Virus record (IMG/VR): IMGVR_UViG_3300021426_000084
Source: a virus
Lineage: Duplodnaviria > Heunggongvirae > Uroviricota > Caudoviricetes
Length of the DNA stretch: 64,000 nucleotides
Direction: 5' to 3' (one strand)
How positions within the stretch are numbered: position 1 is the stretch's first letter; every line of letters starts with the position of its first letter. The notes under the pieces are model-generated. The model was given only the letters and a program-made list of their open reading frames with translations. It did not search any database and had not been told where the DNA came from. The translations under genes and the position numbers were made by a program. Below are positions 1-64,000 of the stretch, in pieces.

Positions 1-4
1 AGGG

Positions 5-280
5 TTGTTGAAGATGAATAAGATTAGATTTTTATTAGGCCGCTACGCTTCAGTATATACGGATTACAGTGCCTGTATGTACTGGGGAATAGATAAAGAC
101 GCCCGGATTACGCAACGGGATTACTGGCTTAAGAGATTGGCGCGAAAAGGTGTTGATGGCGCAGCATTGAAATACATTGAGCTATTATGTGATTATGACC
201 CCGGCAATATGAGTGATGTTTCAGAAGAAATAATCTGTGAAGCCTGTGATAAAGTTGCTGCAGACATAGTGGCGGCATAA
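5..280 (+). CDS. hypothetical protein (frame open to window start; first ATG at 14)
   Basis: 91-aa ORF in track; no recognisable motif. Confidence 0.45.
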   Translation: MLKMNKIRFLLGRYASVYTDYSACMYWGIDKDARITQRDYWLKRLARKGVDGAALKYIELLCDYDPGNMSDVSEEIICEACDKVAADIVAA

Positions 281-358
281 AATATTGACACCTATGAAAT
301 GTTGAGTTGCCGTCTAGTTTTGAAGAGCTAGGCGGTTGTAATTAGGGAGGTTTTTCAA

Positions 359-691
359 ATGAAATTGACAAATTCCAACGGTGCAATATTTGAAATTAAC
401 CCGCTCGATTTAATGGAACGGGTCAACAAGGAAGGCATCGACCGGTTCTTTCATCCGAAAGAACTCTTCATAAAGAATGCCCAGGAGGGCGACTGGGCAG
501 AATATTTTGTAGTTCCTACTTCGAACGGGATTTATAATCCCGAAAGCAATAAAGTAGAATTCTGCACCCCGTTTTGGAATGGGGAGCTTACGGATGTAAG
601 AATAAAAAGGGTAGTATTTAGGAACGGTCAATGGCATTATGACCGCCATGCAGAAAGGGAAGCTTTTCCCGGCTGCACTTCCGAATACTGA
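359..691 (+). CDS. hypothetical protein
   Basis: 110-aa ORF with SD agggagg 8 nt upstream. Confidence 0.6.
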   Translation: MKLTNSNGAIFEINPLDLMERVNKEGIDRFFHPKELFIKNAQEGDWAEYFVVPTSNGIYNPESNKVEFCTPFWNGELTDVRIKRVVFRNGQWHYDRHAEREAFPGCTSEY

Positions 692-736
692 GTTTCACCA
701 CCTGAAGAAGCAGATAAAAAGCAGGGAGGCGAGAAT

Positions 737-901
737 ATGAACGAAGAGGAAGCAATTAAAATGCTGGAAGCTTGCCAGAGTAGTCCCGACATCGAAACTG
801 CCCATGAAGAAGCAGATGAAATTATCGCAGAGTTTCTTGTGGACGCAGGTTACAAAGAAGTAGCCGAGGCTTATGACAGAGTTCATAAGTGGTACTCTTA
901 A
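737..901 (+). CDS. small acidic hypothetical protein (54 aa)
   Basis: not in track (<60 aa); SD gcagggagg before ATG 737; fills the intergenic gap on the coding strand. Confidence 0.4.
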   Translation: MNEEEAIKMLEACQSSPDIETAHEEADEIIAEFLVDAGYKEVAEAYDRVHKWYS

Positions 902-972
902 AAGGATCTTGGGAAGTACCGGCGGTTTGGAGAGTTGTTGCAAACTGATTTAAGAAGGTGAAGGGTGAGAAA

Positions 973-1506
973 ATGAGCGTTTTTGTTATGCAGAGAATCA
1001 AAGTGGCAGACGGAGGTGTAACGATTAAGGATTTACTGGGAAGCCTTGTCCGCCCGCATGAAGTGTTCCGTTACGATCGTGATGATGAAGTGACAAGCAG
1101 AATACTGGAGGAAGTTATTGACCTTCGCGAACTCGGCGTAAACTACGATGAGGAGATTAAGAAAGGTTATCGCGTAAAAGCTTTCCTGAAAGACAAAGAA
1201 AAATTTCTTAGCAAGGGATTTTCGGTAGCTGAGCCGGCTAAAGATGATGCGCCGGACACTTACGTTACTTATTCCCGCCCTTGGGATATGCATGTAGCAG
1301 ATTGTCTGGGCATGGAACAGGTTGAATACAGCGATGACGGTACGGAACTTAATTGGTGGGGAAATTACATTTGCAATGAAGATATTGCGCCGGCCATTAG
1401 TAAAAAGTTTCCGAAAGTCAAATTTGAGCTGGAAGAAATCGTAGAGTATGAATTGACAAGCAAAGTTGTTATCCAAAACGGCAAGCTGATTGAGCGCATA
1501 AAATAA
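973..1506 (+). CDS. hypothetical protein
   Basis: ORF 958-1506; ATG 973 preceded by aaggtgaagggtgag. Confidence 0.55.
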   Translation: MSVFVMQRIKVADGGVTIKDLLGSLVRPHEVFRYDRDDEVTSRILEEVIDLRELGVNYDEEIKKGYRVKAFLKDKEKFLSKGFSVAEPAKDDAPDTYVTYSRPWDMHVADCLGMEQVEYSDDGTELNWWGNYICNEDIAPAISKKFPKVKFELEEIVEYELTSKVVIQNGKLIERIK

Positions 1507-1548
1507 ACGCCCATGAACTGACGGTATGAATAAGAAAGGAAAATAAAA

Positions 1549-1881
1549 ATGAACGAAACTATCAGTAAGTGGATAGAAGAACATAGCCGGAATACAGAAT
1601 TGGCGCCGGCTAAGATTGCTGCGCTGTTAAAAGATAGCGGCGTAAGCGCGATCGATGCATATGAAGCGGTTAAAGCCTTTAGGATTATTGGCGAGCTCAA
1701 AATGAAGTCGCTGCGAGCTGAAGAAGGGCTTCTGAGAGATGGTGAAGATGGCACCGGCGTAAGCGAAGAAGTCATCAGGGAGTGCATTGACACTATATTG
1801 ATATATCCGGCTTTCATTAATTATCGGGTAGGACAAGAAGTGGTAAAAGCATATAATATTGACGATAAAAAGACTGCGTAA
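1549..1881 (+). CDS. hypothetical protein
   Basis: 110-aa ORF with SD aagaaagga. Confidence 0.55.
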   Translation: MNETISKWIEEHSRNTELAPAKIAALLKDSGVSAIDAYEAVKAFRIIGELKMKSLRAEEGLLRDGEDGTGVSEEVIRECIDTILIYPAFINYRVGQEVVKAYNIDDKKTA

Positions 1882-1897
1882 GAAAGGACGAGTTGAA

Positions 1898-2452
1898 ATG
1901 AATAAAAAAGACGCTATCGAAACAGCGAAGGGAATTGGGGAAGTGGCCGCCCGCCGCCACAATTATAACATGTTAAGCGGCAAGGTAAATGAACTTTGGC
2001 AGCTTAAAGCAACATATGGCACAATCGTTCGCAATCTTGAAAGTGGAAAGTGCTCGGCTGAAGAAAATAAGGAAGCCGTCGAAACCGAGACAAAAATCCT
2101 CCACCTCCTTGAAGATATGGTAGCAAAAGAAAGATTTGCTATTGACTGCATCGGTATGTACAACTTTATCTGCAAAGAGCTGTTTGGTGAAGACTCTATT
2201 GATGGCGATAACAATCCGGATCCCGATGACAAGTATAAGGCAGCGAAGGAAGAAATTGAGCGATTAAAAGCAGAGAATAAAGACCTGCGACAGAAAATGA
2301 CAGAACGTGACCTTAGCTGGACAGATATGTACCGCAAAAACGGCGACCTTAGAAAAAAACTGGCCGTCCAGGATAGATACCGTAAACACTGGAAAGAAAA
2401 GTATGAAAACCTGCTTAAGGAAGTAGGGCAGCGGGACGCCAAAGTGGCGTAA
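1898..2452 (+). CDS. coiled-coil hypothetical protein
   Basis: K/E-rich heptad-like C-terminus; SD gaaagga before ATG 1898. Confidence 0.55.
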   Translation: MNKKDAIETAKGIGEVAARRHNYNMLSGKVNELWQLKATYGTIVRNLESGKCSAEENKEAVETETKILHLLEDMVAKERFAIDCIGMYNFICKELFGEDSIDGDNNPDPDDKYKAAKEEIERLKAENKDLRQKMTERDLSWTDMYRKNGDLRKKLAVQDRYRKHWKEKYENLLKEVGQRDAKVA

Positions 2453-2469
2453 AAAAAGGAGGGTTTTCG

Positions 2470-2808
2470 TTGAAAAAGAAAATTATTGCTTCATTTATAG
2501 CTGCCGGCATTATGAGCGCGAGCGTAGCGAGCGCAGGCCAAGTTACGACACACGCAGAAATGCCCGGTAAGACGGACTACATCTACTGCATGGAAACCTA
2601 TAAAGCGGATTCCTTAAAAGCAGAATCGCTTGATGATATCGTGGACTACTATCTCACCAAAAACACCTATGGTGAAAGAGCTCATGAGGAATTCAAGGAA
2701 GGAATTCTGGAAGTCAACCCATGGTTGTGTGACCGTAAGAAGGAACATGGCCAGATAATGGTTGGCGCCGGCGAAGAAATTGTGGTATACTACTGGAAGA
2801 AGAAGTAA
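2470..2808 (+). CDS. secreted small protein (N-terminal signal peptide)
   Basis: MKKKIIASFIAAGIMSASVASA signal-like N-terminus; TTG start after aaaggaggg. Confidence 0.55.
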   Translation: MKKKIIASFIAAGIMSASVASAGQVTTHAEMPGKTDYIYCMETYKADSLKAESLDDIVDYYLTKNTYGERAHEEFKEGILEVNPWLCDRKKEHGQIMVGAGEEIVVYYWKKK

Positions 2809-2859
2809 GTAGTTACCGCAAAACATGTAAGAAGTAAACTGAAAAGAAAGGTTAACGCC

Positions 2860-3306
2860 TTGGCCAATTGGAAGATTACAACCCCCTCCATTTACTGGAG
2901 CATAAAAAAAGAGCAAAAAGACAAAGAGCAGGAGCGGCATAAGAAGACAGCTGCACGCCTGTATCGCCAGCGAAATAGAGCCCGAAATATGGCTAAGCGG
3001 CATGAAGCTACTACAGATAGAAGGGCTAATGAACTGCGTCAGCTGGTTCTTAAAATAAAGGATTTGCGCAAGCGTAAGTTCAAGTGGAGAGAAATTGACA
3101 TTTTAATTAAGAAGCCCCGCAGCGCAACATTTTACTACCGGAATAAGTACCTGTGTGAAGGCGAAGATAGTGAAGTTGTGCGTGAATTTTTGTGCGCGCA
3201 GTGCCATGCGCCGGTTATCGTTACTAGCAAAGTAGACCGCAGAAGAAAGTTCTGCAGCAAGATTTGCGAAAAGCGCTACTGGCGCCACAGAAAAAATAAA
3301 AATTAA
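2860..3306 (+). CDS. basic protein with C-terminal Cys4 zinc-finger-like motif
   Basis: R/K-rich; CAQCHAP...CSKIC pairs. Confidence 0.5.
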   Translation: MANWKITTPSIYWSIKKEQKDKEQERHKKTAARLYRQRNRARNMAKRHEATTDRRANELRQLVLKIKDLRKRKFKWREIDILIKKPRSATFYYRNKYLCEGEDSEVVREFLCAQCHAPVIVTSKVDRRRKFCSKICEKRYWRHRKNKN

Positions 3307-3330
3307 AGAAGCTATAGAAAGGAAATCAAA

Positions 3331-3894
3331 ATGTTTGATGAATCCAAACTCAAGTTTGACCACTTCGTTGCTCTGACGGGAGCAGGCTGCAGCAAAGCAT
3401 CCGGTATCCCCACATTCGAGGAAGTCGACGGTTTGAAGCAGAAGCTTACCGTTGACTACAAGAAGTCAGAGCCGGAAAAGTTCAAGGCTGCTATGGAAGC
3501 GCTTAAAGCTTCTGTAAGAGACAAAGAGCCGAACGATGCGCATCTTGCTCTTGTAGAATATAATGTCCCCATCATTACTATGAATGTTGATGGCCTGCAC
3601 CAGAAAGCCGGCAGTAAGGTAGTTTATGAACTTCACGGTTCTGCAGCCGAAGATAACATCGTTCTTTACGGCGAAAATGTTCATTGTTATGATGAAGCTT
3701 ACGACCTCTTAAATGCCAACGTCGGGACACCAGATAATCATGTGTGCTTACTGATTATTGGTACATCCATGCAGACGCAGCTGGCAAATGAATTGAAATG
3801 GCACGCCATGACGTTCTGCAATATGTATGTCAAGACCATCAGTGAAGACGCAGAACATAAGGTTCGTGAGTTTTTGGAAAAGCATCATGTATAA
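3331..3894 (+). CDS. compact Sir2-family (sirtuin-like) NAD-binding protein
   Basis: GAGCSKASGIPTF (GAGIS-x-SGIP-F-like), LHGS and GTS motifs; no Zn-ribbon module; 187 aa. Confidence 0.55.
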   Translation: MFDESKLKFDHFVALTGAGCSKASGIPTFEEVDGLKQKLTVDYKKSEPEKFKAAMEALKASVRDKEPNDAHLALVEYNVPIITMNVDGLHQKAGSKVVYELHGSAAEDNIVLYGENVHCYDEAYDLLNANVGTPDNHVCLLIIGTSMQTQLANELKWHAMTFCNMYVKTISEDAEHKVREFLEKHHV

Positions 3895-3934
3895 AAATTA
3901 AGAAAATCAGATACAATTTAAGAAAGGAAAACAC

Positions 3935-4120
3935 ATGTTAGACGTATTAAGTGGATTAAAGAGGCTAACGTATCGTATACAGCCTATATCTCATATTCAG
4001 AAGAGAGAAAAGCGAAAGAAGCAACAGGAAGACCGCAAAACATATCACGAAGTCCAGAACTATATCAGCAAAATCCGGAAGGACATGGGATATAGCGATG
4101 GTGGAGAATGGCAGGCATAA
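3935..4120 (+). CDS. small basic hypothetical protein
   Basis: 61-aa ORF with SD aagaaagga. Confidence 0.4.
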   Translation: MLDVLSGLKRLTYRIQPISHIQKREKRKKQQEDRKTYHEVQNYISKIRKDMGYSDGGEWQA

Positions 4121-4145
4121 GCTAAAAAGAAAGGAATTTTCTATC

Positions 4146-4859
4146 ATGCAGAAAGAAGTCACTAGGAATGAGGCCATAGCATTGATAACTGCCGCAGTCG
4201 GTGCAGTTTACAGCGAATGTTTTGGGGAAAAGAAACATAAGCTTAGCAACTACGTTAGGCGGGCGGCAACGGTTGCCGGCCAGATAAGAAACACGGAAGA
4301 GAAAAGCCAATATATTCTTAGCCAAATGACCGAACTCAATTCTGAAATCGGAGAGCTGAGCTCGGAAGCACAACAAGTGCTTGCCATTTTTGATACTATG
4401 GTAAGTATGAGCAGTGTAGAGACTGAAGAATTGTGGGCGCGCATCAGGGATCTTGAGCAAAGAAATGATTCTAAGACCAGGGTTATTGAAGCCAATAACA
4501 ATCTTCAGAAGCGATTGGAAGTAGCACAGAGGGCACTGGGTGAGCTGCAAATCAAGCATGCGAAACTCCAGCAATCCTACAACACAATGGATAAAAATTT
4601 CCGCAGCAATGCGAATAAACTCATCGAACGAGTCAAAGAGGTTAACCAACTCAAAGAAAAGATGTCTAAGAGCAGCGTAAGAAGCTTAAAAAAAGAGCTG
4701 GAGGCTGCCAAATCAGAAATCTGCCGACTCCAGTGCAAGGTGGGTTCCGAAGACTGGGCACGCAGAGAATGGAAACGCAAATACGCAGAGCTTCTGCAGA
4801 AATATAAGGAACTGTCAAAAACAAGCGGCTTAACAGGCCGCAAAAGAAAAGCAGCGTAA
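4146..4859 (+). CDS. coiled-coil hypothetical protein
   Basis: long heptad-rich ORF; ATG 4146 after aaagaaagga. Confidence 0.55.
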   Translation: MQKEVTRNEAIALITAAVGAVYSECFGEKKHKLSNYVRRAATVAGQIRNTEEKSQYILSQMTELNSEIGELSSEAQQVLAIFDTMVSMSSVETEELWARIRDLEQRNDSKTRVIEANNNLQKRLEVAQRALGELQIKHAKLQQSYNTMDKNFRSNANKLIERVKEVNQLKEKMSKSSVRSLKKELEAAKSEICRLQCKVGSEDWARREWKRKYAELLQKYKELSKTSGLTGRKRKAA

Positions 4860-4909
4860 CCCCAACGAATGTTTTTGTAGGGGGTGAAAAAGAAAGGAAG
4901 TTGATTTAG

Positions 4910-5272
4910 ATGAAGTATGTAGTTAGAACGATGGAACGTCCGTACAGTGGTGGAGAATTTAAGTTGTACACCCGTCAGATGAACAGAGAGAAGTTTAATC
5001 TGATGATTAATATGCGCGGCTTTCACATTACACCGGAATATAGCGAGACAATTGTTGATAAAAATGGCAATCCGGCATTTATGCAGTACGGAATGACCTT
5101 TAACAGCAGCCTTCGGCACACGGCCTGCCGCGTAGTATCTATTGAACTGGACAATCAGCTCATTTACCAGTACGGTAATGAAGCTACCAAGTTTGTAGAT
5201 GAGATATTTAATAACGAACTTAGTATGCTCTGCAACATCAAGAAAGAGAAGGAGCAGGAGGCAGCAGCATGA
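4910..5272 (+). CDS. hypothetical protein
   Basis: 120-aa ORF with SD gaaaggaag. Confidence 0.55.
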   Translation: MKYVVRTMERPYSGGEFKLYTRQMNREKFNLMINMRGFHITPEYSETIVDKNGNPAFMQYGMTFNSSLRHTACRVVSIELDNQLIYQYGNEATKFVDEIFNNELSMLCNIKKEKEQEAAA

Positions 5273-5637
5273 TTGATATTGCGGGCAGAGAAATTGTTAC
5301 TGGCGATATTGTCATGGTGGGTGGTGCGTATTGCCAGTGTCACAATGGCTATTGGGTGGTAACACGTTCGCCTGGTGATGAGAACTGGATAGGCGAAGAC
5401 CATAGCCTCACAAAACTAAGTCGGTATGGTAAGGTAAGCTACGCAAAATATAATCTCAGCTCGTGGCCACTTATGCATTTTATTGCAAGCCAGAAGGTAG
5501 CAGACGAAGCGCGGATACATGATGAAAAATATGCATACATTCGCGTTATTGGACATACCGACATGCAGCCGGATGATTTTGAGAAGAGTAACCCAGAGCA
5601 TGTCGAGCGTATCGATTTTGGGAAGGCGCTGTTCTAA
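5269..5637 (+). CDS. hypothetical protein
   Basis: ATGA overlap with the upstream stop suggests coupling. Confidence 0.5.
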   Translation: MIDIAGREIVTGDIVMVGGAYCQCHNGYWVVTRSPGDENWIGEDHSLTKLSRYGKVSYAKYNLSSWPLMHFIASQKVADEARIHDEKYAYIRVIGHTDMQPDDFEKSNPEHVERIDFGKALF

Positions 5638-5658
5638 AAAAAGAAAGTGGGGAGAAAA

Positions 5659-6555
5659 ATGCAAAACGAGGAACTGGTCAAAAGCTGGCTAAAACTCAAG
5701 TATCCGCATGGCTATATGTTATATGCGGATTACAATGACCGCTTAAGCGATGAATCCATTTATGGGATTATAAGCTCAGATAATCCCCAGGCGGCATTAA
5801 ATGAAAAAATGTATTATACTTATATCGGCGATTGCGACTGTCGATATGAGCAGTACAAGGAAATCGCTAAAGAAGCGGCGGCAGAAATACCTGCAATTGC
5901 TAAAGAAGACATTGATGATGTGATTGAATGTGTGCAGGATAATCTTGAGATGACTTATCCGGTAGAACATTTTCTTAATCAGCGTGTACGCACGGATATT
6001 TATGTGGATACCGGCGACAGCGATCGTGATTTTACCTGTAATGCCATGTATCCGCATTACAATGGTAGAAAAGAGTGGCTGGAAGACCCGGATATTATAG
6101 AAGATGAATACAAGGACGCATCACTATTCTGGCTTGCAGAAACTCAGGGGTATAGCCGAGAAGATTTTGTAAAGTTTCTTCTGACTAATACAGACGATAC
6201 TACTTACAAAAAGAGCGGCTTTCTTAATAGCGTGTTCCAGGAAATGGCAAACATGCCTAGTCATATGCCGGCATTAGTTTTCTTACAGACTTATACTTTG
6301 CGGGAGCTCATTGATATTGTTCAGAATAAGAAAGATATCAGCATTATCCCCGGAACAATGTGTGGGCTGTATGATAACTGGCAGGGTGGCGGCGGCCCGT
6401 TAGGAATCGAAATTGAGAAGCCGATAACATTACCATACGATAAAGTATTCCGGATTTACCCGGCAACCTCTTATAGCTATAGCATTGACCAATGTTATAG
6501 CTTGATTGGTGAAGCATGGGACTATGCTAATGCGAAGCGGAGGAGAGTAGCTTGA
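5659..6555 (+). CDS. hypothetical protein (300 aa)
   Basis: ATG 5659 after aaagtgggga. Confidence 0.55.
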   Translation: MQNEELVKSWLKLKYPHGYMLYADYNDRLSDESIYGIISSDNPQAALNEKMYYTYIGDCDCRYEQYKEIAKEAAAEIPAIAKEDIDDVIECVQDNLEMTYPVEHFLNQRVRTDIYVDTGDSDRDFTCNAMYPHYNGRKEWLEDPDIIEDEYKDASLFWLAETQGYSREDFVKFLLTNTDDTTYKKSGFLNSVFQEMANMPSHMPALVFLQTYTLRELIDIVQNKKDISIIPGTMCGLYDNWQGGGGPLGIEIEKPITLPYDKVFRIYPATSYSYSIDQCYSLIGEAWDYANAKRRRVA

Positions 6556-6770
6556 TGATTACCGACAATGTACTTCAGTTTGAGGTTATGCTCAATATTT
6601 GTTTGATTCTTTTAGTTGTGTGTCTTTCTATGTATATTGTTGTACAAGGAAGAAAGCTTCAGCGCTGTGAGGCAAGAATAGAAGAGATGCGCTGTGTCGC
6701 AAGAAGACACAGGGAAGCTGAGAAGAATCGAGAGCGAGAACAACTCCGCAATGATTCGATAGCTGCATAA
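6552..6770 (+). CDS. small membrane protein
   Basis: one hydrophobic helix plus basic tail; ATGA overlap. Confidence 0.45.
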   Translation: MMITDNVLQFEVMLNICLILLVVCLSMYIVVQGRKLQRCEARIEEMRCVARRHREAEKNREREQLRNDSIAA

Positions 6771-6821
6771 TATTGCGGCTAGGCGCAGGATATTGTAAAA
6801 TAGGACAGGGAGGTGATTTGC

Positions 6822-7010
6822 ATGATTATCGGAGGTATAGGCATTTTAATTATATTCTTTATCTTCGTCAATATCATGGCACTGTTTGGCAATGAAGATG
6901 CACAGGACTGGGTAAAACAGGATCAGGAAAAAGCCGACGGGTGTCTCGCACCTGTTCTGTTGCTTGTTTTCTGTATCGGATTTGTTTTCTGGTGGTTCAC
7001 ACATCATTGA
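6822..7010 (+). CDS. small membrane protein (two TM helices)
   Basis: hydrophobic; SD gacagggaggtg. Confidence 0.5.
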   Translation: MIIGGIGILIIFFIFVNIMALFGNEDAQDWVKQDQEKADGCLAPVLLLVFCIGFVFWWFTHH

Positions 7011-7138
7011 TTTTTTACCCCACTCTTGGCGAGAAGGCTCCCGCTTCTTAAGCGGGAGGTGAATCGCCATAGTAAAACACAATTGAATATTATAAAATTG
7101 TATGATATAATAATCTTTACGAGAAAGGCTTGAAAATA

Positions 7139-7966
7139 ATGAGTTTTGGCAAGAGTAAAATCTATGTGCTGGATATCTTTGGTGAAATTTCTGCAACACC
7201 CGGTAGTTCGCTTGGCGGTAAAGCTACGGACATGCAGAAAGTTATCGACTTTTTGCATAAGGCCGAAATAGAGGGGCCGGAAGAAGTTAGCGGCATAATT
7301 ATCCGCCTCAATACTCCGGGCGGCACAACTGGTACATCTGAAGAAGTTGCCATGATGATTGGCAAAGTGAGACGGGCCGGGATTCCTGTAGTGGCATCCA
7401 TTGCGGATGTGTGCTGTTCTGGTGGTTACTGGATTGCATCGGCCTGCGACTATATCTTTGCCAACAGAACATCGATGACCGGCAGTATCGGTGTTATCAT
7501 GATGTTGCCGAACTACAAAGGACTTTCCGAAAAGGTCGGCGTTCATTATGTCACGGTCAAGGCTGGTAAAATGAAGGATATCGGGAATCCGTTCCGCGAA
7601 CTCAGCGAAGAAGAATCTGAGTTCTTACATCAGCATGCGGCCGAGACACATAAAATCTTCATCGATGAAGTGGTTAAGAACCGCCGGTTAACCCCAGGAG
7701 GAGAAGCTTGTACGTTGTTTGATGGCCGCCCATTTTCTGCGGAATTTGCAAAAGAAAACGGCATGATTGATGAAATTGGCACATTCTATGACGCCCTTGA
7801 CTACCTGCTTCTACGAATTGGCAAAAATGAAAAAGAAGTCAAAATCAAGACTGCCGTAAAAAGTAAGGGGGCCATCGCAAAATTATTCTCTGGTGAAATC
7901 AGCGACATCATCATGTCCATAATGCAAAAGTTTTTGGCTGGCGGAAACCAACTCATAATGCGATAA
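7139..7966 (+). CDS. sppA: S49-family serine peptidase (SppA/protease IV-like; ClpP/crotonase fold)
   Basis: SGGYWIASACDYIFANRTSMTGSIGVIM core motif. Confidence 0.7.
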   Translation: MSFGKSKIYVLDIFGEISATPGSSLGGKATDMQKVIDFLHKAEIEGPEEVSGIIIRLNTPGGTTGTSEEVAMMIGKVRRAGIPVVASIADVCCSGGYWIASACDYIFANRTSMTGSIGVIMMLPNYKGLSEKVGVHYVTVKAGKMKDIGNPFRELSEEESEFLHQHAAETHKIFIDEVVKNRRLTPGGEACTLFDGRPFSAEFAKENGMIDEIGTFYDALDYLLLRIGKNEKEVKIKTAVKSKGAIAKLFSGEISDIIMSIMQKFLAGGNQLIMR

Positions 7967-7997
7967 AGAATAAAATTAAGAAAGGATATAGCATATA

Positions 7998-8795
7998 ATG
8001 TCAAGAGAATTGCCGAAGGCCGGAGAAATCTGGCATCATTTTAAGAACCACGACTACAAAATCATCGCCTGCCCGGTATTGCATACTGAAACGGATGAGC
8101 GTATGGTTTGCTATCAGGCTCTTTATGGAGCTTTCGGGATTTATGTCCGCCCGCTTCAGATGTTCATGAGCGAAGTTGACCATGATAAGTATCCAGAGGT
8201 CAAGCAGAAGTACCGTTTCGAGAAAAAGGAAGAAGAAAAGACGAATATGAAAAAGGTTCGGTATGCAACCGTACATCCTTTTAACAACTTTCTTGCTTGT
8301 TATACCGAAATCGCGGAAGATAGTACTCTGGACGAGATATTCGATAAAATCCAGCAGCCCCATAAGATGGTTTGGTTCTACTGCGTATGTCCGCATTTGT
8401 CGGATGCTGATTATGGCAGAATGCTGAAGAAAAGCTGGATAATAGAAGGAAATCCAAATCAGGACGAACGCATTACTCAGGAAACGTCCGTGATGCTTTT
8501 CAGACATGCGAAAAAAGATTGCATCATGAATAAGGAAGAACTGGAATATTATCAGAGTCTGCCCGATGTATTGACAGTATATCGCGGTGTAAGTCCGGGC
8601 CGGGCGCGTATCGGTCTTTCTTGGACAAACAATAAAGAAGTGGCTTTGCGGTATAAGAAGCGCTTCGAAGAAGAAGACAAAGAGGGATTTATCTTAAAGG
8701 CCAGGGTCGCAAAGGAGCATGTCCTTGCTTATTTCAAGCAGGACGACGAGTTGATTATAAATCCATACGAGCTGGAAGACCTCGTGGAATTATAA
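7998..8795 (+). CDS. hypothetical protein with N-terminal DUF1653-like domain
   Basis: [15 protein letters not shown]...[20 protein letters not shown] pattern typical of DUF1653. Confidence 0.45.
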
Positions 8796-8836
8796 TCTGG
8801 CTGGCTCAAAAACCTGAGACTTGGAAGGAGAGCGCA

Positions 8837-9418
8837 ATGAAAAAAGAAATCATCTTTCCCTGTGGGGATAATTTGACGGCGAAGGCTGATTACGGCTATG
8901 CCTATGGCCGGCTTGTAAGGCATATCCCCATTGACGGCAAGGGTAAGCCGCAAATTATCGGGCCGTGCGGCGTATGTACAAAGTGCGACAAGATTACTCA
9001 TACTGCAAAGTATATGGATACTGAAACCGGTGAAGAGAGAAGGTACGAAGACACTTTCTGTATCGGCTATTCACAGGAATATCTTGATAACAAAGATAAG
9101 CCTACGGCTGATTATGTTGATATGGACGGCGGCATAATCGGGCCATATACTATCGAAGTTATCATCCAGTCCGAAGATTATCGCCGTGTAGAATATATCA
9201 AAGGCAAATCCGAAGGCTGTAGCATGCTTGACTTAATGGATTTTGACATCGATGAGCTATTAGAAACAGCTAAGGAAAAAGATGGCCCGTGCTATCACCT
9301 CATTATGTTCAATATTTATACCGGCCGGCTTCAGGATATTGAATTTGAGAATGAGGAGCAAGTGAAGAACAGTATCATATCTGTACGCCTTCTGAAAGAA
9401 GAGGAAGATGCAGCATGA
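8837..9418 (+). CDS. hypothetical protein
   Basis: 193-aa ORF with SD ggaaggagag. Confidence 0.55.
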   Translation: MKKEIIFPCGDNLTAKADYGYAYGRLVRHIPIDGKGKPQIIGPCGVCTKCDKITHTAKYMDTETGEERRYEDTFCIGYSQEYLDNKDKPTADYVDMDGGIIGPYTIEVIIQSEDYRRVEYIKGKSEGCSMLDLMDFDIDELLETAKEKDGPCYHLIMFNIYTGRLQDIEFENEEQVKNSIISVRLLKEEEDAA

Positions 9419-9855
9419 AAGACTGGAAAGAAGTCAAAGGTGTAATAACCCCCGGCGGCGACGCGGCATGGATATGTCCGGTGTGTGGCGATGAAAGCCG
9501 GGAGTCGTATCACGTCTATGGTATTGAGTGTCCGGAGAACAAGCTCAATCGCTGCCCGCATTGCGGTGAGATGCTGAAATACCCCTGGGAGAAAAATAAA
9601 ACCAATATTGACCATTTTCCTCTGTTGGTAGTAACCAAAGGGAATACGGATGGTTCTTTGGTCAAAGACGATATTGTCCACTATGATGCAAAGGGCAATC
9701 TTGTTCTACATCTGCCATCCGCATATGGCGGCGGCTGGATGAGCAAGGAAGAACTAACGCCGGAGATAACCGACTTTGAATACGTTGAACATGAAAAATA
9801 TGCCGTTAAAAGCATCAATGGCAGAGAGTTCATTGTAGGGAAGGACATGATATAA
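9415..9855 (+). CDS. zinc-ribbon protein
   Basis: CPVCG...CPHCGE; ATGA overlap. Confidence 0.5.
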   Translation: MKDWKEVKGVITPGGDAAWICPVCGDESRESYHVYGIECPENKLNRCPHCGEMLKYPWEKNKTNIDHFPLLVVTKGNTDGSLVKDDIVHYDAKGNLVLHLPSAYGGGWMSKEELTPEITDFEYVEHEKYAVKSINGREFIVGKDMI

Positions 9856-10328
9856 TGGGATATATTTTTAGACTTCGCAATGCTGACAAAGGGGGCGAAA
9901 TAGTCGCCCAAGCACGAGCCGAAGAATATCCATCTAAAGAATCTATTGAAGATAATCTGCGGCTTTTCAAGATTGATGATTATGAGCCGGACGACTTCAA
10001 GGAAAACTTATTTGACGTTCGCAGCAGTATCGAAGATTGTGACTATGTGGTATCTATCTACAAAGAGGATGAGCCAGACCCGTATGAAGATATGGCCAGA
10101 AGATGCCAGGAAACTCGCGAGAGACTGCAAAGATACGTCGTCAGGCCGAGAAAACGTGTGCCGCAGAAAAAGACGGAAAAACAGAAGGTCTTGGAAGAAG
10201 CGGCGACCATGCTAACGTCTGAAGGCTGCCTTTCCATTTACCCGGACGATATCGAAGACCTGTACGAAGATGGAATGAACACAGAAGATATCATCAAGCG
10301 TTTCAACGAAAGAGGTACGTGGCTGTAA
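9855..10328 (+). CDS. acidic hypothetical protein
   Basis: 157-aa ORF. Confidence 0.5.
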   Translation: MGYIFRLRNADKGGEIVAQARAEEYPSKESIEDNLRLFKIDDYEPDDFKENLFDVRSSIEDCDYVVSIYKEDEPDPYEDMARRCQETRERLQRYVVRPRKRVPQKKTEKQKVLEEAATMLTSEGCLSIYPDDIEDLYEDGMNTEDIIKRFNERGTWL

Positions 10329-10345
10329 GAAGGAGGAATCAAACA

Positions 10346-10633
10346 ATGTCAGTATATGCTATAAGCGGATTCAATAACAGCAATTATGAAGGCATTTTTA
10401 CGCTTCTTTTTGACAGCGAAGAAAAGATGATAGCCGAAGTAGAGGATATGATTGCCAGCGATATGGGATTGTCGCGGGCAGCCTTTATCCGGTTACGGCG
10501 AGAAGATAAAACCAAATTTGACGACTGGTTCACAGATAGCGGCGACCGGACTTATGAAAAGTGTCTTGAAGAAGGCGCTTATTACTGCAGTAATGGCTAT
10601 GAGCTCTCATGGGGAGAGTATGAAGTAAGATAA
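10346..10633 (+). CDS. hypothetical protein
   Basis: ATG 10346 after aaggagg. Confidence 0.55.
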   Translation: MSVYAISGFNNSNYEGIFTLLFDSEEKMIAEVEDMIASDMGLSRAAFIRLRREDKTKFDDWFTDSGDRTYEKCLEEGAYYCSNGYELSWGEYEVR

Positions 10634-10645
10634 GGATTTTGAATA

Positions 10646-11320
10646 ATGATAAAGTTTAAAGGCGCAAATATTGAAAAGATTATGTTGGCAACGTCCAACA
10701 AGGGCAAGATTCGCGAACTTCGGGAACTGTTTTCGGACGTTCCCGTAGAAATTGTTTCTATTGAAGACTTCTTCGGCGACAATCTGCCTACCGAGCCAGA
10801 AGAAAATGCAAAAACATTTGCCGGCAACGCAAAAATCAAAGCTGATTATTACGCCCGCCTCTCAGGGATGCCTTGCATCGCTGACGATTCTGGATTGCTG
10901 GTCAGTGAACTAAACGGAGCACCTGGACTGTATTCCCATCGTTTTGCCGCCACGGAAACCAATCCTAACCCAACTGACGACGACAAGAACAAGAAGCTTA
11001 TCGAATTGCTTCATCTTAATGGCTTATCAGAGTCCGACGCTGAGTACTATTGCGCCATAACAATGATTATTCCTAAAAGCATTGGCGTAGATTGTGATTA
11101 TGAGTTCCCGAATATAGGCAGCCTGTATGGCAAGTTCAAAGATGTTGCCTCTGGTACAAACGGATTCTCTTTCGATAAGCACTTTTATCTGAAGGAATAC
11201 GATTATAAGAAAACGGCAGCTGATATTTCTCCTGAAGAAAAGAATCGAATCAGTCACCGTGCCATTGCTATGAACAGGCTAAAAGACGACATCAAACGCT
11301 TTTTTGAGTTTGGAGGATAA
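10646..11320 (+). CDS. rdgB: non-canonical purine NTP pyrophosphatase (RdgB/Ham1, ITPase family)
   Basis: ATSNKGKIRELRELF ... ADDSGL ... NGAPGLYSHRFA motifs. Confidence 0.75.
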   Translation: MIKFKGANIEKIMLATSNKGKIRELRELFSDVPVEIVSIEDFFGDNLPTEPEENAKTFAGNAKIKADYYARLSGMPCIADDSGLLVSELNGAPGLYSHRFAATETNPNPTDDDKNKKLIELLHLNGLSESDAEYYCAITMIIPKSIGVDCDYEFPNIGSLYGKFKDVASGTNGFSFDKHFYLKEYDYKKTAADISPEEKNRISHRAIAMNRLKDDIKRFFEFGG

Positions 11321-11321
11321 T

Positions 11322-11603
11322 ATGACAAAAGACAAATTTTCGCCAAAAATTGGCGAGACGTATTTCACGATTGCGAAGTACTGCAGTAAGCCTTGGAAAG
11401 TTTGCGAGTTTGTATTCAAAAATAATATTGAAGACAGAATACGCATAAACCAGGGCGGTTGCTATAAAACCAGAGAAGAAGCTGAGGCAAAATGCAAAAA
11501 AATTGAAGAAATGCGCAATAACGGAGACCTTGCCGGTGAAATAAGCGCTGAATACGGACTGAACTTTAGTCCGGAAGACAAAGAATGGCTTAATAATCTT
11601 TAA
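11322..11603 (+). CDS. hypothetical protein
   Basis: ATG 11322 after ggagga. Confidence 0.5.
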   Translation: MTKDKFSPKIGETYFTIAKYCSKPWKVCEFVFKNNIEDRIRINQGGCYKTREEAEAKCKKIEEMRNNGDLAGEISAEYGLNFSPEDKEWLNNL

Positions 11604-11615
11604 GGGGCATGAACG

Positions 11616-12113
11616 GTGAAAGTAACGATTAATGGCCATGAGTTCAACTACTCTGGCTCAGGAAGTATATCCGTCAATGGTAACCATGTGGTAATCAACG
11701 GCCAGACTATTGATGGCGAATTCATGGAAAGCAAGGTCATCGATATTTGTGTCGAGGGTAATGTAGAGCACATCGAATCGACCGGTTCCGTAGCTGTCAA
11801 TGGTAACGTAGACCGCGTGGAGGCCGGCGGCACGGTTAAAGTCAGCGGTGACGCTGCTAGTGTTAATGCCGGTGGCAGCGTACTTGTTGAAGGTCAGGTA
11901 CATGGCGATATCAATGCGGGCGGAAGCGTGCATTGTGAAGAATGCAAATCATCCCAGACGAATGACCGGCAGTATTATGAAAAGGTCATTAAAGATGCTT
12001 ATGAGAGCAAAAAGGGTTTAGAAACCGTAGAAGAAGGCATACATTTTACAGATGCGCTTCGAGCCCTGTTCGGTACAAAATTGTATAATAAAAAGGGAAG
12101 TGGCAGGATATGA
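11616..12113 (+). CDS. beta-helical repeat protein (bactofilin-like)
   Basis: repeated V-N-G-N / A-G-G-S-V segments. Confidence 0.4.
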   Translation: MKVTINGHEFNYSGSGSISVNGNHVVINGQTIDGEFMESKVIDICVEGNVEHIESTGSVAVNGNVDRVEAGGTVKVSGDAASVNAGGSVLVEGQVHGDINAGGSVHCEECKSSQTNDRQYYEKVIKDAYESKKGLETVEEGIHFTDALRALFGTKLYNKKGSGRI

Positions 12114-12331
12114 CTAAAGAGGACAAAGAGCAGTTGTTTTGGGACGAATTGGGTTTTGCGCTTGAAGAAGCCAAACGGCACAATAAAAACTTCTGTGAAT
12201 ACTGCCCCGCTTTTCCTGGTAAGTTTACAACAAGCGCTTGTCAAGGCCCAGAGAGCAGTTGTCGCAATGGAATTAAGTATCTATACGAGGTGATGACAAA
12301 TGACAAGAGAAGAACATTTAGCAGCTATTAA
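12110..12331 (+). CDS. small Cys-rich protein (C-x2-CPA family member 1)
   Basis: CEYCPAFPGKFTTSAC; paralogs at 51012, 51897 and 59865. Confidence 0.45.
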   Translation: MTKEDKEQLFWDELGFALEEAKRHNKNFCEYCPAFPGKFTTSACQGPESSCRNGIKYLYEVMTNDKRRTFSSY

Positions 12332-14228
12332 ACAGGCTGACCACGAATACTACGACCTGGATAATCCTACTCTGTCCGATGCAGAGTATGACGAACTTCG
12401 CCGCAGTTATATCGACCAGTACGGCGCCGAGGATTTGAACTATATTCCCGGCAATGCAACGGATGGCTTTGAAAAATTTCGCCATCCGACGCCGGTCACT
12501 TCCCTTGGTAAGTGGACCAAAGGCGTAGATAGCGAAGAAAATCTCAAGAAGAAAATTGATGAACTCTGGCCCGCCATCATCGAGCCTAAGTATGACGGCT
12601 TGACGGTTGTTGCTTATCCGAACGAGGACGGTTCCTGTAAATTTGTGACCCGTGGCTTGGGCGGCGAAGTAGGCGAAGTCCTGCCAAACTTCATTCCTGA
12701 GTACGAAGGGGCGGAAGTTAACAACTCCGGCTATCCGTTCCGCGGCGAAGTATTCATCACGCCGGCAAATTTCGAGAAGCTGAACCAGATGCTGATTGAA
12801 GCTGGCGAAGAGCCCATGAAGAACATGCGCAACGCGGCAGCAGGCTTATTGCGCCGTAAAGAGCGCAGCCCGTATCTGAATCTGCTCAGCTATATTGTCT
12901 ATGAAATCCCCGGCTTTGATGGCTCCATAGAAAAAGTAGAAGGGCTGTCATTCAAGACCAAATTCAATTTCACGGAATATCATTGGAAGGACACCGTAAA
13001 TGAAACGGTTGACTTCATTCCGCGGTGGTATGCAGATATCGTGACGAACGATACTTTTCCAATTGACGGAATGGTTATTAAATACCGTCTTGAGGGCGGC
13101 TTGAAGAAGTTTGGTAGCACGGGGCATCATCCCAAGAATGCCGTGGCCTGGAAGCCGGACAGAACTGTTTTCACGACGGTAGTCCGTGATGTTATCTGGC
13201 AGATGGGCCGAAGTAAAGCAACGCCCGTGGCTATCGTAGACCCCGTGGAAATCGACGGGGCGACAGTTACAAAAGCGTCTCTGCATAATGCGGAACAGAT
13301 TCGTAGGCTCGGCCTTAAAATTGGAGCTAAAGTCACAATTTTCAAGGCAAATGAGATAATTCCCCAAATCGGCGAGGTGCTTGAGCCGGGCGATAAGGAC
13401 ATTGTGCTTGATGTATGTCCTGCCTGTGGCGGCCCGTTGAAAACCGTCAATGGCCAGCAATTCTGCACAAATCCGGACTGCACTGAACGTATTGCTCAAA
13501 ACATCGCTTTTCTCGGTCAGAAAGATGTGCTAGACATCCCCGGCCTGTCTATTCAGACCGCCCGCAAGATGGTTGAAACATATCCTGACATTCTGGATTT
13601 GAAGCAGAACATCATCTTTGAGCTCAGCGTAGCAGAAATCAAGAAACTCCCCGGTTTTGCCGAAAAGTCAGCTCAAAAGTTATATGATGCTATTCAGGCC
13701 GCCCGCAAAGACGTAGAACTGCCGCGGTTTATCAAAGCACTCTGCATTCCTGGCATCGGTAATAATATCGGCAAACTTTTGGCCGATAAATATGGCAGCA
13801 TTGAGAAGATGATAGACTGGATTGAAGGCTCAAAAGAATGCAATACCAGTGATATTGTTGAGGAACAATTGAAGCAGATTAATGGCATCGGCCCAGTCGC
13901 CGCGAAAACCATCATGTCAGACGAATTTTGGGAAGCTGTGGAAACCATAAGACCTGTGTTCACTATTGCTCCGTATAAGAAGTCCGAAGTTGCGGTAGGT
14001 GAATTCGCCGGAAAAATTTTCGTGCTGACCGGCAAGATGGAGCATCCGCGCAGCTATTATGTCGAGAAAATCGAAGCGGCAGGTGGCAAGGAAGGTTCCT
14101 CTGTCAACAGCAAGACTGATTACTTGGTTATTGCTGACGTTAATAGCCAAAGCACTAAGGCAAAGAAGGCCCGTGAGCTTGGGACTAAGCTGATTTCTCC
14201 TGAAGAACTGGAAGAAATGCTGGAATAA
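12300..14228 (+). CDS. ligA: NAD-dependent DNA ligase
   Basis: KYDG adenylation motif, C-x2-C...C-x4-C Zn finger, HhH region and BRCT-like C-terminus; 642 aa. Confidence 0.85.
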   Translation: MTREEHLAAIKQADHEYYDLDNPTLSDAEYDELRRSYIDQYGAEDLNYIPGNATDGFEKFRHPTPVTSLGKWTKGVDSEENLKKKIDELWPAIIEPKYDGLTVVAYPNEDGSCKFVTRGLGGEVGEVLPNFIPEYEGAEVNNSGYPFRGEVFITPANFEKLNQMLIEAGEEPMKNMRNAAAGLLRRKERSPYLNLLSYIVYEIPGFDGSIEKVEGLSFKTKFNFTEYHWKDTVNETVDFIPRWYADIVTNDTFPIDGMVIKYRLEGGLKKFGSTGHHPKNAVAWKPDRTVFTTVVRDVIWQMGRSKATPVAIVDPVEIDGATVTKASLHNAEQIRRLGLKIGAKVTIFKANEIIPQIGEVLEPGDKDIVLDVCPACGGPLKTVNGQQFCTNPDCTERIAQNIAFLGQKDVLDIPGLSIQTARKMVETYPDILDLKQNIIFELSVAEIKKLPGFAEKSAQKLYDAIQAARKDVELPRFIKALCIPGIGNNIGKLLADKYGSIEKMIDWIEGSKECNTSDIVEEQLKQINGIGPVAAKTIMSDEFWEAVETIRPVFTIAPYKKSEVAVGEFAGKIFVLTGKMEHPRSYYVEKIEAAGGKEGSSVNSKTDYLVIADVNSQSTKAKKARELGTKLISPEELEEMLE

Positions 14229-14240
14229 GGAGGAATTTTC

Positions 14241-14495
14241 ATGTATGCAATAAAAGAGTGGGCAGATGAAATAAAGGATATTGTAGCTAAATATCCTACA
14301 GCTAAGTTTGACGACGAATGCGATGAGATACTTTGCGACAGCGAAGAAGTTGCAGTTTCCATGGCAAATGAAATCGAAGAACGCATGGAAGAATTATGCG
14401 TCAACTGTTCAGTTCATACTTGTTATTACAATTCCGAGGAAGACAAAATATCAGACCCAGAATCATATAACGTATGGGCTGTGTATATCATGTAA
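14241..14495 (+). CDS. hypothetical acidic protein
   Basis: SD ggaggaat. Confidence 0.5.
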   Translation: MYAIKEWADEIKDIVAKYPTAKFDDECDEILCDSEEVAVSMANEIEERMEELCVNCSVHTCYYNSEEDKISDPESYNVWAVYIM

Positions 14496-14521
14496 AAGTG
14501 GGTTATAAACAGGGGCACAGG

Positions 14522-14713
14522 ATGTCACAAGAGAATAGTAAGCCAAAATTTGAAGTCGACCAGCCAGTTCGTGTAAAAGCGACCGGCTATGTCGGCGAAG
14601 TATACAGCCGCATTCTGGATTTAGATGGTGATTCATATTGCTATAAGCTCATTCATGGTATTGACTATGAATGGTATAAAGAAAATGAGCTGGAAGCAGT
14701 ACAAGAAGCTTAG
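14522..14713 (+). CDS. hypothetical protein
   Basis: ORF 14474-14713, trimmed to ATG 14522. Confidence 0.4.
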   Translation: MSQENSKPKFEVDQPVRVKATGYVGEVYSRILDLDGDSYCYKLIHGIDYEWYKENELEAVQEA

Positions 14714-14729
14714 GAGAAAATGCTGTAAA

Positions 14730-15083
14730 ATGAAAATCATAACTGTTTCAAATAATGTATTTCGGGAAGAACTTATCGAGAAGGTTCGGGCTGAACTTGG
14801 TACAATGCGCCCTCATAGTAAGGCACTTGTTCTTCTTGACGGCAAAACTACTCCTTATAGTAGCAAAACGGTTCAAGTAGATGGGCATATAATTCGGTAT
14901 GCACGAATTGGGCAAACCCTGCCTGTGGCTTTACGCGGCGCAATGGCAGACGTTATTGCGATTGAAACAACATATCGGCTCCCTAAAGAAGCTGTAGCAA
15001 TGGCACTTGTTATATTAAATGACCATGCAAATGACCATGGAGTATTGATATGCCCGGAAGAACTGGAGGAAATGCTAAAGTGA
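14730..15083 (+). CDS. hypothetical protein ending in PEELEEMLK
   Basis: ATG 14730 with AGGAG upstream; C-terminal tail shared with ligA and the next gene. Confidence 0.45.
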   Translation: MKIITVSNNVFREELIEKVRAELGTMRPHSKALVLLDGKTTPYSSKTVQVDGHIIRYARIGQTLPVALRGAMADVIAIETTYRLPKEAVAMALVILNDHANDHGVLICPEELEEMLK

Positions 15084-15469
15084 GCGATAAGATAAAAGTA
15101 GGACAGGAATTGTACGTCATTCCTGTGGGCGGTTTAATACGCTCCTACGGGAATTATGTCCGTAAAGGTGTAGTTACCAAAGTTGGCCGCAAATACCTGT
15201 ATGTCGAAATTGAGGGCGTATATTATGGAGAACATGGTGCCCGATTCGATAAAGAGACTTTGCGCAGTGAATCAGAGTACGGCTCTCCTTGGATTGCGTT
15301 TCATTCAATGCAGGAAATTAAGGACAGAGAAGAAGCCAGCCGGCTCCGTGAAGAACTCCGAAAGTTCTTTGACTGGACTGGAAAGAGTCATAAGCTTACA
15401 CTAAAGCAGTTAAAAGCTATCGAGAAGATTATAAAATGCCCCGAAGAGTTGGAGGATATGCTGGAATGA
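15080..15469 (+). CDS. hypothetical protein ending in PEELEDMLE
   Basis: GTG 15080 overlaps the upstream stop (GTGA) with GGAGGA 7 nt upstream. Confidence 0.45.
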   Translation: MSDKIKVGQELYVIPVGGLIRSYGNYVRKGVVTKVGRKYLYVEIEGVYYGEHGARFDKETLRSESEYGSPWIAFHSMQEIKDREEASRLREELRKFFDWTGKSHKLTLKQLKAIEKIIKCPEELEDMLE

Positions 15470-15696
15470 TTAAGTCGTGGAAAACACGAGCCAGGTTAGA
15501 TATCTTGAAACTCAAGAGAAGACATTGCCGCTTCGGAGAAATGGGCATAAATGCCTTAGCCATAGGCACAAGACAAACAATAGCGCACAATCAGCCTCTT
15601 TCCTATATTCATATGAAGACGAAACGCAGAAGAGCTTATATTGCTGCGCGGATATTGCTAACCGGTTATGCTCATAAAGTTTGGAGGAAATACTAA
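15466..15696 (+). CDS. small basic protein
   Basis: ATGA overlap; R/K-rich. Confidence 0.4.
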   Translation: MIKSWKTRARLDILKLKRRHCRFGEMGINALAIGTRQTIAHNQPLSYIHMKTKRRRAYIAARILLTGYAHKVWRKY

Positions 15697-15987
15697 ATGA
15701 CAGAGTGGATACCAGGGTATGAGTCCATTGAGGCACACATACTTATTTCTGGAATAGAAAACAAGAATCTTCGACATTATAATCCAGATTGTAGTAAAAC
15801 AAAATGGCTTCCTTTCCCGCGTAGGATTGGAAAAACTAATATGCTTTTGGCAGAACTTAAAGAGCGCCGACATCTTCGGCAACTGCAACCGATATTATTT
15901 GTGCCGCGTAATTTCTATGCGACAGACATGAGAATACCGTTAGAACGCAAAGTGCTAACTGATTTGGCTTTAAGAAATTGGTGGTAA
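15697..15987 (+). CDS. hypothetical protein
   Basis: 96-aa ORF abutting the upstream stop. Confidence 0.45.
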   Translation: MTEWIPGYESIEAHILISGIENKNLRHYNPDCSKTKWLPFPRRIGKTNMLLAELKERRHLRQLQPILFVPRNFYATDMRIPLERKVLTDLALRNWW

Positions 15988-15992
15988 TAACA

Positions 15993-16235
15993 ATGACCAA
16001 ATTTGATGGTAAAGAATATCCAGCTAAACCGTTGAATACCCCCTGTTTTGAGAAAAAGCCTGTCAATGTGGAAAGTTTAGAAAAATCTTTTTCTAATACT
16101 GAAGACTTTTATGCGTTCGACGAAGCACAAATTGTAGACGAAAAGACTTTCTCCTATATCCTGGACGACATTATTAATCGTAATAGGGAAAGTCTGGTAA
16201 AATTATCGAGGAAGCAATGCAATGAACCAGGTTAA
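15993..16235 (+). CDS. hypothetical protein
   Basis: 80-aa ORF. Confidence 0.45.
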   Translation: MTKFDGKEYPAKPLNTPCFEKKPVNVESLEKSFSNTEDFYAFDEAQIVDEKTFSYILDDIINRNRESLVKLSRKQCNEPG

Positions 16236-16635
16236 GGCAGGCGATTTGGTTGGCACTATTGTTGCCGCCAGCGAAAAATATCATACAGCGTTAACTCCGC
16301 TAAGGCTGCAAGCGATGCTTTTCTTTATCCAGAAAGAGTCGTTGTGGCGCCGGTTTATGCCGGCGTTTGACGACGATATTTGCGCTTGGGACTTTGGACC
16401 AGTTGTACCTGACGTATATTATGAGTATAGTCACTATGCCAGCATTCCAATAATCAACGTCGAGGAGAAAGAAATCGACAAGGAGCTTAGGGAAATTATA
16501 GATTGTGTGGCATACAGATACAGCGGCATTGCAACATGGAGACTCGTGGAGGCAATGATAAAAGACAAGGCATATATTAAGGCCCGTACGAGAGGAGATA
16601 ACATCGTCAAATTGGAGGGGATGCTTTATGGCTAA
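16222..16635 (+). CDS. hypothetical protein
   Basis: 137-aa ORF. Confidence 0.5.
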   Translation: MNQVKAGDLVGTIVAASEKYHTALTPLRLQAMLFFIQKESLWRRFMPAFDDDICAWDFGPVVPDVYYEYSHYASIPIINVEEKEIDKELREIIDCVAYRYSGIATWRLVEAMIKDKAYIKARTRGDNIVKLEGMLYG

Positions 16636-16864
16636 GATTGAGAATCAATTCATCGGTATGAATGATGATACATTGGCAACAACGATGAAAGAGTATGAAG
16701 AATGGTGTGACACCGGATTCATTCCTGAAGGCGGCCCGCTCGCAAAAGCTCGCGACAAATATTGCGACGCTTATGATGTCCATGGATTGCTCATCATGGA
16801 AAAAGAGTTGCTTTATGCCGGCACAAAGCGGTGGTTGGAAACTAAAGAAAAGGGAATAAAATAG
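16628..16864 (+). CDS. hypothetical protein
   Basis: 78-aa ORF. Confidence 0.45.
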   Translation: MAKIENQFIGMNDDTLATTMKEYEEWCDTGFIPEGGPLAKARDKYCDAYDVHGLLIMEKELLYAGTKRWLETKEKGIK

Positions 16865-16880
16865 GATTGGAGAAAGCGCC

Positions 16881-17216
16881 ATGACTTACGCAAAATGCAT
16901 AACTATTAGCAAGGAAAAAGCAAAGTTTATCAATTATGCTTTAACTCATGAACCGAAATGCAAGGAAGATATGGTTATTGGGGAAGACAGTACGATTGTA
17001 AATTATGTGAACTTCCCCAATGGCTATTCGATGGATATTAAATGCTGCGGCGTCAAATTTGACCCAAGCACGAGTAATACGGCCTGGACAGAAGCTGTGC
17101 TATTTGATGAAAATGGGGTTGAGGTTGCACGCTCAGATGCCGAAGAACAGTATACAGGCAAATGGGAACTGAAAGATGATAATACAACTTACATTGTAGA
17201 TGTAATGGTTGCTTGA
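16881..17216 (+). CDS. hypothetical protein
   Basis: 111-aa ORF with SD ttggagaaag. Confidence 0.5.
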   Translation: MTYAKCITISKEKAKFINYALTHEPKCKEDMVIGEDSTIVNYVNFPNGYSMDIKCCGVKFDPSTSNTAWTEAVLFDENGVEVARSDAEEQYTGKWELKDDNTTYIVDVMVA

Positions 17217-17240
17217 GTAAGGAAAAGGAATGAAATAAGA

Positions 17241-17681
17241 TTGGACATCAATATTAACAACTTAAAGAAATATGATACCGAACATGCTAAAGCGGGCGAT
17301 ATGCTGATTTCAGCTTATCGTTCCAGCTATAGCAGCCGTTGGGCCTTTAGTCAACATATCATTAAATCTGTATCTGATAAACGCGGCGACATTACGTTTG
17401 ATAATGGAAAACGGTTTGATCGCCAAGGACGGAGATACGGCAGACAAAGGTACGATACCAGTAATGATGTGCTGCTGGAGGTCAATGAGGATAATGTGAT
17501 AGAGATTAACGCCTATGCAAAACATCAGTCTTTGGTGTTTAAGACACGTAAGGCCCTGGAGGCTCTACTCAAAAATGGATGCAGCCGGTTAGACGATATG
17601 CCAACAGAAAAGATTGAGCAATTCTATGAAGTGGTAAAAGATTTTGCAGGAGGGGAATCAAATGAACTATTGGAGTGCTAA
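17241..17681 (+). CDS. hypothetical protein
   Basis: TTG start after aaggaaaagga. Confidence 0.45.
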   Translation: MDININNLKKYDTEHAKAGDMLISAYRSSYSSRWAFSQHIIKSVSDKRGDITFDNGKRFDRQGRRYGRQRYDTSNDVLLEVNEDNVIEINAYAKHQSLVFKTRKALEALLKNGCSRLDDMPTEKIEQFYEVVKDFAGGESNELLEC

Positions 17682-18420
17682 GCAGCAAAATGCCGAACGT
17701 GCCAGACGGCGCACAGAGGAATTCGAAGCGAACTTTACGCCGTCAATGAACTATGCGTTGGTCAGCACTACCGTATATGGCGGCAAAGACCAGAATGTCA
17801 TCGGCAACCCATTTACCGATATCTGTGAAGAATTTGAAGTGGTACAGATGTCTACGGCCGAAGCCATTTATGAGCTAGGGAATAACAACTGCATTGCTCT
17901 GAATTTCGCGTCATATAAAAATCCGGGCGGCGCGTACCTGAATGGCAGCTGCGCGCAGGAAGAATCTTTGTGTCACGAAAGCTGGTTGTATAACATTTTG
18001 GCTCGATTCCAGAGCTATTATGACTGGAACAAAAAGAATCTGAATCGCGGCTTATATAAAGACCGCGCTCTTTACACGCCGGATGTATATTTTAGCGACG
18101 GCGAAAGAAATGCCATAGCTGACATTCTTACCTGCGCTGCCCCGAATCGCAGTATCATTGTCAAAGGATACACCAACTTTACGGAGGAAGAGAACTATAA
18201 AGTTCTGCATGACCGTATGCTGTTCATGTCCAAGATTTGTTCTTTGAAAAAGAAGGACACACTTATTCTCGGCGCATGGGGATGCGGCGTGTTTAAACAG
18301 GACCCGAAAATTGTGGCAAGACTCATTCGCAATACTACATGGCGCGGCGTAAAGAAAATCGTACTGGCTGTCATTGATAAGCCAACGTATGAAGTATTCA
18401 AGAAAGTTTTTGAGGAATAA
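17662..18420 (+). CDS. PARG-like macrodomain protein (DUF2263/TIGR02452-type ADP-ribose hydrolase fold)
   Basis: NFASYKNPGGAYLNGSCAQEESLCHESWLY matches the bacterial-type PARG signature (G-G..QEE..C(R/H).S.LY); ATG 17662 after gcaggagggg. Confidence 0.6.
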   Translation: MNYWSAKQQNAERARRRTEEFEANFTPSMNYALVSTTVYGGKDQNVIGNPFTDICEEFEVVQMSTAEAIYELGNNNCIALNFASYKNPGGAYLNGSCAQEESLCHESWLYNILARFQSYYDWNKKNLNRGLYKDRALYTPDVYFSDGERNAIADILTCAAPNRSIIVKGYTNFTEEENYKVLHDRMLFMSKICSLKKKDTLILGAWGCGVFKQDPKIVARLIRNTTWRGVKKIVLAVIDKPTYEVFKKVFEE

Positions 18421-18437
18421 AGTCAGGAGGGATTATT

Positions 18438-19706
18438 GTGGCAGATATTCTATTGAAGAGTTTCTTTGAAAAATCGCGGTGGGAATCTGCCATTGATACG
18501 GGCGTAGCTAAACGTCTGGACAGATGCATGCTGAAAGAAATGTGTACTAAAGAAGGGCGCCTTGACCTTTACCATCGCATTCGTGATAACAAGTATTACA
18601 TCCGCCCACCGCATGAAGCACTTATCCCCAAGGATAACGGGGAATTTCGAACGGTTTACGTTAACGAAAATGAAGACCGAATTATCCTGTCCATCATCAA
18701 TGACATGCTGTTCGACCTGTATCCACAGAAAGTACATCCGGCCTGCCGTTCTTACCAGAAAGGTATCGGATGCGGCAAGATAGTGCAGGAGGCATCCAAA
18801 GTCCTGGCCGGTATTCATAGCAGCATCGTAGGCTACAAGGTTGACCTTAGTAAGTATTTCGACTCTGTACCTCGCCAGTATATCGATGAAGTATTTGATG
18901 ATGTCGAAAGTAAATTCGGCGCATCCAAAATCATCGATATCCTGCGTGAGTATTATCATACGGATATGGTATATAATCTGCAGAAAAAGCTGATTGAAAA
19001 ATACTCAAGCTTAAGACAGGGATGTGCCGTGGCCGCATATCTTGCCGATGCCGTTCTTTATGACATTGACGATTGCTTATCCAAAATGCCGGGTATTTAC
19101 TACGTCCGTTACTCCGACGACATTCTTATCCTGGGTGAACAAAACAGAACCGGAAAAGCCTTTGACAAACTCAGTGAACTTCTGACGCAGAAAGAGCTGA
19201 AGCTAAATCCAAAGAAGGTGGAAGTCCTGCAAAAAGACCGCTGGTTTAAGTTCCTGGGTTTCACACTGAAGGAAAATCATATCAGCCTGTCTAAGTCACG
19301 AATTAAGAGATTCCAAAAGGCAATTGATGAGCATACATTCAAAGGCAAGTCAAGGAATGAATACCAGCTGGTCAAGAATGTGTTCCGCGCCTTATATCAG
19401 GGCGAAGATGATTACAGTTGGGGAACTAGCGTATTGCCCATCATTAATGTTCAGAAGGACATCGATACCCTGAATTCTTATGTCATGGATGCTATTCGGG
19501 CGGCCATAACCGGGAAAACCCGTATTGGCGGCCTTGGCGTCACAATAAATCAAAGAGATTGTACTATTGCCAGAGGCAAGGGGCGTAACGTTAAGATGAA
19601 TCGGATAAAAAATCCTGTATTGGAATCTTATCTGAGTATCGGTTGCATGCGTAATGCCCTTCTAACTTCGAAAGAGGCTTATTTGACTTTGGCTATGTCA
19701 ATCTGA
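18438..19706 (+). CDS. reverse transcriptase (free-standing, group-II-intron-like/unclassified lineage)
   Basis: RT motifs 1-7: IPKDNGEFRTV, SYQKGIG, GYKVDLSKYFDSV, LRQGCAVAAYLAD, YYVRYSDDILIL (YxDD), LNPKKVEV, FKFLGF; about 110-aa thumb-like C-terminus; GTG start after aggaggg. Confidence 0.85.
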   Translation: MADILLKSFFEKSRWESAIDTGVAKRLDRCMLKEMCTKEGRLDLYHRIRDNKYYIRPPHEALIPKDNGEFRTVYVNENEDRIILSIINDMLFDLYPQKVHPACRSYQKGIGCGKIVQEASKVLAGIHSSIVGYKVDLSKYFDSVPRQYIDEVFDDVESKFGASKIIDILREYYHTDMVYNLQKKLIEKYSSLRQGCAVAAYLADAVLYDIDDCLSKMPGIYYVRYSDDILILGEQNRTGKAFDKLSELLTQKELKLNPKKVEVLQKDRWFKFLGFTLKENHISLSKSRIKRFQKAIDEHTFKGKSRNEYQLVKNVFRALYQGEDDYSWGTSVLPIINVQKDIDTLNSYVMDAIRAAITGKTRIGGLGVTINQRDCTIARGKGRNVKMNRIKNPVLESYLSIGCMRNALLTSKEAYLTLAMSI

Positions 19707-20156
19707 AAAAAAGTGAGCACACACTTTGACAGATATCCAGCCTATCTTTATCTATAAAGGCTGGGTCTGGAGGAATCTGGATAACTCCAGATCCATCCGA
19801 GACCAGCCTCTTATAGATTGGAAACAAATAAATAAATGTGCGAAAGGATTGTGTATCTGCAAAAAAATGAGCACACATTCTATATGTATGAGCTTGCGCA
19901 ATCAACTATTATGACATATCCTGAACACTGCTGCTGACCAAGCAGCTGAGTTCAGGATATGTCATCGTATATTGAGTCAATTAAAGAAATGTGCCAGCAA
20001 GCGTGTACATATTGGCGAGCATACGCCAGTTAAACATATTGGTTCCAGACCTTTAATATCGCTGATGAGAAGATGTCTCAGCTGCCGATAGCAGCTCCGA
20101 GACATCTTCTCATCTGGATATATTGAGCAAATAAAGAACTATGCAAAGGAGCATGT
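19707..20156. other. 450-bp structured non-coding region immediately 3' of the RT: three tandem units, each a long perfect hairpin plus a conserved ~40-nt motif
   Basis: 21-mer direct repeat ctg(a/c)aaaaaa(g/a)tgagcacaca at 19703 and 19857; hairpins 19775-19792, 19911-19975 (16-bp arms), 20064-20114 (16-bp arms); conserved tatattgagYcaaWtaaagaa..tgYRc..aRg..gtgta after each. Confidence 0.5.
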
Positions 20157-20540
20157 ATGTTATCGGTAAATCTTAATACAAAGACAGCCAAGAAAAACGG
20201 GAAGGTCATTATTAAAAACGGTATTCCACAAAACGGCTATAAAATAAGCGAAGCTCCGATATCGTTTGAAGATATTGAAACTTTATATACTGCTTATAAA
20301 CATTCTGTTCCTAATGGAATGCGACGGCAGCGCAAATTCTTTCGTGCCCTGTCAGAGAATGAGTTAAGCACGGAGGACTTAATTGCCGGCGAAAATCGAC
20401 AGAAAACAAAAGAAAGGCTGGAAATGGCTATCTTGGAAGGCGGCCTCAATGGCAGCCTGAAATGGCCAGATAGCACGAAATGGTTTTGGCAATCAGAAAA
20501 AGACCCAGATTTAATTGTATTGAAAAAGTGGATTGCTTAA
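20157..20540 (+). CDS. hypothetical protein
   Basis: 127-aa ORF with SD aaaggagc. Confidence 0.55.
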   Translation: MLSVNLNTKTAKKNGKVIIKNGIPQNGYKISEAPISFEDIETLYTAYKHSVPNGMRRQRKFFRALSENELSTEDLIAGENRQKTKERLEMAILEGGLNGSLKWPDSTKWFWQSEKDPDLIVLKKWIA

Positions 20541-20552
20541 GGAGAAAAAATA

Positions 20553-21644
20553 ATGAATGAAAATTTACATGTATACTGCCCGAAATGCGGTTCTGAAGTA
20601 ATGCTGGCCGATGAAAACGGCAAGGCAATTATGCCGAAAAGCGGTGATTTCTTTCTGCGGTTAAAGAATAACGACCCGGAAAAGGCTAAGAGACTGAAAA
20701 ACGTCATCAATGCCCTGTACGGTAACGACGTAGAGGTTAAGAATGTTGGTGTAGTAACGGAAAAATCCCGGCATCGCAATCCGTTTACAGATTTAGCAAT
20801 GTTTCATAAGGAACAGGACAAAGACGATATTGAAGAATCCATCCTGAAAGATGGTGATATCAATTCAAAGTTCTTGTGGCGCCGCTGGATTATGGCGCAA
20901 GTTCTTCGCCATTACAAAACTGCTGATGGTCAGGAAAATTTCCACAATTATTTCATTAAGAGCAAGAGTATGCACTATGTTTTTAAAACCTGTATCGCAG
21001 AAGCTAAAGCGTTGAGCAATCTCTCTGGCCAGGAACTGGAAGAGCGAAAAATGTTCTTCAACGGAGAGGTCTTTCAGCAGATCATTGGAGATTATTTTAC
21101 GCAATATCGCAATGAGATTACGGCGAAATTGGAAGAATTGGATCAGGCCAATCGCCGGACTGTCCTTAAAAAGGGCTTCAATGCAAAATTGGAAGACACC
21201 TTTGTTATCGGTAAGAAAGCTTACGGGGAATGTGACGTTGTGGTGGCTCAGAAATACATGGATGATTTCATGTATAAGATGACAACGTTTGTAAACGATG
21301 ACAACTACAAAGCCGTGGCAAAAACGATGTTCGAGATTTACCTCGCATTTCCGCCGTTCAAACATTGCAAAAAGAGCAAGGCTTGGATGGACGCATTTAA
21401 GGGCGCCGGCGCATTCTATACCTTGGACAATCTGCTTCGTTGGCATCATTGCACAATTCGTGACGAAAATACCAATGAAGTATATTCCGGCGACCGTGCG
21501 CTGAAATATCTGCGTGACAGAACAAAGGCTCTGCCATCCAAAGAATACTATAAACTCTATGCCATTATGAAGCGTGTGGTTGAGGAAAACAACTTTGATT
21601 TCAACAAGCGTATGGAAGAACTGCGCAATAAGGGGATAGCGTAA
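20553..21644 (+). CDS. hypothetical protein with N-terminal zinc ribbon
   Basis: CPKCGSEV; 363 aa; SD aaggagaaaaaat. Confidence 0.55.
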   Translation: MNENLHVYCPKCGSEVMLADENGKAIMPKSGDFFLRLKNNDPEKAKRLKNVINALYGNDVEVKNVGVVTEKSRHRNPFTDLAMFHKEQDKDDIEESILKDGDINSKFLWRRWIMAQVLRHYKTADGQENFHNYFIKSKSMHYVFKTCIAEAKALSNLSGQELEERKMFFNGEVFQQIIGDYFTQYRNEITAKLEELDQANRRTVLKKGFNAKLEDTFVIGKKAYGECDVVVAQKYMDDFMYKMTTFVNDDNYKAVAKTMFEIYLAFPPFKHCKKSKAWMDAFKGAGAFYTLDNLLRWHHCTIRDENTNEVYSGDRALKYLRDRTKALPSKEYYKLYAIMKRVVEENNFDFNKRMEELRNKGIA

Positions 21645-22006
21645 TGCGTACAATAATAGCGGGCGGCCGCGACTTTACCAATACAAGTGTAGCCTTTGCC
21701 TGTTTGGAGTCATTGGTCGAAGCCGGAGATATCATTATCTCCGGCCATGCCTCCGGCGCCGACCATATCGGAGAACTCTATGCGGAGAAGCATGGATTAG
21801 AGTGTGAGCTCTATCCGGCAGACTGGAAAACTTATGGCCGGGCGGCAGGGCCTATCCGCAACGAGCAGATGGCCAAAGTAGCCGACAGACTCATTGCTTT
21901 TTGGGACGGTAGGTCCCGTGGCACAAAGTCTATGATAAACCTGGCCAAGAAGCATGACTGCGAGGTAATCGTGTTTGATTACTACGGAAACGAGGTGTCG
22001 ATATGA
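21644..22006 (+). CDS. SLOG-fold protein (DprA/Smf/LOG-like Rossmann domain, DUF2493-type)
   Basis: IIAGGRDF...SGHASGADHIGE...GPIRNEQM...FWDGRSRGT pattern. Confidence 0.45.
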   Translation: MRTIIAGGRDFTNTSVAFACLESLVEAGDIIISGHASGADHIGELYAEKHGLECELYPADWKTYGRAAGPIRNEQMAKVADRLIAFWDGRSRGTKSMINLAKKHDCEVIVFDYYGNEVSI

Positions 22007-22380
22007 TTGATACAATAAAAGAAGTGCTCGAAAAAGAGCTGGGGGAAAAATTAAACATCTGCGGTGTCGAAATCCAAAATGGTGAATACTATGCAGAACT
22101 GGAATTTGGCAGTGATGCCGGCGAAGACTTTGTTTTCGATGTTTGGTTTGACGGTACATGGAATGATTTTGTAACAAAGTTCCGTCAATATGCTGCCGAT
22201 TTCGACCCGGATGAACATGCTGCAATGTGGGTTGACTCACGAGGGAAAAATGGTGTTCCGGATTCCATAAGAGCACTCATTAACGATGCAGATAGTATCC
22301 AAGAATATCTCGAACAGTTTTCAGATGGCCTGAAATACGACAAATATGATGACGAATGGAACGAGGTAGAACAATCATGA
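22003..22380 (+). CDS. acidic hypothetical protein
   Basis: 125-aa ORF with ATGA coupling. Confidence 0.5.
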   Translation: MIDTIKEVLEKELGEKLNICGVEIQNGEYYAELEFGSDAGEDFVFDVWFDGTWNDFVTKFRQYAADFDPDEHAAMWVDSRGKNGVPDSIRALINDADSIQEYLEQFSDGLKYDKYDDEWNEVEQS

Positions 22381-22553
22381 AAATCAGCGAAGTAATCAGC
22401 AGCCTCCAAAAATGGAAGAATACCATCGGTGATGCTGAAGTGATGATTGTCGTCGATGATAATGGTTCAACAGCGGCTACATTTGACTACCATTTTGAGC
22501 ATGGCCGTAATCCCTATGGCGATGAGATTCTGGTCATAAACGGAAGGAATTAA
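22377..22553 (+). CDS. small hypothetical protein
   Basis: ATG 22377 overlaps the upstream stop. Confidence 0.4.
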   Translation: MKISEVISSLQKWKNTIGDAEVMIVVDDNGSTAATFDYHFEHGRNPYGDEILVINGRN

Positions 22554-22555
22554 CA

Positions 22556-23002
22556 ATGAAGTATCTATTTCTTGACATTGATGGGGTGATGAACTCCGCT
22601 GCAGACTGGTTCTCTACAAAGCTCATAAGCGATAAGCCATTTGAGCTCCTAAAGAAAATCATAGATGAAACCGGCGCGAAAATCATCTTATCTTCGTCAT
22701 GGCGCGCCGGTTATGAGCGTGGTACTTGTGACCTGCTTAAACAGCGTTTAGCTGAGTACGGTTTATTCATAGAGGATGTAACACCGCAAAGTGGCCGGCG
22801 CGGAAAAGAAATTCAGGAATGGCTTACTGCGCATGACTACGATGAGAATGTAGATACCTTTGTCATTCTGGATGACGAAGATTTCGACATCCTGGCAATC
22901 TATCCAGAGCAGTTGGTTAAGACTGATGCCCTGATCGGCCTATCAGGCTATAACGCTTGGCAATGCATTAGCAAGCTAAATCGAAAGAAGCGAGTTGTAT
23001 GA
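22556..23002 (+). CDS. HAD-superfamily hydrolase-like protein
   Basis: FLDIDGVM motif I; 148 aa. Confidence 0.5.
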   Translation: MKYLFLDIDGVMNSAADWFSTKLISDKPFELLKKIIDETGAKIILSSSWRAGYERGTCDLLKQRLAEYGLFIEDVTPQSGRRGKEIQEWLTAHDYDENVDTFVILDDEDFDILAIYPEQLVKTDALIGLSGYNAWQCISKLNRKKRVV

Positions 23003-23310
23003 ATAAACTTGAAAAACAGTTGGCCTATCTTCGGCCTCCGAAAGAAAATTTAAATCAAGCGAACAAGTTAAGGAAGAAACTGGAAATGGCCCAATTGACT
23101 AAACGTGTTTTGGGCCGCCGCATTTGTTGCGACTACATGTACGACGTCTTTGATTCTACAGGCAAGATAGACGAAGCCGCCCGTCAAATGAAAGGCGTAT
23201 GCGGTACGGTTGAATCTGTGGATGATGCCTGCCAATTACATGTCAAATGGGATAACGGCAGTACGCTGGCTTTGAATCCTGATGTAGACGAGTTTACCAT
23301 ACTGGATTGA
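22999..23310 (+). CDS. hypothetical protein
   Basis: 103-aa ORF with ATGA overlap. Confidence 0.45.
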   Translation: MNKLEKQLAYLRPPKENLNQANKLRKKLEMAQLTKRVLGRRICCDYMYDVFDSTGKIDEAARQMKGVCGTVESVDDACQLHVKWDNGSTLALNPDVDEFTILD

Positions 23311-23311
23311 G

Positions 23312-23653
23312 GTGGAGAATTTGAATAGATTAAAAGCTTTAAGAGTCGCCGCTGGTTACAACAGCCAAAGAGAACTGGCGGCGGCAATTAGCCGTTGGGC
23401 CAATGGAAATACAGACAAAGAAGTTTCTTACGCTTCAATCGCACGCATGGAAGCAGGAAGCGATAATCCATGGTGGAGCAATGTAAATGCGCTTGCTCGT
23501 TTCTTCCAAGTATCAGCCGATTATCTCATGGGTACAGAGCGCGAAGGAGTAAAACCTGATTCTGGAACAAGGGAAGAAATCCGGTTGGCAGCGGAAGATT
23601 TCGCACATAGACTTGCCGACATTCTTGGAGGACAGCCCTGTGAGAATCGGTAA
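23312..23653 (+). CDS. XRE-family helix-turn-helix transcriptional regulator
   Basis: QRELAAAISRWANG..SYASIARMEAG HTH pattern. Confidence 0.55.
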   Translation: MENLNRLKALRVAAGYNSQRELAAAISRWANGNTDKEVSYASIARMEAGSDNPWWSNVNALARFFQVSADYLMGTEREGVKPDSGTREEIRLAAEDFAHRLADILGGQPCENR

Positions 23654-23858
23654 CGCAATCATCAATCCGCGGCATATATGTTATGCGGAGATAATCGAAA
23701 ACAATGATTGGCTTGGTATTCAGGACGGCTATCTTATCCAGTGTAAAATGGATGATGGCAGAAAAATCAAGATAAAAGATTCAGATGGCAGAGGCTTTTC
23801 TTGTCTTGAAGCCGACGATGCTCTGGATGAGATTAATGATGCATTGGAGGAAGAATAA
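23640..23858 (+). CDS. small protein, paralog of 47758-48027 (RIGNAxINPR family)
   Basis: GTG 23640 with GGAGGA 7 nt upstream; shared RIGNA(I/V)INPR...CKM.DG..I.IKDS.G motif. Confidence 0.45.
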   Translation: MRIGNAIINPRHICYAEIIENNDWLGIQDGYLIQCKMDDGRKIKIKDSDGRGFSCLEADDALDEINDALEEE

Positions 23859-23861
23859 CAA

Positions 23862-24203
23862 ATGGCAATTAAACAGATTGCAGAACATATTTACGAAGCT
23901 GATGAAGATACGACACGAAAAGAACTAAAGGAAGCCGGCTGGATTTCTTCTGTTAAACTTTCACGTATGGAAGATATGTGGGCCGTCGCGTTATTGAAGC
24001 GGGATATCAATGGTCTTGCAGCGGCAGGCTTAGAAATTCTCAGCTTTCATGGTGGCTGCGGTAAAAAGTATTACTACCACAAAGAACAGATAGTGCCGGC
24101 GCTTCGGGCACTGCAGGAATATCTGTGCAACAGAGATATTAACCATGCGTATGAAACGAGGATAGAACGCATAAGAGACTTTTGGAGGCAGTATAATGGC
24201 TGA
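23862..24203 (+). CDS. hypothetical protein
   Basis: 113-aa ORF. Confidence 0.5.
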   Translation: MAIKQIAEHIYEADEDTTRKELKEAGWISSVKLSRMEDMWAVALLKRDINGLAAAGLEILSFHGGCGKKYYYHKEQIVPALRALQEYLCNRDINHAYETRIERIRDFWRQYNG

Positions 24204-24696
24204 GATATACAGAGATAAGCGCGGCTGGCTTTATACGATTGATAAAGCATTTGCAATATATACCGCACTTTATCGTAAGCCCGAACAAGATAAATGGCAT
24301 GTAGCAAGATCTGTACTAACTAGCTCTAACTTTAAAGAAGTAGAAGTGATGCTTATGTCGAAGTTAGACCTTAGTAGTACCGGTATCGTGGGTTGGTATA
24401 ATGGCGAGAACACTCGCCCCAATCCTATTCTGACTGAAGAAGGCTTGCGGCACATCAATGAGTATATCCGTGAACTCTGGGCCAAGCGGATAGAGCTCCT
24501 AGACGCCAAGAAAGATACTGCTGATGATACTGAAATCGCTACCGTAGCTGACATCTTAAGTGATATGGACAAATATACCGTTAAGGACGTAGGCGATGGC
24601 TTGGAGTATCTGAATGGCTGGCCTGTAACGGACAATTATGAAGCCGACTATGCGCTGCGGCTGGAATACGGAAAGGATTTTACGTGGTTAAAATAG
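24196..24696 (+). CDS. hypothetical protein
   Basis: 166-aa ORF. Confidence 0.5.
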   Translation: MAEIYRDKRGWLYTIDKAFAIYTALYRKPEQDKWHVARSVLTSSNFKEVEVMLMSKLDLSSTGIVGWYNGENTRPNPILTEEGLRHINEYIRELWAKRIELLDAKKDTADDTEIATVADILSDMDKYTVKDVGDGLEYLNGWPVTDNYEADYALRLEYGKDFTWLK

Positions 24697-24730
24697 AATG
24701 CTATAATAAAGGCTAGAAAGGGGGATGTAG

Positions 24731-25372
24731 ATGGTTCGTTGGAAAAATGGTTTCCCAATCATGGCCGATATCCTTAACCCATCTAAGCATGGCAAAGCTT
24801 GTCTGGAAAAGTACAGGGTTAACGCATGTGATTTCCGTGCCCGCTTTTACGACCATATGGAAGTTGGCGAAGAATATATGGTGCTCAAAGTAGACGAGCA
24901 GCTTATGATGAGCGACACACCAATGGAGCGCGAAAGCAACCAGAAAATCTTAGACATGGCTTATGGAGATGTCCTGATTGGTGGGCTTGGACTTGGGATG
25001 ATACTTTTTGCATTGCAACAGAATCCGGGCGTAAAATCTATTCATGTTATTGAACAAAGCGCCGACGTTATTGAGCTAGTCGGTAAACAGATTGTCCATT
25101 TATTGGATGTTTCTTTACCAGCTGTACATATTGTGCAGGGGGACGTATTCGATTACCCCGCTGCTCATCCCACGGAACGTTACGATACTATCTATATGGA
25201 TATCTGGCCATATTACGGGCATGGAATGCAAGATGATATGATAAAACTCAAGCAGGCATATGCGCCTCTGCTTAAGAAAGACGGCTGGTTTGGCTGCTGG
25301 CAGGAAGATATTGCATTTGGAGCAGAATATTCCATGGAGAATGAGAGCTATTATTTTGGCGCTATGAATTGA
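24731..25372 (+). CDS. class I SAM-dependent methyltransferase-like protein
   Basis: VLIGGLGLGMI glycine-rich motif I and YDTIYMDIW motif. Confidence 0.5.
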   Translation: MVRWKNGFPIMADILNPSKHGKACLEKYRVNACDFRARFYDHMEVGEEYMVLKVDEQLMMSDTPMERESNQKILDMAYGDVLIGGLGLGMILFALQQNPGVKSIHVIEQSADVIELVGKQIVHLLDVSLPAVHIVQGDVFDYPAAHPTERYDTIYMDIWPYYGHGMQDDMIKLKQAYAPLLKKDGWFGCWQEDIAFGAEYSMENESYYFGAMN

Positions 25373-25624
25373 AAAACTCTCATGAGAAGGATAGCCAGAC
25401 TTGTTATTCTTTAACAACGCAAAAGGCCGCCCGAAGGCGGCCAGCTGCGTGTTAGATAATAAAAAAAGAAAATATTTCAATCCACTCCCAGTTTTCATAC
25501 TGGGAGACAACAACCGTGATGGTTGATGCCTTAATAGTAGCAAATATTTTTCTTCTTGTCTAGCAGGAATCCCAAAGGTTACGCTAGAATAGATTTAAGA
25601 AGTGCACAAAAGGAGGAATTAGTT

Positions 25625-25930
25625 ATGAAAAAGATTATTAACGGCAAAAAATATGATACCGAAACAGCCAAAGAACTCGGCAGTAGCTGGAATGGCTTAA
25701 GCCCGACAGACTTCAACTACTGTTCGGAAAAGCTTTACCGGAAAAAGACCGGCGAGTTCTTCTTGTATGGGAAGGGTGGTGCGCGCTCCCAGTACGCAGA
25801 ACAGGTAGGGAATGCCTGGTGCGGTGGCGAAGACATCACTCCCTACACAGAAGACAAGGCTAAACGTTGGTGCGAGAACCACTTATCTGTGGACGAGTAT
25901 GAAGCTATCTTTGGTGAAGTTGAGGAGTAA
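25625..25930 (+). CDS. small protein, paralog of 27320-27610
   Basis: MKKIINGKKYDTETAK... and shared ending EYE(A/S)IFGEVEE; SD aaaaggagg. Confidence 0.55.
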   Translation: MKKIINGKKYDTETAKELGSSWNGLSPTDFNYCSEKLYRKKTGEFFLYGKGGARSQYAEQVGNAWCGGEDITPYTEDKAKRWCENHLSVDEYEAIFGEVEE

Positions 25931-26407
25931 CTGCTTAGTAACTGAAAACGTACTCAGGTATGTAAAAATGTGTAGCAATATGCTAAAGACTCAAGAAATC
26001 CATTGAGTTAGTTCGTGCTGACTTTATAGCAGTCGGAATGGCTGGAAATAAACCAGAGGCGGTTGAAACAGTCCGTCTAACTACGGGATAGCACCCTGAT
26101 GGTAGCCGTTGGACAGTGGTAAATGCGAGAACCAAGCAAAGGCTGGCGAGCCTAAACGCAAAACAATATCACGAAAGGAGAAAGCTACTAGATGTAATCG
26201 GCAGAATATCATAAACAAGATACTGTCGATATGTACCGATGGCTAGTCGGGAATTTACGTCTTCGGAGTATCACACAAACGTTAGTAGCCTGTCTTTCGG
26301 GACGGCGAGAACGGATACGATGAACAAGGAACTACAAATCGTGAGATTGTAGCGATACATCTTGATATAGGCATATTTGTCTATATTTTAAGTAGCAGTA
26401 ACTGCCG

Positions 26408-26953
26408 ATGGGGAACTATAGTTATATGTGCAAGTGCGGACAACCAATCCGCGCAGGTGAAAAGGTTCACCTCATGCATGTTCGCCATGGAGAAGTGTTG
26501 GGTCACGCAGAAGGCGAGTTTGACGGCTATGGCAGTGTCATAGAAAACGAAGGTTTTAATAATGCCTCATTTGATAAGTGGGATGGCGTTAGCAAAAATG
26601 ACCCGAATTGCCATGATGAAATTATGAAATCTCGTTACAACTTCAATGATTCTGAACATGTATGCCAAGAGAAAATGAAAATTTATCAAGACGAACCAGT
26701 CAGCATTGAAGAATATTGCACTGCATTGAGTATTGCAACAAAATGGCCCGATGCAAATATCAAAAGTTTCAACGACGCTTGCGCAGCTTACAGAGAACTG
26801 GAAGATGCACCTAAAGTTACTCCGCAGAGCGGCGTGGCAGCTTATCATAAAGCTTGTTATGATGAAGCCGTAAAGCAGAATGCTGTAGATATTGTTCCAT
26901 CTGAAGCCGACCCGAATCAAGGTTGGGGAGAGCCGCAGAAAAGATTCATGTAA
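26408..26953 (+). CDS. hypothetical Cys/His-rich protein
   Basis: 181-aa ORF. Confidence 0.45.
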   Translation: MGNYSYMCKCGQPIRAGEKVHLMHVRHGEVLGHAEGEFDGYGSVIENEGFNNASFDKWDGVSKNDPNCHDEIMKSRYNFNDSEHVCQEKMKIYQDEPVSIEEYCTALSIATKWPDANIKSFNDACAAYRELEDAPKVTPQSGVAAYHKACYDEAVKQNAVDIVPSEADPNQGWGEPQKRFM

Positions 26954-27043
26954 CGCAAAAGGCCCCCAAAAGGGGGCCAACTGCGTGTTAGGTAACAAAA
27001 AAAGAAAGTGTTTCAATCCACTCCCGGTCAAAGCCAGGAGACA

Positions 27044-27205
27044 AGCCGCCTATTCGGCGGTAAACATGATATTCCAAATTCATAGATTTCTAAGCCGCCT
27101 ATCCGGCGGGAAAAAGGAACCACCAATTTGATAGATTTCTAAGCCACCTACTCGGCGGTAAACAAAACCAAGAAAAATATAAATTTCTAAGCCGCCTATG
27201 CGGCG
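27044..27205. repeat. four direct repeats of a 16-bp GC hairpin (gccRcctaYNcggcgg) at exact 49-bp spacing; copies 2-4 share the 5' flank atttctaa
   Basis: copies at 27044, 27093, 27142 and 27190; AT-rich variable spacers of about 25 bp. Confidence 0.7.
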
Positions 27206-27319
27206 GTGAACTGGAATATCATGATATAATGATATCAGAAATTTTTTTCTTTGTCTAGCAGGAGTCTTAAAGGATATGCTAGAATAAAGAAAGAAGATTG
27301 TGTAAAAGGGGGATTAATT

Positions 27320-27610
27320 ATGAAGAAGATTATTGGTGGCAAAAAGTATGATACGGATACGGCGAAGCGCCTGGCAGGTTACGACAACATCGGAAAGAAA
27401 AATATCGCTTCCTGTACCGATTTTGATTATTGGTGTACTTCGCTATACCGGAAGAAAACCGGTGAGTATTTCATTTACAAGCAAGATACAGCTTGGAATG
27501 ATAGAGAAGAAACCATTACCCCCGCTACGGAGGAAGAAGCCAAGGCGTGGGCTGAAAATTACTTAGACGGCGATGAATATGAGAGTATTTTTGGTGAAGT
27601 AGAAGAATGA
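27320..27610 (+). CDS. small protein, paralog of 25625-25930
   Basis: MKKIIGGKKYDTDTAK...; duplicated upstream region as well. Confidence 0.55.
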   Translation: MKKIIGGKKYDTDTAKRLAGYDNIGKKNIASCTDFDYWCTSLYRKKTGEYFIYKQDTAWNDREETITPATEEEAKAWAENYLDGDEYESIFGEVEE

Positions 27611-27777
27611 ACATTTGTGATATATGTTTGATAATAGAGCTAGGGCTGCTTGGGATGATAATGTTAATAACTATAGTAGCAGCTGTAATAGCAACAATAG
27701 ACAATTGGCTGGACGGCGCAATCCGCAAAAAGCTAAAAAAGATGATAGATTGATGTAACAAGGAAGGCGATTTTTAA

Positions 27778-28281
27778 TTGCAGATAAAAATAGCAGGAAT
27801 TCAGGACGATTCCGTAGTAGACGGTGAGGGCATCCGCATGACCGTGTTCGGGCAGGGATGCCCTCACCATTGTCACGGTTGTCACAATCCCGCCACATGG
27901 AATAGCGCGGGCGGCTATGTAACAACTACAGAAGAAATTCTGGAGCAATACAAGAACAATCCGTTACTGGATGGTATGACATTTAGCGGCGGCGAACCAT
28001 TTATACAGCCATTTGCTTTTATGGAGCTGGCTGATAAGGTGCATGAAATGGGCGGCAATGTGTGGTGCTATACTGGATTTACATTAAACCAGCTTATGCA
28101 GTATGGCTTCGGCCCACATAAGTTGTTACTGGATAAGATAGATGTACTGGTAGATGGCGAATTCATGGAGGAGCTGAAAGACCTTACACTGCAATTCCGT
28201 GGCAGCCGCAATCAGCGCATCTGGAGGCGCCGGGGAGATACCTGGAGCTTATGGATGAAGGAAGGAGTAATGGCAGCATGA
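27778..28281 (+). CDS. nrdG: anaerobic ribonucleotide reductase activating protein (radical SAM)
   Basis: VDGEGIRMTVFGQGCPHHCHGCHN cluster motif; 167 aa. Confidence 0.7.
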   Translation: MQIKIAGIQDDSVVDGEGIRMTVFGQGCPHHCHGCHNPATWNSAGGYVTTTEEILEQYKNNPLLDGMTFSGGEPFIQPFAFMELADKVHEMGGNVWCYTGFTLNQLMQYGFGPHKLLLDKIDVLVDGEFMEELKDLTLQFRGSRNQRIWRRRGDTWSLWMKEGVMAA

Positions 28282-28439
28282 ATAAAGGTGGGTTCTCCTG
28301 GAAAACTTTTCTTGGTATTACAAATGTTAAACGACAGTTCGCCCAAAAAACAGGTATTCCGACATCAAAAACGGGGCTGGAAGCAAAAATCGGCAGATTG
28401 GTTCTACAGACAATATTCGGCACCAAGAAAAAGTCTTGA
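28278..28439 (+). CDS. small basic hypothetical protein
   Basis: ATG 28278 after gaaggagtaa. Confidence 0.4.
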   Translation: MNKGGFSWKTFLGITNVKRQFAQKTGIPTSKTGLEAKIGRLVLQTIFGTKKKS

Positions 28440-28509
28440 CTAAAATGTAAGAAGAGACTATACTTTGGTGTAAGTAGTAATTAAGTAGTTTTTTTTTGGA
28501 GGATTCTCG

Positions 28510-29352
28510 ATGAAAATAGTATATCAACCGGGCGACGAAGTATATTGCGTAAACAATGGACGCATTTTTACCGTTTCTGCTTATAACGAAACGACGGGGA
28601 TGTATAACCTTAAATCTGGCAATCTTGATGCAAATGATATTCCAGAGGAATGTCTTACGCCTGTAATACTTAACAAAACAGACGTGACAAGATGGCTTGG
28701 CGCTCAGTTTGGTCTGGACAGTATGTTGTTTTGGCCTAAAAGCAGCAACATCCCGAAAACGAAAGACGACTTATTAAGAGAAGGGTATACTCTTGAGGAT
28801 ATCCTCTGCAATGACTGTGAATTAGTAAAAGTTCCTGTTACGTTATGGAAGAAATGCGAAGCCGCAGGCATTGTGGCAGATAAAGAATTTTTCATTGATA
28901 GTGGTGCTGAGGGGGAATGTCCGCGCGGCCCATTTGTTTTCCGTAATGGAATTTTATCTAGCGCATTAAAACCTGAAATCGAGTACAATATTGATTCGCT
29001 TGTAAGCCTGATTGAAGCAGGGGAGAAGGTCGTGGATGCTGAAAAAGCTCTGGGGAAGATCGGATTTATCCGTCCTGACCGCAAGAGCAGCGACATGGCT
29101 ATAATCCGGGACAATACTCAATCTAAAAAGAATGACACTGTATCTGACACTAACAATGCTTCTTACCCCCGTAAGGCGTCAGAAGCACATAGCCAGGCCG
29201 CAGAGATTTTTAGCGACTACAATACTGGCGAATACTCTATAAGAGCTCTCGCTAAAAAATACAATACCTCTATATCGACAACCTATCGCATCATCAAGAA
29301 AGAACAATCCAATCTCCGCTCTCGCATACAGAGTGCCATCGATGCTGCGTAA
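28510..29352 (+). CDS. hypothetical protein with C-terminal HTH-like segment
   Basis: 280 aa; SIRALAKKYNTSISTTYRIIKK resembles an HTH. Confidence 0.5.
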   Translation: MKIVYQPGDEVYCVNNGRIFTVSAYNETTGMYNLKSGNLDANDIPEECLTPVILNKTDVTRWLGAQFGLDSMLFWPKSSNIPKTKDDLLREGYTLEDILCNDCELVKVPVTLWKKCEAAGIVADKEFFIDSGAEGECPRGPFVFRNGILSSALKPEIEYNIDSLVSLIEAGEKVVDAEKALGKIGFIRPDRKSSDMAIIRDNTQSKKNDTVSDTNNASYPRKASEAHSQAAEIFSDYNTGEYSIRALAKKYNTSISTTYRIIKKEQSNLRSRIQSAIDAA

Positions 29353-29429
29353 CTCCCTCTCATCATTTTTTCGCCCGCTTCGCGGGCAGTTGTCTTGTTT
29401 TCTTTGTCTTTTTCTATGGAGTACTCATT

Positions 29430-29777
29430 ATGCGATATTTTAACGAAACTCTCCTCGTTCGCAGCCGCAATATTGCTGTTAATCGCGTTTACGGATTAAC
29501 GTATCGCGATTTAAAAGCAGGGGACTGTTATACATTTTATGGGTTTGGAGCAACCGGGCGTGTAACTCTTAAAGTCAATCGGCATCCAGGATATGACCCG
29601 GCAACAGGAGATAACGATTATGTGAGCATCACAGCAACGCACGAAGACCTTTTTAACGAAAAGGTAACGAGGGTGTATGAAAAGGAACAGATCTGTATGG
29701 CAAACGGAGATTATCAAAAAGAGCTGGAATATATCTGGGAAAAGTATTCAAAGCCCAGATTATCCGAAAATATGTAA
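29430..29777 (+). CDS. hypothetical protein
   Basis: 115-aa ORF. Confidence 0.5.
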   Translation: MRYFNETLLVRSRNIAVNRVYGLTYRDLKAGDCYTFYGFGATGRVTLKVNRHPGYDPATGDNDYVSITATHEDLFNEKVTRVYEKEQICMANGDYQKELEYIWEKYSKPRLSENM

Positions 29778-29815
29778 GAAGGAAAAAATTTTCAACTTCT
29801 TACATATTTTCTCTT
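29773..29815 (+). terminator. rho-independent terminator
   Basis: tgtaagaag/cttcttaca stem followed by a T-rich run. Confidence 0.6.
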
Positions 29816-29842
29816 GACATTTTATGTAAGAAGCTGTATAAT
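29814..29842 (+). promoter_or_regulatory. sigma70-type promoter facing the tRNA cluster
   Basis: TTGACA, 17 nt, TATAAT (perfect consensus). Confidence 0.65.
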
Positions 29843-30289
29843 TAAATCATCGTCAAGGAAGACGATAAGACATCTCCTACATAAATCATTTCAATCACAT
29901 CCAAGAAGGGCAAGACGCCTCTTGCGCTTCTACAATCTCCCCACAGTTTCTCCTATACCATATTTTCAAATCTCTCATAAGTATCAAATCTCCTTTCAAC
30001 CAGTCTTTATAGGCTGGTCGGTGCAAAGACCAAAGAGAAGTTTTTCAGTCTTCGTGTTCACCCCCATGAGCCTGTTCTTTGTACCGATGAACCTATAAGG
30101 TCACATCGGCCGGTTCTTAAACTGGTTAGTGTGTAGAAGTCAAACACCTCCGTTTCGCAGAACCCCAACCGCGAAACGTACTTCTACCCGCTAACGAGTC
30201 CAAGAACAGGGCTCAAGCCAATTTTTGGCTATATTTTCATGATAATGACTCCTTTCATACGACGTCCGGCCTTTACCGGGCGCCGTAAT

Positions 30290-30364
30290 TCCCCAGTAGC
30301 TCAGCTGGTAGAGCATCTGACGATTAATCAGGTGACGCAGGTTCGAGTCCTGCCTGGGGAGCCA
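30290..30364 (+). tRNA. tRNA, anticodon unresolved (loop CGATTAA lacks U33)
   Basis: 7-bp acceptor stem tccccag/ctgggga, D-arm gctc/gagc, T-loop ttcgagt, CCA encoded. Confidence 0.6.
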
Positions 30365-31018
30365 ATTTAATATTAACAAACAGAAAACTATGGCAAAGCA
30401 TACCTCGGTTATAAAACGCAATATCATGCGTCCGAGAATGGCCCCGTAATTGATACTGACAAACTGCAGTAGATATGCCTGCAGCGAGTACGTCCTTTCT
30501 TAGCGATAAGAGTAGGGTGATGCGTAAAGTGTAAGCGCATGTATCTTGAGGTTATGTGCATGCAATGCCGAGCGTTAAAGCAGGAACTGATAGGGTTTCA
30601 TAAGTGTATGAGTACAAATGGTGTGCTCCGCTGCCGCCAGTAAAGACTAAAGCGTGATAAACTTTAGGTACACGAGGTATTTATCAAGATGGAACTTTGC
30701 CGTGATGTCTTCAAAAGAGACTATAACTGTCAGTCGCCGTATGAGTAGCCCAAGGCAATGATACAGATCAAGTATGTAGCTTTATAGCAATCTATAATTC
30801 TGAATGACGGGTGAAAGTTGGAAGTCTTAATCTTCTCGGAGCTAGAAAGAGGCAAGAAGCGCGTGTCGACGGGCGCGTTGCTCAGACTTGTCTTCTCCGT
30901 GGCTGAATAAATGCAGAGCATCAAGTTGTGTACAGGGAAACCTGATGTTTTGCCGTAGTTTTGTGTTTGTTAATAACACAACTAAAAATGCGCCCAAGCG
31001 GCGCGGTTACAATTTTGT

Positions 31019-31094
31019 GTACCTTTGGTGTAATTGGTAACACGGCAGTCTCCAAAACTGTAAGATGTTGGTTCGAGTCCAGCAGGGTATGCCA
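31019..31094 (+). tRNA. tRNA-Trp (CCA)
   Basis: cloverleaf with anticodon loop ctCCAaa; CCA end. Confidence 0.75.
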
Positions 31095-31099
31095 TCTAT

Positions 31100-31173
31100 G
31101 CCGGTATAGCTCAATGGGGATAGAGCACCGAAACGTAACCTCGGCGACTCAGGTTCGAGTCCTGATACTGGCT
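31100..31173 (+). tRNA. tRNA or tRNA-like, anticodon unresolved (loop ACGTAAC)
   Basis: acceptor gccggta/tactggc, D-arm gctc/gagc, T-loop ttcgagt; no encoded CCA. Confidence 0.45.
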
Positions 31174-31556
31174 TAGCTAATTTAGTCTTACTGGTCTGAT
31201 CAACCGGTTAGGCGAAACACTACATGTAGTGCCGCGTAAAAGCGGTGTCCTTCGCGGTCGAGGGACATTAAAATTGACGGCCGCCTGTTTACGTCCCAGT
31301 ATCAGGTTAACGTCTGATCAGAGGCATACATTTTTCAGGGCGCCCACCGCAGCGCGGCACCACCGTTAATTATACGCCTAATGCCAAATGCGGTTAACTT
31401 GAATAATCCCCGTAAGGGATTAGATATATTGTTGTTAGACCCAGACGGTCGGCGACAAAGCACTGGTCACTATCCGACCACTCCGTAACTAAAATCCGTC
31501 AGCTACCGGAGGGAAACAGGACAGGTCCTGGGTAAGACATAACTGCCCACGCAAAA

Positions 31557-31632
31557 GCGGAAATAGCTCAGTTGGTAGAGCTTCTGCCTTCCAAGCAGAA
31601 TGTCGCGAGTTCGAGTCTCGTTTTCCGCTCCA
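31557..31632 (+). tRNA. tRNA-Gly (UCC)
   Basis: acceptor gcggaaa/tttccgc; anticodon loop ctTCCaa; CCA. Confidence 0.75.
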
Positions 31633-31638
31633 TATTAT

Positions 31639-31725
31639 GCCCCTGTCGCATAGAGGCCGATTGCACCGGTTTTGTAAACCGGTTCCGAAAAGGACACGTC
31701 AGTTCGAATCTGACCGGGGGCTCCA
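31639..31725 (+). tRNA. type II (long variable arm) tRNA, anticodon unresolved (loop TTTGTAA, apparent UGU)
   Basis: acceptor gcccctg/cgggggc, T-arm gtcag-ttcgaat-ctgac, 15-nt variable arm, CCA. Confidence 0.5.
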
Positions 31726-31773
31726 TAAAAACAAAAAAGCAAGACTATAAAAACATAAGGAAGGTAACAAACA

Positions 31774-32046
31774 TTGACATCTCTTGAATGGAATGACCTT
31801 GCCTCAAAATTCTATAGCTTCAAATCCGAGGCAGAAAAACATGGTTTCTATGTGCCAGAACTGGCCGGCATGGAAAACAGCCTGAATATCATTCGTCCCT
31901 ACCAGGAAAACGAAGAACTGCATAAGAAAACGGCAAGTGGATTTGTATCTCGTATGCAGAGTAAGGCTGATGATGTTAAGGCCTGGGCGTTGGCAAAGTT
32001 CAGCGCGCCGAAGTATAATGACGATGATGAGCTGGTGCATGCCTGA
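31774..32046 (+). CDS. hypothetical protein
   Basis: TTG start after taaggaaggtaa. Confidence 0.5.
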   Translation: MTSLEWNDLASKFYSFKSEAEKHGFYVPELAGMENSLNIIRPYQENEELHKKTASGFVSRMQSKADDVKAWALAKFSAPKYNDDDELVHA

Positions 32047-32288
32047 TGTTTAATTTTTCTAAATACGATATGCTGACTCTACTTGATGAGTATGTCACAT
32101 ACATTATGGCAACATGCGCAATTTTTACGGTAACAATCTTCGTCGCAATGGTAAAACATTCCCTTGAAACGGCGGTGATAATCGCTATCATGATTTTTAT
32201 CATAGGTCCAGCCGCGGGTTTCTTAGGTAGAACTATATATGACTTTATTTTAGAGAGGTTTGGTGGCAATGGTAAAGACTTATTCTAA
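32046..32288 (+). CDS. small membrane protein
   Basis: two hydrophobic helices. Confidence 0.45.
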   Translation: MFNFSKYDMLTLLDEYVTYIMATCAIFTVTIFVAMVKHSLETAVIIAIMIFIIGPAAGFLGRTIYDFILERFGGNGKDLF

Positions 32289-32513
32289 CACTAAAAAGGC
32301 AAAAGCGCTGTTTTATCCGAAGGCTAAGTGTTGCGCACACACCAATGTTATGATTGGCGGCGGCCGTTTGATGGGCCGCTACGTAGGATCGACCGGTAAA
32401 CGATGATAGCGTTAATGCTTGCTGTCGTGGTCTGGTGTTGTACGGATAACGGCTACGCAGCATTAGCAGCGTTCTTTGCTTGCTTAGCTTTGGAAAAATA
32501 AATGAGGAAAAAC

Positions 32514-33140
32514 ATGAACAATTGTCTTAAAAAGGAAATTATCTGCAGCTATAAACCTGGCGATTGGTTCGATAGGATTCCACTTGCGCATCTTTGCGAC
32601 GGCGGTATAACAGCAATCAATGTAGACCGCCGTTTTGGAAAGTCCACATTCGTCGCCAATGCAGCCAAAAAGATTTTGTCGCAAGATATGGCTGACATCA
32701 TTGTTGTTGAGTGTGGCGGCAAAAACAGAATAAAACTCATGAAAACGGTCTTTAAGGAAGTTTTCGGCGATAATTTCGAAAAACAGTACCCGCAGATTGA
32801 GATAAGGCCTCATGGCAATAGAGCACTAAGTAAGCGGCGTACAGTAATATTTATTGATGAATTTTCGTATACGGCAACCGACGATGACATCCATGAAATT
32901 CTGAAAAGCGAGCTCATCAGCGATGCACAAACCTGGATTCTTCTGGATACTTCTTATGAAGGTTCAACCGATATGAAAGACAAGAATCCGTTCGCTGGCT
33001 TACTAGAAATGCCCTTCGTAAGAACCTACGAAGTGGTTGGTCGCATTCCTGAAGAATGTCTCGCTTATTATAGCGATGAACAGCAGCAAGCGATTAAAAA
33101 GCGTCAAGAAGCATTTCATCTCCAGTGTTTCATGTTTTAA
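32514..33140 (+). CDS. P-loop NTPase-like protein
   Basis: Walker A-like VDRRFGKSTF and Walker B-like VIFIDEF. Confidence 0.5.
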   Translation: MNNCLKKEIICSYKPGDWFDRIPLAHLCDGGITAINVDRRFGKSTFVANAAKKILSQDMADIIVVECGGKNRIKLMKTVFKEVFGDNFEKQYPQIEIRPHGNRALSKRRTVIFIDEFSYTATDDDIHEILKSELISDAQTWILLDTSYEGSTDMKDKNPFAGLLEMPFVRTYEVVGRIPEECLAYYSDEQQQAIKKRQEAFHLQCFMF

Positions 33141-33223
33141 ACAAATCCCCCTCCATGTGACCGGCTAGGACGAGGCCATAGAATATCGTCCACTTTATTA
33201 AAATTCTGTTATAGGAGAGAAAA

Positions 33224-33451
33224 ATGACAGTATATATGGTTATTCACCAAACTTTGTGCGATGATTATGACCAGGACGTTATGGGTGTTTTTTCAAACGC
33301 CGAAGCCGCCCAGGCGTGCTATGACGACTGGATTAATGAATACGGCCTTGAGGGTTGTGACAATGGCGCGTATTACAATGATGGTGAACATCGCTTAGAA
33401 ATTCACTCATATAAAATTGAGGAAACTTACGAGCGAGATTCAGATTTTTAA
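33224..33451 (+). CDS. small acidic hypothetical protein
   Basis: 75-aa ORF with SD aggagagaaaa. Confidence 0.45.
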   Translation: MTVYMVIHQTLCDDYDQDVMGVFSNAEAAQACYDDWINEYGLEGCDNGAYYNDGEHRLEIHSYKIEETYERDSDF

Positions 33452-34102
33452 ATTTTGCGACCGACACTAATGTCGGCCATAAAACATGCGTGACCTGACT
33501 GCTGGTTGCCAAGAGAACCATGCAGCGAATAAAGAATGCGAAGAAGACTGACGTCATTCATCGCAAGCCTCGGAGAGCCCTGAAAGAAACTTGGCCTGTG
33601 GCAGAAATCTCCAATGAGGACACCGTAAACGCAAAATGAATTACGGTACAATCCGGCCCTAGAGAACAAGCCGGATAGACGCAAAGACCCTTACGGGTCT
33701 GAAAGATTATAGGAATAAGTGGGTCATCACCAAACCACCTATAACTGACGTTAGGCGCAGCGGAAAGACAAGTGCGATAGATGGTATGCCCAAGCCGAAT
33801 AAAAGTGAGGTCGTTCCTTATCGGAGCGAAGAAAAGTAGAGGCTTAGTCAGCACGGCGACAATGCAAAGAAAAGTTCGTGTAAAGCCGCGTTGTAAAATC
33901 AAAAGATTCAGCCCAGACCAGGCTCATAGCAGGAGGGGTTGACGCGCAATAATGACTTCATACCTTCTGGTATGGTCGCTGGACAAGGAAAAGTCTAAAA
34001 ACCCGGCACGAGAGAGGCTACACCGATGCTGAGTAGCTGAGCTGTTTGAGACGAGCAGTCATCCCGTGACGGCAGGATGTAAAATGAAGCCGCCCCTATA
34101 AT

Positions 34103-34185
34103 GAGGCAGTAGCTTAAATGGCTAGAGCAGACGGGAAAGCAAATGGGGCTTTCTTATGATGGTGGTTCGACTCCTCCCTGCCTCC
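34103..34185 (+). other. tRNA-like element (perfect acceptor pair, D- and T-arms, non-canonical anticodon region)
   Basis: gaggcag...ctgcctc acceptor pair; T-loop ttcgact; the middle 33 nt does not form a standard anticodon arm. Confidence 0.4.
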
Positions 34186-34198
34186 CCTATATCATACA

Positions 34199-34269
34199 TC
34201 CCCAAAGCTCCTCCGGCAGGGCTCGTAAGGCTACGGCCTGCGGCGAAGGTTCGAATCCTTCTTGGGGAT
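34199..34269 (+). other. tRNA-like element (acceptor pair plus T-arm, no canonical D/anticodon arms)
   Basis: tccccaa...ttgggga; gaagg-ttcgaat-ccttc. Confidence 0.35.
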
Positions 34270-35996
34270 ATCATGCTCATAGTCTGGGGGACACCGGCCG
34301 GTAGACAGGTTCGATTCCTGTAATGGGCAAAAACAAAATGCTTTCACGGAAAGTGTGCTCACCGCGAAAGAAGTTTTAGCCGCAGCAGACCGCACACCCT
34401 GGTAAATACGGCAAAAACGATGTTTCCCGATATCAAAGAATCGGGCATCAATGACTGTGGATGCGTATAAATAGACAGTCAGCTTGAGTCACCGTGGACC
34501 CCGGATACCCCAAAAGGAGTATGCCGGCTAACGCCTAGCCGAAATGGCGGGCGGCCCTGTGGGGCGCGATCCACGACACAAAAGCTTTCCTGCAGGCGGT
34601 GGGTTAACCTAGCGTATAGAAGGGGCTCCATTACCCCTGAGACAAAAGTCTCGAAGAGATGACCATTGAAGAAGGGTCTCCATTAACCCTGGCTGTAACC
34701 AGAATAGGCCAACCGTGTTTTCGGGCTCGCATCGTTATGAGCGTCCCGATTACCCGGCGCCAACAGCCGAAGAGATGACCTTTATCGGAGCGTTCGCTAT
34801 CGGACAATTACTGGGGAAGTAAGAACTAAAGGCCACGGTTTTTAGCACCCAGAATAACGACGCGAAGGCATTCCTTTCGGTGGAGGTATACCGAAGAACA
34901 ATATGAAACCTGGGCCGTCCCGATAACGCCATAAAGTACAAATGGTAGCTCGGTCAAACGGTAGCAAGGTTGCACCAAGCGTACCTGGATTACCTTCGCC
35001 TGGACGGACTAAAGTACACGGTCTATCAATTTAAGGGCGATAACAGGCACGAAGGCGATTTAGCCCCGGACAAGGCGAAAAACTGTTTAGTAGGCACCGA
35101 TTACTACTTAATAAGACAGTCGGGAACAGTGAAGACTCACTCTAAACAGGCTAGATGAGCATGGGTATCGCCCATGCCGAAGTTATCGGCCACTTCGCTG
35201 AAGACGACCGATGTGTTTGCGGGACGACCGCAACTGGGAGTGCATCCTCTCAGGATAAACCTGCAGAAGATACCTGTCCGAAACAGGATAGGGAAACCGG
35301 TGGCCAAGGCAATAATCCGGTAAACACCGATATATGTAGGACTCCCCTGCGGGGCGAGTAAGTTCATCGGTGGCCGCAAAAAGAAAACATCTCATAAGCG
35401 AGAGTCCGGTCATGAAAGCTAATCCCTTTCAGGCTCTCCCGATGCTGCTTATCTTTTCGGGCATTAAAAACACCAGACCTCGTAAGCGAAGACAGAGAGG
35501 ACGCTCTCGTTCAAATCGGTGAAGCTTGCCATCACCTATGTACAAAAAGCCTTGCCATGTAGAGCGAGCATGATGCTGCTGTAGAGTAGGTCGGGCATCA
35601 AAGATTTTAGACCTCGTAAGCAAAGACAGAGGAAACGTCCTCGTTCAAATCGGTATGAAGCTTACCCCAGATGACGGGCATTTGCCAAAGCTTGGATGGG
35701 TTAATCCGACATAGCGCTGCTACACTTCGGGCGCTAAATTAATCACACAACTGCTTGTATAAGTGCGTGTATGACTGCCGTGGAGGGGCTGCGCGTGATG
35801 GGAGAGGTTCTGCCTGATAGTGACCAAAAGAGTTCAACTACCGTGAGTCCCACGGGGAAACAACAAGCCCTGTACCTTACGAAACAGGCATGGCGCCGCT
35901 TTATGATAGTTGTTCGGGCGCTAAAAACCTGCACTGGCAACTTCATCTTTCATTGTCAGTAAAAGCGTTTGATAACCCGACCCGAAAGGGTCATAT

Positions 35997-36399
35997 GGGG
36001 CTGTAAAGGTTTCGACAGGATATTGAAGCCGTAAGATTCGCAGGCCGATGGTTATGAAGCCTAACTCATTAACCGCTAAATTCAACTGACGAAGCTGAAT
36101 ATCGTCTCGCTGCCTAATCTGCCTTAACGGTAGATTGGTTAGCCCCTATCGTATCACTAGCTGTGAGCAGGGCGATAGGTTTCAAATAAACACAGCAAAA
36201 CGTCAGGAGGCCCGCTCGACGTAAACAACACGGGGAGTTTTCCTGCTTTCTCAAAAGCAGGTGGTGGAGGTGTAGACCATTGCATCGTTGTTCGGCTGGT
36301 TACACCCTAGAGAATGGCGCTCTTAAAAATGCCTATTGCGATAATGTCTTACAGGTGGATGTATTTTGGACAGGAGTTCGATTCTCCTCAGCTCCACCA
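35997..36399 (+). ncRNA. ssrA: tmRNA (ssrA)
   Basis: 5' ggggctgtaaaggtttcgacagg and 3' ggacaggagttcgattctcctcagctccacca match tmRNA tRNA-like domain consensus; internal tag frame ends ...DEAEYRLAA-TAA. Confidence 0.8.
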
Positions 36400-36582
36400 T
36401 CGTTTCAACGAGGTTAGCGTCTCGAAGAAGCGGATTGAGAAGCTAAAATCAGCCATATCGGCTGATTGAAGTAAATCTGTGATTCTGCAGAATCTCTGGA
36501 AGCTTGCGCCAGACTTGGAATACAGCAAGACAGGTTTACTTCAGTGAACCGATATGGAAAGTAAAAATAGGGGGTACATATC

Positions 36583-36918
36583 ATGACAATTGAAGAGTTT
36601 TCTGAAAAGATAAAACTCAAAGAAGAAAACGTAGGACGATTAAAAGAATACATCAAACAGGCAGATAGAATGGACTCGGTTGTATTTTGGTATCGCAAAA
36701 CGGAAGAATACATGGGCAATCATGGTTACGCCGAAGGCGACAATAGTTTTTCCGTTGCTATTAAAGATAATAGCGGCCTCTTTGGCCCTGATTTTAATGA
36801 GTTAAAGACGCATTATCTTCAGATATTAGAAGACGAATTAGCTAAAGCTGAAAATGAACTGAAAGCCATGAAAGAGAAAAAGATAAAAATAGAAGAGTGG
36901 CTTTCTGAAGAATTATGA
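36583..36918 (+). CDS. coiled-coil hypothetical protein
   Basis: 111-aa ORF with SD aaaatagggggt. Confidence 0.5.
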   Translation: MTIEEFSEKIKLKEENVGRLKEYIKQADRMDSVVFWYRKTEEYMGNHGYAEGDNSFSVAIKDNSGLFGPDFNELKTHYLQILEDELAKAENELKAMKEKKIKIEEWLSEEL

Positions 36919-37472
36919 ACAAGACAGTAAAGTTATATCTTCTCGGTGGTACTGCTGTCGTAGACTTTGTTTATTCGGCAACATCACCAATTATTCATAT
37001 ATATTTCATAAGTCTGATAAGTTCCAGCGTTTTGGCCATGGCCAATATCCTGACCACCGCTTTAGCAGCAGGTGTAAATGCTTCGATTCAGTCTGACAAA
37101 CTTAAGGATTTTTATCGGCATCATTTTCTCTGGATAATTACAATAGATATTATCTGCTTCGCGCTTATCAGTTTCGAAGGTATATCTATACCGGAAGTCA
37201 GGTTTCTCGGCTTAGCAGTTTTAAATGCTGTGTCATCAACACTCTGGTTTACGGTAATAAACGACGCGATTAATCATCAAATTGAAGGCGATAGATTGAC
37301 AAAATGGAATAGCTTATCTAAAACGGTTAACCTTACAGCCGCCCTCGCCGGCAGCGTAATCGCGATAATCTTTACAAATATCGGCGTAGAGTATTGTATC
37401 GCGGCCCAGTGCATAGCAAATCTTGTCATGGGTGCAACTGATTGGCTGGCTTATAAGAGGATAAGATATTGA
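36915..37472 (+). CDS. integral membrane protein (about 5 TM helices)
   Basis: hydrophobic throughout; ATGA overlap. Confidence 0.55.
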   Translation: MNKTVKLYLLGGTAVVDFVYSATSPIIHIYFISLISSSVLAMANILTTALAAGVNASIQSDKLKDFYRHHFLWIITIDIICFALISFEGISIPEVRFLGLAVLNAVSSTLWFTVINDAINHQIEGDRLTKWNSLSKTVNLTAALAGSVIAIIFTNIGVEYCIAAQCIANLVMGATDWLAYKRIRY

Positions 37473-37618
37473 TTAATCTGCTTGATTTTATTATATACTT
37501 TTTTATTTTCATCACGTTACTGTGTATAATAAAAGCCACTATTGTTCTTGGCTTCACAATAACTTTTCCGGCAATTTTGATGTTTGTAGCTATTGTTTTG
37601 GCAATGATGGAGGAAGAA

Positions 37619-37818
37619 TGAGTAAAAGAAATTTACGCATTGGCGATAATGCTTATCTGGCTAATTGTGAAGACTGGTCAAATAGCTATTATCCTTGCAA
37701 AGTCATCAAGGTAAGGGATGACAACACGTATGACTTGTACGAACCTAGTATTGGCAAAACTCATTACGGTGTTCATCGTGATGCTATTGTGGATCAGATT
37801 GAATTCGATGCCGGATGA
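37619..37818 (+). CDS. small hypothetical protein
   Basis: ATG 37619 after ggaggaaga. Confidence 0.45.
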
Positions 37819-37845
37819 TGAGATATTAAAAGGGGATAGAATTAC

Positions 37846-38094
37846 ATGATAGCGAAAAAGACGTGGAATGAGTTTAGAGAGACAGGCTTATTCCTTCTGG
37901 TAAATCAGTTCCTGCACATTTTTGGATGGGCGTTGGTTGTTGAGGCAACGGAAGACGGAGAAGTAATTGAATGTTATCCCGCCCGCACTAAATTCAGAGG
38001 ATTTGGCGAGAAAAGCGTTTCGGCAGCTTACCAAAAAGTAAGCAAATATATGGCAGATAACGCCGCCGAGTTATACGAAGAAGCAAAGCGATAA
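37846..38094 (+). CDS. hypothetical protein
   Basis: 82-aa ORF with SD aaaggggat. Confidence 0.5.
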   Translation: MIAKKTWNEFRETGLFLLVNQFLHIFGWALVVEATEDGEVIECYPARTKFRGFGEKSVSAAYQKVSKYMADNAAELYEEAKR

Positions 38095-38219
38095 TGGAGA
38101 AAAAATCGAATGATAGCAATAGATGACAGTTTTGTGGCGGCCATGCTTATATTCGCCTTCGCAATGATTTGGGTAATAGCGATTGGAGCTGTATCCATGT
38201 TGAATGATGAAGATAGAAC

Positions 38220-38417
38220 ATGAATAAAGTCATTGATTTACAAAAGTACAGAGAAGAAAACAACCCACATGAAGTGGCCGAAGTAATCTGTTTGCATTGT
38301 ATGAACCGTTGGATATCCGTGCATGAGCAAGGTGAATGGCTTGCTAAATGGGAATGTCCTAAATGTAGTAAAGTGGGCGGCATTATATATACGGGACAAC
38401 CATTGCCAGAGGAGTGA
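38220..38417 (+). CDS. small zinc-ribbon protein
   Basis: CLHC...CPKC. Confidence 0.45.
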   Translation: MNKVIDLQKYREENNPHEVAEVICLHCMNRWISVHEQGEWLAKWECPKCSKVGGIIYTGQPLPEE

Positions 38418-38484
38418 ATAAATAATGAATGATGAATGGACGTAAAAGCTAACAACAGATAGCACTAGATGAGGAGTGATAAGC

Positions 38485-38712
38485 TTGAAAAAATATATGA
38501 TTGGAGTCCTGATGGGGCTAATCATTGGCTTAACAGCTACGGCGTTTGCCGGTTATTGGAGTCAGAGTGTTACTGTTTATACTGACCCAGACACGCAGGT
38601 GCAATACCTTATCGTCGAAGAAAATAGCAGTGATGGCATGGGTGTTGGTATCTGCCCGCGTTACACGTCTTCCGGCAACATTATGTATGTTGGCAGTGAG
38701 ATAGTAGAATGA
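38485..38712 (+). CDS. small membrane/secreted protein
   Basis: TTG start after gaggag; hydrophobic N-terminus. Confidence 0.45.
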   Translation: MKKYMIGVLMGLIIGLTATAFAGYWSQSVTVYTDPDTQVQYLIVEENSSDGMGVGICPRYTSSGNIMYVGSEIVE

Positions 38713-38921
38713 TTAGGTCAAAAAAGCTTCGATATTACAACAAGAAAATGTGGCGCGCATTATATGTTTGCCATAATTCGAGAAATACATTACTCGATAG
38801 TATAACGGGAGTTTTTGGAAATCCTCCGCACCGTCCTGAGCGGGGATTAAAATTTGCCGCTGAACTATATCAATGTCTAGGATTAAAACTTCCGACATTT
38901 TATGCGAGAGAAGACAGATGA
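38709..38921 (+). CDS. hypothetical protein
   Basis: 70-aa ORF with ATGA overlap. Confidence 0.4.
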   Translation: MIRSKKLRYYNKKMWRALYVCHNSRNTLLDSITGVFGNPPHRPERGLKFAAELYQCLGLKLPTFYAREDR

Positions 38922-39103
38922 TGGAATTCAAATTAAATCCAAAGCTTGAAGAATGGATAAATGAGCATAACAAAATCTGTCATTCCAATGCTTCGGCCGG
39001 CGAACATTATCAATTTGAATTTCTACCAACAGGCATTATGGAAATCCAAACCGTTAAATGTCTTTGCTGCGGAGAAGAAAGGACAGAATATGATGGCTGG
39101 TGA
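38918..39103 (+). CDS. small zinc-ribbon protein
   Basis: CHS...C...CLCCGE. Confidence 0.4.
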   Translation: MMEFKLNPKLEEWINEHNKICHSNASAGEHYQFEFLPTGIMEIQTVKCLCCGEERTEYDGW

Positions 39104-39299
39104 ATGGGCGCAAAAATTGACAACAGAACGAGTAATTAAACATATTCAAGATGGTATAAAGAAAGCGCACAAAGCATTTTTGGCTCAACAAGCTATCCTT
39201 TCAATGAATAAATCTCACAGAAGGCGTCGGCAAATAGCAAAAGCTTATAAGCTGATTTACCCAATGGCAACGATAAATTTGACAAGGAAAAGTCATTAA
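39090..39299 (+). CDS. small basic protein
   Basis: ATG 39090 after gaaaggacag. Confidence 0.4.
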   Translation: MMAGEWAQKLTTERVIKHIQDGIKKAHKAFLAQQAILSMNKSHRRRRQIAKAYKLIYPMATINLTRKSH

Positions 39300-39860
39300 A
39301 ACCCATCACAGCAGGAGCGTCTGTGGATACGTTGAGCTCGCACCCAGGAGTCAATAGCCGTGTTAAAGTCAGGCAACGTAGAGGCCAAATACTTAGATAT
39401 AATAGTAGTATCACCCCGTCGCGCAGGGGAGGTGTACGGTGCAAGTCCGTACAGACATTGGCAAGAGAGCTTCATAATCTGCAGTAAAGCAGCAAAAATC
39501 CTCCGCCCATGTTCGCAACAGGTAAAGGGCGTAAAAGATGTAAACCTGTCCGGCCGAACGCAAAACCTGTGATGCATGCTGTAACAGGAAGGTCACTGCC
39601 GCCTTAAGAGAAGAAAAGTGATTCCCATGGAGAACTCCAGTGTGGTCCGTTCCGCTCCATGGTATAGCTATTGCGTTATGCTATGTAAAAAGTACGCACG
39701 TTCGGGTGAATGTGAGACCCCGCGTGAGGAACAACGAAAGAGATTCCTGTTTTCCCAGCATTTTTGGTACAAAAATGTTGCGCCAGCCTTTGACCTGACC
39801 AGTCAATAAAAAGTCAGCGATATGACCAGGGGGGCAGTTAGCTTGAGCCCCCACCATTAT

Positions 39861-39953
39861 GGGAGATTGGACCTGGATTGGAGCCAGGGCAGCATTTAGC
39901 GCTGCGCAGGGTACGCGCCCTCAACGTAAGTTCGAATCTTACATCTCCCGCCA
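39861..39953 (+). tRNA. type II tRNA (93 nt), anticodon loop ATTTAGC (apparent UUA or UAG; unresolved)
   Basis: acceptor gggagat/atctccc, T-arm gtaag-ttcgaat-cttac, long variable arm, CCA encoded. Confidence 0.5.
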
Positions 39954-40121
39954 AAAGAAAAAAACAGGTGATAAATATGTCTCCTCTCGATTGGCTTGAT
40001 GATGAAGAAGATAAAATTGATCATCATTAAGGGGCCATCCGTAGTCCACTGCAAAGGACGAGCCGGTAGAATGATGGGTTGGCATCCTCCGTTTCGGGCT
40101 TCGTAAAAAGTACCACAAGGG

Positions 40122-40160
40122 CTGCGGCGTGATTTGCAGACGCCGCAGAATTACTCTTGT
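40122..40160 (+). terminator. hairpin, possible terminator
   Basis: ctgcggcg ... cgccgcag stem followed by a partly T-rich tract. Confidence 0.35.
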
Positions 40161-40169
40161 TATTATTAT

Positions 40170-40246
40170 GCGCCACTTAGCTTAACAGGAAGAGCCTATG
40201 GGTCTAGCTCATAGAGATTCTGGTTCAAATCCAGAGGGGCGCACCA
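40170..40246 (+). tRNA. type I tRNA with apparent CUA anticodon (amber-suppressor-like)
   Basis: acceptor gcgccac/ggggcgc (one mismatch), D gctt/gagc, anticodon stem tatgg/tcata with loop gtCTAgc, T-arm tctgg-ttcaaat-ccaga, ACCA. Confidence 0.5.
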
Positions 40247-40544
40247 ATATCATGTCCCTAATGAGGTTAGCGTCTCAGCGGGGAGGAATCCGTTTTAGTT
40301 TACCCTGAGGAATAGGCAATGATGAGTGCGCAATTATCTAGCTGAAACGAGGGGTAAATGAGGGCCTGCAGGGCAACCAGGTGCGGATATAGTATGCAGA
40401 GAACTACAACCTGCCGGAAACTTGACTGCCGTTATAGATGTCAAGCGTAGAATACCACGTTAGGTGTATCGAGGGAGCCGGCAATCTCCCGACGTCAGCC
40501 AAAAACTTACCAGAGGCGGCAAATTGCCATGCCGTCTCGATTAA

Positions 40545-40621
40545 GGACCCCTAGCTCAGTTGGTCAGAGCATCCGGCTCATAACCGGCGGGTCCTCGGTT
40601 CAAGTCCGAGGGGGTCCACCA
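40545..40621 (+). tRNA. tRNA-Met/Ile2 (CAU)
   Basis: acceptor ggacccc/ggggtcc; loop ctCATaa; CCA. Confidence 0.7.
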
Positions 40622-41285
40622 TAATGGAACAGGCAAGGCGAAAGTCTTGTAAGTTCCTCTCCTTTTCTAAACCAATGAACTACAAAAACAGCGAGTGTCC
40701 TGAACTTCGGTTCAGGCGCCCGTAGAGCCCTTAATGAAGGTTGAGGGTTGTACGGGCGAAAGCCCGACCAAGAATATTACAATAACTGCGCGGGGACAGT
40801 ATAACAGCCCTGTAGTGCTTCGGTGGTCTGTGCACGAAAGAAATACAGCCTTCCACTTATGAGGGGTCGTTGAGAGGTGGGCGCATCGTCGTCGTAGGTT
40901 CGAACCCTACCGTCCCTCATCTATTATGGCAGCGTTGGCTATATCGGGTATCTGGTTGCAAACGGATACTTTGATGAATGGGTGGGCCAATGAAACTGGA
41001 AGAGGTTGCAAACTCCGAAGGGTACGCGGGTTCAACTCCCGCCGCTGTCTCTATCATGTCAGTGTCGGCATAATGGTAATGCCAGGGCCGCAAGCCTGAT
41101 ATGCGGGTTCAACTCCCGCCGCTGACCGTATACGTAAAGTCATGTGACTTGTCATTCTTTCCGAGGGTTATCAAGACTCAAACAAGAAACCCTTCGCAAC
41201 ATTTCAAGCTTTGGCTGGCGTCTGTCTTACGACAGGAACACTGGAGGCAAAGCTAGGGGCAGTTGGCAACAGCTGCTCCGGTACT

Positions 41286-41360
41286 AGGGGTATCGCCAAG
41301 CGGTTAAGGCACCGGGTTTTGATCCCGGCATCTTCAGTTCAAATCTGAATACCCCCGCCA
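41286..41360 (+). tRNA. tRNA-Gln (UUG)
   Basis: anticodon stem ccggg/cccgg with loop ttTTGat; T-arm ttcag-ttcaaat-ctgaa; GCCA end. Confidence 0.6.
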
Positions 41361-41364
41361 TTAT

Positions 41365-41469
41365 GGGAAGCAATCTGGTGGTTTGTAAGTGCAAATGCAG
41401 GTTCGACTCCTGCCACCTCGTAAGAGGTTTGGGGAAAACAAGGGCCCGGTTCGATTCCGGGGCTTCCCG
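41365..41469 (+). other. tRNA-like element with two T-arm-like hairpins inside one acceptor pair
   Basis: gggaagc ... gcagg-ttcgact-cctgc ... cccgg-ttcgatt-ccggg ... gcttccc. Confidence 0.4.
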
Positions 41470-41771
41470 CCTTAATCATGAAGCTAATATGTTGGCGTCA
41501 GCTTTCCTCGTATGATAAAGATACGGATAAGCTATATGGCCGTATATTGGCACCGGTAAAAGCTCGAAACAAAAGTAAGTAGCCGGGGCAAGACCGGGAC
41601 ACCTCCTGGAATTTATTGTGAACATCGAGATTATTATGCATATACTTTTTGTCCAAAAAGCCAGGTGTGGCTTCCGACTCGATGCGGTTAAAAGAGGATG
41701 AAAAGTATAGTGAAGATATCTACAAAGGGCAACCGCTTAGTCGAGCTCCCTGCGAATCGGATATCTATCAT

Positions 41772-41846
41772 GGCTTGGTAGTCTAGTGGTTAGGCAACGG
41801 TCTGCAAAACCGTTTTACGCCGGTTCGATTCCGGCCCAAGCCTCCA
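41772..41846 (+). tRNA. tRNA-Cys (GCA)
   Basis: acceptor ggcttgg/ccaagcc; loop ctGCAaa; CCA. Confidence 0.75.
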
Positions 41847-41852
41847 TATCAT

Positions 41853-41949
41853 GGGAAACGTCATGGTGGCGGAAAAGAGCATTCGGGTTCGATTCCCGAC
41901 GCCCTGCGGGGTCCGTGGTGGTCAGCCTGGTTCGAGTCCAGGGTTTCCT
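41853..41949 (+). other. second tRNA-like element with two T-arm-like hairpins
   Basis: gggaaac ... tcggg-ttcgatt-cccga ... cctgg-ttcgagt-ccagg ... gtttcct. Confidence 0.4.
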
Positions 41950-42289
41950 TTACATTGCCGTAGTAACTCTGCGTATGTATACCTTCCGTTAAAGGCGACT
42001 CAAACGCCGGAAGCCGGGCCTACAGCCCGAGGCAGCGAAATCCCTCCGATTTGAGCGGAGAACCTGACAGCCAGCTCGAAGTTTTAGTAGGGCAGGTTCA
42101 TGTCGAAATGGTAGCGGTGGCGAAGTCCTTGGGGTGGATGAGTAGCCGATATTGGAGTTCCTATATTGGACAGTAAAAGCGGGTTCGATTCCCGACACGC
42201 CGACGGGCGTCCTGGTGGTAAAGTGCCGGTGCGTGCAGGCTTCAAATCCGGATTGAGCCTGTGCAATTCCGGCAGCTCCAAACTATTAT

Positions 42290-42382
42290 GGAGATGTACC
42301 CAAGTGGTTTAAGGGGGCTGCTTTGAAAGCAGATAGGCCGCAGTGATGCGACGCGCGGGTTCGAATCCTGCCATCTCCTCCA
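42290..42382 (+). tRNA. tRNA-Ser (UGA), type II
   Basis: acceptor ggagatg/catctcc; loop ttTGAaa; long variable arm; CCA. Confidence 0.7.
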
Positions 42383-42388
42383 TATTAC

Positions 42389-42476
42389 GGAGAGGTGTCC
42401 GAGTGGCTAAAGGAACCGGTTTCGAAAATCGGCGTACTGAAAAGTACCGTGGGTTCGAATCCCACTCTCTCCGCCA
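42389..42476 (+). tRNA. tRNA-Ser (CGA), type II
   Basis: acceptor ggagagg/tctctcc; loop ttCGAaa; long variable arm; CCA. Confidence 0.7.
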
Positions 42477-42503
42477 GCAATTATATAAGGGGGAGTTTTC
42501 ATT

Positions 42504-42629
42504 ATGATGAGAGCAATGATTCTTTGTCTTGCAGTTGCTTTTATTGGCTTGTTTGTATTCTTTGGAATTCATTATGCTGATGAAGTAGGACGTGAGATTA
42601 AGAATACCCTAAAAAAGTTATTCGGCTAA
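42504..42629 (+). CDS. 41-aa membrane micro-protein upstream of the SPFH gene
   Basis: not in track; strong SD aagggggag 7 nt before ATGATG; one TM helix. Confidence 0.5.
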   Translation: MMRAMILCLAVAFIGLFVFFGIHYADEVGREIKNTLKKLFG

Positions 42630-42655
42630 AAGCCGAAAAAAGGAGGAATTATATT

Positions 42656-43543
42656 TTGGAAAACAAAGGTCTTGGGCTCGTAGGTATTTTGGTGGTCATG
42701 GGTATCGCATTAGCCGGTATGCTGATGTGTGTAACTCGTATCGGCCCCGGTTATGCAGGTGTTATTTACAACATGGACGGCGGCATTGAGGATGAAACGC
42801 TTGGTCAGGGCTTCCATATGGTTGCACCGTGGAAGCATGTGAGCGAATATCCGATTTCCACGGAAACGGTCTACTATACAAAAAATTCTGTAGACGGTAA
42901 TGACGATGACAAGGATAAGAAGACCGACAAGTCGGTGAATGTAAATACGAAAGACGGCAAGCAGGTCAATGTGAGCGTGACGTACGCCTACCACATGGAT
43001 CCGGAGAAGCTTCCGACCGTTTTTGCCAAATTCCGTGGCCAGGACATCAAGTCTATTGAATCCGGTTACATGAAGAATGCTATGTACGAAGCGCTCAACA
43101 ATGTTACCAGCCAGTATAGCTTGATGGAACTTGTTGGCGATAAGCGCCCGGAAATCAATCAGAAGATTTTCGAAGCGTTTAAGGCTGACTTAGAAGAATG
43201 CGGCATTGTAATTGAAACTTTCAACTTGTCCGACGTAGTTCCGGATGATGCAACGGCGACAGCCATTCAGAATGTTGTAAATGCTCAGAACGCTTTGATG
43301 CAGGCGAAAATCGAGAAGGAGCAGGCGGAAGTAGAAGCCGAAAAGGCTCGTGTTACTGCCAAAGGTAAAGCAGACGCAGCTCTTATCGAAGCTGAAGGCC
43401 AGGCACAGGCTAACGCAAAACTGCAGCAGTCCCTGACTCCGGGAGTACTCCAGCAGAATGCAATCTCTAAGTGGGACGGAAAGCTCCCGCAGATTAGCGG
43501 TCAGAACGGCGGTTTCATTCTTGGAGCCGACTTCTTGAAGTAA
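42656..43543 (+). CDS. SPFH/band-7 (prohibitin/HflKC-like) membrane protein
   Basis: N-terminal TM helix, IGPGYAGVIY...GQGFHMVAPW SPFH core, Ala/Glu-rich coiled-coil C-terminus. Confidence 0.75.
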   Translation: MENKGLGLVGILVVMGIALAGMLMCVTRIGPGYAGVIYNMDGGIEDETLGQGFHMVAPWKHVSEYPISTETVYYTKNSVDGNDDDKDKKTDKSVNVNTKDGKQVNVSVTYAYHMDPEKLPTVFAKFRGQDIKSIESGYMKNAMYEALNNVTSQYSLMELVGDKRPEINQKIFEAFKADLEECGIVIETFNLSDVVPDDATATAIQNVVNAQNALMQAKIEKEQAEVEAEKARVTAKGKADAALIEAEGQAQANAKLQQSLTPGVLQQNAISKWDGKLPQISGQNGGFILGADFLK

Positions 43544-43576
43544 TATTGAAGTTATATTGAAGTTATATTGAAGTAG
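43544..43576. repeat. 11-bp tandem repeat tattgaagtta x3 (a fourth partial copy overlaps the SPFH stop)
   Basis: direct reading. Confidence 0.7.
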
Positions 43577-43957
43577 CTTCAAACCAACTCTTTTTGGGTT
43601 GGTTGATGTTCAGATAGCCTTATCTGGGTATCAACGGGCCCAAAAGGTTCGACTAAAACTACACATAGCTATCCGCAGCTAGGAGCCAGTCGCAGGTGGC
43701 TGGCTGCCAAAAGTGGAGTCCTCAGCAAGACATAACTGCTGATTTGCTTCCAGGGCCGAAAGCTGATACTTGACCGTTCAGCCTTAGTAAGCGGGCGCAT
43801 TGATGTCCGCGCCCATGACCTGTAAGTCAACCTGGAAGCATAATGCCTTAGCCGCTTAATAGTGAGATAGTGGTTATCACGAAGCCGGTGCAATTCCGGG
43901 GCGAGGCACATATTTTGTAAGCAAAAAAAAGAATATATAAGGACATCAAACACGCAC

Positions 43958-44005
43958 AGAGACTACTGGCTTATTTTGTATGCCCTTAGTCTCTTTTTTT
44001 GTTTC
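43958..44005 (+). terminator. hairpin plus T-run, probable terminator
   Basis: agagacta/tagtctct stem followed by tttttttgttt. Confidence 0.45.
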
Positions 44006-44040
44006 GCGTATACATTTATCAAGAGAGGAATGATTTCAAA

Positions 44041-44442
44041 ATGACCGGGACAGAAGAGTATAACGAATTCGGCGTATACAACAACATATATGATAAGATT
44101 GAAGAAGCGGCGAAAGCTGTTAGAGGAGTAATGGGGCAGAAAGATACGCTGGCAAGGCGACAATCACAGCTCGATAACCAAATCAACGATATCTTGCATG
44201 AAATCGAGATTGATAATCTTGATGCTGTCAGTCTTATGCACTGGGCTTCAATGCTCAGAAAGGCTCTGAGAGAACGGCGCAAAGTAAAGACATCGCAGGC
44301 AATGCTTCGCAGCTTGCAGGATATGCGAATCTCCTCATCGCTTGACCGCTGTGTTGCAAATGCTCAGAAGCGCCCGGAAAAGATGGAATACGCATATCGG
44401 GACATTGAAGTACCCATTGCAAAATGTAAGAAGATTGCTTAA
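44041..44442 (+). CDS. coiled-coil hypothetical protein
   Basis: ATG 44041 after agagagga. Confidence 0.5.
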   Translation: MTGTEEYNEFGVYNNIYDKIEEAAKAVRGVMGQKDTLARRQSQLDNQINDILHEIEIDNLDAVSLMHWASMLRKALRERRKVKTSQAMLRSLQDMRISSSLDRCVANAQKRPEKMEYAYRDIEVPIAKCKKIA

Positions 44443-44528
44443 TGGTACGTAAGAAGGGAAGAAAATACCGTAAAGAGCAGAGTTATTAGCATAAAGCATT
44501 TGATAATAACTCCGGACGGTAGCTATCA

Positions 44529-44563
44529 GGGCTTGACCTCAAAACTCAAGCCCTTTTTGTTTT
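44529..44563 (+). terminator. rho-independent terminator
   Basis: gggcttga-cctcaaaac-tcaagccc followed by tttttgtttt. Confidence 0.7.
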
Positions 44564-44653
44564 ACGGAAATCTGGGAATGGAAGGTGTAGTTTGGCTTCA
44601 GAACCAAGCTACTAACAAAATGTCCAAATGAAATCTTTCCAAACAAAAAACGG

Positions 44654-44682
44654 TTGACGGCAAGGTTGTTTGGGTCTATACT
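44654..44682 (+). promoter_or_regulatory. sigma70-type promoter
   Basis: TTGACG, 17 nt, TATACT. Confidence 0.55.
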
Positions 44683-44856
44683 GTATTAAGAAGTATGTAA
44701 GTAAGTTCCCAAATCTTGTAAGTAAGACATTCGCAGTCACCTTTGTTTTGCGGCAGAAGTCACGTTTCGCAAAGAGAAAGCGGGCTGATCTTGTCAAAAC
44801 AAAAGGCTTGAAGAAGCGGGAATTAGCAGAAAAACAGAAAAGGACTGATGTAACTG

Positions 44857-45609
44857 GTGTTTAAGTCTGGAGATAAGGTATGCCATATAGCATACGGTAT
44901 TGGTGAAATCGTATCGGTTGAACATACGACAAACGGAACGATTCGTTATGAAGTGAATTTTCGACGGTATCCGCAAAAGCTTATCACGGTAGTTGGTGAT
45001 GATGACATGCACAAGTTAGATGCATCGGAAAAAAGTGTAAGAAGCGGCCAATCGGAAACAGATAAGGAGAAAAAGGAAAATATCCGGCAGCTTGTCGATA
45101 ATATTTTTGAAATTTATGACAATGATTTTGCTAAGATATTGAAGAAAAGTTTAGACAATGCGACAACAGATAAGAAGGAGAACACTGTAATGGCAAATGA
45201 ACGAAAACTGACAATGGATAATAACGGCAATGTAATCGGCGGCGCAATCCTTGGCGGCCCCACCCCGGAAATCACCCCTACGTTTGGAACTGTATCGACA
45301 AGTCGTAAGTCAGAACCGGATAACGTAGCCCGGCATCGCAAGATTGTCATGGGGCTTAACGAGCTTTATGCCCGCAAAAATGCTGATTATGGCGACAGTT
45401 TCCATGATACCTATATTGAAGAAGGCATGGCCATGGCCCGCATTCGCCTGTCAGATAAGCTCAATCGTTTTAAGAGCTTGACTCGCAACAATCAGCAGCA
45501 GGTGAAGGATGAAAGCATCCGCGACACCCTTCTTGATTTGGCTAACTATGCCATCATGACGGTTATCGAAATGGATAGAGAAGCTGACGTGAAAGTGAAG
45601 GCGGTATAA
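44857..45609 (+). CDS. hypothetical protein, possible MazG-like/DUF1599-like C-terminal domain
   Basis: GTG start; KNADYGDSF...RIRLSDKLNRFKSL motif. Confidence 0.4.
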   Translation: MFKSGDKVCHIAYGIGEIVSVEHTTNGTIRYEVNFRRYPQKLITVVGDDDMHKLDASEKSVRSGQSETDKEKKENIRQLVDNIFEIYDNDFAKILKKSLDNATTDKKENTVMANERKLTMDNNGNVIGGAILGGPTPEITPTFGTVSTSRKSEPDNVARHRKIVMGLNELYARKNADYGDSFHDTYIEEGMAMARIRLSDKLNRFKSLTRNNQQQVKDESIRDTLLDLANYAIMTVIEMDREADVKVKAV

Positions 45610-45709
45610 GAATTTTGGAAACAACAGCAGGTATCATAATTAATTCGTGTATCGGATTTGCAGCGACAATATATTTTGTCCGTAGATTGCTAGAGGAGCG
45701 TAAAGGTTA

Positions 45710-45985
45710 ATGAATCTCATTACAAAGAAAAAGCTGCTCAATCTTCTGCAGGAGTATGCAAAAGAAAAATGTACAGAGTATGGTGGTGATGGGGATGGCT
45801 GCCCCTTCAACGACGGAGAAAACGAGGGGATGCACTGGTGTGCTTTTGATTCCCTCTTTGATAAACTAGGTGAAGAAACTGGCCAGGGCCAGAAGATATC
45901 CGACGATTTTGCAGATTTTCAGCACGAGCTGAGAGAAAAGGAATATGCAAATCAGAAGGGTGATAAAGATGGAACCTATTATTAA
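45710..45985 (+). CDS. acidic hypothetical protein
   Basis: 91-aa ORF. Confidence 0.45.
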   Translation: MNLITKKKLLNLLQEYAKEKCTEYGGDGDGCPFNDGENEGMHWCAFDSLFDKLGEETGQGQKISDDFADFQHELREKEYANQKGDKDGTYY

Positions 45986-46310
45986 CCCATGGATTGTTTA
46001 TGGCATAGATGTGATAAGCAAACTGTCCGTAGTAGCCTTTATTACGGTCATTGCGTCCCTCATAGGTATGCTTATATTCGCCATGAATGATTCAACATAT
46101 GGAAACGACGAACAAGAAAATAGGATTTTCAAGATACTGCTCATCGTTTTTCTGGTAGCTACGGTATTTTTGGTGATATTGCCTTCTAAGGACACCATGC
46201 TTACTATGCTGGCTCTTCATTATGTAACACCTGACAACATTCAAGCTGTACAGGGCAATATCGTAGATTTTGTAAATCAGATTGCGCACGCCGTTAAGGA
46301 CGCGAAGTAA
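45969..46310 (+). CDS. membrane protein, tandem paralog A
   Basis: MEPIINPW...; two TM helices; shared C-terminus YVTPDN(I/V)QAVQGNIVDFV. Confidence 0.55.
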   Translation: MEPIINPWIVYGIDVISKLSVVAFITVIASLIGMLIFAMNDSTYGNDEQENRIFKILLIVFLVATVFLVILPSKDTMLTMLALHYVTPDNIQAVQGNIVDFVNQIAHAVKDAK

Positions 46311-46348
46311 TAAAAAAAGAATATGTAGAGAACAGAAAGAGTGATAAA

Positions 46349-46693
46349 GTGGAACCAATTATTTCGCCGTGGCTTGTCTACGGAATAAGTGTCTTAGCAA
46401 AATTTCAAATGGCTATTCATTTCCTCCTCTGCCTATCAATTGTCGGTTTATGTATAATGGTGCCGGCATTTCTTGATGGTGATGATGTGTCAGATGACGT
46501 AAAAAGAGCGCGGACAAAAGCATTAAAGGCCGTACTGATATTTGGCACAATAGAAATCTTGTTGCCGGATAAAGATACCCTCATGACCATGTTAGCTCTG
46601 CAGTATGTAACACCTGACAATGTGCAGGCTGTACAGGGTAACATTGTCGACTTTGTAGGCCAGATTGCGGAAGCTGTTAAAAACGCGAAATAA
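46349..46693 (+). CDS. membrane protein, tandem paralog B
   Basis: MEPIISPW...; GTG start; same C-terminal motif. Confidence 0.55.
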   Translation: MEPIISPWLVYGISVLAKFQMAIHFLLCLSIVGLCIMVPAFLDGDDVSDDVKRARTKALKAVLIFGTIEILLPDKDTLMTMLALQYVTPDNVQAVQGNIVDFVGQIAEAVKNAK

Positions 46694-46707
46694 TCAGAGG
46701 TAAGCAG

Positions 46708-47049
46708 ATGAATTTTCAAAAGCGCAAGCAATTGGTTAGGCAGTGCATAGCTGGTGCAAGAAACAACTGTCTTTGTCTGCCGCAGTTTATCTCCGGCTGG
46801 TTGGAAGTAGTCAACGAATCGAATAGCAAATGCGCGCCAGAAGACAAAATAATCATAGCCATCTGGAAAAACAGTGAAGGATACTGTGTTCACAGCGTTG
46901 ATGTTAAGGTCGACGAAGATACTGTTTTTGGCGGCTGGGAACTTGGCAGAGAACTTAGTGTGGCAGAAGAAGAGTATAAGAACAAGGACGATGCCATCAA
47001 ATGCATTGAGGAATACACGCGCCAATATCGGACGTTACTAAAAGCATAA
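46708..47049 (+). CDS. hypothetical protein
   Basis: 113-aa ORF. Confidence 0.5.
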   Translation: MNFQKRKQLVRQCIAGARNNCLCLPQFISGWLEVVNESNSKCAPEDKIIIAIWKNSEGYCVHSVDVKVDEDTVFGGWELGRELSVAEEEYKNKDDAIKCIEEYTRQYRTLLKA

Positions 47050-47068
47050 AAATGTGGAGGTAGTATAA

Positions 47069-47800
47069 ATGTTTAATGCAGGAGATATGATTGATGGCCA
47101 TACTATCTGCTTAAAGGCATTAGTGGGCAGCCATAATTACAATCTCAACACACCGGAATCCGACAGGGATTACAAATACTTCGTGTGGCCGACGTTCAGT
47201 GACCTGTACGACAATAAAATGTATCACAAAGAAGTGGTCACGGATGCCGAGGACTATACTGTCCATGATGTTCGTAAGCTCCCGATGCTTCTTTGGAAAG
47301 CCAATCTGAATTTTATTGAGATTCTGTATTCCAAGGAACTTACCGGTGATTCAAGCTTGCTGGAGTATCTGGAAGAACATAAAGAAGAACTGGCAACAAT
47401 GAATTTGCCAGGCTTATATATGGCTGCCATGAACATGTCTCTTGATAAAGAAAAGCTTATGACAAAGGATTCGCCGGCGCGGCATGACGCCATCGAAAAA
47501 TATGGTTACGATCCGAAAAGCGCCTGTCATGCATTGAGAGTCGTTGACTTTTTGAGAAAGTACCATGTGTTCCGGGATATGTCTGACGCATTCTGGTATC
47601 CAACGGGTTCATTGGATTACGCTGGCATCATGGATATCAAGCAAGGAAAGTTGTCTCTTCAGGATTTCAAAGACTGCCTGTATGATATCAGAGAAACAGC
47701 TAAATCCTTTAAATACAGTTTTTCCGCGCCAAAGGATGAACTCGCTTATAATGATTTTTGCATAGTCCTGAAGCAGAAAGTGAGACAGAGACTTTGCTAA
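47069..47800 (+). CDS. Pol-beta-superfamily nucleotidyltransferase
   Basis: LVGSHNYNLNTPESDRDYKYFV matches hG[GS]-x(9-13)-D-x-[DE]h; 243 aa with helical C-terminal half. Confidence 0.55.
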   Translation: MFNAGDMIDGHTICLKALVGSHNYNLNTPESDRDYKYFVWPTFSDLYDNKMYHKEVVTDAEDYTVHDVRKLPMLLWKANLNFIEILYSKELTGDSSLLEYLEEHKEELATMNLPGLYMAAMNMSLDKEKLMTKDSPARHDAIEKYGYDPKSACHALRVVDFLRKYHVFRDMSDAFWYPTGSLDYAGIMDIKQGKLSLQDFKDCLYDIRETAKSFKYSFSAPKDELAYNDFCIVLKQKVRQRLC

Positions 47801-48027
47801 GAATAGGTAACGCTGTTATTAATCCCAGACTTGTTCAGAGCGCTACTATTGAAGAAAAGACGGGCTTCCTGGGATTGTGGGACGGTTGGTATATCGAATG
47901 CAAAATGACGGACGGCAAAACCATTGCAATTAAAGACAGTAATGGCGAATGTTTTCCGTCACCGATCCCTGCCGGCTTGGAATTAGATAAGATTGTAAGA
48001 AGAACAAACAACGCCATTGTTGCATAA
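47758..48027 (+). CDS. small protein, paralog of 23640-23858 (start uncertain; overlaps the 3' end of the NTase gene)
   Basis: RIGNAVINPR...CKMTDGKTIAIKDSNG. Confidence 0.4.
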   Translation: MHSPEAESETETLLRIGNAVINPRLVQSATIEEKTGFLGLWDGWYIECKMTDGKTIAIKDSNGECFPSPIPAGLELDKIVRRTNNAIVA

Positions 48028-48557
48028 TGGAAAGGGTGATAAGATTGCTCGACATTAGTATAGGCGATATTGTCAGCTTCAAAGAAGACAAGAAGCATAC
48101 TCCTTATACTGTGAGCTGGCTCATTAATGGAAAAGACATTGAGTTGAAGGAAGTTGGAAGCGATTATTACTTTCCGTCAAAAATGTTCAATGTAGTGGCA
48201 AAATGCCGCTACCAAAACGGCGACCGAGTAAAACTCATAGCTGTATTCTGGCACGATGAAAAGAAAGAGTTCCAGGAAGAAGAAATTATGGGCACGGTAA
48301 GAGGTGGGTTTATCGATTTTGATAAGCGCACATATGACCATTATCGTGTCTGCAAGGTTAATCTCAATGAGGTGTATCCAGCAGACCGTGATGGAGTTGA
48401 TTATGACTGTGCTTTTTGCGAGCCCAGCGAAGAGAACATTCGAAAGGCAAAGCTGTCATATCTGAGACGGTTAACATCCAAGGTGGAAGACCTCAAAGAA
48501 GATTATGAAGATGCCAATAGTCAGTTACTGGCCATGCGGCAGCAGATTGGAGGTTAA
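48027..48557 (+). CDS. hypothetical protein
   Basis: 176-aa ORF. Confidence 0.5.
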   Translation: MERVIRLLDISIGDIVSFKEDKKHTPYTVSWLINGKDIELKEVGSDYYFPSKMFNVVAKCRYQNGDRVKLIAVFWHDEKKEFQEEEIMGTVRGGFIDFDKRTYDHYRVCKVNLNEVYPADRDGVDYDCAFCEPSEENIRKAKLSYLRRLTSKVEDLKEDYEDANSQLLAMRQQIGG

Positions 48558-48560
48558 GCT

Positions 48561-48791
48561 ATGCCACCGGAAAACTATAAAGAAAATTGGCAGGATATGC
48601 CTATGAAGGTATATCTTGACGATAAAGAAATTGGAGTAACCGTAGGGGATACCGCCATGACGATTAGTATGGAGGCTAATTTCCAGGGGAAACGCCGCCG
48701 CATGAAAGAGCGCGCCATGAAACTGTTATGGCATCATGTGCGCGATTTAAGCGGCAAGGGTATTCTCTCACTGAAGGCAGGTGTCTTATGA
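48561..48791 (+). CDS. hypothetical protein
   Basis: 76-aa ORF. Confidence 0.45.
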   Translation: MPPENYKENWQDMPMKVYLDDKEIGVTVGDTAMTISMEANFQGKRRRMKERAMKLLWHHVRDLSGKGILSLKAGVL

Positions 48792-49042
48792 GCAAGAATA
48801 AATTTGTTTGGTTGGGCAGCAATACTTATGTACCCTATACAGATGTCTTGATGCTGACGGACTACAATGAGCCGCAGACAAAAAAGATTGTCAAGAAAGC
48901 CAAGGAAGAAAATATGCTGCTCGACTATTCCCGCGGGCAGGGCAAAGAAACCGTATGTATGCTTAAGGATAATACGGTTATCGTAACCAGCGCAGAGTTG
49001 TATGAAGTGCTGCGCCCGTACGAAGAGCCGGAACAGGCCTAA
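48788..49042 (+). CDS. hypothetical protein
   Basis: ATGA overlap; SD gaaggcaggtg. Confidence 0.45.
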   Translation: MSKNKFVWLGSNTYVPYTDVLMLTDYNEPQTKKIVKKAKEENMLLDYSRGQGKETVCMLKDNTVIVTSAELYEVLRPYEEPEQA

Positions 49043-49059
49043 AAGCGAGGTGCTTTTCA

Positions 49060-49434
49060 ATGACGCCACAGGAGTATTTAGCCTACAGGACGCAGATAGA
49101 TGTTCGGCGTCTGAGTAATAATGATGTCTTCTATCTGCTGGATGCCGCGGTGGCTGAAATCCTCGAACGATATGGCAAAGAGGAAGCTGCCAGAGCGTTG
49201 GAAAGGCGCGCCATTCAAACAGACCAGGTTACATCCATTGAAGAAATGGGTCTTTCGGTAAGGGCATTCAATGTGCTATGGCGCAATAAAATCTATACGC
49301 TTGAACAGTTACTGACAACAAAGGCTTTAGACGTATATACAGCCAGAAACTGCGGCAAAAAAACCTTTCAGAACATTGTTGACGCCGTAAGGCGCTACGG
49401 AAACCAAGAATGGGGTAAACATTTGGTTAAGTGA
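49060..49434 (+). CDS. protein with RNA-polymerase alpha-CTD-like helix-hairpin-helix domain
   Basis: GLSVRAFNVLWRNKIYTLEQLL...NCGKKTFQNI resembles LSVRSANCLK..I.TV.EL...NLGKKSL.EI of RpoA CTD. Confidence 0.45.
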   Translation: MTPQEYLAYRTQIDVRRLSNNDVFYLLDAAVAEILERYGKEEAARALERRAIQTDQVTSIEEMGLSVRAFNVLWRNKIYTLEQLLTTKALDVYTARNCGKKTFQNIVDAVRRYGNQEWGKHLVK

Positions 49435-49445
49435 GGTGTTGCGCA

Positions 49446-49658
49446 ATGGCCGGTAAATATGAACCAAGAGAGCGTATAGCTCTGGACGGTGTTGTATGGT
49501 GGGTGCCGTACAATGTACAAACACAGCGGTATTCTACAATGCTGTGTCATGGCAAATACCGCACGAAAAAAGCATGTGCGGTGGCGATTGAATTTGCTGA
49601 TAAGAAATACCGCGATTTCCTTTATAAGAGAGGTGAATTAAGTGATTATCGCCGTTGA
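49446..49658 (+). CDS. small hypothetical protein
   Basis: ATG 49446 after gaggtg. Confidence 0.4.
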   Translation: MAGKYEPRERIALDGVVWWVPYNVQTQRYSTMLCHGKYRTKKACAVAIEFADKKYRDFLYKRGELSDYRR

Positions 49659-50001
49659 TTTCGATGGTACGATCAGCCACGCAAAATATCCGGGCGTAAA
49701 ACTGGATGATATGGCTGTTGACATACTGCGGCGCGCCAAAGAAAACGGCCACAAGCTTATTCTTTGGACATGCCGTATTGATAACGCACTGATAGCAGCA
49801 GTAGAAGCCTGTCTTGAAGAAGGATTGGACTTTGATGCTATCAATGATAATATCCCGGAGCAAGCTGCAGAATGGACAGCTCTTACGGGCGAAACGGATT
49901 TTAGCCCCAAGGTTTACGCCGATTATTATATTGACGAAAAAGCCTACCCGAACAAAAAGGTAGATTGGAAAACCTGGGATAGGATTCTCAACCGAAACTA
50001 A
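49642..50001 (+). CDS. small HAD-like hydrolase
   Basis: VDFDGTI motif I; 119 aa. Confidence 0.45.
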   Translation: MIIAVDFDGTISHAKYPGVKLDDMAVDILRRAKENGHKLILWTCRIDNALIAAVEACLEEGLDFDAINDNIPEQAAEWTALTGETDFSPKVYADYYIDEKAYPNKKVDWKTWDRILNRN

Positions 50002-50026
50002 AAACTTAAGAAGGGGGCCAGTGGCT

Positions 50027-50194
50027 ATGCAATATATCGTAACCTACGAGTGCAAAGGTAAGAGAGGGATATGCGTCGTAGAAGCCGACGACATCGAAAA
50101 TGCGGAAGAAGTATTTCGGCGCGAAAATCCTCAGCTTGAGAACGTATTTATAACGTCTGTAACCAGAGGCTACAAAACGACGCCGGAGGAATAA
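50027..50194 (+). CDS. 55-aa hypothetical protein
   Basis: not in track; SD aagaagggggcc before ATG 50027. Confidence 0.4.
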   Translation: MQYIVTYECKGKRGICVVEADDIENAEEVFRRENPQLENVFITSVTRGYKTTPEE

Positions 50195-50199
50195 AAACA

Positions 50200-50736
50200 G
50201 TGAATAAATGTGGTTGCCTTATTGTAATCATTTTTCTCGTGTTCATTGGTTATCTGTGTTATCCCAAACCAGCGACAGTTGAAGTAATTGATATTGGCTG
50301 GGAATGCGAGGTTCAGCTTCAGGAGTTGAAAACGGTAACGGAGTCCGATTGGTCAGTTCCGTCAGGAGCAAGGGTGCGTGATTCGTACAGCGATATTTAC
50401 ACGTATACGTACGTGAATAATATACCCATTCCCATATACGAGACAAAGTATGATTACGATGTTGAGCGGTGGGTGAAAGGCCGAACCATAAAAACTTCCG
50501 GCAATAATAAGTCACCCTATTATGGTGAGGTAGAACTTGCACCGGCATCGGGCGAATATGGCGTTGGAGAAGAAAGAGAATATCGCAGAACAACCACACG
50601 TACAGTCACTGGGAAAGTAAATGGTGAATACAGGACATTGGTTGTTGATAACGATTCCTGGTGGCAGGAAATAAATATCGGCGACAGAATTAGCGGAGAC
50701 ATTACGTTTTTTGACCACTTAAAAAGAGAAGGGTGA
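50200..50736 (+). CDS. membrane-anchored hypothetical protein
   Basis: GTG start; N-terminal TM helix. Confidence 0.5.
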   Translation: MNKCGCLIVIIFLVFIGYLCYPKPATVEVIDIGWECEVQLQELKTVTESDWSVPSGARVRDSYSDIYTYTYVNNIPIPIYETKYDYDVERWVKGRTIKTSGNNKSPYYGEVELAPASGEYGVGEEREYRRTTTRTVTGKVNGEYRTLVVDNDSWWQEINIGDRISGDITFFDHLKREG

Positions 50737-50738
50737 AA

Positions 50739-50981
50739 ATGATGGCTAATGAATTTTTCCGTTTTTTTGATGAAGTAATTAAACGCAGTTACTATATACA
50801 TTTGGATGTTGGCTATAATAAGGCTGCAGATTATTGCATTAAAGTTTATCGCAAGGGTTGCGGAGAAGATGGCAAGGATTTGGTGCTATGTAGGGCACAG
50901 GACAGCGATATGGAGCTTGCTTTTGCAAAGGCCTATGTCGAGTTGAAGCAATGGCTTTGTGATAACAAGGTTGGCTATTGA
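50739..50981 (+). CDS. hypothetical protein
   Basis: ATG 50739 after agaagggtga. Confidence 0.45.
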   Translation: MMANEFFRFFDEVIKRSYYIHLDVGYNKAADYCIKVYRKGCGEDGKDLVLCRAQDSDMELAFAKAYVELKQWLCDNKVGY

Positions 50982-51011
50982 TGACAAGAAAAGAAACGAG
51001 GATGATGACTA

Positions 51012-51194
51012 ATGCTGACCGAAAATGAATTTTGGAAACAGCTAGGCAGCATGATAGAGTGCAAGTCCATGTGCCATCTTTGCCCTGCAAATACTATCTG
51101 CATACCATCCAGTCCATGTAAAGTAGTTTTGCAGGAAATGTATGAACGGGTTAAGCAGGCAGAAAGGGAGTGTAAAAATGTTAACAAATCTTGA
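51012..51194 (+). CDS. small Cys-rich protein (C-x2-CPA family member 2)
   Basis: CHLCPANTIC. Confidence 0.4.
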   Translation: MLTENEFWKQLGSMIECKSMCHLCPANTICIPSSPCKVVLQEMYERVKQAERECKNVNKS

Positions 51195-51900
51195 TACTAC
51201 TATTATGGTTTTTGCTTATCGTTATGCTGTTGAGCATTATATGTCGTATACTCTCGAACCTGTCTGTGATTACATCATTGACAAAGTACCGGAGATGACT
51301 GACCAGCAGATTACAACTCTCAAGAATGAAGTTAAGTACGCGCTGGAAAACAATAAATATACTGACGATATTGTTTTCAGCAAAGCTAATAAACTTTTTC
51401 AGCGGCTGCTTCACGGCAATATCCATGTTGATGATTGGTTTTACGATATTGCAGGTGGCGAACAGGTATGGGCGCGTGTTGTCCACAATAATCGTTATTG
51501 CTATTGGGGCTGCGAAACAAAAGATGTCTTTCCTGATAGCCAGGATTTTTACGATGGTTGTGAACAGGGAAATAAGTTGTTGTTGGACAAAATCATCCGT
51601 GACAGCTTTGACCCGGCCAAGCTTCCGCGCATTGAAGACGCTTCACCGGCTATGCAGTATCTTTGGCACAATATTACAGACAGCGATAACTGCATGTGGT
51701 TTGTCGATAACGATGAATTCGAGTTTAGCAGCTATTATGAAGACCTGAAACTTACCAAAGAAGAATTTCAGAAACAGGTTGATGCTGATATCAAGAAGTA
51801 TCATCTGGAAGATGTCATTACAAAATATGAGGATGCAACAGCAATGTACACCTGTTATGGCGACTTGCAGAGTAAGTTCTCAGGAAGTAATGCTGCATGA
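51178..51900 (+). CDS. hypothetical protein
   Basis: ATG 51178 after aaagggagtg. Confidence 0.5.
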   Translation: MLTNLDTTIMVFAYRYAVEHYMSYTLEPVCDYIIDKVPEMTDQQITTLKNEVKYALENNKYTDDIVFSKANKLFQRLLHGNIHVDDWFYDIAGGEQVWARVVHNNRYCYWGCETKDVFPDSQDFYDGCEQGNKLLLDKIIRDSFDPAKLPRIEDASPAMQYLWHNITDSDNCMWFVDNDEFEFSSYYEDLKLTKEEFQKQVDADIKKYHLEDVITKYEDATAMYTCYGDLQSKFSGSNAA

Positions 51901-52118
51901 CAAAGTTTGATAAACAGGTTATGATAGCCGCTTTAGGTGCCATACAAAATATCTGCGAAGAAAATTACAAAAAGAAGGATGGCTGTGCCAACTGCCCCGC
52001 CAACGGGAAAGGAAAACTCTGTCATTCAGGTTCCATTTCCTGTTGCGCGCCGCATGGCTGGTACGGCTTCAACGAAAAAGAAGAACGCTTGAAATTGGGC
52101 AAGGAAGTGGAGCAATGA
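51897..52118 (+). CDS. small Cys-rich protein (C-x2-CPA family member 3)
   Basis: CANCPANGKGKLC. Confidence 0.45.
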   Translation: MTKFDKQVMIAALGAIQNICEENYKKKDGCANCPANGKGKLCHSGSISCCAPHGWYGFNEKEERLKLGKEVEQ

Positions 52119-52324
52119 CCAACATGGAATATGCAAAAAGCCTCTTGCCGTCATCCTTGTCGCTCCCCATCTCCGATGAAACATTGGATAACTTGATTGA
52201 CGCACAATCATTGAAGCTTTGTTTGATGAAAGGCGTTCCACTAGAAGAGTGTGGTTCAGGAGCTATGGATATGGTAATTTTGGCGGCTTTGCTTGAGTTA
52301 AAAGAGAAAAGAGGAAATGAATAA
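52115..52324 (+). CDS. small protein, module-1 small subunit (paralog of 56451-56825)
   Basis: AKSLLPSSL..P..DET.D.LI..Q...ALLAALLELKE shared pattern. Confidence 0.45.
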   Translation: MTNMEYAKSLLPSSLSLPISDETLDNLIDAQSLKLCLMKGVPLEECGSGAMDMVILAALLELKEKRGNE

Positions 52325-52836
52325 TGGCAGAAACTGCTGTCTCTTTGAGACTAGAAGACTGGAGTCAGCTATTGGTTAAGCTTAAAAACGCTATCGGCTT
52401 AGAAAAAGCCGATAGCTTTATCAAGGAAGCCGATATCGTGCTGACTCCCAAGAAACATCCGAAAATGATTACGCTTCGGTGGATTGATTTTGACTTAAAC
52501 GAGCCGGCGACAGAGGCGCAGGATATGTTTAGAATGTTCCTGCAGTCTTACAAATATAACGCCATCAGCATACCGGATTATGTCGAAGGCATTACGGAAA
52601 ATTACGATTACCGTAATGAGGTAAATGATTTTAATTGGCAGTGGCCAATGATCGTGTTACCAACGGAAGAAGCTTATATGAGAGAGCTTGAACGTATCCT
52701 GCCTAAAGTCATTAAGCTGGCAATGGATGCAGGCGTTACCAAAGAACAGCTGCTTCCGGTATTTGAAAATGCCTTGAATTGGCGCAAGAGCAAGGAAGAA
52801 GTGCTTGACGCGTACATCGAAAAAAGCAGGCATTAA
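52324..52836 (+). CDS. module-1 large subunit (paralog of 55920-56447)
   Basis: MAETAVSLRLEDWSQLLVKLKNAIGLEKAD vs MSETAITMRLEDWSQVLVQFKNAVGLEKAD. Confidence 0.55.
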   Translation: MAETAVSLRLEDWSQLLVKLKNAIGLEKADSFIKEADIVLTPKKHPKMITLRWIDFDLNEPATEAQDMFRMFLQSYKYNAISIPDYVEGITENYDYRNEVNDFNWQWPMIVLPTEEAYMRELERILPKVIKLAMDAGVTKEQLLPVFENALNWRKSKEEVLDAYIEKSRH

Positions 52837-52868
52837 CATCACTGAGTATGAAGAAAGGTGTGTGGATA

Positions 52869-53087
52869 ATGATGCTTAAGTACAGTGTTCGCGCTTATCC
52901 AGTAAATTACATCAATGACTTCCCTGTTGTTGAAAAGGAAATTGTTGTAAAAAAAGTATCACCTTATACAATCATTGAAGACTTTTACGGACGCAGAGTA
53001 ACCTATGTCCGTAAGATGTCTGATGGTTATATAGCTACAAGCGGTTACGTCAACTTCAGGATTGAAGCAACCAAGATAAAAGATTGA
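52869..53087 (+). CDS. small hypothetical protein
   Basis: ATG 52869 after aaaggtg. Confidence 0.4.
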   Translation: MMLKYSVRAYPVNYINDFPVVEKEIVVKKVSPYTIIEDFYGRRVTYVRKMSDGYIATSGYVNFRIEATKIKD

Positions 53088-53109
53088 TTTTTTAAAGGAG
53101 AGATTTAAA

Positions 53110-53865
53110 ATGGCAAACGAATTGACGGTAGTAAATGAAAAAGAACGTGCTATCCTGCTGTCCGTAGTGGGCGGCAAACTGGCGCAGGAAATCGAATTCA
53201 CGCAGCTTGACAACGCAATCGAAAAGATTGCGGCCCACACCACGGCGCTCACCGATGGTGAGCGTGAAAGCGCGGCAAACCTTATCGACAAGTTCGAAAA
53301 CCGTGTCGTATACGCGATTGGCGAAAAGAGCCAGACTCTGCATGATTTCGCGGCTAACTTCAAACTGGAGACGAATGCCTCGTATCATAGAATCACCGAT
53401 GCGCTGGATGAATACGGCCCGCAGATTCATGCTGTGCTTGCCAGTCAGGAACTCAGCGAACTTGACGAGGCTCTGACCGCGATTGAAACGAGTATCGAGA
53501 AAATTGATGACTATAAGCTCGAAAACGAGCCGGAAAAGCCTTTTATCGATGAAGATGTGATGACTCGGATTGAAGTATCCGAAATCAACATGGAATACAA
53601 CATGAACAAGGCCAAGTTCGAGAATGCTGTTCATAAGCTGGAATATAGCGTCCGTAGTCAGTTCCATGATTTCATGGTTGCGTTGAGAAAGGACAAGAAA
53701 ATCAAGCGCTTCCTGAAGATTTTGGACGAACAGGCTAAAAACGCTCAGCAGGCAAAAGGCATTGTTGAAGAAAAGGCAGAAGCCGCCAAAATGGCCATTA
53801 TGATTAGCGACGGCGATATCCGTGCAGCGCTGCAGGATTTCCATGATTTCGCATCAACCCTGTAA
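53110..53865 (+). CDS. acidic helical hypothetical protein
   Basis: 251-aa ORF with SD aaaggagag. Confidence 0.55.
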   Translation: MANELTVVNEKERAILLSVVGGKLAQEIEFTQLDNAIEKIAAHTTALTDGERESAANLIDKFENRVVYAIGEKSQTLHDFAANFKLETNASYHRITDALDEYGPQIHAVLASQELSELDEALTAIETSIEKIDDYKLENEPEKPFIDEDVMTRIEVSEINMEYNMNKAKFENAVHKLEYSVRSQFHDFMVALRKDKKIKRFLKILDEQAKNAQQAKGIVEEKAEAAKMAIMISDGDIRAALQDFHDFASTL

Positions 53866-53957
53866 CCGGTAAATAAGGCCAAGAGCACTCAAATGGTTTG
53901 TCTGTTTGAGTGTTGCTACGCTTTATTTACCGGAGCGCGCAAGAAAAGGAGAGAGAA

Positions 53958-55139
53958 ATGATGAACAACAAAGAAAAGCTGAAAATGCTTACCGGAGATG
54001 ATGTAACTATAGTATGGCATACTCTGGAGATACTAAAAATATTGGCAACAGTACCGGAAGATATGATGACGCCGGAAATTAAGAAGACAAAAGTAGCATG
54101 CACCAGTTTTATAAATAAGTATGTTGACACTTTGGAAGAAACAGTAGACAAAACTGGCATTAAAAAGAAATCAGAGCGTCATAATACTTATTTTTATCCC
54201 AGCGGAATGATAGGTATGTCATATAGTAGCTCGTCGTATTATGACATTGGATTAAAACCGTGGACGCCTAGTAAAAAAGCGCTGGAAGAATATGAACGGT
54301 TGAAATCCGGCAATACCAAAACCGTTACAGAGTTGACTGCAGAAGAACAGCAGAAAAAAGACAAGTTGGAAGCACAACGCCAAAAAAGAAAGGCAAATCT
54401 TAGCCAGGGAAAACTTAATTTAGGCGCTATAAAGAAAGTTTCTTCTATAATTTATTGGCAGCTTAAGGATTCCTGTGGCAAGAAATACAAGTTCCCGGTT
54501 AACGAAGGGAAACCTCTGGCAACGATTATCCAAAAGATGGGCGAATGTAGTCGTGCTCTTGAAGATGTTGACTCGGAATCGCAGAAAGCTGCAGTCTTGA
54601 GTAAAGTATGCCAAAAGTACGAAGACCAGATTAACGATTGCATTAAGTTATACATGGGAGATAGGCGCTTGTTTGTGTATACTTATCATTACTGGGATAA
54701 TGACTGTAGGAAAGAAAAGCATGACATAAGTTGTCATGAAAAGTGGACGAATATTATTCCGGGAAAAGAAAAAGAATTTTCAACTTTGCTTTCTTCTCTA
54801 GCGGCCAAAGTCTTTCAGTATAATGAAAACCCTGAAAATCGTTGGAAAAGCAATATTTCTATGGCAGATGTAATACGCACCATAATTAAAAAGTCATTAT
54901 CTAAAAGCAACTTAGGATATCGTATTGTAGATAACCTCGATGCGAAAAATGAATTTGACGAAGCAGCGAAAATGCTGGAAGTCAGCACAAATGTAAAAGA
55001 CGCTATTGTGCAGAACAATCCAAATGTTGACGGGGTAACTCCGTTTATGCGCAATATGCTGATTCGTATGAATTTCTGCGATGGTGAAATCGTAGAAGCG
55101 CAGGAAGAATCCGAACAGGAAGAAGAGGTGGCTGTATGA
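53958..55139 (+). CDS. hypothetical protein (about 393 aa)
   Basis: ATG 53958 after aaaaggagagagaa. Confidence 0.55.
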   Translation: MMNNKEKLKMLTGDDVTIVWHTLEILKILATVPEDMMTPEIKKTKVACTSFINKYVDTLEETVDKTGIKKKSERHNTYFYPSGMIGMSYSSSSYYDIGLKPWTPSKKALEEYERLKSGNTKTVTELTAEEQQKKDKLEAQRQKRKANLSQGKLNLGAIKKVSSIIYWQLKDSCGKKYKFPVNEGKPLATIIQKMGECSRALEDVDSESQKAAVLSKVCQKYEDQINDCIKLYMGDRRLFVYTYHYWDNDCRKEKHDISCHEKWTNIIPGKEKEFSTLLSSLAAKVFQYNENPENRWKSNISMADVIRTIIKKSLSKSNLGYRIVDNLDAKNEFDEAAKMLEVSTNVKDAIVQNNPNVDGVTPFMRNMLIRMNFCDGEIVEAQEESEQEEEVAV

Positions 55140-55534
55140 TACCCGGAGTTAGAAGCTTGGAAGAAGCTATTGAATATGTAAAAGATCCAGATGTAAAGGA
55201 AGAACTTCTGCATCAATATTCATTTTCAATTATACCAAAGCTCGAAAAACTTGAAGAGATGACCAATCTTGAGGACGACCTGGAAGATGCTCAGGACGAA
55301 ATTGACGACTTAAGACGGGAATGCGAGAGTCTGGAGGACAATGTTGCTGAGCTGGAATGCGCAGAAGAAACATTGGATATAGTCAGGTCAAGGCTTATCG
55401 GGTGTGTTGGTAAACTAACGGCAGAAAAAGCTGTAGATTACCTCAATGAAGTTTTGAGAGCTTTGGATGAGAGAACAGTTGAAATCGTATCAAAAGAAGA
55501 ATATGACGAATGCTGCGGCAAGATACCGTTTTGA
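55136..55534 (+). CDS. acidic coiled-coil protein
   Basis: 132-aa ORF with ATGA overlap. Confidence 0.5.
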   Translation: MIPGVRSLEEAIEYVKDPDVKEELLHQYSFSIIPKLEKLEEMTNLEDDLEDAQDEIDDLRRECESLEDNVAELECAEETLDIVRSRLIGCVGKLTAEKAVDYLNEVLRALDERTVEIVSKEEYDECCGKIPF

Positions 55535-55548
55535 GGAGATGATTGACA

Positions 55549-55899
55549 ATGGGGCCATGGATTCGTACCGACGGGCTACAGATTGTGCGGCAACTTGGCT
55601 CTCGGGTTTTTGAGCTGGCAGAAGTTCAGCAAGCAGAACCGGGAAAATACGTCGTGGTTAAGACTATAATCGACCTCGATGATTACCTTGAAGAAGATAT
55701 TCTTGATTACATTCAGGGATATGGTTACAAAAGCATTGCGGATATGAAGAGACAATACGGCGAGGATACAAATCAGGTCATAGCAGAATGTATATTTGAA
55801 TGTCTGCAGCTTATCGATTATGATTTTGTTTCTTTCCTGTATCCATCCGAAAGTAGTGCTGAGTCATCGCTCCGAGCAATTGAAGGAAAACCATTGTGA
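55549..55899 (+). CDS. hypothetical protein
   Basis: ATG 55549 after gaggag. Confidence 0.45.
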   Translation: MGPWIRTDGLQIVRQLGSRVFELAEVQQAEPGKYVVVKTIIDLDDYLEEDILDYIQGYGYKSIADMKRQYGEDTNQVIAECIFECLQLIDYDFVSFLYPSESSAESSLRAIEGKPL

Positions 55900-55919
55900 T
55901 AAAAGAAAGGATGATATAA

Positions 55920-56447
55920 ATGTCAGAAACCGCTATTACCATGCGGCTTGAAGATTGGAGCCAGGTATTGGTTCAGTTCAAAAACGCCGTAGGCTTGGAA
56001 AAAGCGGATCGCTTGATTCGCGAATTGGAATTCGTGTTAATTCCGCGCAAAAATCCTCATTCGATTGCTTTTCGTGCGGATTTCGATATGGAAATCCCGA
56101 ACGATGAAATTGAAGAAGAGTTCATGGATATCGTAGAAGGGTTCAAGTACTACCTCATTGCCTGTACCGAAGACGCTACCGGTGAAACTGCCGGCTATCT
56201 TACTTACGAGGGTGATTGCGGCGACGGATATATCGGCCTGCAATCTCCGGAAGTTGTTCTTACGTCCAAGGAAATGTACATGACTGAACTGGAACGTGCG
56301 CTGCCGAAGATGATGGCACTGGCCGATAAGTTGGGCGCCACTAAGCAAGAAATCAGTGACATTCTCGATGAATCGGTAAATTATCGCGACAACAGGAAAG
56401 ACTTATTCGCGGCTTACTTTGAGAAGGCCGGCATTAAGGAGGTATGA
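55920..56447 (+). CDS. module-2 large subunit (paralog of 52324-52836)
   Basis: see 52324. Confidence 0.55.
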   Translation: MSETAITMRLEDWSQVLVQFKNAVGLEKADRLIRELEFVLIPRKNPHSIAFRADFDMEIPNDEIEEEFMDIVEGFKYYLIACTEDATGETAGYLTYEGDCGDGYIGLQSPEVVLTSKEMYMTELERALPKMMALADKLGATKQEISDILDESVNYRDNRKDLFAAYFEKAGIKEV

Positions 56448-56450
56448 GTT

Positions 56451-56825
56451 ATGATAAATACTACAGTAGATCCGGAACATGCAAAATCTTTTTTGCCGAG
56501 TCAATTAAAGTTCCCACTGCCGGATGAGACTGTGGATGCGCTTATCACTACCCAAGAAATTGCTATTCATTTGCCTGAAGATGATGATATCGATACAACG
56601 AATAATCATAATTACGCTTTGTTGGCGGCGCTTATCGAACTCAAAGAGTTGAGAGCCGAGAAAGATAACGTGCTTGACGACCAGGCCCAAAAAGACCTGT
56701 ATCGTCTCTATAAAGAAGAAGTTGCGTATAGCACTACCACAAAACAATGGTTCTTCTGGTCTGTTTTGGAATGTATTGGCTGTGAAGAAGAATTTAAGAA
56801 ATACAAGGAGGGCCGGGAATGTTAA
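56451..56825 (+). CDS. module-2 small subunit (paralog of 52115-52324)
   Basis: see 52115. Confidence 0.5.
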   Translation: MINTTVDPEHAKSFLPSQLKFPLPDETVDALITTQEIAIHLPEDDDIDTTNNHNYALLAALIELKELRAEKDNVLDDQAQKDLYRLYKEEVAYSTTTKQWFFWSVLECIGCEEEFKKYKEGREC

Positions 56826-57100
56826 GAGTAACAGTTTGGTATTGCCAGAATAAAGATGGCTCTTGGAGCCATAATCATATCGAAGATGGTTGGGCTATTG
56901 ACCTGGATATGCCGACGGCCATCAACGAACATCAGAAAGCAGCATGGGCCGGCAAGAAGTGGAAAGCGATGTATGCATACAAAACATCTGACGGCCTTGT
57001 AAGTGAAAAGGCGGCTTGCATTACTGCCCTGCGAATGTCAATAGCAAATATCAATTTTCCCGACGATTTGTTTGTGAAAAGTATGGAAGGAAAGATTTGA
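56819..57100 (+). CDS. hypothetical protein
   Basis: 93-aa ORF. Confidence 0.45.
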   Translation: MLRVTVWYCQNKDGSWSHNHIEDGWAIDLDMPTAINEHQKAAWAGKKWKAMYAYKTSDGLVSEKAACITALRMSIANINFPDDLFVKSMEGKI

Positions 57101-57102
57101 CA

Positions 57103-57372
57103 ATGACCGAAGAGAAGGATTTTACAAAAGAAGCGCTGAAAGGTATGGGCGCAACGGCCGTAGTAGGCTTGATTGTTTTTGCGGTGTCGGCCTTAATTAT
57201 TGGAACGCCTGTAGCGGTGGCTGCCGTATTAGGCTTGGACTGCGAAAATGCTTTTTGCATAGGTTACATCCTGCTCATTTTCATTGTGGTCCTACTACTT
57301 TGGTTTGTAGCTGAATACGATGCCGCCGAAAGAAAATATCGCGACCGAGGCACTTATCGGGAGGGGCTATAA
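57103..57372 (+). CDS. membrane protein (two TM helices)
   Basis: ATG 57103 after ggaaggaaag. Confidence 0.5.
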   Translation: MTEEKDFTKEALKGMGATAVVGLIVFAVSALIIGTPVAVAAVLGLDCENAFCIGYILLIFIVVLLLWFVAEYDAAERKYRDRGTYREGL

Positions 57373-57674
57373 TGCAACCGTCTGATACACAGATGGCTGC
57401 CGCCATGGATGTAATCAAAGCATATTATCGAAACATCATAGAAAATCCGAACGAAAATGCTACGATTTCCACGATGGTAGCCACCACGCTGGCTGTGATT
57501 GAATGGAAACGGTATGTGCCCGAAGAAACCGTGTACTGTTCAGAGTTTAATAGCATTACTTTGAACGATGCTCTTGATAAACTATTGACAGACGTTAAAA
57601 AAGCCACTGCCAGTCAAGATAAAGCCGTGGCGGACGTAGCTCGCAAATGTTTCCGGGCGCTAATGCTTTTATAG
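57372..57674 (+). CDS. hypothetical protein
   Basis: 100-aa ORF with ATGA-type overlap. Confidence 0.45.
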   Translation: MQPSDTQMAAAMDVIKAYYRNIIENPNENATISTMVATTLAVIEWKRYVPEETVYCSEFNSITLNDALDKLLTDVKKATASQDKAVADVARKCFRALMLL

Positions 57675-57690
57675 AGTGAAGGTGGTAAAA

Positions 57691-57849
57691 GTGAAGGAGT
57701 TAAGAGTAGAAACTGTTCTGTACCTTCCCATGGAAGAAGGAGAAACTCAGGATGATGCCGAGTTAAGATTCCTTGGACTTTTGGACGAAGTAGGCATCGA
57801 ATGTTCCTATGGCGCTTCAAAGTTTGAAGAAAGGGATTTGGATGAATAA
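57691..57849 (+). CDS. 52-aa acidic hypothetical protein
   Basis: not in track; GTG 57691 after gaaggtgg. Confidence 0.35.
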   Translation: MKELRVETVLYLPMEEGETQDDAELRFLGLLDEVGIECSYGASKFEERDLDE

Positions 57850-58123
57850 ATATATCAAGTTCAAAAAGCGTTATCCGGCAGAATATCATTTCGGTATTTC
57901 GGCGCTCAAAACGTGTCCCATTACAGGAAAATTTGATCGAAATGAGATTTACAGCAATAAATGGATAAACGAAGTGCGTGCGCAGCATTTAACAGAAAGA
58001 ACGCATCCTGATTGGAAAAAATTTCGCAGATATGATTTAGAACTGGCATGGGGTAAACATCGCGGCATCAAAGAATGGGTGAGCGCTTTAATCATTAACG
58101 GAAAGGTAGTTGACGTGCATTGA
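57842..58123 (+). CDS. hypothetical protein
   Basis: ATG 57842 after gaagaaaggg. Confidence 0.45.
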   Translation: MNKYIKFKKRYPAEYHFGISALKTCPITGKFDRNEIYSNKWINEVRAQHLTERTHPDWKKFRRYDLELAWGKHRGIKEWVSALIINGKVVDVH

Positions 58124-58467
58124 TTTACACAAGTTACTTTGCCAAAATGCGTAAGATGACGCCGGAGCAGCAGGCTAAATGTATGAGCATCGCCCGCTTT
58201 ACTCCGAAAGGCGTCAATATTCCTATCAATACGATGCTGGCACCGGGATGGGAAATTCTTAAAGCTTACAAGGAAGATGGCAACGAAGAAAAGTACACGA
58301 AGGCTTACCAGGAATACCTTAAGACCCTCAACGTACATAAAGTCGGCGCCAGTATGCAGGACAGAATTCTCCTGTGTTATGAGAAGCCAGAGACTTTTTG
58401 TCACCGTCATATATTGGCCAAATGGCTAAGCGACCACGGTTATAAATGCGAGGAGCTGGAGGTTTGA
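58120..58467 (+). CDS. hypothetical protein
   Basis: 115-aa ORF with ATGA overlap. Confidence 0.5.
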   Translation: MIYTSYFAKMRKMTPEQQAKCMSIARFTPKGVNIPINTMLAPGWEILKAYKEDGNEEKYTKAYQEYLKTLNVHKVGASMQDRILLCYEKPETFCHRHILAKWLSDHGYKCEELEV

Positions 58468-58778
58468 TGGAACTAATAATAGCTATCTGGTTCAGTCTTC
58501 TAGTAACGGTGCCTATATGGTCAAGAGAACTTGGAACGAACGAAGCTATAAGCGGAATAATCTATGCCATAATGTTCACCATAACGTTTGTTGTAGGATA
58601 TTGGCTCGATGAAGCTGACCGTGCTGATAAAGAAAGAATAAATCAGTTATTCGATAAAATAGACAAGGATATGTATAATTTAGCATGTAGGCCTAGCGAC
58701 GAAGAAATGAAAAAAGATATTGAAGAAGCCAAAAAGATTGTTATCGGGCAATCAGAAAGGGAAAAATTAATGTTATGA
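58467..58778 (+). CDS. membrane protein
   Basis: ATG 58467 overlaps the upstream stop; two TM helices. Confidence 0.5.
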   Translation: MELIIAIWFSLLVTVPIWSRELGTNEAISGIIYAIMFTITFVVGYWLDEADRADKERINQLFDKIDKDMYNLACRPSDEEMKKDIEEAKKIVIGQSEREKLML

Positions 58779-59008
58779 GTAGCTTTGGCAGTTATGAAGC
58801 TTGTTCAACAGTATGTCAATGTCACGATTGCAGGTTGCAGAATAGTGTTCCTTGTAATCCATGTATCTGTTGTGAAGGAATACACGAAAGCGAATTGACC
58901 GATTATGACATTGAATGTGGCAGCTGCGGTTATAAGATGCGCGGCGAATATTGCGAAACAAGAGAAAAATGGGAAAGAAAACATAAAAAATGTGGAGGTG
59001 CAGAATGA
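58775..59008 (+). CDS. Cys-rich small protein
   Basis: 14 Cys in 77 aa (CQCHDC...CNPCICCEG...CGSCG...). Confidence 0.45.
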   Translation: MSSFGSYEACSTVCQCHDCRLQNSVPCNPCICCEGIHESELTDYDIECGSCGYKMRGEYCETREKWERKHKKCGGAE

Positions 59009-59862
59009 AGACAGCAGAACAAATCTTAATGAAATATTACGAACAGCTCAAGAAAGTCAATCCCAATCTTGAAGTAGAAGGGTATTATCCTTATTACTTT
59101 GTTTTTAACCAGGATGTGTTGCATTTTTATTCTACAAAACTTAATAGCGACAGAAAACATGACTGGACGTTTGGCATCTGGGCTCGCTACGACAAGAGTG
59201 GAAACATCACTGGCTGCACGTATTTTGGTGAAGCAAACGAGTTTGTGGATAAGTTTAAGCCGAGCCGTACAAATATCTCCACGGACAGCGCGGAGGTATT
59301 TCTGAGAAAAGTCGCAGAGCTGGAAAAAGACCCCAAGCAAGGGTTTATTGACGAATATTTTGCTGACGATGATACGGACGGCGTGGAAGAATACAACGAA
59401 TATTTTGCCGAGAAAGAGCGCAAGGAAAAAATAAAGGAAAAATGTCTTGAGCTCTTAAAAACAGAGCTTCCCCGCCTTGCAAAAGAAGCCGGATTAGGAC
59501 TTCGTGGCATTGCTATCGAGGACCAAAATTGGAACACCGGATGGTTGGTAAGTCCCCGTTACCGAATTCACGGATGGGAAAGCTGCAAAACGGCTAAGAC
59601 AGCTACCAATAAATACTGGCAGGATTTTGAAGACAGAATTCTTACGCCGTACAACAAAAAGTTGGAGAGTTTGGCGGGAGATTTTGGATGGCTTGTTCGT
59701 AGTGTTTTCGAGATTGATACGTACGAGGTCAAGCTTTGGACAAAACAGGATGATATCTGTCGTCGCGGGCGATACATTACATTCTTTGAACCTCCGATTA
59801 AAAGCCAAAAACATCCGAGAAAAATCATGATTGCAAAAGCAAAGAAGGGAATGCGGCAATAA
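59005..59862 (+). CDS. hypothetical protein
   Basis: ATG 59005 after ggaggtgcagaa. Confidence 0.55.
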   Translation: MKTAEQILMKYYEQLKKVNPNLEVEGYYPYYFVFNQDVLHFYSTKLNSDRKHDWTFGIWARYDKSGNITGCTYFGEANEFVDKFKPSRTNISTDSAEVFLRKVAELEKDPKQGFIDEYFADDDTDGVEEYNEYFAEKERKEKIKEKCLELLKTELPRLAKEAGLGLRGIAIEDQNWNTGWLVSPRYRIHGWESCKTAKTATNKYWQDFEDRILTPYNKKLESLAGDFGWLVRSVFEIDTYEVKLWTKQDDICRRGRYITFFEPPIKSQKHPRKIMIAKAKKGMRQ

Positions 59863-59864
59863 AA

Positions 59865-60047
59865 GTGAGTAATTTAGATACTTCTAGAAGAGAGTTTTGG
59901 GACTTTATAGGTGATGCTGTTAAAAAGAATAATAACATTTATTGTAAGAATTGCCCTGCTTATAGTGCATGTAATGCTAGGTGTCATCTTTCGTGTGCAG
60001 AAGCTCTTAGGTACTATTACGAACATTTGGGTACTGAGGAAATATGA
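59865..60047 (+). CDS. small Cys-rich protein (C-x2-CPA family member 4)
   Basis: CKNCPAYSACNARC. Confidence 0.4.
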   Translation: MSNLDTSRREFWDFIGDAVKKNNNIYCKNCPAYSACNARCHLSCAEALRYYYEHLGTEEI

Positions 60048-60059
60048 GGAGCTGATTTT

Positions 60060-60308
60060 ATGAAATGCATAATCAAAAGCATGCAGTATCGAAAGATAGA
60101 AAATCTTATCGATGAATACGCAAAAACCATTCTTAAAGCTGGCTTCACGTTGGAACGACTTGATGAAGGCGAAAATGCCAAGCTCTTGATTGAACTTGAC
60201 TATATGGAAGATTTAAAGAGATTGGCTGATGCTGTAGAACGTAACATTGTTTTTGAGTCACAGCGTTCTCACAACGACATCTATCCAACTCTTACCATTT
60301 ATTTATGA
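60060..60308 (+). CDS. hypothetical protein
   Basis: 82-aa ORF. Confidence 0.45.
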   Translation: MKCIIKSMQYRKIENLIDEYAKTILKAGFTLERLDEGENAKLLIELDYMEDLKRLADAVERNIVFESQRSHNDIYPTLTIYL

Positions 60309-60323
60309 GAGGAGGAGTAACTT

Positions 60324-60692
60324 ATGGCTATTGTGGTTAAAAACAGTATCGCCCATGCTAATTGGAGACGAATTCTTGCTCGCTACCCGCGTCTTATCGC
60401 CTGCATGATAGAAGAATCTTTGGGGTATTTCACACCGCACGCTGCAGCCGAAGCTATCCGGGCGCATAAAACCAATGGTTATTGGGGGTGCGAATGGTAT
60501 ACCCATATTGACTCAGTTCAAAATCCGGGCAAGACCTGGGATGACAGCTATAATGACCGCATCAAGAAGATTAACCATGAGATTATCAGCGATGCATTTT
60601 CGCGCCGAAAATATTATCGTTCAGAACAGGCACGTCACGTTGTACAACTGAATCTGAACGGGAAAGAATCTGTTGGCGCAGCTTGGTTTTGA
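60324..60692 (+). CDS. hypothetical protein
   Basis: SD gaggaggag. Confidence 0.5.
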   Translation: MAIVVKNSIAHANWRRILARYPRLIACMIEESLGYFTPHAAAEAIRAHKTNGYWGCEWYTHIDSVQNPGKTWDDSYNDRIKKINHEIISDAFSRRKYYRSEQARHVVQLNLNGKESVGAAWF

Positions 60693-60988
60693 AGAAGGAG
60701 AAAAAATTGAAAAAGTTTTTTGCCGCAGTATTATTAACAGCCGCTATTTTTTGCACTGGTTGTGGCGGAGATAAAAAATTGATTGACAATGGGGATACAA
60801 CTTTTATTGACTTACCTGCGGGAGAAAAATTTGTGAATTTTGCTCATAGCAGTGTCAATGGTTATGTTGTCCATCGAAAAAGACGAGCAAGTGAAGAACC
60901 TGAAGAGTATGTAATTGATTTGGTTCATACAGACGGTTTCGGATATAGCGAGCAAACAAGTGAAGTCTTTGTTGTTCGTGAACATTAA
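60683..60988 (+). CDS. putative lipoprotein (alternative TTG start at 60706)
   Basis: KKFFAAVLLTAAIFCTGCGG signal peptide plus lipobox-like Cys. Confidence 0.5.
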   Translation: MVLKKEKKLKKFFAAVLLTAAIFCTGCGGDKKLIDNGDTTFIDLPAGEKFVNFAHSSVNGYVVHRKRRASEEPEEYVIDLVHTDGFGYSEQTSEVFVVREH

Positions 60989-61005
60989 GGAAGGAGAGTT
61001 GAAAT

Positions 61006-61242
61006 ATGAAAGTATATGCATTAGTAAGCTGGGCACACGATGGCGCATCTCTGTGTGATGTTTTTGATTCAAGAGAAAAAGCTCATAAAGCTTTTTACGA
61101 AACTCTTGATAATATGTTCTATTCCGATGAAATAGCAGACGGCGACTTAGTGGATGATATTACCGAACTTCATTTTTGGGACAATAAAGAACACTGCGAA
61201 GCTGAATACGAATTAAAACTTGTCGAAAAAGAACTTAAATGA
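61006..61242 (+). CDS. small protein, paralog of 61720-61965
   Basis: MKVYALVSWAHDGASLCDVFD vs MKVYALVEWGHEGAYLCDVFD. Confidence 0.5.
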   Translation: MKVYALVSWAHDGASLCDVFDSREKAHKAFYETLDNMFYSDEIADGDLVDDITELHFWDNKEHCEAEYELKLVEKELK

Positions 61243-61320
61243 GGTTGTTAACATGTCTTTGGATAAAGTCATTGTTCATGGCAAAGAGTACCACAAGTCT
61301 AATAAGTCATGGGAAAGGGA

Positions 61321-61704
61321 ATGATGAGCATGAATAGCAATTTAACCTGGGTAGAGGCTAAGCTCAAAAAATGTCCCTGCTGTGGCGCTTCTGTAGAATT
61401 CAAGGTCCGCGAGTATGCCGGCTACAATAAGCATGCTCACATTCATTGTCCTGCTTGTGGACTACGTTCTCGTTATGAATGTGTGGATGATCTGAATGAA
61501 ATACGCATGCTGGTTCGTGACTGGAACCAGCGAGTTGACCAGTCAAATGAGAATTATCTGGTATGGCGTAAAGCCAAATATATCGCTTTGTGGCCGGTAT
61601 TTATGATTCCCACGTACGCAATGGCGATAGTAGCTACTATAGGTAAAGTCTGTGATGTAGCTTCTGACAACTTGCTTAAAGCATATAGAGATTTTGTTAG
61701 ATAG
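61321..61704 (+). CDS. Lar-family restriction-alleviation-like zinc-ribbon protein with C-terminal TM helix
   Basis: CPCCGASVEF...CPACGLRS...IRMLVRDWNQRV resembles Lar (CPFCG..., ...WNRR). Confidence 0.45.
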   Translation: MMSMNSNLTWVEAKLKKCPCCGASVEFKVREYAGYNKHAHIHCPACGLRSRYECVDDLNEIRMLVRDWNQRVDQSNENYLVWRKAKYIALWPVFMIPTYAMAIVATIGKVCDVASDNLLKAYRDFVR

Positions 61705-61719
61705 GGAGGCAGTAAGGTT

Positions 61720-61965
61720 ATGAAGGTATACGCATTAGTCGAATGGGGCCACGAAGGCGCCTATCTGTGCGATGTATTTGACACATACACAGAAGCAAGG
61801 AAAGCTTTCTTCGAGCACTTAAAGAATAGCGGCTACGACATTGAAGAGGGCGATCTTCGGGATGGCGACGAAATGTACTTCTGTGATGATCCGGAAGAAG
61901 GGCATTGTAATGCCGAATATGAACTTGAGCTTGTTGAAAGAGAAGTCAAGCAAGCGAAAAAATGA
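61720..61965 (+). CDS. small protein, paralog of 61006-61242
   Basis: see 61006. Confidence 0.5.
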   Translation: MKVYALVEWGHEGAYLCDVFDTYTEARKAFFEHLKNSGYDIEEGDLRDGDEMYFCDDPEEGHCNAEYELELVEREVKQAKK

Positions 61966-61982
61966 TGAAGGGAGCCATAAAA

Positions 61983-62234
61983 ATGACAGAAAACAAGAAA
62001 GTCATTATGATAGATGAGGTTTCCATCTCATATCGCAGTGACGGCACAATCGTGTATGATACAGATGAGCCGACGGACGATTACATGGAAGTTGCCCGCA
62101 AAATGGCGCGAATAATCTATAGCGCTATAAAAATGAAAGAAGCACATGAGGGCGAACTATCAGCTGGAGAATCAGGGGCTCTTAAAGGCGAAATAACAAG
62201 TGCTTTTACAGGCACTATTCTGCTGGAAAAATAG
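61983..62234 (+). CDS. hypothetical protein
   Basis: ATG 61983 after gaagggagcc. Confidence 0.45.
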   Translation: MTENKKVIMIDEVSISYRSDGTIVYDTDEPTDDYMEVARKMARIIYSAIKMKEAHEGELSAGESGALKGEITSAFTGTILLEK

Positions 62235-62247
62235 AGGAGTGCGCCTT

Positions 62248-62427
62248 ATGAGCCTTGACAAAGCAATTCTGCATCATAAAGAACACCGCAAGCCATATCA
62301 CGGCGCCAAAGCGGTAGACCATACCTGCCGCAATCATGGCAGCTGCGAACATTGCAAGAGTAATCGGCTGCATAAATACGAGCGGCAGAAGCCATTGGAG
62401 GAAAAAGATGATAAAATTAATCGATAA
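62248..62427 (+). CDS. small Cys/His-rich basic protein
   Basis: HTCRNHGSCEHCKSNRLH. Confidence 0.4.
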   Translation: MSLDKAILHHKEHRKPYHGAKAVDHTCRNHGSCEHCKSNRLHKYERQKPLEEKDDKINR

Positions 62428-62674
62428 AAATGCCGCAGCAACAGCCTGTAAGAAAGTTTACAAAGACATGATTGATGCCGCTAAGGTTCTAACTCTGGTA
62501 ACGTTATCCTGCTCATTGGTTGCTATGTTAATGGCAGGAGTGTTGCACGGTTTTCTGGGAATGATGGGAGAAACTGCGCAGCTTATTTGCTGGATTATCG
62601 GAGCAATCGTATCGTTGGCGATTTTACTCTTTTTTATCGAGTATGATGTTGCCAGAGAATCCATGAAAAGATAA
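62408..62674 (+). CDS. small membrane protein
   Basis: two TM helices. Confidence 0.45.
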   Translation: MIKLIDKNAAATACKKVYKDMIDAAKVLTLVTLSCSLVAMLMAGVLHGFLGMMGETAQLICWIIGAIVSLAILLFFIEYDVARESMKR

Positions 62675-62701
62675 TTGTAAATTTAAGAAGGTGAAGACAA
62701 A

Positions 62702-63331
62702 ATGCCTAATTGGTGTTCAACCAATATCGAATTCAGAGGCCCCGAAAAAGATATCAAGAAGCTGTACGAGTTCATTGATAATAAAAACGGTGAACAGGTT
62801 CCGAATATCGAAACAGATTTCGGCGCAAGATGGTTAGGATATTATCTTTTGCGAGTCGGCCTTAGCGATGAGCGATATAATTGCCGGGGTACTGTTGCGG
62901 ATTTAAGCAAAATTAGTGCTACCGATAATGCGTTTGAGTTTAAAATCTGGACAGAAACAGCCTGGGGGCCGATGATTCAAATGTGGCTTGCAATCATCAA
63001 AAAGTTGGAGCTTAACGGTATCCAAGTCGCATATAGCGCCGTAGAACCGGGATGCGAAGTCTATCAGACCAACGATCCGGAGCAGGCTAAACTTTACGTC
63101 GTAGACCTTTACGACGAAGATGAGGTTGATAAAAAGATAGTAGATGCTTTAGGCTTTGACGATTTTCAGGACGTAACGGAAGAGCAGCTGCGTGAGGGGC
63201 TGCTTGAAGTATTTCCCGGCGAAGATAATCTTTCGACGGAGGCTCTTATCAAGAAACTGGATAAACTAACCGGTGACGGTGGCATCAATATCTGTAAATG
63301 GAGTTATGTTCCGGCAGAAGAGCAGGGCTAA
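62702..63331 (+). CDS. hypothetical protein
   Basis: 209-aa ORF with SD gaaggtgaagac. Confidence 0.55.
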   Translation: MPNWCSTNIEFRGPEKDIKKLYEFIDNKNGEQVPNIETDFGARWLGYYLLRVGLSDERYNCRGTVADLSKISATDNAFEFKIWTETAWGPMIQMWLAIIKKLELNGIQVAYSAVEPGCEVYQTNDPEQAKLYVVDLYDEDEVDKKIVDALGFDDFQDVTEEQLREGLLEVFPGEDNLSTEALIKKLDKLTGDGGINICKWSYVPAEEQG

Positions 63332-63384
63332 AAACCAACGTCACCAAAAAGTAACTTTAGAGAAAGAAGGACGTTGCGATTTAG

Positions 63385-64000
63385 ATGGAAATAGATAATC
63401 ATATTCAGAGCATGGCTCAACGCATATATCACCTGATGATGGATAAAGAAACATTCACACTAAAAGAGCTGAATGAAGCCATTACAGATAAGCCGGCCTC
63501 AACGCTTCGGGCCAGAGTGTATGATAATCTTGGTACTATGTTCCAGAGAGTTGGCCGCGGAGTATATGCCGTTATAGAAGATAATGGTTCTGCGGTGGTA
63601 GCAATGAACGGTGACGGACGAGATTTAAGTATGCTTAATGATAATTCTTTTGATGCTATCATTACTGACCATCCTTACGAAGACAAGAAAAGTCTTAAAG
63701 GCGGCAGCCGTGATTTTGCCAATTACGAGCTCTTTAAGTACACGCAGGAAGATTTTGATGAAAAGGCTCGAGTACTAAAAGACGGAGCATTTCTTGTCGA
63801 GTTCTTTGCCGAGGAAAATGTTAATAACTATGACTACATTTATCAGTGCAAGAAGATGGCAGAGAAGGCCGGGTTCAAATATTACGCTACCGTGCCGTGG
63901 ACAAAAGGGACTTTTGTGGCCAATACGGGGCGGAAAGCAAAAAATATGGAGCAGGTAGTTATCTTCACAAAAGGTGAGCCGCGCAGACTGCGACCCGACA
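63385..64000 (+). CDS. DNA methyltransferase, N-terminal part (amino-MTase, non-canonical D-H-P-Y motif IV); continues past the window end
   Basis: open frame from ATG 63385 to 64000 (not in track because incomplete); SFDAIITDHPYED resembles S.D.I.TDPPY. Confidence 0.5.
   Translation, partial: MEIDNHIQSMAQRIYHLMMDKETFTLKELNEAITDKPASTLRARVYDNLGTMFQRVGRGVYAVIEDNGSAVVAMNGDGRDLSMLNDNSFDAIITDHPYEDKKSLKGGSRDFANYELFKYTQEDFDEKARVLKDGAFLVEFFAEENVNNYDYIYQCKKMAEKAGFKYYATVPWTKGTFVANTGRKAKNMEQVVIFTKGEPRRLRPD

Follow-up and report, generated by a model that had tools for sequence, protein, structure and literature searches.

A tRNA array in the 64,000-nucleotide stretch of tailed-virus DNA that we analyzed (hereafter the window; IMG/VR record IMGVR_UViG_3300021426_000084) harbors two elements, E1 and E2, in each of which a single 7-bp acceptor pairing encloses two hairpins of T-arm consensus, and the locus raises the question of what kind of RNA such an arrangement could specify. 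A preliminary description had left the choice between tRNAs with an inserted extra arm, permuted or intron-containing tRNAs, and tRNA mimics. The sequences that it quoted are present where it placed them, and ARAGORN and Rfam confirmed that E1 and E2 directly follow a genuine tRNA-Gln and tRNA-Cys, at distances of 4 nt and 6 nt, respectively. Our reading, to which we assign a probability of roughly 0.45 as a whole account, is that E1, E2 and a third element (E3), which lies just beyond the coordinates of the preliminary description, are maintained, non-decoding RNAs derived from tRNA-Ser, and that they act as mimics occupying a tRNA-binding factor. The features of the locus are collected in Table 1.

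Table 1. Positions of E1, E2, E3 and the surrounding RNA genes in the window (R1, a model built from E1 and E2, is introduced in the text)
Feature	Position	Strand	Sequence	Remarks
Phage's own tmRNA	35997-36399			ARAGORN, Rfam
tRNA-Gln(UUG)	41286-41360	+		canonical, CCA encoded; ARAGORN; Rfam tRNA 56 bits
E1	41365-41469	+		tRNA-like gene, 104 nt plus discriminator; no encoded CCA
E1 acceptor stem, 7 bp	41365-41371 / 41462-41468	+	GGGAAGC / GCTTCCC	
E1 linker	41372-41396	+	includes UCUGGUGGUUUGUAAG	D-loop-like
E1 T-arm 1	41397-41413	+	GCAGG-TTCGACT-CCTGC	
E1 hairpin	41415-41428	+	ACCUC-GUAA-GAGGU	GNRA tetraloop
E1 G-rich segment	41429-41444	+	UUGGGGAAAACAAGGG	
E1 T-arm 2	41445-41461	+	CCCGG-TTCGATT-CCGGG	abuts 3' acceptor strand
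E1 discriminator	41469	+	G	
tRNA-Cys(GCA)	41772-41846	+		canonical, CCA encoded; ARAGORN; Rfam tRNA 63.8 bits
E2	41853-41950	+		tRNA-like gene, 97 nt plus discriminator; no encoded CCA
E2 acceptor stem, 7 bp	41853-41859 / 41943-41949	+	GGGAAAC / GTTTCCT	
E2 linker	41860-41882	+	CAUGGUGGCGGAAAAGAG	D-loop-like
E2 T-arm 1	41883-41899	+	TCGGG-TTCGATT-CCCGA	
E2 hairpin	41901-41912	+	GCCC-UGCG-GGGU	UNCG tetraloop
E2 segment before T-arm 2	41913-41925	+	CCGUGGUGGUCAG	
E2 T-arm 2	41926-41942	+	CCTGG-TTCGAGT-CCAGG	
E2 discriminator	41950	+	U	
E3	42154-42280	+	also carries CCUGGUGGUAAAGU	third paralog by alignment, same architecture; R1 36.4 bits, end-to-end match
E3 acceptor stem, 6 bp		+	GGAGUU / AGCUCC	
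E3 linker		+	includes UUGG	
E3 T-arm 1	42179-42195	+		
E3 hairpin	42197-42210	+	ACGCC-GACG-GGCGU	
E3 stem in place of T-arm 2	42225-42229 / 42269-42273	+	GCCGG / CCGGC	
tRNA-Ser(UGA)	42290-42382	+		class II, canonical; ARAGORN, Rfam; R1 end-to-end alignment
tRNA-Ser(CGA)	42389-42476	+		class II, canonical; ARAGORN, Rfam; R1 end-to-end alignment

We attempted to resolve the elements with standard tRNA tools. ARAGORN made no call at E1 or E2 of the window in its default, intron, ps95 and ps90 modes; under relaxed settings (intron, mitochondrial, ps70-95, tmRNA) calls appeared solely at ps<=85, where they overlapped and disagreed, and those of the tmRNA setting (-m) were all implausible permuted ones. 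A 4-kb Rfam search matched no family at E1 or E2 at E<=10, and the adjacent tRNAs scored 50-65 bits, the gathering score of RF00005 being 29 bits. The presence of two T-arm consensus sequences within ~50 nt would fit overlapping or adjacent ordinary tRNAs, an intron-interrupted tRNA or a circularly permuted tRNA gene, but none of these forms was borne out. E1 and E2 cannot hold two tRNAs, because their 97-104 nt contain one acceptor pairing, and no tool resolved them into ordinary neighbors. The permuted option found no support, as no circular permutation of either element produced a call. The intron option fared no better, since ARAGORN's intron mode was silent and a scan of ~6000 single-deletion variants yielded 27 mutually inconsistent calls, Thr(cgt) and Gly(gcc) in E1 and Ser(cga) in E2, with none common to both elements. 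We regard ordinary, intron-split or permuted tRNAs as scarcely credible.

The nested arrangement is beyond chance, since the pattern GGTTCRANTCC-N20-50-GGTTCRANTCC occurs three times in the window compared to 0.00 expected from 100 shuffles. Between E1 and E2, double compensatory changes affect one pair of the acceptor stem, two of T-arm 1, two of the hairpin and one of T-arm 2; these represent few independent events, because the E1/E2 difference amounts to one ancient split. Overall, pairing holds in 94.9% of cells and drops to 69% or less once the partners are slid; RNAalifold independently found the acceptor stem and both T-arms. It also proposed a rival 4-bp helix between GGUG of the linker and CNCC just 3' of T-arm 1, which in E1 and E2 could not coexist with the tetraloop hairpin and is impossible in E3; we treat it only as an alternative, since it competes with a hairpin common to the three paralogs. 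Another candidate, a hairpin in the E1 linker (UUUG-UAAGUG-CAAA), was rejected as it is not kept in the related contigs L268 and L273. Orthologs of E3 (L127, L139, L268 and L275) carry compensatory changes as well, and in L275 the hairpin has grown from 5 bp to 8 bp. The MFE z-scores were unremarkable (-2.56 for E1 and -0.57 for E2).

We further analyzed conservation among relatives. Five related contigs (L127, L139, L268, L273 and L264) carry E2 at 98-100% identity, and E1 is 100% identical in L127 and 91% in L268 and L273. Among relatives tRNA-Cys is 97-100% identical, the spacers 73-93% and the adjoining coding sequence 79-82%, so that E2 is conserved like tRNA-Cys and above both spacers and coding DNA. 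T-arm 1, the hairpin and the G-rich segment are invariant in the E1 orthologs, and the 5' linker drifts freely except for GGUGG and UGUAAGUG. E1 and E2 act as cassettes of their own, since the relatives differ in which tRNAs flank them. These data have already largely refuted the proposal that the elements are functionless, decaying tRNA pseudogenes or recombination scars. It draws on the proneness of phage tRNA arrays to recombination, on the degenerate tRNA-like units of the same window and on the 58 of 126 pattern matches elsewhere that consist of a tRNA plus a duplicated 3' part, but it accounts neither for the conservation of E2 nor for four helices preserved through compensatory changes, for T-loops that both fit the consensus at every position, or for E elements that were kept while neighboring tRNAs were exchanged. 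We consider it very improbable.

To place the elements among tRNAs, we used a model (R1) built from E1 and E2, which score 100.8 and 109.4 bits against it. By their alignment E1 and E2 are paralogs and E3 is a third. After the orthologs of E1 and E2, the best R1 matches were five tRNA-Ser genes (30-37.6 bits) together with E3, and tRNA-Leu genes in the same loci gave none at E<=1. The two tRNA-Ser genes of the window, which scored 37.6 and 26 bits, are the normal tRNAs closest to E1 and E2. In the R1 alignment T-arm 1 corresponds to the anticodon arm, the tetraloop hairpin to the long variable arm and the 5' linker to the D-loop, with GUGGUUUAAG of tRNA-Ser(UGA) opposite GUGGUUUGUAAG of E1. 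The hairpin at the variable-arm position has 4-5 bp and a stable tetraloop, and is followed by 13-16 unpaired nt, not 1-2, before T-arm 2. The earlier idea of an inserted extra arm was thus half right: T-arm 1 is no insertion, as it occupies the place of the anticodon arm of tRNA-Ser, and what has been inserted is the G-rich, single-stranded segment. Its motif, UUGGGG in E1 and UGGUGG in E2 and E3, is the second of D-loop type in each element and is specific to the E elements, and 4 of the 17 YNTGGTGG sites in the window fall within the ~900 nt from E1 to E3. In E3 the second T-loop contains a 35-nt hairpin insertion. The alignments suggest that class II tRNA-Ser is the likely ancestral type of E1 and E2.

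Such kinship raises the possibility that the E elements are decoding class II tRNA-Ser(CGA) with an odd, maybe nuclease-resistant body, the T-arm likeness being a side effect of UUCGANN. Default ARAGORN does call the E2 ortholog of L127, L139 and L140, a 1-nt deletion variant, tRNA-Ser(cga) of 97 nt, the R1 alignment with tRNA-Ser runs end to end, and the discriminator of E1 is G73 in three of four contigs. There is also precedent, as anticodon-loop changes in phage tRNAs evade anticodon nucleases and VapC cuts tRNA-Ser(NGA) within the anticodon (PMC10264068). We compared the inner hairpins with position-weight matrices for T-arms and anticodon arms from 1670 phage tRNAs. As T-arms they scored 16-19 bits (real T-arms, 14.0 +/- 8.8); as anticodon arms they scored -1.4 to +0.5 bits (real ones, 7.5 +/- 4.6), T-arm 1 lying just ~1.6 SD under the mean of real anticodon arms. 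T-arm 1 has the G53-C61-type closing pair and the UUCRANY loop of the T-loop consensus, and both T-loops of E1 and E2 agree with that consensus at every position. Against decoding, E1 has C and E2 has U at position 37, where 98% of the 1670 phage tRNAs have a purine, and the 23-25 nt linker shows no conserved pairing for a D-stem of 3-4 bp. The 13-16 additional nt between variable arm and T-arm, the lack of any Rfam tRNA match at E<=10 and the missing CCA, which nearly all true tRNAs of the array encode, argue in the same direction. The discriminator is inconstant (in E1 G in three of four contigs and otherwise A; U in E2), and in the E3 ortholog of L275 the would-be anticodon CGA has become CAA in a loop, UUCAAGU, that still fits the T-loop consensus. 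Taken together, we judge a decoding tRNA-Ser to be improbable; the identity of the elements as conserved tRNA-like genes that arose from tRNA-Ser and do not decode is, on the basis of these comparisons, very probable.

The surroundings of E1 and E2 bear on what such genes might do. In the window, none of nine non-canonical units encodes CCA, compared to 12 of 13 canonical tRNAs plus the tmRNA. Several degenerate tRNA-like units were observed in the window, and the sole match to the mascRNA model (19 bits) fell on a different unit, at 41058. A gene neighboring the E elements encodes an SPFH protein; promoter and terminator scans were uninformative. One possibility is that the elements serve only as processing punctuation, with RNase P and RNase Z cuts in the long array transcript freeing the conserved non-tRNA segments 41470-41771 and 41950-42152, and that the excised tRNA-like piece would itself be functionless. 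The perfect 7-bp acceptor with a 5-bp T-arm helix, the U at -1 and the absence of CCA fit RNase Z substrates; a spacer of 200-300 nt, itself 73-89% conserved, follows each element, and further anticodon-less tRNA-like units interrupt the same region. However, an acceptor/T-arm helix alone suffices for processing, leaving unexplained both the near-complete conservation of T-arm 1, hairpin and G-rich segment and the retention of this inner module in three paralogs, and most spacers are already flanked by canonical tRNAs. Punctuation as the sole role is in our estimate unlikely.

The tRNA mimic, among the options originally listed, agrees best with the elements, which have retained the acceptor/T-arm helix and a GG of D-loop type, and lack an anticodon loop, a D-stem and an encoded CCA. 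We propose that the E elements are transcribed together with the tRNA array and that RNase P would cut at G1; since CCA is not encoded, an RNase Z-type enzyme would cut at the 3' end, to which CCA might then be added. The GG of the original D-loop may dock on T-loop 2 as in a tRNA, and the added G-rich segment may dock on T-loop 1, so that T-arm 1, the capped hairpin and the GG loop would amount to another tRNA 'top half' in circularly permuted order. The nucleotides that would make this second-elbow contact are invariant and so offer no covariation. The resulting RNA would have a compact tRNA(Ser) shape, with a closed, non-decoding loop at the anticodon place, and could bind a tRNA- or tRNA-Ser-binding factor and yet be unusable, or uncleavable in the anticodon loop. 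Candidate targets include a host anticodon nuclease, a 3'-end-modifying toxin, and a processing or modification enzyme; the missing encoded CCA speaks somewhat against roles that require a CCA end. A role as decoy is offered tentatively and is rather doubtful as a specific claim. The E RNAs offer a direct way to ask whether large phages, in contending for the tRNA pool of the host, deploy tRNA look-alikes and not spare tRNAs alone.

We then considered how widely such units occur. In 2.8 Mb of viral loci we counted 60 unique units in which two T-arms are nested within a perfect 7-bp acceptor, and none in reversed controls; in 29 of 42 units the T-arm 1 stem was fully paired at its free positions (5% expected), and the median distance to the next same-strand tRNA was 7 nt. 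The units lie in dozens of unrelated viral contigs, mostly within tRNA arrays, and fall into several sequence families with different internal layouts, suggesting that the design has been selected repeatedly. E1-E3 themselves appear to be lineage-specific, since R1 found nothing above 35 bits in 100 unrelated loci. A distant-mode blastn search of GenBank phages matched only the flanking tRNAs, none of 10 pattern matches in GTDB species genomes was E-like, and Rfam gave a single weak tRNA match on 19 other loci with such units. The 14-mer scan for E3 orthologs was unspecific. A search of viral contigs for GGTTCRANTCC...TGGTGGT returned mostly tRNA-tRNA junctions and glycine-rich coding repeats, and exposed a family with the acceptor GRGARAG and the linker CACCUUGG. 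Across the neighborhoods of 39 loci we found no conserved partner protein; the only shared families, named by eye from sequence, were homing endonucleases, ribonucleotide reductase and a phosphatase-like protein, in 3-4 loci each. Our literature search found no description of tRNA-like RNAs with a double or second T-arm.

A broader reading would make these units a hitherto unrecognized class of 'double-elbow' mimics, widespread in phage tRNA arrays and of several origins, in which one acceptor stem surrounds two T-arms and two D-loop-like GG motifs. E1-E3 would be its tRNA-Ser-derived family, and the members could act as uncleavable or unusable decoys, protecting the phage against immunity directed at tRNAs, such as anticodon nucleases or 3'-end nucleotidyltransferase toxins that prefer tRNA-Ser, or capture elbow-binding factors. 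We hold this extension to be unlikely as it stands. Whatever their role, gene finders sometimes report the units as tRNA-Ser(CGA) or tRNA-Leu(CAA), because the T-loop reads as those anticodons, and such mislabeling inflates phage tRNA counts.

Several known RNAs resemble the E elements in part. MascRNA and the 3' tRNA-like structures of viruses are tRNA-shaped and, although they do not decode, recruit the enzymes that process or charge tRNAs. They come from eukaryotes or RNA viruses, possess just one T-arm equivalent, and differ in topology and context. The species 1 and species 2 RNAs of T4 (rnaC and rnaD) are likewise stable non-tRNA RNAs inside a phage tRNA cluster, and at its 3' end rnaC has a T-arm of consensus type (CCGGG-UUCGAAU-CCCGG) with an acceptor-like strand behind it, but it has one T-arm, a length of 139 nt, another interior and no sequence relationship with E1 or E2 that could be detected. 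The tRNA-like domain of tmRNA shares with them the acceptor, the T-arm, the absence of an anticodon arm and a stem-less D-loop analog with GG soon after the acceptor strand. The phage encodes its own tmRNA, and the 5' linker contains AAUCUGG, which we take to resemble the D-loop analog of the E. coli tmRNA tRNA-like domain; both points would favor a tmRNA-like, SmpB-linked rescue RNA. E1 and E2 have G-C at pair 3:70 instead of the G3:U70 of tmRNA, however, and with ~100 nt, compared to ~360-400 nt, they contain no mRNA-like region, tag reading frame or pseudoknots.

The same proposal of a known riboregulator has a second form, a YrlA-type tether of Ro60. YrlA is a non-decoding tRNA mimic with the permuted order T-arm, capped acceptor-like stem, D-type loop (Chen et al. 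[quoted passage not shown] The inner module of E1-E3 appears to follow this order, a match made by inspection only, with a G-rich segment lacking a D-stem in place of the D-type loop. In YrlA the two ends lie in the stem that binds Ro60, which carries a GNCGAA motif (GNCGAAN0-1G), and rsr is within 4 kb (PMC4201824), whereas E1 and E2 end in a true acceptor stem, carry an outer second T-arm, lie in a tRNA array and lack GNCGAA. No TROVE domain was found among the 20 larger window proteins scanned, and the Rfam models of Y RNA and tmRNA gave no match at E<=10. A riboregulator of either kind therefore seems quite improbable.

The closest likeness remains that to class II tRNA-Ser, with which E1 and E2 share the 7-bp acceptor, an abutting consensus T-arm, the D-loop-like GUGG...AAG, a hairpin at the variable-arm position, the site in a tRNA array and tRNA-like spacing. 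They differ from it in having a T-arm sequence for the anticodon arm, a pyrimidine at 37 and 13-16 extra nt before the T-arm, in lacking a D-stem and an encoded CCA, and in being missed by the Rfam tRNA model and, as window copies, by ARAGORN. If made and stable, the E RNAs would add to the few tRNA mimics of bacteria and phages (tmRNA, YrlA, T4 species 1 RNA) a new design in which a T-arm substitutes for the anticodon arm.

ARAGORN located 12 tRNAs and a tmRNA in the tRNA-rich region of the window, two of the 12 being suppressor-type tRNAs (anticodons UUA and CUA), and the genome carrying the window looks like that of a large phage. Rfam added a ROOL RNA, a RAGATH-18 RNA and two weak tRNA matches. 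The preliminary description of two tRNA-like elements in this region, E1 (41365-41469) and E2 (41853-41950), proved exact: each has a 7-bp acceptor stem enclosing two consensus T-arms, and each is placed just after a tRNA, E1 beginning 4 nt past tRNA-Gln and E2 6 nt past tRNA-Cys. The 3' acceptor strand directly abuts one T-arm (T-arm 2), and the other (T-arm 1) lies 43-48 nt upstream within the same acceptor pair. T-arm consensus pairs so close together occurred three times in the window and in none of 100 shuffles. The secondary structure of both elements consists of the acceptor stem, T-arm 1, a capped hairpin and T-arm 2; RNAalifold independently found the acceptor stem and both T-arms. 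The nucleotide at position -1 of both units is U. A spacer, CCA-TAT(C/T)AT(G), recurs between array units immediately 5' of the next unit's G1 (for example at 41358-41364, 41844-41852 and 42380-42388), giving most array units a U at position -1.

The possibility that standard tools would resolve E1 and E2 as ordinary adjacent tRNAs, raised in the preliminary description, was not borne out by ARAGORN or Rfam. Both elements were uncalled by ARAGORN in default, intron, ps95 and ps90 modes, and below ps90 only overlapping, mutually inconsistent calls appeared. Rfam returned no family at E<=10 on either element, compared to 50-65 bits for the adjacent tRNAs. We removed any one segment of 8-55 nt from E1 and E2 (~6000 variants) and obtained 27 calls, which were discordant (Thr or Gly for E1, Ser for E2), and none of the circular permutations was called as a tRNA. 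Each element spans 97-104 nt with a single acceptor pairing and lacks room for two tRNAs. The single pairing, the discordant deletion calls and the uncalled permutations led us to reject the adjacent-tRNA reading as well as the intron-containing and permuted-gene options proposed earlier. E1 and E2 do not pass the tests that define tRNA, Y RNA and tmRNA.

E1 and E2 can be aligned over their whole length, and compensatory double changes separate them in all four helices: G6-C to A6-U in the acceptor stem, two pairs each in T-arm 1 and the tetraloop hairpin, and C-G to U-A in T-arm 2. Paired cells made up 94.9% of the helices, compared to at most 69% with the partners slid. Both elements are related to tRNA-Ser. 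After the orthologues of E1 and E2, the best matches of a covariance model built from the two (R1) were tRNA-Ser genes (30-37.6 bits) in the window and in the viral loci L145, L264, L275 and L266; no tRNA-Leu from the same loci matched at E<=1. R1 and tRNA-Ser(CGA) aligned end to end, with T-arm 1 at the position of the anticodon arm, the tetraloop hairpin at that of the long variable arm, and the 5' linker aligned with the D-loop, where E1 reads GUGGUUUGUAAG and the phage's own tRNA-Ser(UGA) reads GUGGUUUAAG. The variable-arm hairpin is separated from T-arm 2 by 13-16 nt (CCGUGGUGGUCAG in E2, UUGGGGAAAACAAGGG in E1) that have no tRNA counterpart.

R1 also recovered a third paralogue, E3, with the layout of E1 and E2. 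It differs little from E2 in T-arm 1, the hairpin and the CCUGGUGGU module, and a 35-nt hairpin is inserted in the loop of the arm that replaces T-arm 2. Among E3 orthologues the T-arm 2-equivalent stem changes in a compensatory manner (GCCGG/CCGGC, GCUGG/CCAGC, GUUGG/CCAAC), and in L275 the variable-arm hairpin has 8 bp instead of 5. All three elements share the order T-arm 1, hairpin, G-rich segment, which in E2 and E3 is the best-conserved block.

The serine CGA anticodon loop, UUCGAAA, resembles the T-loop UUCGANY, and E1 and E2 might accordingly decode as tRNA-Ser(CGA). This reading draws on the E2 orthologues of three related contigs (L127, 447-543, minus strand; L139, 9357-9453, plus strand; L140), in which a 1-nt deletion in the linker leads default ARAGORN to call tRNA-Ser(cga). 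However, with position-weight matrices from 1670 distinct phage tRNAs, T-arm 1 of E1, E2 and E3 scored 16-19 bits against the T-arm matrix (14.0 +/- 8.8 for real T-arms) and -1.4 to +0.5 bits against the anticodon-arm matrix (7.5 +/- 4.6 for real arms); the anticodon arm of the phage's real tRNA-Ser(CGA) scored 3.4 and 8.0. Position 37, a purine in 98% of the 1670 tRNAs, is a pyrimidine in both elements (C in E1, U in E2), and the E3 orthologue in L275 has the loop UUCAAGU, which fits the T-loop consensus and as an anticodon would switch CGA to CAA. These observations make decoding unlikely; the inner hairpin of E1 and E2 has T-loop character.

We located relatives by an exact-motif scan (L127) and via the neighboring SPFH-domain gene (window 42656-43543). 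E2 was 98-100% identical in L127, L139, L268, L273 and L264, and E1 100% in L127 and 91% in L268 and L273, compared to 97-100% for tRNA-Cys, 73-93% for spacers and 79-82% for the SPFH coding sequence. E1 orthologues differed only in the 5' linker and at a few sites of the 3' segment; both T-arms, the hairpin and the acceptor stem were invariant. The tRNA before E1 is Gln, Leu or a CUA-suppressor depending on the relative, and in some a tRNA-Pro is inserted ahead of the tRNA-Cys upstream of E2; E1 and E2 therefore behave as separate cassettes. E1 and E2 are under selection; their conservation, invariant helices and exchanged flanking tRNAs contradict a decaying pseudogene. The long spacers after E1 (41470-41771) and E2 (41950-42152) show 73-89% conservation among relatives, including long invariant stretches, and may be further non-coding RNAs, and the former could encode a 35-aa peptide from 41478.

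A scan for a T-arm plus acceptor pairing on the plus strand of the window revealed at least nine non-canonical units including E1-E3, the other six being 52 to 122 nt in size. Several lack a 7-nt anticodon loop. CCA follows the discriminator in none of the nine, compared to 12 of 13 ARAGORN genes (11 of 12 tRNAs and the tmRNA). The motif YNTGGTGG has 17 sites in 64 kb, four of them in the ~900 nt from E1 to E3; in relatives it also occurs 3' of the acceptor strand of mini units with a single T-arm. Upstream of the tmRNA, a ~60-nt element occurs twice (35470-35530 and 35605-35670; GACCTCGTAAGC.AAGACAGAG...CTCGTTCAAATCGGT..GAAGCTT) with a T-loop-like TTCAAAT.

Features located in the window
Feature	Coordinates	Strand	Details
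tRNA-like unit	34103-34184	+	acceptor + T-arm
tRNA-like unit	34199-34268	+	acceptor + T-arm
tRNA-like unit	34277-34328	+	acceptor + T-arm
tRNA-like unit	40863-40917	+	acceptor + T-arm; 89-99% conserved in relatives
tRNA-like unit	40928-41049	+	acceptor + T-arm
tRNA-like unit	41058-41126	+	acceptor + T-arm; 89-99% conserved in relatives
E3	42154-42280	+	R1, 36.4 bits
ROOL RNA	30380-30963		Rfam RF03087, 216 bits, full length; between tRNA-Asn and tRNA-Trp
Phage tmRNA	35997-36399		tag DEAEYRLAA
Suppressor-type tRNAs	39861-39953; 40170-40246		anticodons UUA and CUA
Reverse transcriptase	18438-19703		RVT_1, E=6.7e-25
Microbial PARG/macro-domain protein	17644-18417		adjoins reverse transcriptase
RlaP-type nucleotidyltransferase, RNA-repair-associated	47069-47797		weak match; flanks tRNA region
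Radical-SAM protein	27778-28278		Fer4_12 + Radical_SAM domains; flanks tRNA region
DUF1599 'nucleotide modification associated' protein	44857-45606		flanks tRNA region

The tmRNA and the suppressor-type tRNAs together suggest stop-codon recoding, in which case table-11 ORF calls in the window may be truncated. No template/variable repeat pair was found near the reverse transcriptase within 14-24 kb, which makes a classical diversity-generating retroelement improbable at this locus. At 27043-27237 (also 26260-26331), four units repeat in tandem every 49 nt and combine a conserved part of ~24-28 nt (AAGCCGCCTAT.CGGCGGTAAAC) with a variable part of ~21-25 nt; one unit matches Rfam CRISPR-DR4 on the minus strand, suggesting that this may be a mini CRISPR-like array. 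The RAGATH-18 RNA lies ~800 nt upstream of it. A cassette that includes a leader with a hairpin and the beginning of a small ORF (MKKIINGKKYDT...) is duplicated at 25416-25671 and 26952-27366 (78-87% identical, 1.5-1.7 kb apart).

The double-T-arm architecture recurs widely in phages. A generic pattern matched at least 120 viral contigs, and in many of the matches a duplicated 3' part comes after a tRNA. A stricter descriptor (a single perfect 7-bp acceptor enclosing two T-arms) picked out 60 distinct units across the 2.8 Mb of loci fetched; reversed controls yielded none. Of 42 units in an initial classification, 29 had complete pairing at the three free T-arm 1 stem positions (~5% expected). 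In 46 units T-arm 1 lacks a separate acceptor; 35 of these share their locus with a same-strand tRNA, the median distance being 7 nt. The units fall into several sequence families with differing internal layouts: one has the acceptor GRGARAG and linker CACCUUGG, with visible covariation in the acceptor and a GACG-loop hairpin; a second has the acceptor AGUCAGG/CCUGACU; and in a third, a D-arm and an anticodon-like arm precede T-arm 1, after which come a GNRA hairpin, UAUGGUA and T-arm 2. In a further family (L121 1855-1950, L123, L124, L131), found on contigs without tRNAs, the acceptor extends into a ~17-bp terminal stem; in L121, a Proteo-phage-1 RNA (Rfam RF03044) precedes the unit by ~75 nt. 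On an unrelated contig, L118, a GOLLD RNA and a tmRNA adjoin a double-T-arm unit. R1 found no E-type member beyond this phage lineage in 100 unrelated loci, none was found in GTDB species genomes, Rfam has no model for such units, and a literature search found no description of double-T-arm tRNA-like RNAs; the architecture appears undescribed. ARAGORN labeled 11 of 46 units as tRNAs, mostly Ser or Leu, because the T-loop reads as such anticodons, and automated phage tRNA counts probably include double-T-arm mimics.

We propose that E1 and E2 would be co-transcribed with the tRNA array and cut by RNase P at G1, with a 3' end probably made by an RNase Z-type activity, since they carry no CCA. 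The D-loop-derived GG would dock on T-loop 2 as in tRNA, and the second, added G-rich segment (UGGUGG in E2 and E3, UUGGGG in E1) on T-loop 1. Together with T-arm 1 and the capped hairpin, the GG segment could then make up another tRNA top half, this one circularly permuted. The resulting RNA would have the shape of tRNA(Ser), a closed loop taking the place of the anticodon. The function we favor, with a chance of roughly one in four, is mimicry: E1 and E2 would tie up a tRNA- or tRNA-Ser-binding factor but would not be substrates that it could use; the main rival, that they serve as a processing signal only, seems improbable. VapC nucleases cleave tRNA-Ser(NGA) inside the anticodon, and phage tRNAs have been proposed to evade such anticodon nucleases (PMC10264068). 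MenT3, which prefers tRNA-Ser, is one of the AbiEii-related DUF1814 nucleotidyltransferases (PMC7450476, PMC11541572, PMC11162799). VapC-type nucleases and MenT3-like nucleotidyltransferases are plausible targets of such a mimic; a search in cis of the double-T-arm elements revealed no conserved partner gene. As tRNA mimics, E1 and E2 would be akin to the tRNA-like domain of tmRNA, YrlA, T4 species 1 RNA and mascRNA. YrlA Y RNAs have the order T-arm, acceptor-like stem-loop, D element (PMC4201824), and by inspection the inner module of E1, E2 and E3 would follow the same order, with a single-stranded G-rich segment that has no D-stem standing for the D element. T4 rnaC, too, belongs to a phage tRNA cluster and has a consensus T-arm at its end.
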